Source: a virus (Duplodnaviria; Caudoviricetes). From it: 35,308 nt of DNA. Below are positions 1 to 35,308 of this stretch, one piece after another (positions within the stretch are counted from its first letter, which is position 1; the number at the start of each line of letters is the position of its first letter). A model generated the notes under the pieces. It saw only the letters and a list, made by a program, of their open reading frames with translations. It did no database searches and was not told where the DNA came from. Where the stretch lies: the IMG/VR virus record IMGVR_UViG_3300048110_000200, positions 1 through 35,308 of that record, one strand, 5' to 3'. The translations under genes were made by a program, and so were the position numbers.

Positions 1-185
1 ATTGATTTACGGCTTTTAGGTGAATTTTTATTCATGTAGCGTCCAATCCAATCATCAGCATATCCAGCGCCATACATAGCATGAAAAGCTCCATTCGTGA
101 AGGTAAAGCAATCATTCACTCCCCACTGGAACGCATCATCAGGATAATTAGATAGATATGAATTTAATGCTAACCTCTGCCCCAT
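1..185 (-). CDS. Tail tip protein, NlpC/P60-like cysteine peptidase fold (partial, runs off window start)
   Basis: Manual translation from ATG at 185: MGQRLALNSYLSNYPDDAFQWGVNDCFTFTNGAFHAMYGAGYADDWIGRY...; the F-x-WG-x-x-DC motif is typical of tail-associated NlpC/P60-like proteins; follows the hub gene. Not in the ORF track. Confidence 0.7.
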   Translation of the reverse strand, partial: MGQRLALNSYLSNYPDDAFQWGVNDCFTFTNGAFHAMYGAGYADDWIGRYMNKNSPKSRKS

Positions 186-766
186 TGTACTGTTTTATCC
201 TGTATTGCTTGAACATATGAGAAGAAAGTATCCTCTGGATATCTTGATTTGTGGTTTTCTTCAGCATAGCGCCATCCACTTGATCTCTCAAGTTCCAACA
301 AATTGCTTTCAACTGACATCTGTATAGTACTGGTCTCACCGCTATCCTGAATAGTCATTTTATTCATTTTTCCAGCGAATACTTGAACAACATTACTGAC
401 GCTTTCTTCTCCAAAGTACAAATTGAAAGGGCGGCGTTGATATGGCTCTTGTAATGCTATAGATAATGTTTCCGAATATATACCTGATAAACTTACTGAT
501 AAAGATTTTGCGGATAAATCATTCACCTCGTCCAAGCCGCCAATATTTAATAACTGTCCAGTTCCAACAAAGGTCTGATCTACACCTTGAACTTCAATTA
601 CTCTATTACCTACACCCGTCCAAAGACGCATAGGTGCTACATTAAATGGGTCGCCATTAATGTCTGTTACAGTTTGTGTATCAAACATAAACTCGCAAGC
701 AAAAAATGGCTCAATCTCTGAACCTGTCAGAGCAGTCAATAGTGCGGATGAAATATCTCTGCTCAT
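170..766 (-). CDS. Minor tail / baseplate hub protein
   Basis: 198 aa with RLWTG, F-x-G-x-M, S-x-E-S-x-L and C-terminal YPEDTFFSYV...WG, the pattern of siphophage hub proteins; lies after the distal tail gene. Confidence 0.7.
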   Translation of the reverse strand: MSRDISSALLTALTGSEIEPFFACEFMFDTQTVTDINGDPFNVAPMRLWTGVGNRVIEVQGVDQTFVGTGQLLNIGGLDEVNDLSAKSLSVSLSGIYSETLSIALQEPYQRRPFNLYFGEESVSNVVQVFAGKMNKMTIQDSGETSTIQMSVESNLLELERSSGWRYAEENHKSRYPEDTFFSYVQAIQDKTVQWGRG

Positions 767-1359
767 AAAACCTCACTACAAGTAAAAGTAATGCCATAAT
801 TACTTAGTTGGTCAGCTGTCCATCGCATATTATTGTCGTCCATTCTGAAAACACCTTGAGGAGAAACAAACACAACCGCAGTAGATGTTGTAATTGCAGT
901 CTTTAGAGGCGGCTGAATTGTTACAATTCCATCCCCTGTGTTATCATCAACAACCATATGTAATCTTGCATTTGCGCCTGTAGAAAACTGCAAATAACTT
1001 CCTTGGCTTATTTTTTTACCTGAACCAAGTGTAAGGTCTACAGATGTATCTCCAATCGCGGCGGCGGCGGCTACACTTATAGAGCTTGGAGGAATGCCCC
1101 CTGTAATTGCTTTTCCGTCAGGGTCTCCCAGAAGAAAGGTATTTGCCCTACCTTCACACTGCATAAAAAAAGCTTGCCATAAACGCGCCTGATCTCGCTT
1201 CATAGGCGGTAAAGTAAGCGTAGCTGACCATTTGGCCTTTGCGTACTTATGAACCTGTGATGCTCCTGTAAATGGGCTTTCAGACAATGCTACGGAGCGA
1301 GTTATTCCCCAATCAGAAGTTACAAAGGCTGGACTTGTTGGCATAGTTATAAGTGTCAT
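763..1359 (-). CDS. Distal tail protein (Dit-like)
   Basis: SPFTG..Q, W-x-A-x-L-x-LPP, GRANTF and terminal F-x-C-x-E-x-L motifs; immediately after tape measure. Confidence 0.7.
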   Translation of the reverse strand: MTLITMPTSPAFVTSDWGITRSVALSESPFTGASQVHKYAKAKWSATLTLPPMKRDQARLWQAFFMQCEGRANTFLLGDPDGKAITGGIPPSSISVAAAAAIGDTSVDLTLGSGKKISQGSYLQFSTGANARLHMVVDDNTGDGIVTIQPPLKTAITTSTAVVFVSPQGVFRMDDNNMRWTADQLSNYGITFTCSEVL

Positions 1360-1363
1360 TTAT

Positions 1364-3499
1364 TTACCCCATTGAAGCTCCAAAAGCACCGCCGCGTCTT
1401 TTTGCATCGGCAATACTCATCATAGTTTCTTGTTTAATTCTCGGCAATAGAGTGTTCATTTCTTCCCGTACAGTTTGTGAAACCCCTGCGCTTACATTAA
1501 TTACTTGGTTAATTATAGTTCCCTTACCGCTACTCATAGCATTTTTTGTATTGTGATGATTTAATACTGTAGATGCAGATTTAGGAACAATTAATTCAGC
1601 ACCGCGCTCACCAACTATTTGTGGTTGCCCAGCACTAAGACTACCACCACTAGCAGAATTTCCTATTTTACCTATAAAGTCACCAACGGGACCGCCTAGA
1701 GCATCTCCAATACCACCAAACATACCTGATAACGCTTTTTTTATGATATATGTTTTTATTGCTTCTCTAACCATTTCTCTCATTGTATTTTTGAAAGTAT
1801 CTTTGAGTGTATCTAAATTAAATTTACCACTCATTGCCATATCAGCTAAATCATTAGTCATTTTGTCAAAGGCTTGACTAGCCATATCGTGAAATTTTGC
1901 ATAGATGGGGTTTAGCATTTCCATTTGATGTGCTAAATCTGCTAACGAACTACTCATTTGTTGCGCGCTTATATCTCCATTATTAAATGCGTTCATAACA
2001 TCAATAGCATTTTGTCTTATTTGATTTTGCTGTTCTAACAATGGCTCTGCAATACTTATACCATTTGCAATGCTTTCATTATGTTTATCTTTTAATTCCT
2101 TTTGCTCTTTTGCATCTGCAATCATTTGTTGAGATTGTGCTATTATTTCACGATTGTTTGCGAGTTCTATTAATTGACCCTTCATATCTTCCATAGAAAG
2201 TTTTGGAAATTGACTCTTTATGTTAAAAATATCTTGAGCCATTGCATGTGCTTCTATATCAAATTTTGATTTAGTTTGATTTGCTTTGACTTCTAATCTT
2301 GTTATTTCATTGATCTGTTCTTGTTTTTCTTCTAACAAAGATATTGCTTTTCTTTGTGCAATTAGGTCTTTATCCTCTACTTTTTTTTCTGGCTTTAATG
2401 AGTCTGTTGTTCTCTGTCTTTTTAAATCATCAATGTTTAAATCTCTTTGCAACTTCATTAATAACTTTTTTTGCTCCATTATTTCATTTGCAATAACTCG
2501 CATATTTTCTAAAGTACCAGAATCATTACCAAATTTTTCGTAGCCACTGCCATTATCAGCGTCTGCTTGAGTTGCTATAGAGTCATTAAGTTTATCAAAT
2601 TTTGCTTCAAGTAATATAATTTCACTTTTTGTTTTTTTAATTGCTTTGTCTAAAGGCATTTCTATAATACCCATATTTTGCAAAAAATTCTTTGTAGCGG
2701 CTGTAGCCATTTTTAAAGCCTGTATTACTTTTACTAATGATGGCAAAAATATATCACCAAGTGCACCAGCTAATTCTGAAAATTCAGCTTTTAAGCCTCT
2801 CATAGAGTTTGCATAACTATCAGCAGTTCGCAATGCATCCCCTTGTGCGTCTGCAACTCCAGCAGTTATAAGATTTAATCTAGCTTGTACTTTTTGTGCA
2901 TTTGTAGCTTCTCTTGTACCACCTTTTATACCCATAGTAAGCAATTCTTGCTTTAGCGTTGCTTCAGTAATAACAACCCCAAAACGCCTTACTGTTTCAT
3001 GATTTCCGACCAAAGCACTTTGAAAAGCTTCCATTGTAGCTGTATCAGATGCATTATTAAAAGACGCTGTATCAACTGCAAGTTTAGTAAGTTCTACTGA
3101 TAATTTTGCCGCTTCGCCACGAGCAAAGCCCATTGGAACAAAAGTATCTTGAATTTTAGAAGCCATTCCTTCTAATTCATGCGTTGATCGACCAACAGCA
3201 TCACCAAAAGCTTCTAATTCTGATACAACGCCTTGCCTAAACTTTCCAAAGACAACTTTGGATTTACCTTCCATTTCTTCAATATCTGATGAAAGGTTTA
3301 TCATTGCTTTACCAGCAATAAAAGCTTGCCTAACCACAACACCAACAGCAATAAGCTTAAATGCACCACCTAATTTTTTAAATGATGCACTTGCTTTGTT
3401 TGTGGTTCTTTGAACATCGCGCTCAACTTTTCTCAAGCCGCGTCTAAGGTCAGACATATCAGCTTCAATGCGAACTAGGAGTGTGTCTACAGTACTCAT
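1364..3499 (-). CDS. Tail tape measure protein
   Basis: 711 aa, helical and Ala-rich, N-terminal L-x-VRIEAD, C-terminal GG...VGERGAELIVP; follows the tail chaperones. Confidence 0.93.
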   Translation of the reverse strand: MSTVDTLLVRIEADMSDLRRGLRKVERDVQRTTNKASASFKKLGGAFKLIAVGVVVRQAFIAGKAMINLSSDIEEMEGKSKVVFGKFRQGVVSELEAFGDAVGRSTHELEGMASKIQDTFVPMGFARGEAAKLSVELTKLAVDTASFNNASDTATMEAFQSALVGNHETVRRFGVVITEATLKQELLTMGIKGGTREATNAQKVQARLNLITAGVADAQGDALRTADSYANSMRGLKAEFSELAGALGDIFLPSLVKVIQALKMATAATKNFLQNMGIIEMPLDKAIKKTKSEIILLEAKFDKLNDSIATQADADNGSGYEKFGNDSGTLENMRVIANEIMEQKKLLMKLQRDLNIDDLKRQRTTDSLKPEKKVEDKDLIAQRKAISLLEEKQEQINEITRLEVKANQTKSKFDIEAHAMAQDIFNIKSQFPKLSMEDMKGQLIELANNREIIAQSQQMIADAKEQKELKDKHNESIANGISIAEPLLEQQNQIRQNAIDVMNAFNNGDISAQQMSSSLADLAHQMEMLNPIYAKFHDMASQAFDKMTNDLADMAMSGKFNLDTLKDTFKNTMREMVREAIKTYIIKKALSGMFGGIGDALGGPVGDFIGKIGNSASGGSLSAGQPQIVGERGAELIVPKSASTVLNHHNTKNAMSSGKGTIINQVINVSAGVSQTVREEMNTLLPRIKQETMMSIADAKRRGGAFGASMG

Positions 3500-3726
3500 T
3501 AGTCAGGATACCTTTCCATCATGTCGTCTAACTCTGGTTTTCCAAGAGGCGGCGATGTTCCTCCAGAATGAAAATCAGCAAATCCATTTAGTGCGGCGTT
3601 AAACTCTATCATGCTCATGTCCCAGAAATCTTTTGGTCTCATTTGCATTTTCCCTAGTGCGATTTTCATATAATCGTCCCAAGGAAATTCGTATGACGTT
3701 ACACTGTCGCCTCTTTTAAGTTTCCC
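3499..3726 (-). CDS. Tail assembly chaperone C-terminal extension (gpGT-like, -1 frameshift frame)
   Basis: The -1 frame from G GGA AAC (3720-3726) is open to TAA at 3499-3501: ...FPWDDYMKIALGKMQMRPKDFWDMSMIEFNAALNGF...LDDMMERYPD. The P-x-x-FW and MERYPD motifs match GTA-type chaperones. Not in the ORF track. Confidence 0.85.
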   Translation of the reverse strand, partial: GKLKRGDSVTSYEFPWDDYMKIALGKMQMRPKDFWDMSMIEFNAALNGFADFHSGGTSPPLGKPELDDMMERYPD

Positions 3727-4040
3727 TCATCTTGCCCACCGCCCAATGAGACTGATAAAATTTCTCCTACTGCCTTCATAGCATCAGCTAAACCAGCATC
3801 CCAAACAGAACTTTGAATATCTTTTATGGTAACATCGTTTCCACCAGCCCTAATAATCGGCAATAAAATATTACACATTTGGCTGGTAGTAAGGTCGCCA
3901 TCAGATAATTTTTGCAAAACTTTTAAAATACCTGTACCACAAGCATCTTCAATTTTTGCTAGTCCGTCCATTGTTACTCTGGAGTTCCACGTCTTTTCCC
4001 CCAGACTTATCTTCATTTCGCCCTTTTTTGGATTTGTCAT
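3699..4040 (-). CDS. Tail assembly chaperone (GTA gp10-like)
   Basis: MTNPKKGE start, LAKIED motif, position between tail tube and tape measure, slippery heptamer at the 3' end. Confidence 0.85.
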   Translation of the reverse strand: MTNPKKGEMKISLGEKTWNSRVTMDGLAKIEDACGTGILKVLQKLSDGDLTTSQMCNILLPIIRAGGNDVTIKDIQSSVWDAGLADAMKAVGEILSVSLGGGQDEGNLKEATV

Positions 4041-4245
4041 TCTTGACCTCTTTCGCGTTTATTAAAAATATTTCGTTTCTTTGTGCTACATCTATAGCTT
4101 CTGTAACTTCCCAAACTACTGAACCCACCTTGAAGGTGTTTCCAACTTCAAGGCTTGAGGAGCAAGGTATTGAGAAGGTTGAGCCTTGAGCATGGCAAAC
4201 ATAATTTTCACCATCTATATTAACAGTAAGTGTTTCCCAAGCCAT
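3949..4245 (-). CDS. Hypothetical protein
   Basis: 98 aa with AAGGAG RBS directly after the tail tube stop; 3' end overlaps the chaperone gene by 92 nt. Confidence 0.6.
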   Translation of the reverse strand: MAWETLTVNIDGENYVCHAQGSTFSIPCSSSLEVGNTFKVGSVVWEVTEAIDVAQRNEIFLINAKEVKNDKSKKGRNEDKSGGKDVELQSNNGRTSKN

Positions 4246-4257
4246 GCTTAGTCTCCT

Positions 4258-4683
4258 TTATGCGGCTGTAAAGGCGAATGCACCACTGTTTTCAAGTGTT
4301 ACTGAATATGTAGCTTCGCCATTATGTTCACCAGTATATTCTAGCGATGCAACCATGAATTTTCCTTTGTATGTACCAAAATCAGGTATAACAATTTCAA
4401 AATTTGCAAAGTTTGCACCTCCAAAAGCATTTTTAAGCGTTGTTTCTGAAGCCGCATCTGTAAATACGCCAGAACCAGAGACAGAACACGTTTGTATCCC
4501 ACCATTTGCCAAGAGTTCACGAACTCCAGAGCTATCTTTAGTTGTTACATCAACTGCTTCATCATTCATACTAATACCAGTAGAACGTAAACCGCCAACT
4601 GTTGTGTATGTATCTGAAGCTGGTGCCGCAGTAGCATCTGCGCCAATTTTTAGTAGTAGGGCTGAACCTTTTTGAGCCGCCAT
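4258..4683 (-). CDS. Major tail (tube) protein, TP901-1/GTA family
   Basis: MAAQKG-x-x-LLLK, GGLR, VDVT-x-KDS, SGSGVF, IPDFGT, LEY-x-G-x-HNGEATYS signatures. Confidence 0.95.
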   Translation of the reverse strand: MAAQKGSALLLKIGADATAAPASDTYTTVGGLRSTGISMNDEAVDVTTKDSSGVRELLANGGIQTCSVSGSGVFTDAASETTLKNAFGGANFANFEIVIPDFGTYKGKFMVASLEYTGEHNGEATYSVTLENSGAFAFTAA

Positions 4684-4695
4684 GATTTATACTCC

Positions 4696-5100
4696 TTAGT
4701 TATCAAACACTACAGCGCGAAACCTCATAACTCCGTGCCGTGTAATTCCGTCTTGTTCCTCTAATGTATTACTAAACTCCTGTCTAATATTAACCAAAGA
4801 GGCTCCTGTTACTGTTATAGCAGTATTATGAAGCTTTTCATAGACCGATTGCATTATCTCTTTAATTTCTCGTCTGCCTCTATATTGAGACCATGCGTGA
4901 AGTGTAAGAGTATGTTCAACCCCATCTAATGTTTTTGTATCATTATTAATTGCTGTTTCTTCGCCAATAACGACATATGGATATACAGAACCCTCTGGAA
5001 CATCATCATACACAGGTACATTTGCACTACCTATACCAGATACATTTCCATTTAATGCTGTAAAAATTGCTTTTTGTAATTCCCAAGAATGCAAAGACAT
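4696..5100 (-). CDS. Tail terminator / completion protein (DUF3168-like)
   Basis: LQKAIF, VYDDVP, YPYVVIGE, HTLTLHAWS, HGVMRFRA motifs. Confidence 0.9.
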   Translation of the reverse strand: MSLHSWELQKAIFTALNGNVSGIGSANVPVYDDVPEGSVYPYVVIGEETAINNDTKTLDGVEHTLTLHAWSQYRGRREIKEIMQSVYEKLHNTAITVTGASLVNIRQEFSNTLEEQDGITRHGVMRFRAVVFDN

Positions 5101-5510
5101 TAAACACCCCTTGCTTTTATTTTGCGATACATAGATTTTATTTTAGGTCTATTTTCTTCTAATGCTGGTTGCATAAACGGCCTTGCTCTCATTTTGCTTG
5201 TGCCAAACTCTAAATATTCAGAATAATCTGCGCGACTTTCTACATCACAACCCAATTTATCTGTATCATATATTGCGAATATATTACTTGCTAAAAACCC
5301 AGTATCAGTATTTGGCGGCTGTCCTTCTGCGGATGCAGTATGGCTTCCGTATGTTCTGCCACCACTACTTGAGGATTGTATAGATTTAACTGCTGTATTT
5401 CGAACTATTTGACCAGCCATAGATATAACTTGCTGTGTAAGCTTGTTGTATTGACTATCTGCTGACCTATATTTTTTTGTTCGCCTTGCTACTCGAAATT
5501 TGATGCTCAT
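5100..5510 (-). CDS. HK97 gp10-like neck/tail component
   Basis: HTASAEGQPP-x-x-DTG-x-L and YLEFGTSKMRARPFMQPALE. Confidence 0.9.
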   Translation of the reverse strand: MSIKFRVARRTKKYRSADSQYNKLTQQVISMAGQIVRNTAVKSIQSSSSGGRTYGSHTASAEGQPPNTDTGFLASNIFAIYDTDKLGCDVESRADYSEYLEFGTSKMRARPFMQPALEENRPKIKSMYRKIKARGV

Positions 5511-5857
5511 GTTGCAATCCCCTCAATACAGGTAATTTCAAGATATTTATTTTTATTATCTACATTCACAACGCTTTGAATATTAAATATTCTAGTTTCT
5601 TGTTTGCCTGAATTAATAAATTCATACATTATTCTATCTGCAAAGCTTAAATTTTTTCTAAATCTTATTTTAATTACGTGAGTAGTTGGTTGCTCAATTT
5701 GGTCGCCAAATAATCTTTTGTTACCAGATTTTGTTGTAATAGCACCGTAAACAGTAGCAAATGTAGTCCAAGCAGTAATTGCATTAGAGCCGCCACCATC
5801 AGATGCAACAGTTTTTTTCTGCAATTGCAATCTGTGACGCATTCTTCCTACTGACAT
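5507..5857 (-). CDS. Head closure / head-tail adaptor protein (SPP1 gp16-like)
   Basis: GRMRHRL-x-LQ, DGGG, W-x-x-FATV, THVIKIR, FNI-x-SV motifs. Confidence 0.9.
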   Translation of the reverse strand: MSVGRMRHRLQLQKKTVASDGGGSNAITAWTTFATVYGAITTKSGNKRLFGDQIEQPTTHVIKIRFRKNLSFADRIMYEFINSGKQETRIFNIQSVVNVDNKNKYLEITCIEGIAT

Positions 5858-6531
5858 TATGAAATCCCAGACGTAATAACTGAATTATAAGGCGTAGAAC
5901 CAAATCTTAAAATTCTATACGGGTCGAGTAGTGCCGACAAAGTAGATGGAGGTTGCGGAGCAACACTTCCCTCAAAGTCTCCACGATTTTCATAAAGGAA
6001 AGTCACATATTGTAAAATTGCAAGTCTGATTGCTTCAGGAACACTAGAACCATTTGTTCCATATCCCACAGTAAAGTTTATCTCAAGACCATTAAAAGTT
6101 CTCATGTCAGTTGGGTATGTGCCACCGTCCCTTAAAACAATCCTAGCTGGCTCTGAATAAGTATCAACATAGTAATTTGAAGCTGCCCAAAGGTTCTGTG
6201 TATCATCATCAGAGTAATACTTAATGCTTTCAACCGAAATAACAGGATTTGCCGCAAGCTCAATATGGCTTGATAGAGGCCTACTGTAGTGTCCGGTACG
6301 CATACCCTCCCAAAGAGGCGTATCAAGCTCACGCGCCCCATCCAGCATCATCTGACACGTTCTACTGATAAAGAACCTATTAGTGTAATTTTCAGCCCAA
6401 TCAGTACCAGCCTGAATATAGCTTCGCACTTGGCTATCATCCACATCATCATCAAGTCGTAGGTGTTGACGCGCCTCAATTCTGCTAACAGGCGTTATAG
6501 CTGGATTAGCAATAATTTTTAAACCACTCAT
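5857..6531 (-). CDS. Head-tail connector protein (gp6/gp15-like)
   Basis: PVS-x-x-EA-x-x-HLR, AENYTNR, F-x-x-GYG, VPEAIRLAIL, YENRGD, LL-x-PYR. Confidence 0.9.
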   Translation of the reverse strand: MSGLKIIANPAITPVSRIEARQHLRLDDDVDDSQVRSYIQAGTDWAENYTNRFFISRTCQMMLDGARELDTPLWEGMRTGHYSRPLSSHIELAANPVISVESIKYYSDDDTQNLWAASNYYVDTYSEPARIVLRDGGTYPTDMRTFNGLEINFTVGYGTNGSSVPEAIRLAILQYVTFLYENRGDFEGSVAPQPPSTLSALLDPYRILRFGSTPYNSVITSGIS

Positions 6532-6550
6532 TCGCCTGTCTCCGTTTTAA

Positions 6551-6877
6551 TTATATATTTATTTTCTTATTGTTAACTTTAGATTTTTTTGGCTTTTTTG
6601 GGGATTTTCCACCCACCCAAGCTTCATTTACATCAGGTGTAGATGGGTCATCAGCTTTTAATTTTCCTGATGCAGTTCTAGCTCTAACTGCTTTTGTTTC
6701 TGTTGGATTAGCGTTTCCGCCTATCTCATAAGCTACGCCCATATCAACGAAGCTTTTAAAAATTTCTTCTTGCCACTTACCTTGTGACTTATACTCTTTA
6801 CCGATTTCGAATGTTGCTGTCTCCGCACCATCTTCTCTAGTAATTCCAATTTGCGATTTACTCATAGTAATTTTCAT
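6551..6877 (-). CDS. Hypothetical basic protein after capsid gene
   Basis: 108 aa, AAGGGAG RBS, RAR-x-x-x-G-x-x-x-ADDPSTPDVNEAW motif and Lys-rich tail. Confidence 0.75.
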   Translation of the reverse strand: MKITMSKSQIGITREDGAETATFEIGKEYKSQGKWQEEIFKSFVDMGVAYEIGGNANPTETKAVRARTASGKLKADDPSTPDVNEAWVGGKSPKKPKKSKVNNKKINI

Positions 6878-6894
6878 TTGGGTGCTCCCTTATT

Positions 6895-6920
6895 GAAAGT
6901 TGGGGGGCGTTAACCCCCCG
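6895..6920 (-). terminator. Stem-loop after major capsid gene (probable partial terminator)
   Basis: GGGGGG-CGTTAA-CCCCCC at 6902-6919, 8 nt after the capsid stop; the U-tract is weak (AACUUUC). Confidence 0.6.
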
Positions 6921-6927
6921 ACCATTA

Positions 6928-8151
6928 TTATGATGTAGCGTGTTTAAGAACGCGCATTGCTTCTGCCAATACAACTTCACCACCAACACGGCGACGAGCT
7001 AGATAACGGACGTTACCAACTTGTGCTTGTGAGTATGGGTCACGAAGAACTGATAAAGCTACACGATCAACAATCATATATCCGCGACGGAAGTCACCGA
7101 AGAATACTGATTTTGCACCAGAAGCCGCATCAGCAACATCAGGACACTCAAGATATGGTGAACCTAAGATTGTGTTTGGCAAGCCAGACTGACCAGAGAA
7201 ACCAGTTTGGAAGATGTACTGACCAGCAGTATCTTTCAATTTACGGATTGCACCTAGTGTTGAGCGATTAAGCATGAATGTAGCATTGTTTGCATAATCT
7301 GTTTTAAGATCATGTACCAAATCCATTAGGTTATCTGTTGTGATAGCCGCTGTCGCCGCACCTGTAGCTGTGTGTGCTACTGTTGTGCCATCAGCAATAC
7401 CTGTTGGTTTGTTTGTGCCATTACCAGAAATAAACGCCGCGCCTTCTGCTTTTGCAAACTGTTCAGCAAATTCTTGGTTCATTTCAGCTTCAAGATTGAA
7501 AACACTATCTTCAAGTAACATACCAGAAATATCCACTCTCGCGTATAATTCATGTGTTGGGATAGTATTTAAAGAAGTTGTGTAACCAGTTGTCTCTGCA
7601 CGAGTACCAGTTTCAGCAGTCCAAGCCGCCGCAAATGTTGCAGTTTTGCTAGGAACTTCAATTTCTTTATTTGAAGTTTGACGAACACGAGCAACAGAAC
7701 GTACAGGAGAAATCTCAGTAATTACTTTGATTAACTCATTTACATACTCAGCTGGTGCTAGATTACCAGCAGTAGCCGCAGTGCCAACAGTCAAAGCTTT
7801 CACTTCTTCTGGTGCCATGTTTTGCTCACCTTTACGCATAAAGCTGTCCCAAGCTTTTAGGGATAAATCAACTTCTTTAGCTTCCATCATGTTAGCTGGA
7901 CGCTTTAGCATTGTTTCGATTTCATTTAACTTTGCTTCGAAACCTTCAGCGTGCTTTTGCTGTTGTGTCAAATTTTGGTTAATGTCCTCAAATTTGTCCA
8001 TATCTGCTTCGATACGAGCAAGTTTAGCTTCAGTTTCGCCATCAGCAGAACCTTTAGCTTCGATTTGAGCCAAACGATCATCATTTACTTTTTTGAATTC
8101 TTCAAAAGCACCTGACATCGCTTCTACGGCTGTTTTTACTTGATCTTCCAT
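6928..8151 (-). CDS. Major capsid protein, HK97 family
   Basis: 407 aa, coiled-coil delta domain, AFISGNGTNKPTG, IRKLKD-x-x-GQY, FGDFRRGY-x-IVDR, RDPYS, RRVGG. Confidence 0.97.
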   Translation of the reverse strand: MEDQVKTAVEAMSGAFEEFKKVNDDRLAQIEAKGSADGETEAKLARIEADMDKFEDINQNLTQQQKHAEGFEAKLNEIETMLKRPANMMEAKEVDLSLKAWDSFMRKGEQNMAPEEVKALTVGTAATAGNLAPAEYVNELIKVITEISPVRSVARVRQTSNKEIEVPSKTATFAAAWTAETGTRAETTGYTTSLNTIPTHELYARVDISGMLLEDSVFNLEAEMNQEFAEQFAKAEGAAFISGNGTNKPTGIADGTTVAHTATGAATAAITTDNLMDLVHDLKTDYANNATFMLNRSTLGAIRKLKDTAGQYIFQTGFSGQSGLPNTILGSPYLECPDVADAASGAKSVFFGDFRRGYMIVDRVALSVLRDPYSQAQVGNVRYLARRRVGGEVVLAEAMRVLKHATS

Positions 8152-8169
8152 TTGGTAGACCCTTTCCGT

Positions 8170-8886
8170 TTAAGTTTTAAGGATGTTGGTAAGGCTGTTT
8201 AGAGCCTCAAGGACTTTAGGCGTTTCCTCTTTTACAGCATCCCGCTGTTCAAGTGCCTTGGAAACAGCATTTGCCGCCGCCTTTGCTTCATTGCGTGATA
8301 GGCTTCCTTCATCCCGAAAGAATGTTTCCCATTCACGCACCGAGCGTTCTGTGCCTTTTACCGCTTGAACCCTTGCGCGTGGGTTCATTGGAAAAGTAAC
8401 AGCAGAAATTTCCATTAAATCAACTGATTTAAGTCTGCGAGTTTTGCCCTTCTCGTCGTAATCGACATATTTAGGCTCTACACGGTATCCTATAGACAAT
8501 CCATCAAGTGCGCCCATCTTCATGAGTTCATGCACCTCACGGCCTCTCTGTGTGCCCATAGCAAGCCGACCTTTGACCTTTAAGCCACGATCATCTTCAA
8601 TTATTTCATCGAATACACCAATAGGCTCGTCTGATTTATGTTGATATAATAATTTAACGGCTTTCGCGCCTTTGCGTCCGATTGATTTAGCAAACGCACC
8701 CTTTTCAATAATATCGCCACCTAAGTCTTTATTACCAAAAATAGACCCATATCCAGAAAATTCACCTTCATTTTCTTCGTTATCTTGTGCCTTAATTTCA
8801 AAAGATACATCAACGCGGCCATCTTCAAATTTAGTTTCAAGACCAGAGGGTGTTATCTCTTGGTCAATTTGGTTTGCGTCATCCAT
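8170..8886 (-). CDS. Prohead maturation protease, HK97 family
   Basis: FSGYGSIF, LYQH, PIG, GLSIGY, EISAVTFPMN. Confidence 0.96.
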   Translation of the reverse strand: MDDANQIDQEITPSGLETKFEDGRVDVSFEIKAQDNEENEGEFSGYGSIFGNKDLGGDIIEKGAFAKSIGRKGAKAVKLLYQHKSDEPIGVFDEIIEDDRGLKVKGRLAMGTQRGREVHELMKMGALDGLSIGYRVEPKYVDYDEKGKTRRLKSVDLMEISAVTFPMNPRARVQAVKGTERSVREWETFFRDEGSLSRNEAKAAANAVSKALEQRDAVKEETPKVLEALNSLTNILKT

Positions 8887-9040
8887 ACTCTGACCTCTTT
8901 ACTTTCGTTTAAGCTGTTAACATCACCTGATATTTTAACTCATTCTTTAAATAGTTTAAATCATCTAAATTAAACTTTGAAACATATATAACACATTTAT
9001 AGAGTATTTTGAATGGTTTGTTAATCCCTTATAAAAAATG

Positions 9041-9232
9041 TTAATAAATAGCCTCTACACCAATTCGTACAGGGATTAAGGGTGTATTATTATCTATAGC
9101 TTCGTTAAGCTTTTCTAATTTATCGAAAGTATTACCAAAAGTTCTATTAATTATTGGCTCATGTCCAAATTTATCTATATATTCTTTTAACGCATCATCA
9201 TAAATTTTATTAAAGTTAAATTTTTCAACCAT
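9041..9232 (-). CDS. Small hypothetical protein (possible partner/immunity protein of the MuF C-terminal domain)
   Basis: 63 aa; start overlaps the MuF stop. Function inferred from position only. Confidence 0.55.
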   Translation of the reverse strand: MVEKFNFNKIYDDALKEYIDKFGHEPIINRTFGNTFDKLEKLNEAIDNNTPLIPVRIGVEAIY

Positions 9233-10766
9233 CTATAATTTCTTTCATTATATTTTCAAAAGCTTCTAGGGTATTTGGCATGTTATCTTTTAACCATTTT
9301 TTAGCTTTTCTTGATTTATATACTGTAAATATTTCTGCGAATGCTTCATTGTATATATGTTGCTCTTGCTTCCAATATGCTTTGCTATGACCAGATACTC
9401 CAGAATTTTCATGTCTAAATTTACCTCTAGCAAGTCCGTCTATAATATCTGCTAAATTTTCTGCTTGATCATATTTTGCTGTATAAAAGTAATATGTAAT
9501 TTGTCTGCCTGTATTTTTATAAGTATGTATTCTTTTATCTTTTTTATATAATTCATCAAGGTAACGATCTATTGCCTTTTTCTTACGCATACCTTTGCCA
9601 AGACCCATATTTTTAGCGTCTAAATCTAATGCACTCATAAACTGAGTGCCACCAACGCTATACGATATATTTTGTCTATTATTTCTTTGACCAATCATGT
9701 GATCAATATGGTGTCCATATTCATGTATTGGCGTTAATTCATCCATATCGGTGTCTAGCTGTCTGTAAAATGCATAATATACACCCTCGCCTTGATTTAT
9801 ACTATCTGGTTTGGGCAATTTGTTAGCTACAGCAAGAGTAAGGGGTGTCATATTCCTGTTTATTCTATCTTCAATATCAGACTTCTTAAATTTAGAATTA
9901 GGCAACATTGTTATAAGATCAGTAAGATTAAGATTTTTAGGCGGTGGCGGTGGTGGTGTTATTTTCTCTGGCTTTGGCTGTGCATCATCAATAACAGTGT
10001 CCTCTGGTTGGACATAGAGCAATACGCACCTACAATTTACTACATTCGCCGCCCCACCACGACTATCACCTGGTCTATCCATTAACGCTGTGCCAAAGTT
10101 TGTAGGCACTTCAAAGTCTTCATCCATTGGTATTATTGTGCCATTCATCGCCGCGTGTTTGCTTCTAGTTCTATCATCTGTCACAGACACCCACTGCTTT
10201 TGAAGATTAGGTATATTCATTTCTTTTGCTAGACTGTGGTTTGCATAACTAGCCGCATTGTGGGTTTCAGTCCTAGATATAGTTGCTGAACGCGCCCTGC
10301 TGTAATTACCCCTAGTAGATTGAAATATTTGATCAGCTACATATCTTGTTCCTAGCGCCTCTTTGTCAGCCTCTAGCATAACTTTTACTAAATCTTTTCT
10401 TGTGGTATCTGATATTTTTTTAACTGCGCCTAAACCAGATACCCTCATGTAGTCTCTGATTAATAGTTCGAATTGACTATCTTGCTTTTGGTGTCGCAAC
10501 ATTCGTAAACCAAATGCTTCTATGACTGATCTATAATGTGGCTCTAATATCTTGAGTATACGGCCTTCAATCAAGTTCCCTGTTAGCTCAATAGAACTTC
10601 GTTCTAAATATTCACGTCGAGCTATGTCGCCGATCTTAGCGAATTCTGTAATTAAATTTAAAGAAAGTTTGCGCTCAAAAGATTGTCTTAATCTAAGTTG
10701 CTCTGTAATTTCACGCCTTGCGTTATATTTTACGCCGCCAAATTTTTTTAATTCTAGTGTCGCCAT
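9225..10766 (-). CDS. MuF (SPP1 gp7-like) minor head protein with C-terminal zincin-like extension
   Basis: RSATISRTETHNA, K-x-W-x-x-x-x-D-x-RTR-x-x-H and NCRC define MuF; then a TPPPPPP linker, HEYGH (9711-9725) and EAFAE (9333-9347). Confidence 0.9.
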   Translation of the reverse strand: MATLELKKFGGVKYNARREITEQLRLRQSFERKLSLNLITEFAKIGDIARREYLERSSIELTGNLIEGRILKILEPHYRSVIEAFGLRMLRHQKQDSQFELLIRDYMRVSGLGAVKKISDTTRKDLVKVMLEADKEALGTRYVADQIFQSTRGNYSRARSATISRTETHNAASYANHSLAKEMNIPNLQKQWVSVTDDRTRSKHAAMNGTIIPMDEDFEVPTNFGTALMDRPGDSRGGAANVVNCRCVLLYVQPEDTVIDDAQPKPEKITPPPPPPKNLNLTDLITMLPNSKFKKSDIEDRINRNMTPLTLAVANKLPKPDSINQGEGVYYAFYRQLDTDMDELTPIHEYGHHIDHMIGQRNNRQNISYSVGGTQFMSALDLDAKNMGLGKGMRKKKAIDRYLDELYKKDKRIHTYKNTGRQITYYFYTAKYDQAENLADIIDGLARGKFRHENSGVSGHSKAYWKQEQHIYNEAFAEIFTVYKSRKAKKWLKDNMPNTLEAFENIMKEIIDG

Positions 10767-10803
10767 AGTCCACCTCTCTGTGCAGACTATAGCATTTTGT
10801 TTT

Positions 10804-10893
10804 TTATATCACCATCAATTTATCGATGTTTAAACCAGCTAGTACCATAATTGCTATGAATACAATTGCTATAAACCATTCATCTCTGTCCAT
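10804..10893 (-). CDS. Putative 29-aa hydrophobic peptide
   Basis: Manual translation MDRDEWFIAIVFIAIMVLAGLNIDKLMVI; ATG 2 nt after the upstream stop, preceded by GAGG. Confidence 0.45.
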   Translation of the reverse strand: MDRDEWFIAIVFIAIMVLAGLNIDKLMVI

Positions 10894-10895
10894 AA

Positions 10896-11207
10896 TTAAG
10901 CCTCGTCAAAATGCGCTTGGACTTGCTCTAAAGTCTGTCCAGCAAATTTGTTTATACATTCATCAAGTTCTTCGGCGATGATTTTATCAATGTCTCTTAC
11001 AGTAAATGCTGTTGAATTAATGTGGCTTTCTTCTTTCTTAGCGCCAACAATATCAAATACGATGTAATTTTTGGCATCATGCAAATAAAGTTTTTTCCAA
11101 ATCTCAAGATCAATTCTTGTTTTGACAGGTTTACCAAAATGCCAGTTTGTTTTTTTCTGTATCTCAGCTTTAAATGCTTCGTCAAATTTTTTAGTAATTA
11201 ATGTCAT
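10896..11207 (-). CDS. Hypothetical protein
   Basis: Start moved to MTLITKK (11207) because the longer ORF start overlaps the predicted -10 box; leader AGGACAAGGGA. Confidence 0.7.
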   Translation of the reverse strand: MTLITKKFDEAFKAEIQKKTNWHFGKPVKTRIDLEIWKKLYLHDAKNYIVFDIVGAKKEESHINSTAFTVRDIDKIIAEELDECINKFAGQTLEQVQAHFDEA

Positions 11208-11239
11208 TGTTAAAATCCCTTGTCCTAATTTATATAAGT

Positions 11240-11268
11240 AATGTAGCACATATAAAAATAAGTGTCAA
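11240..11268 (-). promoter_or_regulatory. Sigma70-type leftward promoter
   Basis: Minus strand TTGACA (11263-11268), 17 nt, TACATT (11240-11245). Confidence 0.7.
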
Positions 11269-11361
11269 CCCCTAATTTTAAATTAATTAACATTAGTTTT
11301 AATTATATTAACTAAATAAATAAATAATTTATAAATGTTAAAATAATCATAATTTTAGGTA

Positions 11362-11390
11362 TTGACATTAAATGTTAAATAGATTATAAT
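11362..11390 (+). promoter_or_regulatory. Perfect consensus sigma70 promoter
   Basis: TTGACA (11362-11367), 17 nt, TATAAT (11385-11390). Confidence 0.9.
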
Positions 11391-11424
11391 GTATTTATGA
11401 GACTAATGAAAGGAGGACAAGAAC

Positions 11425-11556
11425 TTGAAAAAATCTAAACCGTTTTCACCAGACTTTATTATGAATGGTCTTTTGAATGCAAAGCCAGCTAAGGCTAAAC
11501 CAGCTAAAGCTAAGGTAGCCAAAAAGAAACCAGCTAAAAAAAAAGACAAAGCGTAG
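11425..11556 (+). CDS. 43-aa Lys/Ala/Pro-rich histone H1-like peptide
   Basis: AGGAGG at 11411-11416, TTG start 8 nt later: MKKSKPFSPDFIMNGLLNAKPAKAKPAKAKVAKKKPAKKKDKA. Not in the ORF track. Confidence 0.75.
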   Translation: MKKSKPFSPDFIMNGLLNAKPAKAKPAKAKVAKKKPAKKKDKA

Positions 11557-11593
11557 CTGAATTATTTTTTGGAGACTTAAATAAATAATCAAC

Positions 11594-11618
11594 AGCTCCA
11601 GCTATAACGGCTGGGGCT
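11594..11618 (+). repeat. Hairpin copy 1 (GCTCCAGC...GCTGGGGC)
   Basis: 8-9 bp stem with a U:G pair valid on the plus strand; stem repeated at 11941. Confidence 0.75.
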
Positions 11619-11641
11619 ACTTAAATTTGAGAGGACAAAAA

Positions 11642-11929
11642 ATGGAAACGATGAAAACAATGGATGTTTGGATAGAACTCCAAAAGCCAGATCAACATTA
11701 TACTGGCCATGATATTTGCGACAGGGCAAATAAAATGCTTAAACGCCTTGGTGTTAATGATGGGAAATTTCAATACAATGACCCTAAATATAAAAGCACT
11801 CAATATGGCGGTTGTCTTTATATATATAATAATGACTGCGGAATATCTGGGCTTGAAGACAATGGCAGATGGTTTAACCTAAATTATTTCGGGCGTGACC
11901 ACATTGAGATTGAAGGTACAATATCTTAA
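11642..11929 (+). CDS. Hypothetical protein, paralog A
   Basis: ATG after GAGAGGACAA; shares VWIEL, IC-x-RAN-x-ML-x-RLG and DNGRWFNL-x-YFGRD with the next ORF. Confidence 0.8.
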   Translation: METMKTMDVWIELQKPDQHYTGHDICDRANKMLKRLGVNDGKFQYNDPKYKSTQYGGCLYIYNNDCGISGLEDNGRWFNLNYFGRDHIEIEGTIS

Positions 11930-11940
11930 CATAATTACTT

Positions 11941-11970
11941 GCTCCAGCTAATTGTAGCTGGGGCTTTTTA
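11941..11970 (+). terminator. Hairpin copy 2, intrinsic terminator-like
   Basis: GCTCCAGCTA-ATTG-TAGCTGGGGC followed by TTTTT. Confidence 0.7.
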
Positions 11971-11987
11971 TATTGAAGGGACAAGAA

Positions 11988-12269
11988 ATGACAAAGATGA
12001 TGAAGGTTTGGATAGAATTGCCAGAACCGAATGAGGCTGGTTTCACTGGTGAAGAAATATGTAAACGTGCAAATGAAATGCTAATACGCCTTGGCTCAAC
12101 CAATGGTGAATTCAGCTATTCTAATGAAAGATTAGTTGGTAAATGGATTAAAGGCCATTATATATTTACGGCAGAATTTGGTAGAACTGAATTAAAAGAT
12201 AACGGCAGATGGTTTAACCTAGATTACTTTGGTCGTGATAATGTTGAGATTATAGGGGAAATATCATGA
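11988..12269 (+). CDS. Hypothetical protein, paralog B
   Basis: ATG after GAAGGGACAAGA; clear paralog of 11642..11929. Confidence 0.8.
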   Translation: MTKMMKVWIELPEPNEAGFTGEEICKRANEMLIRLGSTNGEFSYSNERLVGKWIKGHYIFTAEFGRTELKDNGRWFNLDYFGRDNVEIIGEIS

Positions 12270-12427
12270 CAGCAAGAAAAGTTACTAATGAATTTTTAGA
12301 AGCCGTTGAGCATGGGTGTTACGATAAGGATAATCTTATAGTGGCATTCTGCAAATACTTGAGCGAAGATGATGTTAAAGACTTCATCCGCACCAATGAA
12401 CTAATGATAAATGTAGAGGATGAATAA
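12266..12427 (+). CDS. Hypothetical 53-aa protein
   Basis: ATGA overlap with the upstream stop; MTARKVTNEFLEAVEHGCYDKDNLIVAFCKYLSEDDVKDFIRTNELMINVEDE fills the gap exactly. Not in the ORF track. Confidence 0.75.
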   Translation: MTARKVTNEFLEAVEHGCYDKDNLIVAFCKYLSEDDVKDFIRTNELMINVEDE

Positions 12428-12613
12428 ATGATAACAGCTATATGTTATGACGAGTGTGGTACTGAGGTATCTATAGAGGTAGAAAGCTTAGATGAAATAC
12501 CACCAGAGTATAAATTTAGATACTCTCAAAAATACACTGACAGAGAACTAGCTGAATGGCGACTGTGGCTAGATGATCGTGATGATTACGATTATGAAAA
12601 TGATTATTATTAA
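12428..12613 (+). CDS. Hypothetical acidic protein
   Basis: 61 aa, abuts the previous stop, GAGG RBS, D/E/Y-rich tail. Confidence 0.7.
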   Translation: MITAICYDECGTEVSIEVESLDEIPPEYKFRYSQKYTDRELAEWRLWLDDRDDYDYENDYY

Positions 12614-12624
12614 GGGGTAAAAAC

Positions 12625-12819
12625 ATGGCTCATAAAATTAAACTATTAACTGCCGTGCAATCATGCAAACTTCTTAAAATCCCGATAACAACATTTCTTA
12701 TATTAGAACGTGATCAATCCCTACCGCCATCTATTGACGTTGGGATTGGTCGCCGATGGGACAAAGCTGAACTATTAGATTGGTATGACTTCGCCAAAGA
12801 ACACCTTGCTAATCCTTAG
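12625..12819 (+). CDS. AlpA/excisionase-like winged HTH protein
   Basis: LLT-x-x-Q-x-C-x-LL-x-I-x-x-TT, LPP-x-I-x-VG-x-x-RRW-x-x-x-EL-x-x-W pattern. Confidence 0.75.
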   Translation: MAHKIKLLTAVQSCKLLKIPITTFLILERDQSLPPSIDVGIGRRWDKAELLDWYDFAKEHLANP

Positions 12820-14983
12820 AACTTAATGGATGGTCTTTAGGCAATAAATCAGTATCAAATTTTCCGCGCTTGAAGCGGCCTGTTCTTACAGCGCTCAAGA
12901 ACCCATTTACCCTAGCATAAGCCCACTGATCGGCGCTCCTGACGCTTGGGCGCACACTTTGAGGGTTTGTTTGATAAGCACCTATGCCCCTTCTAAATAC
13001 TGCCTCTAGCATTCTTTGTGTTACACGCTTTCCTTTTTTATCACCATGCTTGTCATTGTGATCTTTTACTTTTTCAGCGAGACCTTTTTTAACCGCTTCT
13101 GATATTTTGGCTTTCACATCCATAACATCTTCATTGGTAAAAAATTCTTCTAATTCAAAATTTTTATCACGCTCTCTGTCTAGCTGTGCGGCTTTTTTTC
13201 TTGCCCAAGTTTGACCAGCATCACCACCCCATAACAACCAAGCTATAAGACCAGCGCTTGGATAACCCTCTTCACCTCTGTTAAATCCTACACCCTGCTT
13301 ATCAACTTCATGTCTGCTAAAATAGCTGTGCATTCTTCTTACTGTTCTTGGGGTTAATCTTTCTCTTGATTTCAATTGGTTAGCCCTTGATACACCAACT
13401 AATGTACCACCACGATTAAATTCTTTTCTAAGTTTTAATCCGCGAGTTGCATTCGTTTGCATTGCTTCAGTTGGTATGGTATCAATATCACTTTCTGCTT
13501 TTTCTTCTGTTTCTTCAACTTCCGCCCATTTATTGCAAAGATATTGTATTCTGACTTTAGCATTGAATAAGTCGCAAACATTATTTTCATAGTGTATGCA
13601 ATTGCCACATCTTTTCTCACCATTGCCCATTCTGTAAGCTTCTGGCAGTTCATCTGGAACTGGCTCACCATCTGGATATTGATCAAGCTTTGTTTCACCA
13701 TATGCGTCTGTATAGTCTTTTTCAGCATCATCACCATTTGCTGGAGGTATAATTGGGCTACCTAATGGGAAAAGATTTGCTTCAATGAAAATATCGTCAC
13801 CACCATTAATCGGTGTTAATCCTAACCTATCTCTTGCTTCGTTTCTTGTAATAATACCAGCCCCAACAGCCGCTACTACATTCTCATAAACACGCTTTCT
13901 GCGTTCGACCATAGCTGGAATGCTGTCATAATCGTAATCAATTCTAATATCATCACCATATGATGGTGAAAGCCACTCATTAAGATCATTACAAACACGC
14001 ATTGCTAATGGTATGATTGTCTCCTCATACATAGCCAATCGTGCTTCTTGTATATTTGAATAAGTTTGGCTGTCTGGGATACCTATAATTTGCGACGGAA
14101 TACCAAAGCAAAGAGCAATGTCTTTAGCCGCCATATGCTTGTTTTGTAAAAAATCCATATCCCTTGGGGACATACCCATTTCTTTCCAATCAAAATCACC
14201 TTCAAGCAACATAGGTTTACCAGAATTATTAGTTCCACTCATTCTGCGGTCTAAATCATCTTTTATTTGCTTTCTCTGAATATCAGACATCATCATTGGA
14301 TTTCCAGATGTATCAGTAGGCTTAAATATAACCGCTCCTGATGGTCTAGCACCATTAACAAGCAATGCTATATTATGCTTTGCTATGAGATTATGTTGAT
14401 CAACATCTATTGAAGCCGCCATAAGGGGTGACATACCTAGATAATCATCCAATGGATTCCAAGTTTTAAAATGCTTTACTTCTGATTGACCTGTAAATGG
14501 GTCAGCTTCATAAGTTTTTGCAACCTTGCCATTAAGCATATAATTATACCCTTTTGGTATAGAAGTATTGCTTGGTATTATTTCAACACGATCTGGCCTT
14601 AAAAGGTGTAACTCACTTGGCAAGCCGCCAGCGGTGCTACTAATAGCGAAACTATTACCAGATAATAAAATATACGCATAAAGTGATTGAAAATATTCAT
14701 TGCCAGCCTGTATTGGGTTAGGTTTTTTTAAAAGGGTTAATAATGGGTGTTGCTCAAGCTCTACATCGCCTTGATATACTTTAAAACTTATAGAAGCGGC
14801 GGCCTGTGATATTTCATTAACGCATTTAAAAACTACTGCATTCTGCTGATAACCCTCTTTGGCATATGATCTGTAGTTATCTTGCCTGTTGTGATATGGC
14901 GTTGTTTGTTGCATATGCACTCTTGGCGCTTCTTTATGTTCTAAATTTAAATTATTTTTCTTTAAAAAATCAAAAAAGGCCAT
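12809..14983 (-). CDS. Portal protein, HK97 family, with about 310-aa C-terminal extension
   Basis: EGY-x-x-N-x-x-V, HPLL-x-LL-x-x-PNP, LRPDRV, NPLDDY-x-GMSP, NGARPSG, LLEG, TYSN, NEAR; portal core ends near residue 410 of 724. Confidence 0.95.
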   Translation of the reverse strand: MAFFDFLKKNNLNLEHKEAPRVHMQQTTPYHNRQDNYRSYAKEGYQQNAVVFKCVNEISQAAASISFKVYQGDVELEQHPLLTLLKKPNPIQAGNEYFQSLYAYILLSGNSFAISSTAGGLPSELHLLRPDRVEIIPSNTSIPKGYNYMLNGKVAKTYEADPFTGQSEVKHFKTWNPLDDYLGMSPLMAASIDVDQHNLIAKHNIALLVNGARPSGAVIFKPTDTSGNPMMMSDIQRKQIKDDLDRRMSGTNNSGKPMLLEGDFDWKEMGMSPRDMDFLQNKHMAAKDIALCFGIPSQIIGIPDSQTYSNIQEARLAMYEETIIPLAMRVCNDLNEWLSPSYGDDIRIDYDYDSIPAMVERRKRVYENVVAAVGAGIITRNEARDRLGLTPINGGDDIFIEANLFPLGSPIIPPANGDDAEKDYTDAYGETKLDQYPDGEPVPDELPEAYRMGNGEKRCGNCIHYENNVCDLFNAKVRIQYLCNKWAEVEETEEKAESDIDTIPTEAMQTNATRGLKLRKEFNRGGTLVGVSRANQLKSRERLTPRTVRRMHSYFSRHEVDKQGVGFNRGEEGYPSAGLIAWLLWGGDAGQTWARKKAAQLDRERDKNFELEEFFTNEDVMDVKAKISEAVKKGLAEKVKDHNDKHGDKKGKRVTQRMLEAVFRRGIGAYQTNPQSVRPSVRSADQWAYARVNGFLSAVRTGRFKRGKFDTDLLPKDHPLSSKD

Positions 14984-16281
14984 TAGCTAATTCTCCACAT
15001 TGGCTGTCCAGTTGACGCGCTTAGTTCTGTTAATGCCCATACTAAGGCATCCATTCTGTCTGGCGACTTTCTGGAATTTGGTGTATATGAGACCATCTGA
15101 TCTTCCAATTCTTTATGTATTCCGACATGGTGTACTCTACTCTGTTCATACAGTGCCGCAATAGGTTCTGCTCTTACAAGCTTACCACGACTTGCGTGAA
15201 CTGACGAGTAAGGAATGTTTATATCTACTGTTCTTATCACTTTTTCAACTAAATCACCACCATTATTGACTTCTGCAATCAATCTGTCGGCGTTATAAGT
15301 ATGAAAAAGGCTTACTGCCTTTCTAGCCCAACCATCAGGTGTGTTCTTATGTGAACCATCTTCGAGTACATAATAATGATTATTATTGCATCTTGCCGCT
15401 ACGATTATGCCTGTTTCATCGCTATCTTCATTATTTGTGACACTTGGGTCTATAGCTACAACAATTCGATTGAATTCTGGCAAATTTTCTAAATTAACTC
15501 TATTTTGATCAATTACGCCATAACCCCATAAAGCACCTTCTAAATCATCTAAGACTTCTCCATATAGCTCCTGTCGGCCTAGTCTAGTGCCTTCATATTT
15601 ATCTTTTAGCTGTGCAACCGCTACCTCAGACAGATTAGCCGCATTATCAAATGTGCTACCTCTTGTAATTATTGTATTGGTTCTTTTTACTAATCTTCTA
15701 GTTAGATCATTTGGTGCTGGTGTTGTTGTAATAACACATTGAGGATTTTCACCTAGACGCAAGCCAAACATAAGCTGATCAAATGCGTCTGGATACTGCC
15801 AAGCCGCTATCTCGTCACACCAAGCCCTGTGAAATTGTGGACCTCTTAATCTTTTTGGTTCACTCGCCGCAAAGCCTTGTATTATAGACCCATTATATAA
15901 CCTTATTTCTGCGGCTGAACTTGAATACCCTTGTCCTCTACCCTTTAAAAGACAATCATCTGGTAGCCAATTCATAATACCAGAGACACCACCAAATGCC
16001 ACGCGGCGCAAATCACCGAATGTAGGGGTTACAACAGCACATCTGCTTTCTGGATTATTAAGTGCATAGACCATGGTATCAAATGCACCGACCATAGTTT
16101 TTCCCCAACCACGTCCAGCTAATATAAGCCACACACCCCAATCACCCTTTGGGGTTAATTGTTGGGGTCTCGCCATGTCTAACCAATCACTGTAAAGTGT
16201 GCTGTGCGCTTGATGACTTGAGGCTGGCAAGTTCGTCCAATTGGTCGATAATTTTTCGTAAACTGTCTGGTGCTGTGACAT
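14983..16281 (-). CDS. terL: Terminase large subunit
   Basis: Walker A AGRGWGKT, LRGPQF-x-x-AWCDE, TTTP, GRQEL, nuclease VAIDP and SPDRMDALVW. Start codon uncertain. Confidence 0.96.
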   Translation of the reverse strand: MSQHQTVYEKLSTNWTNLPASSHQAHSTLYSDWLDMARPQQLTPKGDWGVWLILAGRGWGKTMVGAFDTMVYALNNPESRCAVVTPTFGDLRRVAFGGVSGIMNWLPDDCLLKGRGQGYSSSAAEIRLYNGSIIQGFAASEPKRLRGPQFHRAWCDEIAAWQYPDAFDQLMFGLRLGENPQCVITTTPAPNDLTRRLVKRTNTIITRGSTFDNAANLSEVAVAQLKDKYEGTRLGRQELYGEVLDDLEGALWGYGVIDQNRVNLENLPEFNRIVVAIDPSVTNNEDSDETGIIVAARCNNNHYYVLEDGSHKNTPDGWARKAVSLFHTYNADRLIAEVNNGGDLVEKVIRTVDINIPYSSVHASRGKLVRAEPIAALYEQSRVHHVGIHKELEDQMVSYTPNSRKSPDRMDALVWALTELSASTGQPMWRIS

Positions 16282-16807
16282 TAGCCGATACCTTGCTGAT
16301 TTCTTGAGCTTGACCTAAGGCCAATTTACCAATTTTTTGAGCATTACTTACTGTATGTGCAAGACCACTCATATCATGTGGTGTTAAAATTTTTGAAGTT
16401 AATCTAAATTTTTCTAGTGCATTGTCTTTATCTGGACCATTGCTCATTTCTGCAATTTGCAACAAAGTATTTCTACTTTGAACATCTTGATTAATCCTAC
16501 GACCAGCATCGCCTATCATAGCCAAGGCTAGTTTTATTGCATCATCGTCAAGACGAGAGCCATATTCGACCATTTTTTCTAGTCTTTCGCGCTTTATGGC
16601 TTCATCATACTCGGTTTGCACTTTGTTCTTATCAGTCTGCCAATCTTCTGACTTAGAACGCCTGTGTAATGATGCATATGCAACATCATGCCTTTTAGAA
16701 AGAGCTTGAACTGTAGGGTATTGACGCACGTTATTTTCGTCCACAAACCCATGAACAAATTCATCTCGTATCTTTATTTTTAAAGCTTCATCAATTTTGT
16801 TAGTCAT
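16187..16807 (-). CDS. Probable terminase small subunit
   Basis: N-terminal HTH-like segment (LSKRHDVAYASLHRRSKSEDW), helical, directly upstream of terL; start MTNKIDE chosen (track start 16834). Confidence 0.7.
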   Translation of the reverse strand: MTNKIDEALKIKIRDEFVHGFVDENNVRQYPTVQALSKRHDVAYASLHRRSKSEDWQTDKNKVQTEYDEAIKRERLEKMVEYGSRLDDDAIKLALAMIGDAGRRINQDVQSRNTLLQIAEMSNGPDKDNALEKFRLTSKILTPHDMSGLAHTVSNAQKIGKLALGQAQEISKVSANVTAPDSLRKIIDQLDELASLKSSSAQHTLQ

Positions 16808-16820
16808 AGTATAACCATTA

Positions 16821-17243
16821 TCATATATTTTCACTATTATCCAGTATCAACTTCTTTAAACGTGTTGTTGACCAATTGTGTTCTCTTTTATTATAATAAA
16901 TATCTATCTCTAGGTCAGAACCAGTAAAGTATTTATTTATATAATCAGAACCTATAATTCTTACATCTATGGGTAAAGATTTGAGCAATTCAATCAACTC
17001 ATCCTCTGTATGATAAATTATTACTTCATCTACATATTTTACAGCATTCAGCTGTATTTGCCTCTCCATAAGAGATTGTATCGGTTTATTTTTTTCTGGT
17101 CTATCTATGGTGGGGTCAACTTGCAATCCAACTATTAGATAGTCACAAATAGATTTAGCTTCTTGAAGCATAGTTATATGCCCTGAATGTAAAAGATCAA
17201 AACAAGAGCATGTAAAGCCTATATTATACTTTTTCTTCATCAT
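16821..17243 (-). CDS. Cytidylyltransferase, TagD/glycerol-3-phosphate CT-like
   Basis: FDLLHSGH (HxGH), CDYLIVGLQ-x-DP, KYVDEV, GSDY, R-x-H-x-x-STT. Confidence 0.92.
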   Translation of the reverse strand: MMKKKYNIGFTCSCFDLLHSGHITMLQEAKSICDYLIVGLQVDPTIDRPEKNKPIQSLMERQIQLNAVKYVDEVIIYHTEDELIELLKSLPIDVRIIGSDYINKYFTGSDLEIDIYYNKREHNWSTTRLKKLILDNSENI

Positions 17244-17880
17244 TAAATTTCTTTTTGATGAGTATTTGTTGTTTTGTTAACCATTCTTTTTTGTATTCTG
17301 TATTCTCAAATAGCTTAGAAAAGCCTGTAATATGCTTTAGCCTTAACAGCTCCTCTGGTTCCATTCCTAGATGATTGCATATATCAGCGTCTTTCCATCC
17401 CTGTTCAAGCATAGAAAACACCATAGAGGCCATACCATCGACACTATGAGAACCTCTAGCCCTGTTATGCCTTACTGTAGCCGCCATTCTTTCATTAATA
17501 TCTTTTTCTATTACAACAATTGGTAATCTGCCATGATTTCTGTCTGATATATCTTTATTGCTTTTGCAGGTAAAATATCTATGAAACCCATCAACTATAA
17601 TATATTTATCAAGTTCTTCATCATATATTGTAACTACTGGCTGTGTATATCCATCATGTTTGATTGATGTATAGAGAAGCTTCATTTCAGCACCAGCAAC
17701 ACTATTAGGATTATAATCGTTTGCTTGCACCTTTTCTATATCTACCCACATAACCCTATCAACTGGCTGTTGAATTGGAGACATACTATGCAAATCGTCT
17801 TTGAGTGCCTCAATATACTCAATCTTTTCTTGAGTTGATAAAGCATCTAAGTGGTCACGTATTGCATCATTAACTAACAT
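17224..17880 (-). CDS. ParB/Srx-fold protein, IbrB/YbdM-like
   Basis: ANDYNPN-x-VA-x-x-EM-x-LL-x-x-SI-x-x-DGYTQP, IVDGFHR, RMAATVRHNRARG-x-H, LGM-x-x-EE-x-LRLK. Confidence 0.92.
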   Translation of the reverse strand: MLVNDAIRDHLDALSTQEKIEYIEALKDDLHSMSPIQQPVDRVMWVDIEKVQANDYNPNSVAGAEMKLLYTSIKHDGYTQPVVTIYDEELDKYIIVDGFHRYFTCKSNKDISDRNHGRLPIVVIEKDINERMAATVRHNRARGSHSVDGMASMVFSMLEQGWKDADICNHLGMEPEELLRLKHITGFSKLFENTEYKKEWLTKQQILIKKKFNDEEKV

Positions 17881-19036
17881 TTACTGGTATCCAATCTTTA
17901 TGTTCTGATTTGTTTACAAAATCCATGTCGCCGCGCTTCCATCTTCTATATGTAATAGCAAATGGGTTTTGTTCAAAATTACTTACCTTAGTAAAATCTA
18001 TATCTTGAGCGAGAATAGTAGTAACATGAACCTTATGGAGCTTACTCATATCCTTTAACATAGAATATTTATCATCCATCTGTGCAAATTTTTTACGCAT
18101 TGCCTCTTGATAAGCTGGGTCAGTAACTAGATTTACAAGTAAATGATCTCTATATTCGCGCCAATCTTTAAACATATACGGCAAACTCTTAGCTTGGAAC
18201 ATATCAGCCTTAGTCATATGTCTTGCTTGGTTTACTCCATCTAAACGCTTAACAAGTTTATTCCATGTGTCACGCTCAATCTCTTGAAGATAAAACAACT
18301 GATGGACTGCTGTCTCATGGTGAAGGTTAGAAACGCGCATCTTTGTCGGGCTTACTCCATATTGATAAAAATAATCATATGCCTTTGCATATTGCCAGTT
18401 ATGATCAAATATACTTTTCCATATATCAGTATATGACCAATCATAGAGGGGGTAAAAATTATAATGATTTTCTTTTTTATTAACTTTTTTGCCCCATGTA
18501 ATCCATTTATATGTAGCCGCTGTAGTTAAGCCAGCTAGTCGGGCTGGGCTTTCTTCTGCCCTTACTCCAGCTAAAACAGCCATTGGGGTATCAGGCCAAT
18601 GATGTTTCATTATTGCTGGGAACATCTCATAAAATCTGTCTTTACCGTATATATTTTCTGTGATTGCAAAATCTTCTTTAGGTCGCATCCAGTTTTTATC
18701 ATCGCCTTCTGTCCAGCAATGCAAATAATGCTGTTCATTTGATGTTGAGTTTGTCATTTTTATTGGAATTTGAAACCACCAAGGCTCAACCCTTGGGTCA
18801 AGCATAACTTTTCTTACATAATCAACTACGTTTTGCCACTCCGCTTCTTGGTCTAAAAACATAACCTTTAGGGGTAAACGTCCTTTTTCTTCTGCAATTT
18901 TTAATGCAAGATTTAGCGTTACTGTGCTATCCTTTCCACCAGAGAAAGAAACAACTACTTCATCAAATTCGTCAAAAATAAATCTTATACGATCTAAAGC
19001 CGCATCAAAAACATTATTGTTAGTGTGTATTTTCAT
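17870..19036 (-). CDS. PAPS-reductase-fold (PP-loop) protein, IbrA/YbdN-like
   Basis: VSFSGGKDS, DQEAE, GVRAEES-x-x-R, YPLYDW-x-x-x-DIW, MRVS. Confidence 0.92.
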   Translation of the reverse strand: MKIHTNNNVFDAALDRIRFIFDEFDEVVVSFSGGKDSTVTLNLALKIAEEKGRLPLKVMFLDQEAEWQNVVDYVRKVMLDPRVEPWWFQIPIKMTNSTSNEQHYLHCWTEGDDKNWMRPKEDFAITENIYGKDRFYEMFPAIMKHHWPDTPMAVLAGVRAEESPARLAGLTTAATYKWITWGKKVNKKENHYNFYPLYDWSYTDIWKSIFDHNWQYAKAYDYFYQYGVSPTKMRVSNLHHETAVHQLFYLQEIERDTWNKLVKRLDGVNQARHMTKADMFQAKSLPYMFKDWREYRDHLLVNLVTDPAYQEAMRKKFAQMDDKYSMLKDMSKLHKVHVTTILAQDIDFTKVSNFEQNPFAITYRRWKRGDMDFVNKSEHKDWIPVNVS

Positions 19037-19566
19037 TCTGTATTGCCAGTAATAAAATCAGCTTTCATTCCCCATTCAATACAAGTGCTTATTGCTTTAT
19101 GTGCATCCCACATTTCCCAACTATCAATTGAAATAGATACATTCCATGCATCATGTTTATGCTTTTGAAAAACTTGATGTGGCGAATGAGTGTCTAAAAT
19201 ATAAAAAAGACCTCGTTCAAGCATTAATTCTTCTTTATCTACACCCCTGACGAAAATTCCATGATCTACTCTAATTTTTAATTGGTGTGAATATCTTGGA
19301 TATTTAGGGTCTATATGTAGAGGTGTTCCATTTCTAACTGCAATCCAATGTGGGTCGTCAATTAATATTGTTTTTCCATTTTCATCAACAGAGCGACCCC
19401 ATGTCTTTAATCTTTTTGCTTTTGTAAATTCAGTAACTCCAAAAGCTTTTCTAAGTTGCATTTCATTAGGACTTGCAATCTGTCTCGGTAAGTCAACCAT
19501 TGTGTGATAAACTGCTGGATTAGTTCTTTGGTCATTTTTTAGTTCAATATCCCATTTTACATCCAT
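19033..19566 (-). CDS. Putative cupin / Fe(II) oxygenase-like protein
   Basis: PLHID (HxD) and distal LDTHSPHQV His in a beta-rich context; fold assignment is inference. Confidence 0.5.
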   Translation of the reverse strand: MDVKWDIELKNDQRTNPAVYHTMVDLPRQIASPNEMQLRKAFGVTEFTKAKRLKTWGRSVDENGKTILIDDPHWIAVRNGTPLHIDPKYPRYSHQLKIRVDHGIFVRGVDKEELMLERGLFYILDTHSPHQVFQKHKHDAWNVSISIDSWEMWDAHKAISTCIEWGMKADFITGNTE

Positions 19567-20120
19567 TATTCTACTCCATCTTGAAATGTTAAAGATTGTC
19601 TTTTTGATGATCTTCTAGGGTCAATCATGCTTTTTGCTACCCTATGGTCAACCAATGAAGGCACACTAATCCAATACTTTTCTTTACGTTCTTTTAAAAA
19701 CTCCTGCATCATAAGGTCATAACCCATTGGGTCGTCAATTTTTTTATCCCATCTTTCCCAATAATCTGCGATCAAATTAGAATAATATGGTGGATTATAA
19801 TGGCACTGGTTCATCATAAACTTTCCGTCCCATCTACTACCAATTCTTATATCGTCTTTTCTCATTGAAAAAAATTGTATTAAACTAAACGGCTTTTGAG
19901 TGATAACTTTGTTTGCTTTTTTTACAAAATCTCTTGTTAAAATTATGTCTTCTTCCATATGAATACATGGTTCATCACCAGCCATTCTCATACCTTTAAT
20001 AAAAGTATGCATAGCATCTTGCTTTTCATCAAAACACCATTCAGCTTGCGGTAAGTGTTTTTTTAAATAATCAATAAATTCGCCACGCTCTTTAACAGCT
20101 CGTATTAATATTTTGACCAT
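19566..20120 (-). CDS. Putative GT-A fold glycosyltransferase-like protein
   Basis: IHMEEDIIL (LEDD-like metal site) and PSLVDH, as in GT25-like phage proteins. Confidence 0.6.
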   Translation of the reverse strand: MVKILIRAVKERGEFIDYLKKHLPQAEWCFDEKQDAMHTFIKGMRMAGDEPCIHMEEDIILTRDFVKKANKVITQKPFSLIQFFSMRKDDIRIGSRWDGKFMMNQCHYNPPYYSNLIADYWERWDKKIDDPMGYDLMMQEFLKERKEKYWISVPSLVDHRVAKSMIDPRRSSKRQSLTFQDGVE

Positions 20121-20416
20121 ATTGGCACTCTTATTCTTTCGCGTTCTCTGTTGATAATAGCCGCGTCTTCTGGCTTCTTATCCATTATCCAGTATCGCCA
20201 GCCCTGATAGTAATAATAATTTCTTGGCTCTGTTTGATTTTTAAAAAATATTTGCGGCAAACCATGTTCAAATATATAAGTAGCAGTCCAAATAAATTCG
20301 TCGTGATCGTCCCATTTTTTTCCTACAGTGTAATAATGTGGTATATGTGGCATAGTTTTTGCATAAACGAATTTAGCTTTTCTTAAGTTGCTACAAGCCC
20401 TTAATACATCACCCAT
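20105..20416 (-). CDS. Hypothetical protein
   Basis: Start MGDVLRAC right after the upstream stop, with AGGA RBS; FVYAKTMPHIPHYY and GWRYWIM...INR motifs. Confidence 0.7.
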   Translation of the reverse strand: MGDVLRACSNLRKAKFVYAKTMPHIPHYYTVGKKWDDHDEFIWTATYIFEHGLPQIFFKNQTEPRNYYYYQGWRYWIMDKKPEDAAIINRERERIRVPIWSKY

Positions 20417-20417
20417 C

Positions 20418-20993
20418 TTAATTTCCTGTAAATACAAATGTTTCAGCGCAATGGGGGCATATAACCTCTGTTCCTTCTTTTCCCTGTATTCTATCATTCA
20501 TATCTTTGTCCATTTTTTCACCAGCTTTGATCATATTATCTTCGTTGATTTCAGATGCATCAAATTTTGGCTCTAATACTGGGTTATAATTAAAAGCTGA
20601 TAAATCTATATCTACCCCCATAAGCCCTAGATCAAAACCTTCATTACTCATTTCTTTAAGTTGACTAAAATACAATCCTGTGTCCCATTCGCCATTTTCA
20701 GCAAGTTTATTATCAGCAATTACATATGCTTTTTTCTGTTGTTCAGTCCATCCTGTAGCTGTCATGCAGGGAACTTCCTCAAGATTTAACTCTTTAGCGG
20801 CAAATAATCGACCATGACCTGCAAGAACCTGGTCATTCTCGTCAATGAGAATAGGCATAGTCCAACCCCATTCCCTAATACTATCGGAGAGTTGTTTTAT
20901 TTGGCTGTCTGGATGAATTTTTGGATTTCTGTCGTAAGGAATAAGCTCACTTACAAGTCTTTTATTTACATTATCAGCCGCCCAATTAGACAT
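20418..20993 (-). CDS. ParB/Srx N-terminal domain protein with C-terminal CPxC
   Basis: LIPY-x-RNP-x-x-H, SIREWGWT-x-PILID, AGHGR, IADNKLAE, terminal CPHC; GGGAG RBS. Confidence 0.9.
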   Translation of the reverse strand: MSNWAADNVNKRLVSELIPYDRNPKIHPDSQIKQLSDSIREWGWTMPILIDENDQVLAGHGRLFAAKELNLEEVPCMTATGWTEQQKKAYVIADNKLAENGEWDTGLYFSQLKEMSNEGFDLGLMGVDIDLSAFNYNPVLEPKFDASEINEDNMIKAGEKMDKDMNDRIQGKEGTEVICPHCAETFVFTGN

Positions 20994-21073
20994 TTATAAC
21001 TCCCATATTTTAACACATTGTTTATTATTTTATAAATTATGTTACAAAGATAAGCAATAAAGATATTGTTTTT

Positions 21074-21124
21074 AAACCCCCCTCATGGATAAGGGAATGA
21101 AGGGGGGAACATGGGAGGATGTTC
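21074..21124 (-). terminator. Double hairpin after replication operon
   Basis: Minus strand GAACAT-CCTCCC-ATGTTC, then CCCCCTTCAT-TCCCTTATCC-ATGAGGGGGG-TTT. Confidence 0.55.
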
Positions 21125-21149
21125 TAAGGTTTATAAGCCCTAGTGAATA

Positions 21150-21551
21150 CTACCATATTTTTCTAAATTTTGACATTATTTCTTCTGCTGTTTTTTTTCT
21201 CTGTTCAGCATCAGGATTTTTTCTACTTTTGGACTCTATCTGCCTCTTAGGTGTTGTAAGCAATTTGTGCTTTCTGTTAGCTAAAATAATTTTTAGAATA
21301 AGACCTTCATGTGGTCTTCTGTTTGGATAATCAATAAGATATTGCATACAAGCTTTTGTAATTTCTTCTTGCGTATAATCTTGCAACATATCCATCCAAC
21401 CCATTAGAATATCTCGTTTGACATATTCATCTTGTGGAACTTCATAATATCTACTCATAAGTCCCTGTGCCTTGATTGCTATGCAAGCCCTGTGCTTACT
21501 AAGCTGATCATTGTCCAATATCTTTGATTGCATTGCTGGTAATTTATTCAT
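21150..21551 (-). CDS. Putative helicase loader/inhibitor-like replication protein
   Basis: W-x-x-x-L-x-DY-x-x-EEI-x-x-AC-x-x-Y...P pattern; follows the initiator as lambda P / G39P-like genes do. Confidence 0.55.
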   Translation of the reverse strand: MNKLPAMQSKILDNDQLSKHRACIAIKAQGLMSRYYEVPQDEYVKRDILMGWMDMLQDYTQEEITKACMQYLIDYPNRRPHEGLILKIILANRKHKLLTTPKRQIESKSRKNPDAEQRKKTAEEIMSKFRKIW

Positions 21552-22227
21552 CTGATGTAATCCTAACTCTTGCTAGATCATTGACCATATCCCTAAAGAG
21601 GTGATCTATTCCATGCTCTTGTTTTTCTAATTCATCGTCCCATCTTCCCTGATTAAGCCAAGTTGCAGGGTGTGGTATGAATTTTTTCTCCTTATGAGAT
21701 ACACTATCAGCATATGGTTTTACCGCATCAAGTATTCTATCTACACCAATAGCGTGTGATGCTTTTGCAAAAGCTTTTTCAGCATTAGCCCTACCAACCT
21801 TTCTGGGATAGATTGACCAGAAATTATCAAAGCCAATAGAATTTGATCTTAATATAGGTTTATTTACATGATTATTGATTACATGGTTATTGGTGTCTAA
21901 ATTCTGGATGGGGGCTAGTCCAGATTTTGCACCCCCTGCATCTATATTCTGTACCCCATTATCAATATTGAGGTAATATTCATTAGATGTTTGCTGTCCA
22001 TCTTCTCTGCATCTGCCCTTGCGTTCTATCAATCCCTTTTTTTCTAAGACAGTAAGGTGTGCAAATATTGAGCTTCTCGACATATTGCAATCTTTAGACA
22101 TTCTCTTAATGCTGGGGAAACATCCCAAGTCTGGATTATGTCTATCGGATAGCATCAATAATACAATTTTTTGTGATGGTGTTAAATCGGGCTGATGCAA
22201 TGCCCATACAACCGCTTTCATGCTCAT
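21544..22227 (-). CDS. Replication initiator (N-terminal HTH, lambda O-like layout)
   Basis: KIVLLML, CFPSI, L-x-x-KGLI, SNEY, then FDNFW-x-x-YPRK and PATWLNQ-x-RWDDE. Confidence 0.88.
   Translation of the reverse strand: MSMKAVVWALHQPDLTPSQKIVLLMLSDRHNPDLGCFPSIKRMSKDCNMSRSSIFAHLTVLEKKGLIERKGRCREDGQQTSNEYYLNIDNGVQNIDAGGAKSGLAPIQNLDTNNHVINNHVNKPILRSNSIGFDNFWSIYPRKVGRANAEKAFAKASHAIGVDRILDAVKPYADSVSHKEKKFIPHPATWLNQGRWDDELEKQEHGIDHLFRDMVNDLARVRITSDE
21864..21957. repeat. Iteron-like repeats within the initiator gene (candidate origin)
   Basis: TTACATGATTATTG (21864) / TTACATGGTTATTG (21879); TCTAAATTCTG (21896), TCCAGATTTTG (21919), TCTATATTCTG (21941) at 22-23 bp spacing. Confidence 0.55.
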
Positions 22228-22295
22228 AGTTTAGGTGTCCTTTCTCTTGTCCTATAATCTATTTATAGAATTTTATACAAATATCAACTTTTTTC

Positions 22296-22323
22296 TTGTC
22301 AATTGAAAATCATCGTGTATAAC
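22296..22323 (+). promoter_or_regulatory. Sigma70-like promoter with no downstream plus-strand ORF
   Basis: TTGTCA (22296-22301), 16 nt, TATAAC (22318-22323). Confidence 0.6.
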
Positions 22324-22329
22324 TAAATG

Positions 22330-22410
22330 CAATTGGGGTTTACTGCTCGTACACACCAAACTTAAACCCCGCACTGAGTCTCTTGTCCTTTCGCAGTGTG
22401 GGGTTTTATT
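22330..22410 (+). ncRNA. Candidate trans-acting antisense small RNA
   Basis: Promoter upstream; 5' hairpin 22333-22359; 13-bp stem 22364-22376/22394-22406 with a G:U pair valid only on the plus strand; 17-nt loop AGUCUCUUGUCCUUUCG; U-rich tail. Confidence 0.65.
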
Positions 22411-22588
22411 TATTTTCATCAAAATATTCAGATAATTTTTCTAATGTAGATAGTGAAGGCTTTCCGTCATTTTTTCTTATTCTGGATAAAGACATATAAG
22501 TTAATCCGCATTTATCTGCAACATATGCTAATCTTCTATCAATTAGCTTGTCTCTGACTTCTTCACTTGTAAGTAATTTGGCTTTCAT
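22406..22588 (-). CDS. Cro/CI-like HTH regulator
   Basis: Start MKAKLLT after GGAG; VADKCGLTYMSLSRI...PSLSTLEKLSEYF. Confidence 0.85.
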   Translation of the reverse strand: MKAKLLTSEEVRDKLIDRRLAYVADKCGLTYMSLSRIRKNDGKPSLSTLEKLSEYFDENK

Positions 22589-22684
22589 TTTTCTCTCCAA
22601 TGTTAAATAATTTATTTTATTCTTTACATTAATTAAACTAATCATTAATAATTGTAAACATATAATATGGACAGGAGCTAAAAT

Positions 22685-22903
22685 ATGAAAAAGAACCCAC
22701 CTATCAGATTTGTAAAATCTCAAATACTTAATGGGATAGTAAATCATAATACAGACTTATTAGAACTAGAGATGTCTGGTAAAATTAGTCATTCGGAATT
22801 TCTTGCACAAAGTTTTCCAGCTAGCGCAATGCAAACAATAGATAGTGCAATTGCAACTGCTATTGATCTATTTAACACAAAGGAACTCGCAAATGAGAAT
22901 TGA
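22685..22903 (+). CDS. Hypothetical protein
   Basis: 72 aa, AGGAG RBS, first gene of the recombination operon. Confidence 0.75.
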   Translation: MKKNPPIRFVKSQILNGIVNHNTDLLELEMSGKISHSEFLAQSFPASAMQTIDSAIATAIDLFNTKELANEN

Positions 22904-23375
22904 CTCTGCAATGATTACCGCGATTGCCGAAGAACTTGAGCCATATCGTGACGACCAAGATGCTTTCTGGACAACTCTGGACGGTGAAACAGATGTTCTT
23001 GATCTAGTAACATCTATATTATTAAAAATTTCAGAGGCAGAAGCATGGTCAAATTCATGTGCGGATGTTTCTAAAAGATATGCAGAACGCAAATCAGGTC
23101 ATGATGCAAGAAAGCAAAAGCTTACAAAAATGCTTAAGACCATTATGCTTTGTGCAAATCAAACTAAAATCCCACACGCTCTAGCAACCATATCTTTGAG
23201 GAAAGGTACTGAAAGCGTAAACATCATTAATCCTAATGAAATACCAACACAATTAACCAAGGTGTCTATCACACCAGATAAAACAGAAATCAAAAAACAA
23301 CTCAAAGCGGGTATCAAAATTGATGGGGCTGAATTAGTCACTGGTGCTCAAACTATATCTATAAGGACTAAATAA
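22893..23375 (+). CDS. Siphovirus Gp157-like protein
   Basis: TLDGETD, coiled coil, ATISLRKG, PDK-x-x-IK-x-x-LKAG-x-x-I-x-GAEL; start MRIDS. Confidence 0.85.
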   Translation: MRIDSAMITAIAEELEPYRDDQDAFWTTLDGETDVLDLVTSILLKISEAEAWSNSCADVSKRYAERKSGHDARKQKLTKMLKTIMLCANQTKIPHALATISLRKGTESVNIINPNEIPTQLTKVSITPDKTEIKKQLKAGIKIDGAELVTGAQTISIRTK

Positions 23376-23376
23376 T

Positions 23377-24039
23377 ATGACAAATGAAATTACAGAATAC
23401 ATAAAGGACAATGATACAGCATATCGAGATGCCCTTGTTGCATTCGCAAAAGCACAAGCTGAAATGGGTGCGGCTTTTAAAAATTCTAAAAATCCATTCT
23501 TAAAAAATAAATATGCTGACTTAACAGCAATACAAAATGCTGTTTATCCACCATTTCATGCTAATGGTTTTATTATACAGCAATGCCCAGACAGAGATGA
23601 ACTGGGTACTTATGTTGAAACAATACTTAGGCATACATCGGGTGGGTCATTTGCTTGCAAAGTTTATTTGGAATATAAAGCAAACGATATGCAATCAATG
23701 GGGGGTGCTATCACATATGCGCGCAGATATGGATTATCTGCCCTTACAGGCGTACCTATTGAAGATGATGATGGGAACATGGCAAATGGTAGAACAGCCC
23801 CTGTAGCGCAGAAATCATTACACCGTATCGATACGCCTCAAAAACACCGCAACGAAACACCAGAACAGCGTGGCATAAAGCTTATGAAGTTTATAGAAAC
23901 TGCTACAGTTGATACTTTTGATGCTATGTTTGACAAAGCATTTAACTTAATAAAAGAAATTGCAGAAACAGATAAAGAATTTTCTAATAAAATATCTACT
24001 GCATGGGAAAACAAATCAATTGAACTAGGAATGAACTAA
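23377..24039 (+). CDS. erf: ERF-family single-strand annealing protein
   Basis: KNPF-x-x-x-KYADL, H-x-SG, Q-x-x-GGAITYARRY-x-L, EDDDGN. Confidence 0.93.
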   Translation: MTNEITEYIKDNDTAYRDALVAFAKAQAEMGAAFKNSKNPFLKNKYADLTAIQNAVYPPFHANGFIIQQCPDRDELGTYVETILRHTSGGSFACKVYLEYKANDMQSMGGAITYARRYGLSALTGVPIEDDDGNMANGRTAPVAQKSLHRIDTPQKHRNETPEQRGIKLMKFIETATVDTFDAMFDKAFNLIKEIAETDKEFSNKISTAWENKSIELGMN

Positions 24040-24422
24040 TGAAAAATATTACTATATATGGAAACTGTGCAAAAGATGCTGTTGTAAGAACAACACAAGG
24101 TGGCATGGATGTTTGCGGCTTTGACATAGCTGTCAATGATAGGAGAACAAAAGAAACATATTGGTTTAGTGTTTCTTATTGGGGGAAAGCTGGAAAAGCG
24201 GTTTCTCCATATCTTAGAAAAGGACAGCCTGTCGTAGTTAATGGTGAATTTTCTTGGCGCGAATACAATGATAAAAAATATTTAGAGGTAAATGCAAATA
24301 GCGTTTCACTAGCTGGGAAAGCAACAGGCAATCCACATCCGACTGCTGAAACTGCTGGTGATTTAAAGCCAACATATCTTGGCACTGAAGATGACGCTTT
24401 TGATGATACAATACCGTTTTGA
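24039..24422 (+). CDS. ssb: Single-stranded DNA-binding protein
   Basis: OB-fold signature (GN-x-x-KD, F-x-IAVN, WG, YLRKG-x-x-V-x-V-x-G) and acidic DDTIPF tail. Confidence 0.95.
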   Translation: MKNITIYGNCAKDAVVRTTQGGMDVCGFDIAVNDRRTKETYWFSVSYWGKAGKAVSPYLRKGQPVVVNGEFSWREYNDKKYLEVNANSVSLAGKATGNPHPTAETAGDLKPTYLGTEDDAFDDTIPF

Positions 24423-24823
24423 GCAATAAACCAAGAATATCGGTTAAGCTACAAGATGGACAGTTACTACCCTGTTCCGCATATGATGCGGAGCAGTTAG
24501 CATTAGCAACGTATAACGCTGAATTTGATCTGGTATTAAGATCAAAAAGATCAGAACAACATCATAAGCTATATTGGTCAATTCTTGGCAAAGCCTGTAA
24601 AGCGACAGGAAAATGGCCTAACTCTGATAATTTGCACAGAGAACTTAAAATGGCCTGTGGTTTTTTTCAAACAGTCGTTAGCGAGTTTGGCGGTATTTAT
24701 TATTTTCCAGACACAATCGCTATGAATAAAATGAACCAAAAAGAATTTAATGAGTTTTTTGAGTTAGCAATGGAAAAACTTGCTGATGCAATAGGGACAG
24801 ACCCATTGGAGTTATTGAAATGA
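24419..24823 (+). CDS. NinB/DUF1367-like recombination-associated protein
   Basis: RS-x-x-HH-x-LYW, LK-x-x-CG, M-x-Q-x-EF-x-x-FF motifs; follows ssb. Confidence 0.65.
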   Translation: MSNKPRISVKLQDGQLLPCSAYDAEQLALATYNAEFDLVLRSKRSEQHHKLYWSILGKACKATGKWPNSDNLHRELKMACGFFQTVVSEFGGIYYFPDTIAMNKMNQKEFNEFFELAMEKLADAIGTDPLELLK

Positions 24824-24996
24824 AAAAGGAATATACCGAAGAAAAAATAATGATAAGAGCTATGCCATGTCCAAAATGTGGCGCAAAGCCAAGAGAACAT
24901 TGCAAAAGGCCACCAAGAGAAGATGGTCTAATAAGAAACCATAATGATCGTATGCTTTTATGGCATAAGTTTATTAAAGTTACAGAAGAAAAATGA
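24820..24996 (+). CDS. Small zinc-finger protein
   Basis: Manual translation (58 aa) MKKEYTEEKIMIRAMPCPKCGAKPREHCKRPPREDGLIRNHNDR...; CPxC...C...H-x-x-R. Not in the ORF track. Confidence 0.7.
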   Translation: MKKEYTEEKIMIRAMPCPKCGAKPREHCKRPPREDGLIRNHNDRMLLWHKFIKVTEEK

Positions 24997-25008
24997 GGTA
25001 AATCTAAA

Positions 25009-25230
25009 ATGACTTTTTATACATTTCTTGTAATAACATATGTAGTCGCTGGCGTAGAAATAGAAAAGAAAACTTTATATAAAAACGCATATGAATGTGG
25101 CAATGCACTGCCATCCGCATACAAACCATATGAAGATATGGACAGCATGGCGCAATGTATAGAAACAGATAAAATATCTGAAATTAAAACAAAGCCAAAA
25201 TTAAGACCAAAAAATTTAGGGGTTAAATAA
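25009..25230 (+). CDS. Hypothetical protein
   Basis: 73 aa, GAGG RBS, hydrophobic N-terminus, Cys pair, P-x-LRP tail. Confidence 0.7.
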   Translation: MTFYTFLVITYVVAGVEIEKKTLYKNAYECGNALPSAYKPYEDMDSMAQCIETDKISEIKTKPKLRPKNLGVK

Positions 25231-25232
25231 TT

Positions 25233-25526
25233 ATGTGGTCAAACCTCAAACAGCAAAAGCCAATTAGAAATGAAAAGTTTTTAAATGAAATTAGGCAAAG
25301 GAAATGTGTAATCTGTCAAAAATTTGGAGAAGTCCAAACAACTATGACTACAGCACATCATGTTATACACGATAGAAATAGCGGTGGCAAAACCTGTGAT
25401 ATGCGCGCAATACCTTTATGTGATGGACACCATCAAGGAATGTGGGACACGAAAAAGGTAGCAATACACAAAGAAAAACAGAAATGGCGCGAATTATATG
25501 GTGCTGATTGGTCATATTCTGATTAA
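25233..25526 (+). CDS. HNH-like Zn-binding protein (DUF968/Ref-like)
   Basis: CVIC, AHH, D-x-x-AIPLC-x-x-HH, IH, W-x-x-x-YG. Confidence 0.75.
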   Translation: MWSNLKQQKPIRNEKFLNEIRQRKCVICQKFGEVQTTMTTAHHVIHDRNSGGKTCDMRAIPLCDGHHQGMWDTKKVAIHKEKQKWRELYGADWSYSD

Positions 25527-25587
25527 TACAAGGGGAAAGGGTTTATAATTATATATGTTGGCAAATTCTGCCGAAAGCATTCGGAAA

Positions 25588-26037
25588 TTATTGTGCAAAA
25601 TTTTCCAGCTCGTCCCATTGTATCTTTACATGTGTTTCTGCTTTCTGATCTGGCTTGCAATAACTCTTAAAAGCAGACAAGTGCCAAACCTGTGCATCGT
25701 CCTTATAAACAACTTCATTACACCCATCCAATACAGCTTTAGCTAGGTTATCAATATCAGGCTTAGAAGGTACTAAAACTCCAGACTGACAAAGAATGGT
25801 TTTAGTTTTTGTATATGATTTAGGCACATCAAAATAAAAAGAGACAATAACACTTACCCTTCTATCAGTAACCTTTAGCCTAGAGTTCTGCATAGCAACC
25901 CAAGCGGTTTGTTTAATCAGAGTTTCTCGTTTACGTGTTTCTTTCGGAGTATATGCGTGTCCTTGCTTAGTAAATCTTGGTCGAGCTTTTCCAGTTGGTT
26001 TACCAGCTACTATAAATTCACAATTTTTAATCGACAT
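25588..26037 (-). CDS. rusA: RusA-family Holliday junction resolvase
   Basis: GKP-x-GKARPR, YTP, KPDIDNLAKAVLDG-x-N-x-x-x-Y-x-DD-x-QV. Confidence 0.93.
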   Translation of the reverse strand: MSIKNCEFIVAGKPTGKARPRFTKQGHAYTPKETRKRETLIKQTAWVAMQNSRLKVTDRRVSVIVSFYFDVPKSYTKTKTILCQSGVLVPSKPDIDNLAKAVLDGCNEVVYKDDAQVWHLSAFKSYCKPDQKAETHVKIQWDELENFAQ

Positions 26038-26145
26038 AATATCTGCCTGTTAAGGTTATTAACTTCTATAAAGCATTTATATACGCATTAGAAGTGCAAA
26101 TATGGGGGTCTAATGCGTTTATTTATAAATTATTTATAATAGGTG

Positions 26146-26174
26146 TTGACATAGTTAACAGTTATCATTATAAA
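26146..26174 (+). promoter_or_regulatory. Sigma70-type promoter
   Basis: TTGACA (26146-26151), 17 nt, TATAAA (26169-26174). Confidence 0.75.
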
Positions 26175-26202
26175 GTTAATATAATTTATGAGAGGACAAA
26201 TT

Positions 26203-26352
26203 ATGATTATAAGCGATAAGAAATTTTCAAACTTAGATGAAGCTAATGCACACGGCAAGTTCATCGCAGAAAATACTGGATGGGATTACATTGGTGCAAT
26301 CGTATCTGGCTCAAAAAATAATCTAACTTTTACAGCACAGTGGAGATATTAA
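26203..26352 (+). CDS. Hypothetical 49-aa protein
   Basis: ATG after GAGAGGACAA; MIISDKKFSNLDEANAHGKFIAENTGWDYIGAIVSGSKNNLTFTAQWRY; TAATG coupling to the next gene. Not in the ORF track. Confidence 0.7.
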   Translation: MIISDKKFSNLDEANAHGKFIAENTGWDYIGAIVSGSKNNLTFTAQWRY

Positions 26353-26570
26353 TGCAAAATCAAAAATTTCAAATCTTAAATTTCTTGCGAAATACAAATA
26401 CTGGAATGACATCATGGGATGCTATTCAGCATTGCAGATGCACAAGGTTAGCCGCCAGAATATTAAACTTAAAAGATGATGGTCACACAATCGAAACTAT
26501 CATGGAACAAAATAATGGTTCTGGCAAAAGATACGCCAGATATTACTTAATCAAAGAGGCATCGTTATGA
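26352..26570 (+). CDS. Winged HTH protein
   Basis: Q-x-x-x-IL-x-x-L, T-x-x-DA, RLAARI-x-x-LK-x-x-G-x-x-I-x-T, YARY-x-L. Confidence 0.8.
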   Translation: MQNQKFQILNFLRNTNTGMTSWDAIQHCRCTRLAARILNLKDDGHTIETIMEQNNGSGKRYARYYLIKEASL

Positions 26571-26875
26571 AAATTTATTCACCAGAAGGCAACTTCGATA
26601 TAAACTGGAACCCAGCAAAATATAAAACAAAGGGTGGCGCGGCTAAAGCTTTATACAAAGAACTTTGCCGAATTTGTAAACTTCAAGGTGCTGACCCAAA
26701 ATGGGAGGTTTGGATAAAATCACCAATTGAAAGCACAGCACATGGATATTGTCCGAACGCTTGGCACGTTTGCTGGGAAAGTGGACCTTACGATTGGGCA
26801 ATAAATGTTTTCGCAAGCGGTGAATGGGGACATTGTGAAACTTACTGGGGCTTTGATTTAGCCTTTTACGAATAG
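26567..26875 (+). CDS. Hypothetical Trp-rich protein
   Basis: 102 aa, ATGA coupling, W-x-V-x-WESGPYDWA and E-x-Y-x-x-FDL-x-F. Confidence 0.75.
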   Translation: MKIYSPEGNFDINWNPAKYKTKGGAAKALYKELCRICKLQGADPKWEVWIKSPIESTAHGYCPNAWHVCWESGPYDWAINVFASGEWGHCETYWGFDLAFYE

Positions 26876-26885
26876 GGGGTGCAAT

Positions 26886-27164
26886 ATGGCTAAGAATGCA
26901 CCTATGTCTGACGCATATAAAGATTACCAAGCGTTTAAAAAACAGTATGAAGACCAGCTGATTTTTGCTTATAAAGCGTATTCTACGGAAGAACTCTTGG
27001 CACACTTTAAAATGTTTGAAAAAGAAAGAGACCATGCCAGCGCACAATATCGTACTACTGGCATGGTACACTATAAGGAAACCAAAGAAAGGTTTTCCAG
27101 AAACGCTGAAGTTTACAAATTTGTTTTAGATAAAAGAAACGAGGGTAATAAAAATGCAAATTAA
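26886..27164 (+). CDS. Hypothetical protein
   Basis: 92 aa, in operon, GGGGG RBS. Confidence 0.7.
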   Translation: MAKNAPMSDAYKDYQAFKKQYEDQLIFAYKAYSTEELLAHFKMFEKERDHASAQYRTTGMVHYKETKERFSRNAEVYKFVLDKRNEGNKNAN

Positions 27165-27348
27165 AGGCGCAAAAACTATTCTTGAAAAACGCTGTAAGTT
27201 TTATGGAAAGGACTTACCGTGGCTATTTAGTGTAATTAACGAAGGTTGGGACGAGCCAGAAAACGTAAAACGTGCAATGAAAGTTTATCAGGCACACATT
27301 AAAGACCAAGATTATTGGATACAGAAATATGGTCGTGAGCCGTGGTAA
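27154..27348 (+). CDS. Hypothetical protein
   Basis: 64 aa, GAGGG RBS, overlaps previous stop. Confidence 0.7.
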   Translation: MQIKGAKTILEKRCKFYGKDLPWLFSVINEGWDEPENVKRAMKVYQAHIKDQDYWIQKYGREPW

Positions 27349-27358
27349 AGGTAGAAAA

Positions 27359-27703
27359 ATGAAAAATTACTTGAAAGAATTCATGGAAATAAAGGGTAGA
27401 AAGCCTACTGAAGCAGAACTTGGTCAAATGATGCATATGTCTGCAAAGGGAACTTCTGGTGCAAAAAAAGAAAAAGAAAGCGTCTATGCATTTGGTAAAA
27501 CTACACAAACTCACAACAATTTAGGTGGACGCGCGAAGCAAAAAGTTAAATTAAGCACCAATGCAAAGCGTATTAATGACCTTTTGCATAAAAAATTTGA
27601 TGCGAGTACAATATCTGTTATATTAGATTTAAGGGAATATACGGTAAAAAACATAATAAAATATGCAAGATTACCGCGTACACCAGATCAAATACTTGAT
27701 TAA
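27359..27703 (+). CDS. Hypothetical protein with possible C-terminal HTH
   Basis: Start MKNYLKEF; GRKPTEAE motif; STISVILDLREYTVKNII resembles an HTH. Confidence 0.65.
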   Translation: MKNYLKEFMEIKGRKPTEAELGQMMHMSAKGTSGAKKEKESVYAFGKTTQTHNNLGGRAKQKVKLSTNAKRINDLLHKKFDASTISVILDLREYTVKNIIKYARLPRTPDQILD

Positions 27704-27705
27704 TC

Positions 27706-27813
27706 GTGTGGGTGGCGTTGTTAATAAAATTAGCGCATTTTGGTAGCAACATGAGGTCAAAAAATTTTAAATCGCCCGATATTAAAATAAGATTTTGATT
27801 TTACCACCCACAC
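27706..27813 (+). ncRNA. Candidate structured RNA (three-way junction)
   Basis: Perfect 10-bp closing stem GTGTGGGTGG/CCACCCACAC enclosing two hairpins (27717-27750, 27755-27800) with plus-strand G:U pairs. Confidence 0.5.
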
Positions 27814-27853
27814 AACTTTAAACCATAAAATTGATAATTATACAATATGAAAT

Positions 27854-28084
27854 TTAATTCTCAGTAAATTGTTCTGGCCTTAAACCAGCCATTGCAGTCA
27901 ATCTTCTTAGTTCTTCTTTACCTTTTTCATTTAACTGATTGTCTTCATTTAAGAAATTATTTTCGTGCAAATCAACTTCAATATGTAAATATGGCTTTCG
28001 ACCACAAATCATTGCAATAAGGCCACCTAGCCTTGTTATTTGCTTCTGTGACAACTTACCCTCATGACCTAATACTGTCTTCAT
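27854..28084 (-). CDS. Hypothetical protein after endolysin
   Basis: 76 aa, starts 3 nt after the endolysin stop. Confidence 0.7.
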   Translation of the reverse strand: MKTVLGHEGKLSQKQITRLGGLIAMICGRKPYLHIEVDLHENNFLNEDNQLNEKGKEELRRLTAMAGLRPEQFTEN

Positions 28085-28087
28085 TTT

Positions 28088-28909
28088 TTAGCCAATTAAT
28101 TTATAATAAGTTTTATTTCCAACAATCCCATCAACAGTTAAGCCATTGTCAGCTTGCCACTCCATAACTTTTGATTTTGTAACTAGACCAAAAACTCCAT
28201 CTGCTTCGAGACCCAAAGCTCTTTGTATAGATTTTACCTGACTTCCAGTGCTACCAACTTTAACTAATACTGGTGTTGGTCTTGGCATATATGTTCCATC
28301 TAATATTTCTAATGCCTTGACATAATGATGTCTTCTGTCTTCTAATCCTATTGTTCCACCATTGACGAGCTTAGTCATTGTAACAACATCACCATCATCT
28401 GCTGATCTATTGATATTTCTACTATCCCAATACCAACAAGCACTATGCAAAGCACCCATATTTGTTTCTAAATATTCTATTGTTTCATCTACATCCTTGC
28501 CAATATCATCACCAAATCTTGTGACGTTTGAACGGCCTGTTAATTGAATGACGCCTCTACCACGAAATTTCCAACCATCATTTGACTCTGCATCGCCGTT
28601 AGACATCCTGTTAGCATATACTACGTTTGCTATGTCTTGAGGCTTTCTATGGTACTTCTCTGCGTCTCTACCAGCGTTTTTAAAGTATTTAGGAAAGATT
28701 GCGTTTAAACCTTTAGCTGAATAATTCAAATTTTCCTCTAAAACTTTAAAATTTAAACTTTCATGACCGCATTGAGCTATGAAACCAGCAATACGTGCTG
28801 GTGTATTTATTTCATATTCTGGTAATAACTTTTGCATTGGCTTAACCCAATCTTGCCAATTCTTATTACCATGTAATAAATCTTCTATTTGATCATCAGT
28901 AAGTTTCAT
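28088..28909 (-). CDS. Endolysin, GH19 chitinase/lysozyme-like with C-terminal peptidoglycan-binding domain
   Basis: FIAQCGHES, ENLNYS, FRGRG-x-IQLTG, NGG-x-x-GL-x-DR; DGVFG...Q-x-x-x-GL-x-VDGIVG. Confidence 0.93.
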   Translation of the reverse strand: MKLTDDQIEDLLHGNKNWQDWVKPMQKLLPEYEINTPARIAGFIAQCGHESLNFKVLEENLNYSAKGLNAIFPKYFKNAGRDAEKYHRKPQDIANVVYANRMSNGDAESNDGWKFRGRGVIQLTGRSNVTRFGDDIGKDVDETIEYLETNMGALHSACWYWDSRNINRSADDGDVVTMTKLVNGGTIGLEDRRHHYVKALEILDGTYMPRPTPVLVKVGSTGSQVKSIQRALGLEADGVFGLVTKSKVMEWQADNGLTVDGIVGNKTYYKLIG

Positions 28910-28911
28910 TT

Positions 28912-29199
28912 TTAATTCCTATCCAAAAAATTAAGACGCATTTCTAATTCTTTTATTTGTAACTCAATAGCGCGCACTCGCTTTATAGCATCTGCAACTT
29001 CAGGTGGGGGCTTAAATTGATCTATCCAATCGTCATTTTCAGTGATTTCTTCCCAGTGCATTGCTTGTTCATGCTCTAAAAAAGCTAATCTCTCAATTAT
29101 TCCAAAGTATGCCCAAACACTAACGGCTGTAGCCCCTACCAAAGCCAATAAGTTTTTTAGAGGTATTGTAAACTCTAAACTTTCAGAAAGTTTTGTCAT
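28912..29199 (-). CDS. Membrane-anchored coiled-coil protein (possible lysis accessory)
   Basis: One TM (LLALVGATAVSVWAYFGII) followed by a coiled coil; lies between holin and endolysin. Confidence 0.65.
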   Translation of the reverse strand: MTKLSESLEFTIPLKNLLALVGATAVSVWAYFGIIERLAFLEHEQAMHWEEITENDDWIDQFKPPPEVADAIKRVRAIELQIKELEMRLNFLDRN

Positions 29200-29595
29200 T
29201 TATTTCTCAATTTTCTTCAGCTTTTCAACTGATCTCAAACCGCCTAATCCTAACATTCCCATCATAACAGTTAAAAGGCTACCCATATCAAAACTAGGCA
29301 ACTCTGGCATATCAACACCAGCGGCTGTTACGCCAAAGACTATAAGGGGCTGTAGTACAAAATGATAAGCAAAAGCAAAACCGCAAACCCAGCCTATGAA
29401 TGGTCGCCATCCGCCCTTAAATAAAGACCCACTAGCGGCCTCTGCTTTATTTATCTCAAGTTGCCCCATAAGTGCCTCTTGAGCGTGCTGGTCGGACATT
29501 GTAGCAATCTCATGGGCTAACGCGGCCTTTTGATCTTTATCTTCAATAACTTTATCTAATAAACCTGTAACTGGTCCGATTAAACTTGCTAACAT
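29200..29595 (-). CDS. Holin, 3TM GTA-holin family
   Basis: LDK-x-I-x-DKD, Q-x-EINK-x-EA, GWRPFIGWVCG, GMLGLGGLRS-x-EK. Confidence 0.9.
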   Translation of the reverse strand: MLASLIGPVTGLLDKVIEDKDQKAALAHEIATMSDQHAQEALMGQLEINKAEAASGSLFKGGWRPFIGWVCGFAFAYHFVLQPLIVFGVTAAGVDMPELPSFDMGSLLTVMMGMLGLGGLRSVEKLKKIEK

Positions 29596-29990
29596 TATTG
29601 CATTCTCCTTTTATCAAGTAATTCTTGCAAATCCTTTTTCTTAGTGCCTCCATCGTACATCCATGCAAAACCTTCATCTATGAGCATTTGATTTAATGAC
29701 ACTGTTGCATCAGGGTTCATGTATAAATAGCCAATCATTCTACCGAACTTACCATCTTTTTCAGTTCTAACAATCAATTTATCAGCGTTCATAATTAAGC
29801 TTTTTAAATAATCTTTAGCTTGCAGACCTAATTTTTTTTCTTCTAAGTCTCTAGTTCTGCTTTCTGGAGTATCTATACCGCCTAATCTGACACGTTCTTT
29901 CTTTGTTAAATCAAAACCTAAATCAATTTCAACGTCTACAGTATCGCCATCGACAACCTTCAAAACATTTTTTACAAAATATTGATACAT
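29595..29990 (-). CDS. Thermonuclease (SNase-like)
   Basis: VVDGDT, RVRL-x-GIDTPESRT, GKFGR, YDGG. Confidence 0.92.
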   Translation of the reverse strand: MYQYFVKNVLKVVDGDTVDVEIDLGFDLTKKERVRLGGIDTPESRTRDLEEKKLGLQAKDYLKSLIMNADKLIVRTEKDGKFGRMIGYLYMNPDATVSLNQMLIDEGFAWMYDGGTKKKDLQELLDKRRMQ

Positions 29991-29992
29991 AA

Positions 29993-30319
29993 TTAATCAC
30001 CATTTTTTGGCTTAGAGCCACCCATTTTAGTAACACCAAAGAAAACACCAACAACACCAGCAACACTTAAAAAGTATATACTAGCCATATCACCAATAAT
30101 ATCAGCGGCTTTATCTAATCCTAGACCGCTAGTTACAACCACACCAGCTGGGTATAACAGCATACCCCATAGGCAAAACCAAGCCATTTGACGCTGTGAG
30201 TCTCGTTGAGCATCTTCGTCTTCCATAACTTTACGGCGATTTTCAAGCTCTAGCGCGTCCCATTCTGACTTATCAATAGTACCGCTACCATCTGTATCAA
30301 TTTTATCAAATTCGCTCAT
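29993..30319 (-). CDS. EF-hand-containing two-TM membrane protein
   Basis: F-x-x-I-DTDGSGTIDKSE-W canonical 12-residue loop; two hydrophobic helices; basic C-terminus. Confidence 0.8.
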   Translation of the reverse strand: MSEFDKIDTDGSGTIDKSEWDALELENRRKVMEDEDAQRDSQRQMAWFCLWGMLLYPAGVVVTSGLGLDKAADIIGDMASIYFLSVAGVVGVFFGVTKMGGSKPKNGD

Positions 30320-30330
30320 TTTATTTACTC

Positions 30331-30843
30331 CTATTTTGCAAGTGGATTATCTAAAGCCCTTTGCACTAATTTTTCTAACCGAGCTTCTAACTCTGCCATA
30401 TCACCTTTTTGTGTACTTCTTAGCTGTTCTCTTTGTGTTTCAAATCGCCTTGAAGCTTTATCAATCATGTCACGAACATCATCTACAACATTTCGAACCA
30501 ACGCTTCCGTTCTATCCGCCTGTTTTTCAATTCTAAGAATGTCATTCTTCAAACTGTTCTTAATGTCGCGTGTGTAATCTATTCCTTGTTCTGTTTTTTC
30601 AGTTAATGCTGTTATCTTATTATCTATAAACCTAATTTCTGCCTGATATTCGTCTAAATCAAGGCCAGCGACAGCTTCTATTCTCTGGTATAACACAAAA
30701 CCGCCGTAAAGTCCCCCTACAACAGTGCTAATAAATGCTAATATTGCCATAATTGAAGCAAAAGATAGCTTCATACCCCCAACTTTGACCTCTTTATCAG
30801 CCAATCCGTCTATTTCATCTGCAATTTTTGTTGTATCTACCAT
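30331..30843 (-). CDS. Single-TM coiled-coil protein
   Basis: TM helix near residues 27-52, long heptad region, terminal ALDNPL. Confidence 0.8.
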   Translation of the reverse strand: MVDTTKIADEIDGLADKEVKVGGMKLSFASIMAILAFISTVVGGLYGGFVLYQRIEAVAGLDLDEYQAEIRFIDNKITALTEKTEQGIDYTRDIKNSLKNDILRIEKQADRTEALVRNVVDDVRDMIDKASRRFETQREQLRSTQKGDMAELEARLEKLVQRALDNPLAK

Positions 30844-31334
30844 TAATCCTCAAACTCCAAATTTTCAGTTTGCAAATTTTTAAGTGCTTCTATTTCATCT
30901 CGTAGCTTTTGTATTTCTAATCTGCGCTGTGCTAACTCTATTTGATATAAATCGTCACAATTAATACGCGCTTTAGGCTTATCTAATGGAATAACTATTC
31001 TTGCATATACACCTATATCTCTACCTTTACTGTTGGTATCTAATCCAGAAAGAACACCTGTAACTCCATATTCAAGATTAATCCCACCACCAACAGCATT
31101 GCTACATCGCATATTACCTGTAGAAAAACTGTCTGATTGATAATTCATGGGTGGGTTGGGCAATGAAAGTGACAAAGCACTATTCTCTGCAAAAGATGTA
31201 GTTATGCTTAGAGCCAATACACCCCCTGTTAACTGTGTATACTTTGTTAACTTTTTAAAGAAGTATACAAGGTTCATAGGGTTAACATATGCTGTTATTA
31301 ACTTCATAGTGGTTCTCCACCTAATTTTGAACAT
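30843..31334 (-). CDS. Putative secreted protein with Cys pair and C-terminal coiled coil
   Basis: Signal-like GGVLALSITTSFA; YQSD, CSNAVGG, GVYARIVIPL, RINC-x-x-LY-x-x-EL. Start uncertain. Confidence 0.75.
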   Translation of the reverse strand: MFKIRWRTTMKLITAYVNPMNLVYFFKKLTKYTQLTGGVLALSITTSFAENSALSLSLPNPPMNYQSDSFSTGNMRCSNAVGGGINLEYGVTGVLSGLDTNSKGRDIGVYARIVIPLDKPKARINCDDLYQIELAQRRLEIQKLRDEIEALKNLQTENLEFED

Positions 31335-31696
31335 ACGATGGACGAAACTATCGCCCTAGATTTATTTGATTTTAAAATTTTTGATGCAGTACAAATATAA
31401 ACTGCCTTATCTAAATCTGACTTTCTTAGATAAACATCAAAGTCTATTTTTTCCTCATAGCCTATTTTTATTATTTTTCTTTTGGTTGTGAAATCTATTT
31501 CATCAAAATTTTCATCGAACAAACCGACTTCATAATAATTTATTTCTTTTCGTCTATTTAATAGCTGTAATTGTATTTTAACCACGCCCTGTACGTGAGA
31601 AGGCAATGTTCTTGGATATGCTGGGGTTTGCTCATGTGCTTGAGCATATGACCCCAACATAAAGAATAAGGCAAAGAATGCTACTTTGGTATACAC
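31304..31696 (-). CDS. Putative secreted beta-sandwich (pilus chaperone-like) protein
   Basis: Signal peptide ending AQA; HE-x-TP-x-Y, L-x-N-x-R, YICT-x-S, S-x-x-CSK. The chaperone likeness is inference. Confidence 0.6.
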   Translation of the reverse strand: MYTKVAFFALFFMLGSYAQAHEQTPAYPRTLPSHVQGVVKIQLQLLNRRKEINYYEVGLFDENFDEIDFTTKRKIIKIGYEEKIDFDVYLRKSDLDKAVYICTASKILKSNKSRAIVSSIVCSKLGGEPL

Positions 31697-32172
31697 GTTG
31701 CAACTACTGACGCTGTATAAGTACCTCCAGCAAAAGGTTTAGCTGAACCATAGACTGCGCTTGAGGCTGTAGAAAACCAAGTAGACCCAGCTAAAGTTAA
31801 ATTAAATATTGTGGTATTATCTACAACTACTTTTGCGGCTTCATATGCTGACATACCAGACACAGATGTTTGAGTTACACTTGTGCTTCCTGTCCAAGCA
31901 ACTGTGTCATTAAGAGTTGGGGAAGAACTAAAAGATGTAGGATGTGTTATGTTTGCTGTGTAACTATCAGCTATAGAAACATCATATCTAATTACAGGCA
32001 AAACTCCACCATCTGCTGGTGTTGTGCTTAATTTACTAGCTATCGGGTTTCCATATACGCCTGATTTAGTTGTTTGTATTACACATTTGGCTTCTACAGT
32101 TCCAACTATGTCAACTGTTGCGACTGCTGGGCAAGCCAGTAATATAAAGACTGTACTTAAATATTTCATCAT
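31681..32172 (-). CDS. Putative secreted fimbrial-subunit-like protein
   Basis: Signal peptide ending AVA; I-x-G-x-V-x-x-x-C-x-I at the N-terminus and GGTYTA-x-V-x-x-x-C at the C-terminus; Ser/Thr-rich. Confidence 0.65.
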   Translation of the reverse strand: MMKYLSTVFILLACPAVATVDIVGTVEAKCVIQTTKSGVYGNPIASKLSTTPADGGVLPVIRYDVSIADSYTANITHPTSFSSSPTLNDTVAWTGSTSVTQTSVSGMSAYEAAKVVVDNTTIFNLTLAGSTWFSTASSAVYGSAKPFAGGTYTASVVATCIPK

Positions 32173-32182
32173 TCTTTTCCTT

Positions 32183-33055
32183 TTAATCATATTGCAAGTC
32201 TACTAATTGATTATGCAGAAGTTGCTGTGCTAAATTATTTCTTAAACCTTTTTTATTATCTGGCAAATTACCATCATTTAAAGCGACTGTATCTTTATAT
32301 ATACCACCATTAATCTTAGAATTATAGTACATCTCAATATTAGTCTGTGCATTCATTGCGTTAATAATTTGTGACTGCCCCTGATCAAGTGTAAGTGTTA
32401 ATGCATTTTCAGCTTGAGCTAGACCTAATTCAATTCTTGTTTCTTTCTCTTTTTCTTCGTCTTCATCGAGCTTTGCTTCATCTTCATCGTAATCTGCATC
32501 AGCTTTTACTTCTATATTATCTACAACAGCCTCATCGTCTAAAGCATTATAAATCTCATACTCAATAACAGGCGGCGCTGGTTTTATATATCCAGCACAT
32601 GATGGGTCAGACTGTGGGTCAAAGCACTTATCAAGTCTGTAACTATATATCACAACAGCGTCTTTTACTTCGCCTGTTCCCTCAACTTCAATTGAGCCAT
32701 TGCCCCATTGCGATGATGGTATATTGGGTAATGCAAAAGATTTTGCGATTGTGTTACCAGCTACCCCAGACCAATCGTCAGTTTCCTTGAATGTGTAACC
32801 ATCGCCAGTAGCATTTAAATTTCCAACATGAACAAGCATATCGTCTTCTGGTTTTTTAACAGTTGTATATTTATAAATCAGCCCATTTACATCTAAGCCA
32901 ATACCTTCTGGCAAAACATTAGCCATAGTCCAGTTTAAAGAGCTACCAGCGGCGTTTCCTGATGTTCCGTATGTGTAAGGCTCACATTGCGAGTAAGAGG
33001 GCAAGAGTGCTAAGAATAACGCCCAAGCCAATCTTTGTTTCTGTATTATCATCAA
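32183..33055 (-). CDS. Putative secreted protein
   Basis: Signal peptide, beta-rich domain, C-x-DP-x-x-DPSC-x-GY, acidic stretch, H-x-x-LV-x-x-QY terminus. Confidence 0.75.
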   Translation of the reverse strand: MMIIQKQRLAWALFLALLPSYSQCEPYTYGTSGNAAGSSLNWTMANVLPEGIGLDVNGLIYKYTTVKKPEDDMLVHVGNLNATGDGYTFKETDDWSGVAGNTIAKSFALPNIPSSQWGNGSIEVEGTGEVKDAVVIYSYRLDKCFDPQSDPSCAGYIKPAPPVIEYEIYNALDDEAVVDNIEVKADADYDEDEAKLDEDEEKEKETRIELGLAQAENALTLTLDQGQSQIINAMNAQTNIEMYYNSKINGGIYKDTVALNDGNLPDNKKGLRNNLAQQLLHNQLVDLQYD

Positions 33056-33545
33056 ATATATTCCTCATTGGACTATTTTGTTCATACTCAATTTGATCTT
33101 GAACTTTTTGCATTTCCCAAGCTAACCTAGCTTTATCCCCCACCAATCCATCCTTGGGACAGGGCGTGCCAGCATTGAGCATGGCTTCAAAGACGACAGG
33201 GTCACTACACATAATTGAAACAGCGCTCACCCTCATGCCCATGTCATACATAATGGATGCTTTTTTGAGCAACAAACAATTTTCTTCGGTAAATGTTGTC
33301 CCTGCGCTGATACCTAATATCTGCGTTTGAACCGCGCCAGCAACACCAACAGTACACAAATCTGAATTACTATTGCTAATATTTGGAGTAATCGCTGATG
33401 GTGGTGGGCTATTTACTGTTGTTTCCATTGAGCCATTTGATGTTACAGTAGAATTAGTTTCAGTTCTGATTGTATCATCTGCGCGTGCAAGGTTGCCTAT
33501 TAAAAATCCAATTAAAACTAATATAAAAAATAAAAAAATCCTCAT
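32982..33545 (-). CDS. Putative secreted, C-terminally anchored Cys-containing protein
   Basis: Signal peptide ending ARA; SPPPSA, four Cys (DLC, ENC, IMC, AGTPCP); hydrophobic C-terminus. Confidence 0.8.
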   Translation of the reverse strand: MRIFLFFILVLIGFLIGNLARADDTIRTETNSTVTSNGSMETTVNSPPPSAITPNISNSNSDLCTVGVAGAVQTQILGISAGTTFTEENCLLLKKASIMYDMGMRVSAVSIMCSDPVVFEAMLNAGTPCPKDGLVGDKARLAWEMQKVQDQIEYEQNSPMRNIFDDNTETKIGLGVILSTLALLLAM

Positions 33546-33562
33546 TATAAACCCCCCTAGAG

Positions 33563-33841
33563 TTATAATCTTGATTTAAACTCCGACCAGACTGCAAATG
33601 AAACAAACCCAAGCACAAATAGTGTACCCCATCTGACAGCAGTTTTCCAAACTGAGCTTTTGGTTTGTCTCCAACCTTCAAGCAAATCACGCAATTCTTT
33701 TACATCATGCACAGCGTTTTCGTCGTGCAAGCCAATTCTTGACAACGCTCTATCAGAACCTTTTTCAGCGGCTTCTAGTATTAGTGCCTTTAACTCTGCT
33801 TTAGTAATGCCATGCATTTTTCCCTCATCAGATGATGTCAT
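33563..33841 (-). CDS. Small membrane protein (DUF6127-like)
   Basis: AAE-x-G-x-x-RAL-x-x-IGL-x-D-x-x-A-x-x-D-x-x-ELR-x-LL-x-x-WR-x-x-K followed by a TM; family name from memory. Confidence 0.7.
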   Translation of the reverse strand: MTSSDEGKMHGITKAELKALILEAAEKGSDRALSRIGLHDENAVHDVKELRDLLEGWRQTKSSVWKTAVRWGTLFVLGFVSFAVWSEFKSRL

Positions 33842-34151
33842 CTGTTATCTCTACATCAATAAATTGATTATTTGGAAAGGTTTCTATTTCTCCACCTGAG
33901 TATGTAACTTCAAATTCACACTCAAAAGAACCAATAGTATCAGTGTCTCCTGTAGCCCATTGATAATAAACAATACCGCCTTGCGCGTTTGATATTGTAG
34001 CTGGAGCATCAATTTTGACCGCAGAACTTCCAATTGGACGCATGTGAAATCTCACCGATGTTGCGGTCAAATTAACCACAGTATCAGTTCCATCTTTAAG
34101 TATTACCTGTAATGCAGGTGATGTATCATTTTGTTTTATAAAGAACGCCAT
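33828..34151 (-). CDS. BppU N-terminal-like baseplate/adaptor domain protein
   Basis: IKQNDTSP, V-x-L, G-x-V-x-Y-x-W-x-x-x-DT, EFEVTY-x-x-G-x-x-ETFPN. Confidence 0.75.
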   Translation of the reverse strand: MAFFIKQNDTSPALQVILKDGTDTVVNLTATSVRFHMRPIGSSAVKIDAPATISNAQGGIVYYQWATGDTDTIGSFECEFEVTYSGGEIETFPNNQFIDVEITDDII

Positions 34152-34169
34152 GTTTCTTCCTTACAACTT

Positions 34170-35308
34170 TTACGCGGCTATTTCAACGCTATTTGGTTTC
34201 TGTACTATTAGTGAGCCCGTATTGGGTTCGCTAACTACTAATTCTGCTTGGCCTATACTCTCTAAACCTTGTTCTGCAATTCTGCCTAATGCCGCATCAT
34301 ATATTAGCGTTGGTATCGTCGGAGCTCCGCTTAAAATATTATTCGCATTAAATTCGTGACCTTGCACCAAGATAATTTCTGCTAAAATAGGACGACCACT
34401 AAGTAAGCGATCATTCTCTAATTCATGCCCTTGGTTAAATGTAGCTTCGTCAATAATAAAAGCTGAAGATAAAAGTTCATTCGTAGTAAATGTTTCTTCC
34501 TCTGATGCAGAAACTTCTTCAACTATAGGGGGGGCAGTGTTTAAATTTGCAGTTGAGATAACATGGTCGCAAAGCATCACCACATCTGCAATATCAGGAG
34601 AAGAACCCGTTATATCATCTCCAGAAAGGATATTTTCTTCTGTAATATCGGCTTCATCAAGTATATATGCGCTTGAAACTAACGTAGTACCAGAAAGTGC
34701 ATTTTCTTGGGTAATATCAGCAGTGCCCAGAATTGGTTGCAAAGTTACTAAATTTGGCGCTTCAAGAGTTTCCGCCTCAAAAGCTGTTGAATTAGGTACT
34801 GATGGACTGCCTGTATTAATGTTCAAACCATCAAAATTATGACCTTGAATGATAGTAGAGCCAGAGATAGCCACGTTTCCAGTTTCTAAGTCTGAAGTTG
34901 AGAATGTTTCATCTTCTGACATTGGTTGCGCTGGTATAGAAGGAAATCCACTTAATAGCTCCCCAGATTGTACCACATGCTCCTGAAGGATTGTAGCTGT
35001 ACCTAATAATGGTGCGCTTGAAGAAAGATCACCCGTAGTAAATGTTTCCCCTTCGCTAACAAATTGATCTGGAACATCGGGTGCGCCTGAAAGCAATTCA
35101 CCAGTGTTAAATAGATGCTCTTGAGCGATAGTCGCTAGTGATGGGATTGGCCTGTTAGAAACTAAATCAAATGCAGAGAAGGTTTCATCTTCAAACATTG
35201 TTAAAATTTCAACATCAGGTGCTCCAGAAATCAGTTCATTAATTGATATTACATGAGTTTGATCAAAAGATGTAGTTTCAACAGTCGGCAATCCTGAAGT
35301 AAGGCCCT
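34170..35308 (-). CDS. Acidic repeat protein, probable tail fibre/virion appendage (partial)
   Basis: Frame stays open to the window end; roughly 25-aa repeats alternating E-x-ETF and Q-x-H types. Confidence 0.7.
   Translation of the reverse strand, partial: GLTSGLPTVETTSFDQTHVISINELISGAPDVEILTMFEDETFSAFDLVSNRPIPSLATIAQEHLFNTGELLSGAPDVPDQFVSEGETFTTGDLSSSAPLLGTATILQEHVVQSGELLSGFPSIPAQPMSEDETFSTSDLETGNVAISGSTIIQGHNFDGLNINTGSPSVPNSTAFEAETLEAPNLVTLQPILGTADITQENALSGTTLVSSAYILDEADITEENILSGDDITGSSPDIADVVMLCDHVISTANLNTAPPIVEEVSASEEETFTTNELLSSAFIIDEATFNQGHELENDRLLSGRPILAEIILVQGHEFNANNILSGAPTIPTLIYDAALGRIAEQGLESIGQAELVVSEPNTGSLIVQKPNSVEIAA

Follow-up and report, generated by a model that had tools for sequence, protein, structure and literature searches.

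Comparative analysis of the sequence strongly supports a predicted antisense RNA directed at the ribosome-binding sites of the replication initiator gene (rep) and of the early operons of an uncultured phage. This RNA, approximately 85 nt long, quite probably blocks ribosome entry on the replication gene and the early operons together. Antisense control of replication thus appears to be widened to a multi-target early-gene regulator, and the comparative evidence for this is strong: the pairing between RNA and leaders is supported by the co-variation of seed and target over 20 sequence clusters and by strand polarity. No description of this RNA family was found in the open-access literature.

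The DNA analysed here (the window, 35,308 nt) is an entire virus record, 35.3 kb, linear and 77% complete, with HK97-like head and tail genes and a lambdoid-like early region. The RNA locus sits between rep and the gene for a Cro-like protein, both on the minus strand, and no ORF of at least 50 aa was found between these two genes in the window. The divergent operon p72-Gam-Erf-SSB-NinB begins at 22685 on the plus strand. The features of the locus are as follows.

21544-22227, minus strand: rep, the replication initiator gene (phrog_270, E=7.7e-41; HTH_36)
22260-22287, minus strand: candidate rep promoter, TTGATA-16-TAAATA, placed by eye from relatives
22296-22323, plus strand: predicted promoter of the RNA, TTGTCA-16-TATAAC, read from the sequence, with similar sites in relatives
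22329-22416, plus strand: predicted small RNA, ~85 nt, its 5' end placed from the promoter and its 3' end from the U tail
22333-22359, plus strand: weak 5' hairpin, variable among relatives
22364-22416, plus strand: 13-bp stem resembling a terminator, its U tail reaching the stop codon of the Cro-like gene
22377-22393, plus strand: seed loop, 17 nt, complementary to the Shine-Dalgarno (SD) sequence and spacer of the targets
22406-22588, minus strand: Cro-like HTH protein, 60 aa (phrog_18104; of Pfam, PF01381 only)
22685-23375, plus strand: p72 and a Gam-like gene (phrog_253), the start of the divergent recombination operon

A first, sequence-only reading of this DNA had pointed out a plus-strand promoter-like site, which is present as TTGTCA (22296-22301), a 16-nt spacer and TATAAC (22318-22323). 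It is absent from the sites shown by a sigma-70 scanner because its -10 box lacks the last T. The candidate rep promoter, of a conserved TTGAT type and read by eye, stands back to back with it and probably starts the rep mRNA at ~22253, at about the first target site. That reading had also described two hairpins downstream, of which the second has all the features ascribed to it, namely a 13-bp stem (22364-22406), one G:U pair on the plus strand and a 17-nt loop, whereas the first is weak and differs among relatives. The stem of the second hairpin is followed by a U-rich tail; its stability corresponds to z=-3.37, with none of 200 shuffled sequences equally stable, and the predicted folding energy is -20.7 kcal/mol on the plus strand versus -16.6 kcal/mol on the minus strand. 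Opening of the seed loop is predicted to cost 0.95 kcal/mol, and the loop presumably resembles the 3' end of 16S rRNA.

Two other explanations of the hairpin region were rejected, bidirectional termination because relatives do not keep the U tail of the minus strand, and a conserved peptide within the RNA region of the window because relatives share no reading frame. At the gathering score, Rfam matched neither the window nor any of 12 related loci, and the best weak match, Pseudomon-1/ErsA, was rejected at 20.4 bits versus a cut-off of 50. Of six RNA runs from three studies, the four used here are metatranscriptome assemblies from one study, representing a ~92% relative, and as these are unstranded contigs of even depth across genes and spacers, the predicted RNA is not resolvable in them.

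The target sites in the window, all identified by pairing with the loop, are listed below.

22236-22253, minus strand: two tandem sites in the rep leader, with 11 and 9 perfect pairs
22669-22677, plus strand: site before p72, GGACAGGAG, in front of the first gene of the p72-Gam-Erf-SSB-NinB operon
11214-11226, minus strand: site before a 103-aa ORF (ATG 11207), the first gene after TTGACA-17-TACATT
11412-11422, plus strand: site before a 43-aa Lys-rich ORF (TTG 11425), the first gene after TTGACA-17-TATAAT
11628-11638, plus strand: site before a 95-aa ORF (ATG 11642), directly after a hairpin
11974-11986, plus strand: site before a 93-aa paralogue (ATG 11988), directly after a duplicate hairpin
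26189-26199, plus strand: site before a 49-aa ORF (ATG 26203), the first gene after TTGACA-17-TATAAA

Six of these leaders had been named in the sequence-only reading, and all six were found in place with the pairing it gave, four of them extending by a further 1-2 nt; the seventh, before p72 (22669), had been overlooked. Its claim that three targets are first genes after consensus promoters also holds, for the ORFs starting at 11207, 11425 and 26203. When the loop was scored against 65 leaders, the top seven were those of rep, p72 and the five early ORFs, with energies of -19.3 to -15.2 kcal/mol, although both the -15 kcal/mol cut and the 'top 7' set were chosen post hoc with the data already seen, and the eighth-ranked leader was merely 0.5 kcal/mol weaker before accessibility correction. 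After opening costs were subtracted, the seven targets lay between -12.1 and -17.0 kcal/mol and the five other leaders checked at -9.5 kcal/mol or weaker. The leaders were listed by hand, with one start mis-set and another 2 bases off, which left the ranking unaffected. The structural genes do lack the motif, as the sequence-only reading had said: none ranks among the top seven of the 65, the best structural-gene leader reaching -12.5 kcal/mol. Shuffling of the loop, a control that had been suggested with that reading, bore out the pairing, as none of the 600 shuffles made under each of three nulls, one of which preserved the anti-SD half, matched the summed top-7 energy.

Counted simply, the GGACAA motif showed no excess (16 occurrences versus 14.1 ± 4.2); the enrichment lies in placement alone: six of nine pairings of at least 10 nt fall inside leaders, which make up 3% of the sequence (p=6e-8), and eight of 19 do so when pairings of at least 9 nt are counted. 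Six of the seven target sites lie within about -19 to 0 of the start codon and cover the SD. The motif, of GGACAAGAG-type in the window and different from lineage to lineage, is asymmetric and occurs in seven early leaders, in zero structural leaders and in one intergenic copy. A further argument of the sequence-only reading, that every deviation within the paired spans is A-to-G and hence compatible with G:U, was circular because the spans had been defined by pairing; a symmetric count gave 19 compatible versus 24 incompatible transitions (46 versus 53 at a lower cut), and without a G:U bias the argument does not stand alone. Near-identical hairpins at 11594-11618 and 11941-11964 each precede a target leader and a paralogue of ~95 aa (both phrog_12905). 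The sites at 11628 and 11974 thus belong to a duplicated hairpin-leader-gene unit and are not independent of each other.

Relatives of the window were found by searches with the rep, Cro-like and Gam-like proteins. In 20 distinct regions of the close cluster the 15-nt core of the loop is unchanged and the stem varies, although the uniformity of the loop is partly by construction as the cluster was defined by shared words. Across 11 aligned stems, 97% of the cells are paired and four of the 13 base pairs are altered on both sides. One relative (L136) carries a GAGA>GGAA change in the loop and the same change in the first site of its rep leader; in another (L132) the Cro-like gene is followed by unrelated DNA. 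An exact search for the loop in viral contigs returned 70 stretches and added one new family member (L022); most of the 70 were set aside as chance matches, having neither a hairpin nor any related protein. Two unrelated contigs, L066 (~9985-10035) and L060, contain the same 15-mer inside a strong hairpin and possibly encode other anti-SD RNAs. In G003 (L091 9390-10001) the Gam protein is 95% identical to that of the window, the Cro-like protein 48% and rep 45%, and the RNA has another seed; the control cassette of G003 looks to have been exchanged.

A wider Gam alignment yielded 71 distinct regions upstream of rep, in 22 sequence clusters, and a usable p72 leader in 67 regions (20 clusters). 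In most regions a hairpin followed by a U tail is present on the strand that does not encode rep. With strand-neutral detection, which in 6 of the 22 clusters chose another hairpin than the terminator search, stem mismatches numbered 15 G.T versus 2 A.C. Of the 22 clusters, 19 have the longer U tail on the antisense strand, 1 has it on the other strand and 2 are tied. Promoter-like sites of the form TTG-N3-(16-18)-TA, positioned to give an RNA of 59-115 nt, were present in 17 of 22 clusters compared with 6.9 ± 2.2 in shuffled sequences (0/500).

The single-stranded seed varies by cluster and the p72 leader varies along with it. The matched stretches of the p72 leader read GGACAGGAG in the window, TTGGAGGTTCAC in L099, ATAGGCAATAAGGG in L113, TAAAAATGGAG in L174 and AGCAACGAAGGA in L193; in L181, where the stretch is AGGCAATATAGGAAA, a one-base insertion relative to L113 is found in both seed and target. 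By our own labelling, about eight seed types occur across the clusters. Each RNA paired with its own p72 leader at a mean of -17.8 kcal/mol versus -13.2 ± 0.7 kcal/mol for permuted combinations, a difference reached by 0 of 100,000 permutations, and for 13 of the 20 p72 leaders the cognate RNA was among the three best of 20. The co-variation of loop and leaders that had been put forward as a check on the sequence-only reading is therefore found in relatives, with three to four clusters lacking a match. It remains when the SD core is masked (p=0.00035), and the rep leader also co-varies with its own RNA (p=0.0006). In contrast, the leader of Gam, the next gene and thus an internal control, shows no co-variation (p=0.64), nor does the opposite strand of the RNA region (-9.6 versus -9.7), and a stretch of rep coding sequence put in place of the RNA gave -12.8 versus -11.8 (p=0.054), a small same-genome effect.

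Cognate matches extend beyond these two genes. Over all called leaders there were 73, compared with 35.6 ± 6.5, and without p72 and rep there were still 58 compared with 32.0 ± 5.9 (p=1e-5), gene starts in relatives having been called by a simple ORF finder biased towards SD-like leaders. A ~280-aa gene of DUF932 type is a repeated target in several clusters, the family being confirmed for one protein; L149 carries a DUF932 gene at 13050-13886, and in several clusters genes of like size at that position bear a cognate site. Three of the 20 clusters match their cognate p72 leader poorly (L202, rank 9; L210, rank 12; L215, rank 20), L223 is a borderline case at rank 6, and distal target sites are absent from L091/G003. 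L202, L210 and L215 carry a different structured element upstream of rep, and in L194 the rep-upstream region is very short; in none of the four is the p72 leader clearly matched, and it is possible that the RNA was lost or replaced in them. The seed types are scattered over a Gam tree of 23 of the 24 labelled rows (L136 was dropped, having no usable Gam position), which was used solely to show this scatter because it does not resolve the deep branches and joins two long ones. One distant relative, G002 (L149 6957-8143), is a complete 35.5-kb genome with podovirus-like virion genes and the same rep/RNA/p72/Gam module. Alongside the RNA unit it contains four matched leaders, and no cro match, integrase or repressor was found in it (38 of 57 ORFs scanned for the repressor); RNA and targets persist in several clusters without a cro match, G002 included.

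Taken together, these observations suggest a mechanism. The RNA is likely transcribed opposite the cro-rep genes, from a host-type promoter that the host polymerase would use, and its open loop would pair over the SD and spacer of rep and six early genes, the targets being mostly first genes of transcription units. Such pairing would exclude the 30S subunit, so that translation of all targets would be blocked together, and the structural genes, which have no site, would be spared, leaving the late genes free. As phage DNA is expressed or copied the RNA would accumulate and cap the synthesis of initiator and early proteins, in the manner of a negative-feedback timer.

It is improbable that the pairing is real and has another outcome, be it mRNA cleavage, transcription termination or the guiding of a protein. 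For cleavage by RNase III, a trans duplex of 9-15 bp is short, which counts against that outcome. Several sites do coincide with predicted mRNA 5' ends or come close to them, and other antisense RNAs are described as working in such ways, the plasmid ctRNA through induced termination (PMC3155836), the P4 CI RNA through termination (PMC4825925) and OOP through RNase III (PMC12197685). However, the sites here are fixed relative to the starts, at about -19 to 0 in six of seven, with the SD covered, as expected if ribosome entry is blocked.

How the RNA reaches rep may differ between lineages. In L091, L099, L209, L212 and L225, a sense copy of the seed precedes an ORF of 14-23 codons that abuts or overlaps the start of rep, its end lying from 3 nt ahead of that start to 16 nt past it, and trans pairing of the RNA to the rep leader is weak in these five clusters (ranks 6-17). 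Most other clusters pair directly with the rep ribosome site, eight of them at rank 1-3. The split is suggestive (p=0.14 over all clusters; p=0.02 without the four non-matching ones). The arrangement recalls plasmid leader-peptide coupling; translational coupling of the small ORF and rep is possible in the five clusters, where rep would be controlled in cis through occlusion of the small ORF's ribosome site by the RNA. In the window cluster rep would have its own promoter and would be reached in trans via the two tandem sites: the rep mRNA of the window probably starts at ~22253, away from the RNA gene, so that pairing there would have to be in trans. These findings bear on the idea that the RNA provides only cis control of replication, like a plasmid countertranscript, and that the distant matches merely reflect a strong ribosome-binding motif shared by early genes. 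In favour of it, 5 of 22 clusters have the intergenic copy ahead of a small ORF whose end reaches or crosses the rep start, and the position and size of the RNA resemble those of ctRNA. We consider cis-only control very unlikely, however, because in the window cluster the copy is part of the terminator loop and is not followed by a conserved ORF, cis action is unavailable there if rep has its likely own promoter, and pairing beyond the SD core is lineage-specific.

There is likewise little chance that the motif is bound by a phage or host protein, either as a DNA operator or as a site for a GGA-type RNA-binding regulator, with the hairpin a terminator or decoy on the cro-rep strand: the minus-strand loop does show a GGA motif, several sites lie at most about 25 nt from predicted transcription starts and the target deviations show no G:U bias, but the motif is non-palindromic and in sense orientation at every start, it switches wholesale between lineages, as base pairing explains simply, several motif-bearing clusters have no cro match, and both the stem mismatches and the U tails point to the antisense strand.

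An accessible conserved seed and co-varying targets, by which trans-acting base-pairing sRNAs are recognised as a class, are both found for the predicted RNA, and parts of its design are known from other systems. CopA-tap-repA of plasmid R1 and RepY of IncI plasmids are antisense RNA/leader-peptide systems, and in five clusters the RNA would similarly cover the ribosome site of a short reading frame that overlaps or abuts the start of rep; unlike these systems, it belongs to a phage and the same seed also fits unlinked early genes. The C4 RNA of P1/P7 pairs over a ribosome-binding region, its targets lying upstream of the antirepressor operon. In lambda, OOP is located before gene O. The predicted RNA resembles it in that both are short phage RNAs, run antisense to the DNA from cro to the initiator gene and start at a promoter of their own close to that gene. 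Whereas OOP is described as antisense to cII, promoting RNase III decay (PMC12197685), no cII-like gene lies between cro and rep here, merely the U tail overlaps the Cro-like stop codon, and the active part is apparently a seed with many trans targets. Like sar of P22, as outlined in PMC12197685, the RNA would lie over the ribosome-binding region of the phage's own gene; sar and C4, according to the accounts available, serve one antirepressor operon under a protein repressor, in contrast to rep and several early operons here. C4 is listed as Rfam family RF01695 in PMC2864571; PMC5415839 likewise offers nothing beyond listings. RF01695 gave no match in the window or the 12 related loci and is absent from the five weak matches up to E=10, and no antirepressor family was found among the target genes, which are rep, p72 and small ORFs.

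The repABC ctRNA of Alphaproteobacteria is a small antisense RNA on the opposite strand just upstream of the initiator gene, which it controls negatively (PMC3155836), and the predicted RNA is like it, at the level of sequence, in having an antisense unit directly upstream of the initiator gene with a terminator on the antisense strand. ctRNA is reported to act in cis on one mRNA by induced termination (PMC3155836), whereas here lineage-specific sites are offered in trans by several unlinked early operons; it also lies between repB and repC, in contrast to this locus, which has no repAB, is flanked by the Cro-like gene and a phrog_270 initiator and has no Rfam match. In P4, CI is described as processed from a transcript that holds its targets seqA and seqC and as causing termination (PMC4825925). 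As in P4, an RNA rather than a protein would restrain replication genes; unlike P4 CI, the RNA unit lies opposite the rep strand with a promoter-like site and a terminator of its own, and the sites it would pair with span start regions. The P4 CI and P1 C4 RNAs, named as precedents in the sequence-only reading, are thus functional analogues and, with no Rfam match, not members of the same family.

The closest anatomical parallel is SAS of the cluster K mycobacteriophages, an asymmetric extended-SD motif before non-structural genes, of which four cluster K phages have one reversed copy unlinked to a gene start (PMC3203893, PMC11373665). Its role was stated to be unknown in 2011 and in 2024, and the passages of these two papers on SAS name no partner RNA (PMC3203893, PMC11373665). 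The motif described here is likewise asymmetric, start-proximal, confined to non-structural genes and accompanied by one extra copy away from a start. The 13-bp consensus given in PMC3203893 is not matched and the host differs, and the reversed copy of the present family, unlike that reported for SAS, lies within a unit of promoter and terminator, and its sequence changes along with the targets.

The host of the window phage is likely a marine alphaproteobacterium, as among phage isolates the Cro-like protein matches only the Roseobacter phages CRP-901/902 (38-39% identity). The assignment is no firmer than that because there is no near relative among the isolates, the best matches being 34% for rep, at most 43% for Gam and 45% for the capsid. 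In the prokaryotic genomes scanned, no close Gam relative was found, only four distant Gam-like loci of at most 50% identity, three of them from Rhodobacteraceae-type records. A direct search for the tyrosine integrase PF00589 found it in none of five records, of which two are 90% complete or more, in line with the sequence-only reading, which had seen no integrase. No CI-type repressor was found among the PHROG-scanned proteins, which comprised 37 proteins of the window and 38 of the 57 called ORFs of G002. Between rep and the terminase (16821-20993), the window contains two ParB-like genes and PAPS-reductase-like, nucleotidyltransferase and glucosyltransferase-like genes, possibly a DNA-modification module. 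At 9225-10766 it encodes a head morphogenesis protein of 513 aa whose family match is limited to residues ~60-260, with a long C-terminal extension bearing an HExxH-like motif.

A negative-feedback timer in lytic growth is the simplest role for the RNA, given that there is no integrase match and no close prokaryotic Gam relative and that G002 has the RNA unit but no cro match and, among the 38 of 57 ORFs scanned, no repressor. The core of the sequence-only reading, one RNA acting on replication and early operons, is strongly supported by co-variation, but as for the lysis/latency switch it proposed, timing or feedback in lytic growth fits at least as well. The scattered seeds and the G003 cassette resemble the exchange of immunity regions, which keeps a carrier-state or superinfection role open. 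It is tempting to speculate, though we hold this to be doubtful, that the RNA confers immunity without a protein repressor, one RNA mastering replication and all early operons and able to hold a non-integrated carrier state; swappable seeds would then define immunity groups like lambdoid repressor-operator pairs, and SAS of mycobacteriophages would be explained likewise.

The phage antisense RNAs sar, OOP, aQ and sas are each described as acting on one phage gene, while the RNA predicted here apparently serves a whole early regulon. The seed types would amount to a natural set of orthogonal translation repressors, and this natural matrix of about eight seeds with matched targets makes the pairing model testable by cognate versus non-cognate reporters. 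For SAS, the role of which was still described as unknown in 2024 (PMC11373665), the model offers a concrete and testable explanation. The predicted RNA gene is carried by a widespread group of uncultured marine phages with no detected classical repressor, and suggests how small marine phages without a detected integrase or CI may time, limit or pause their growth.
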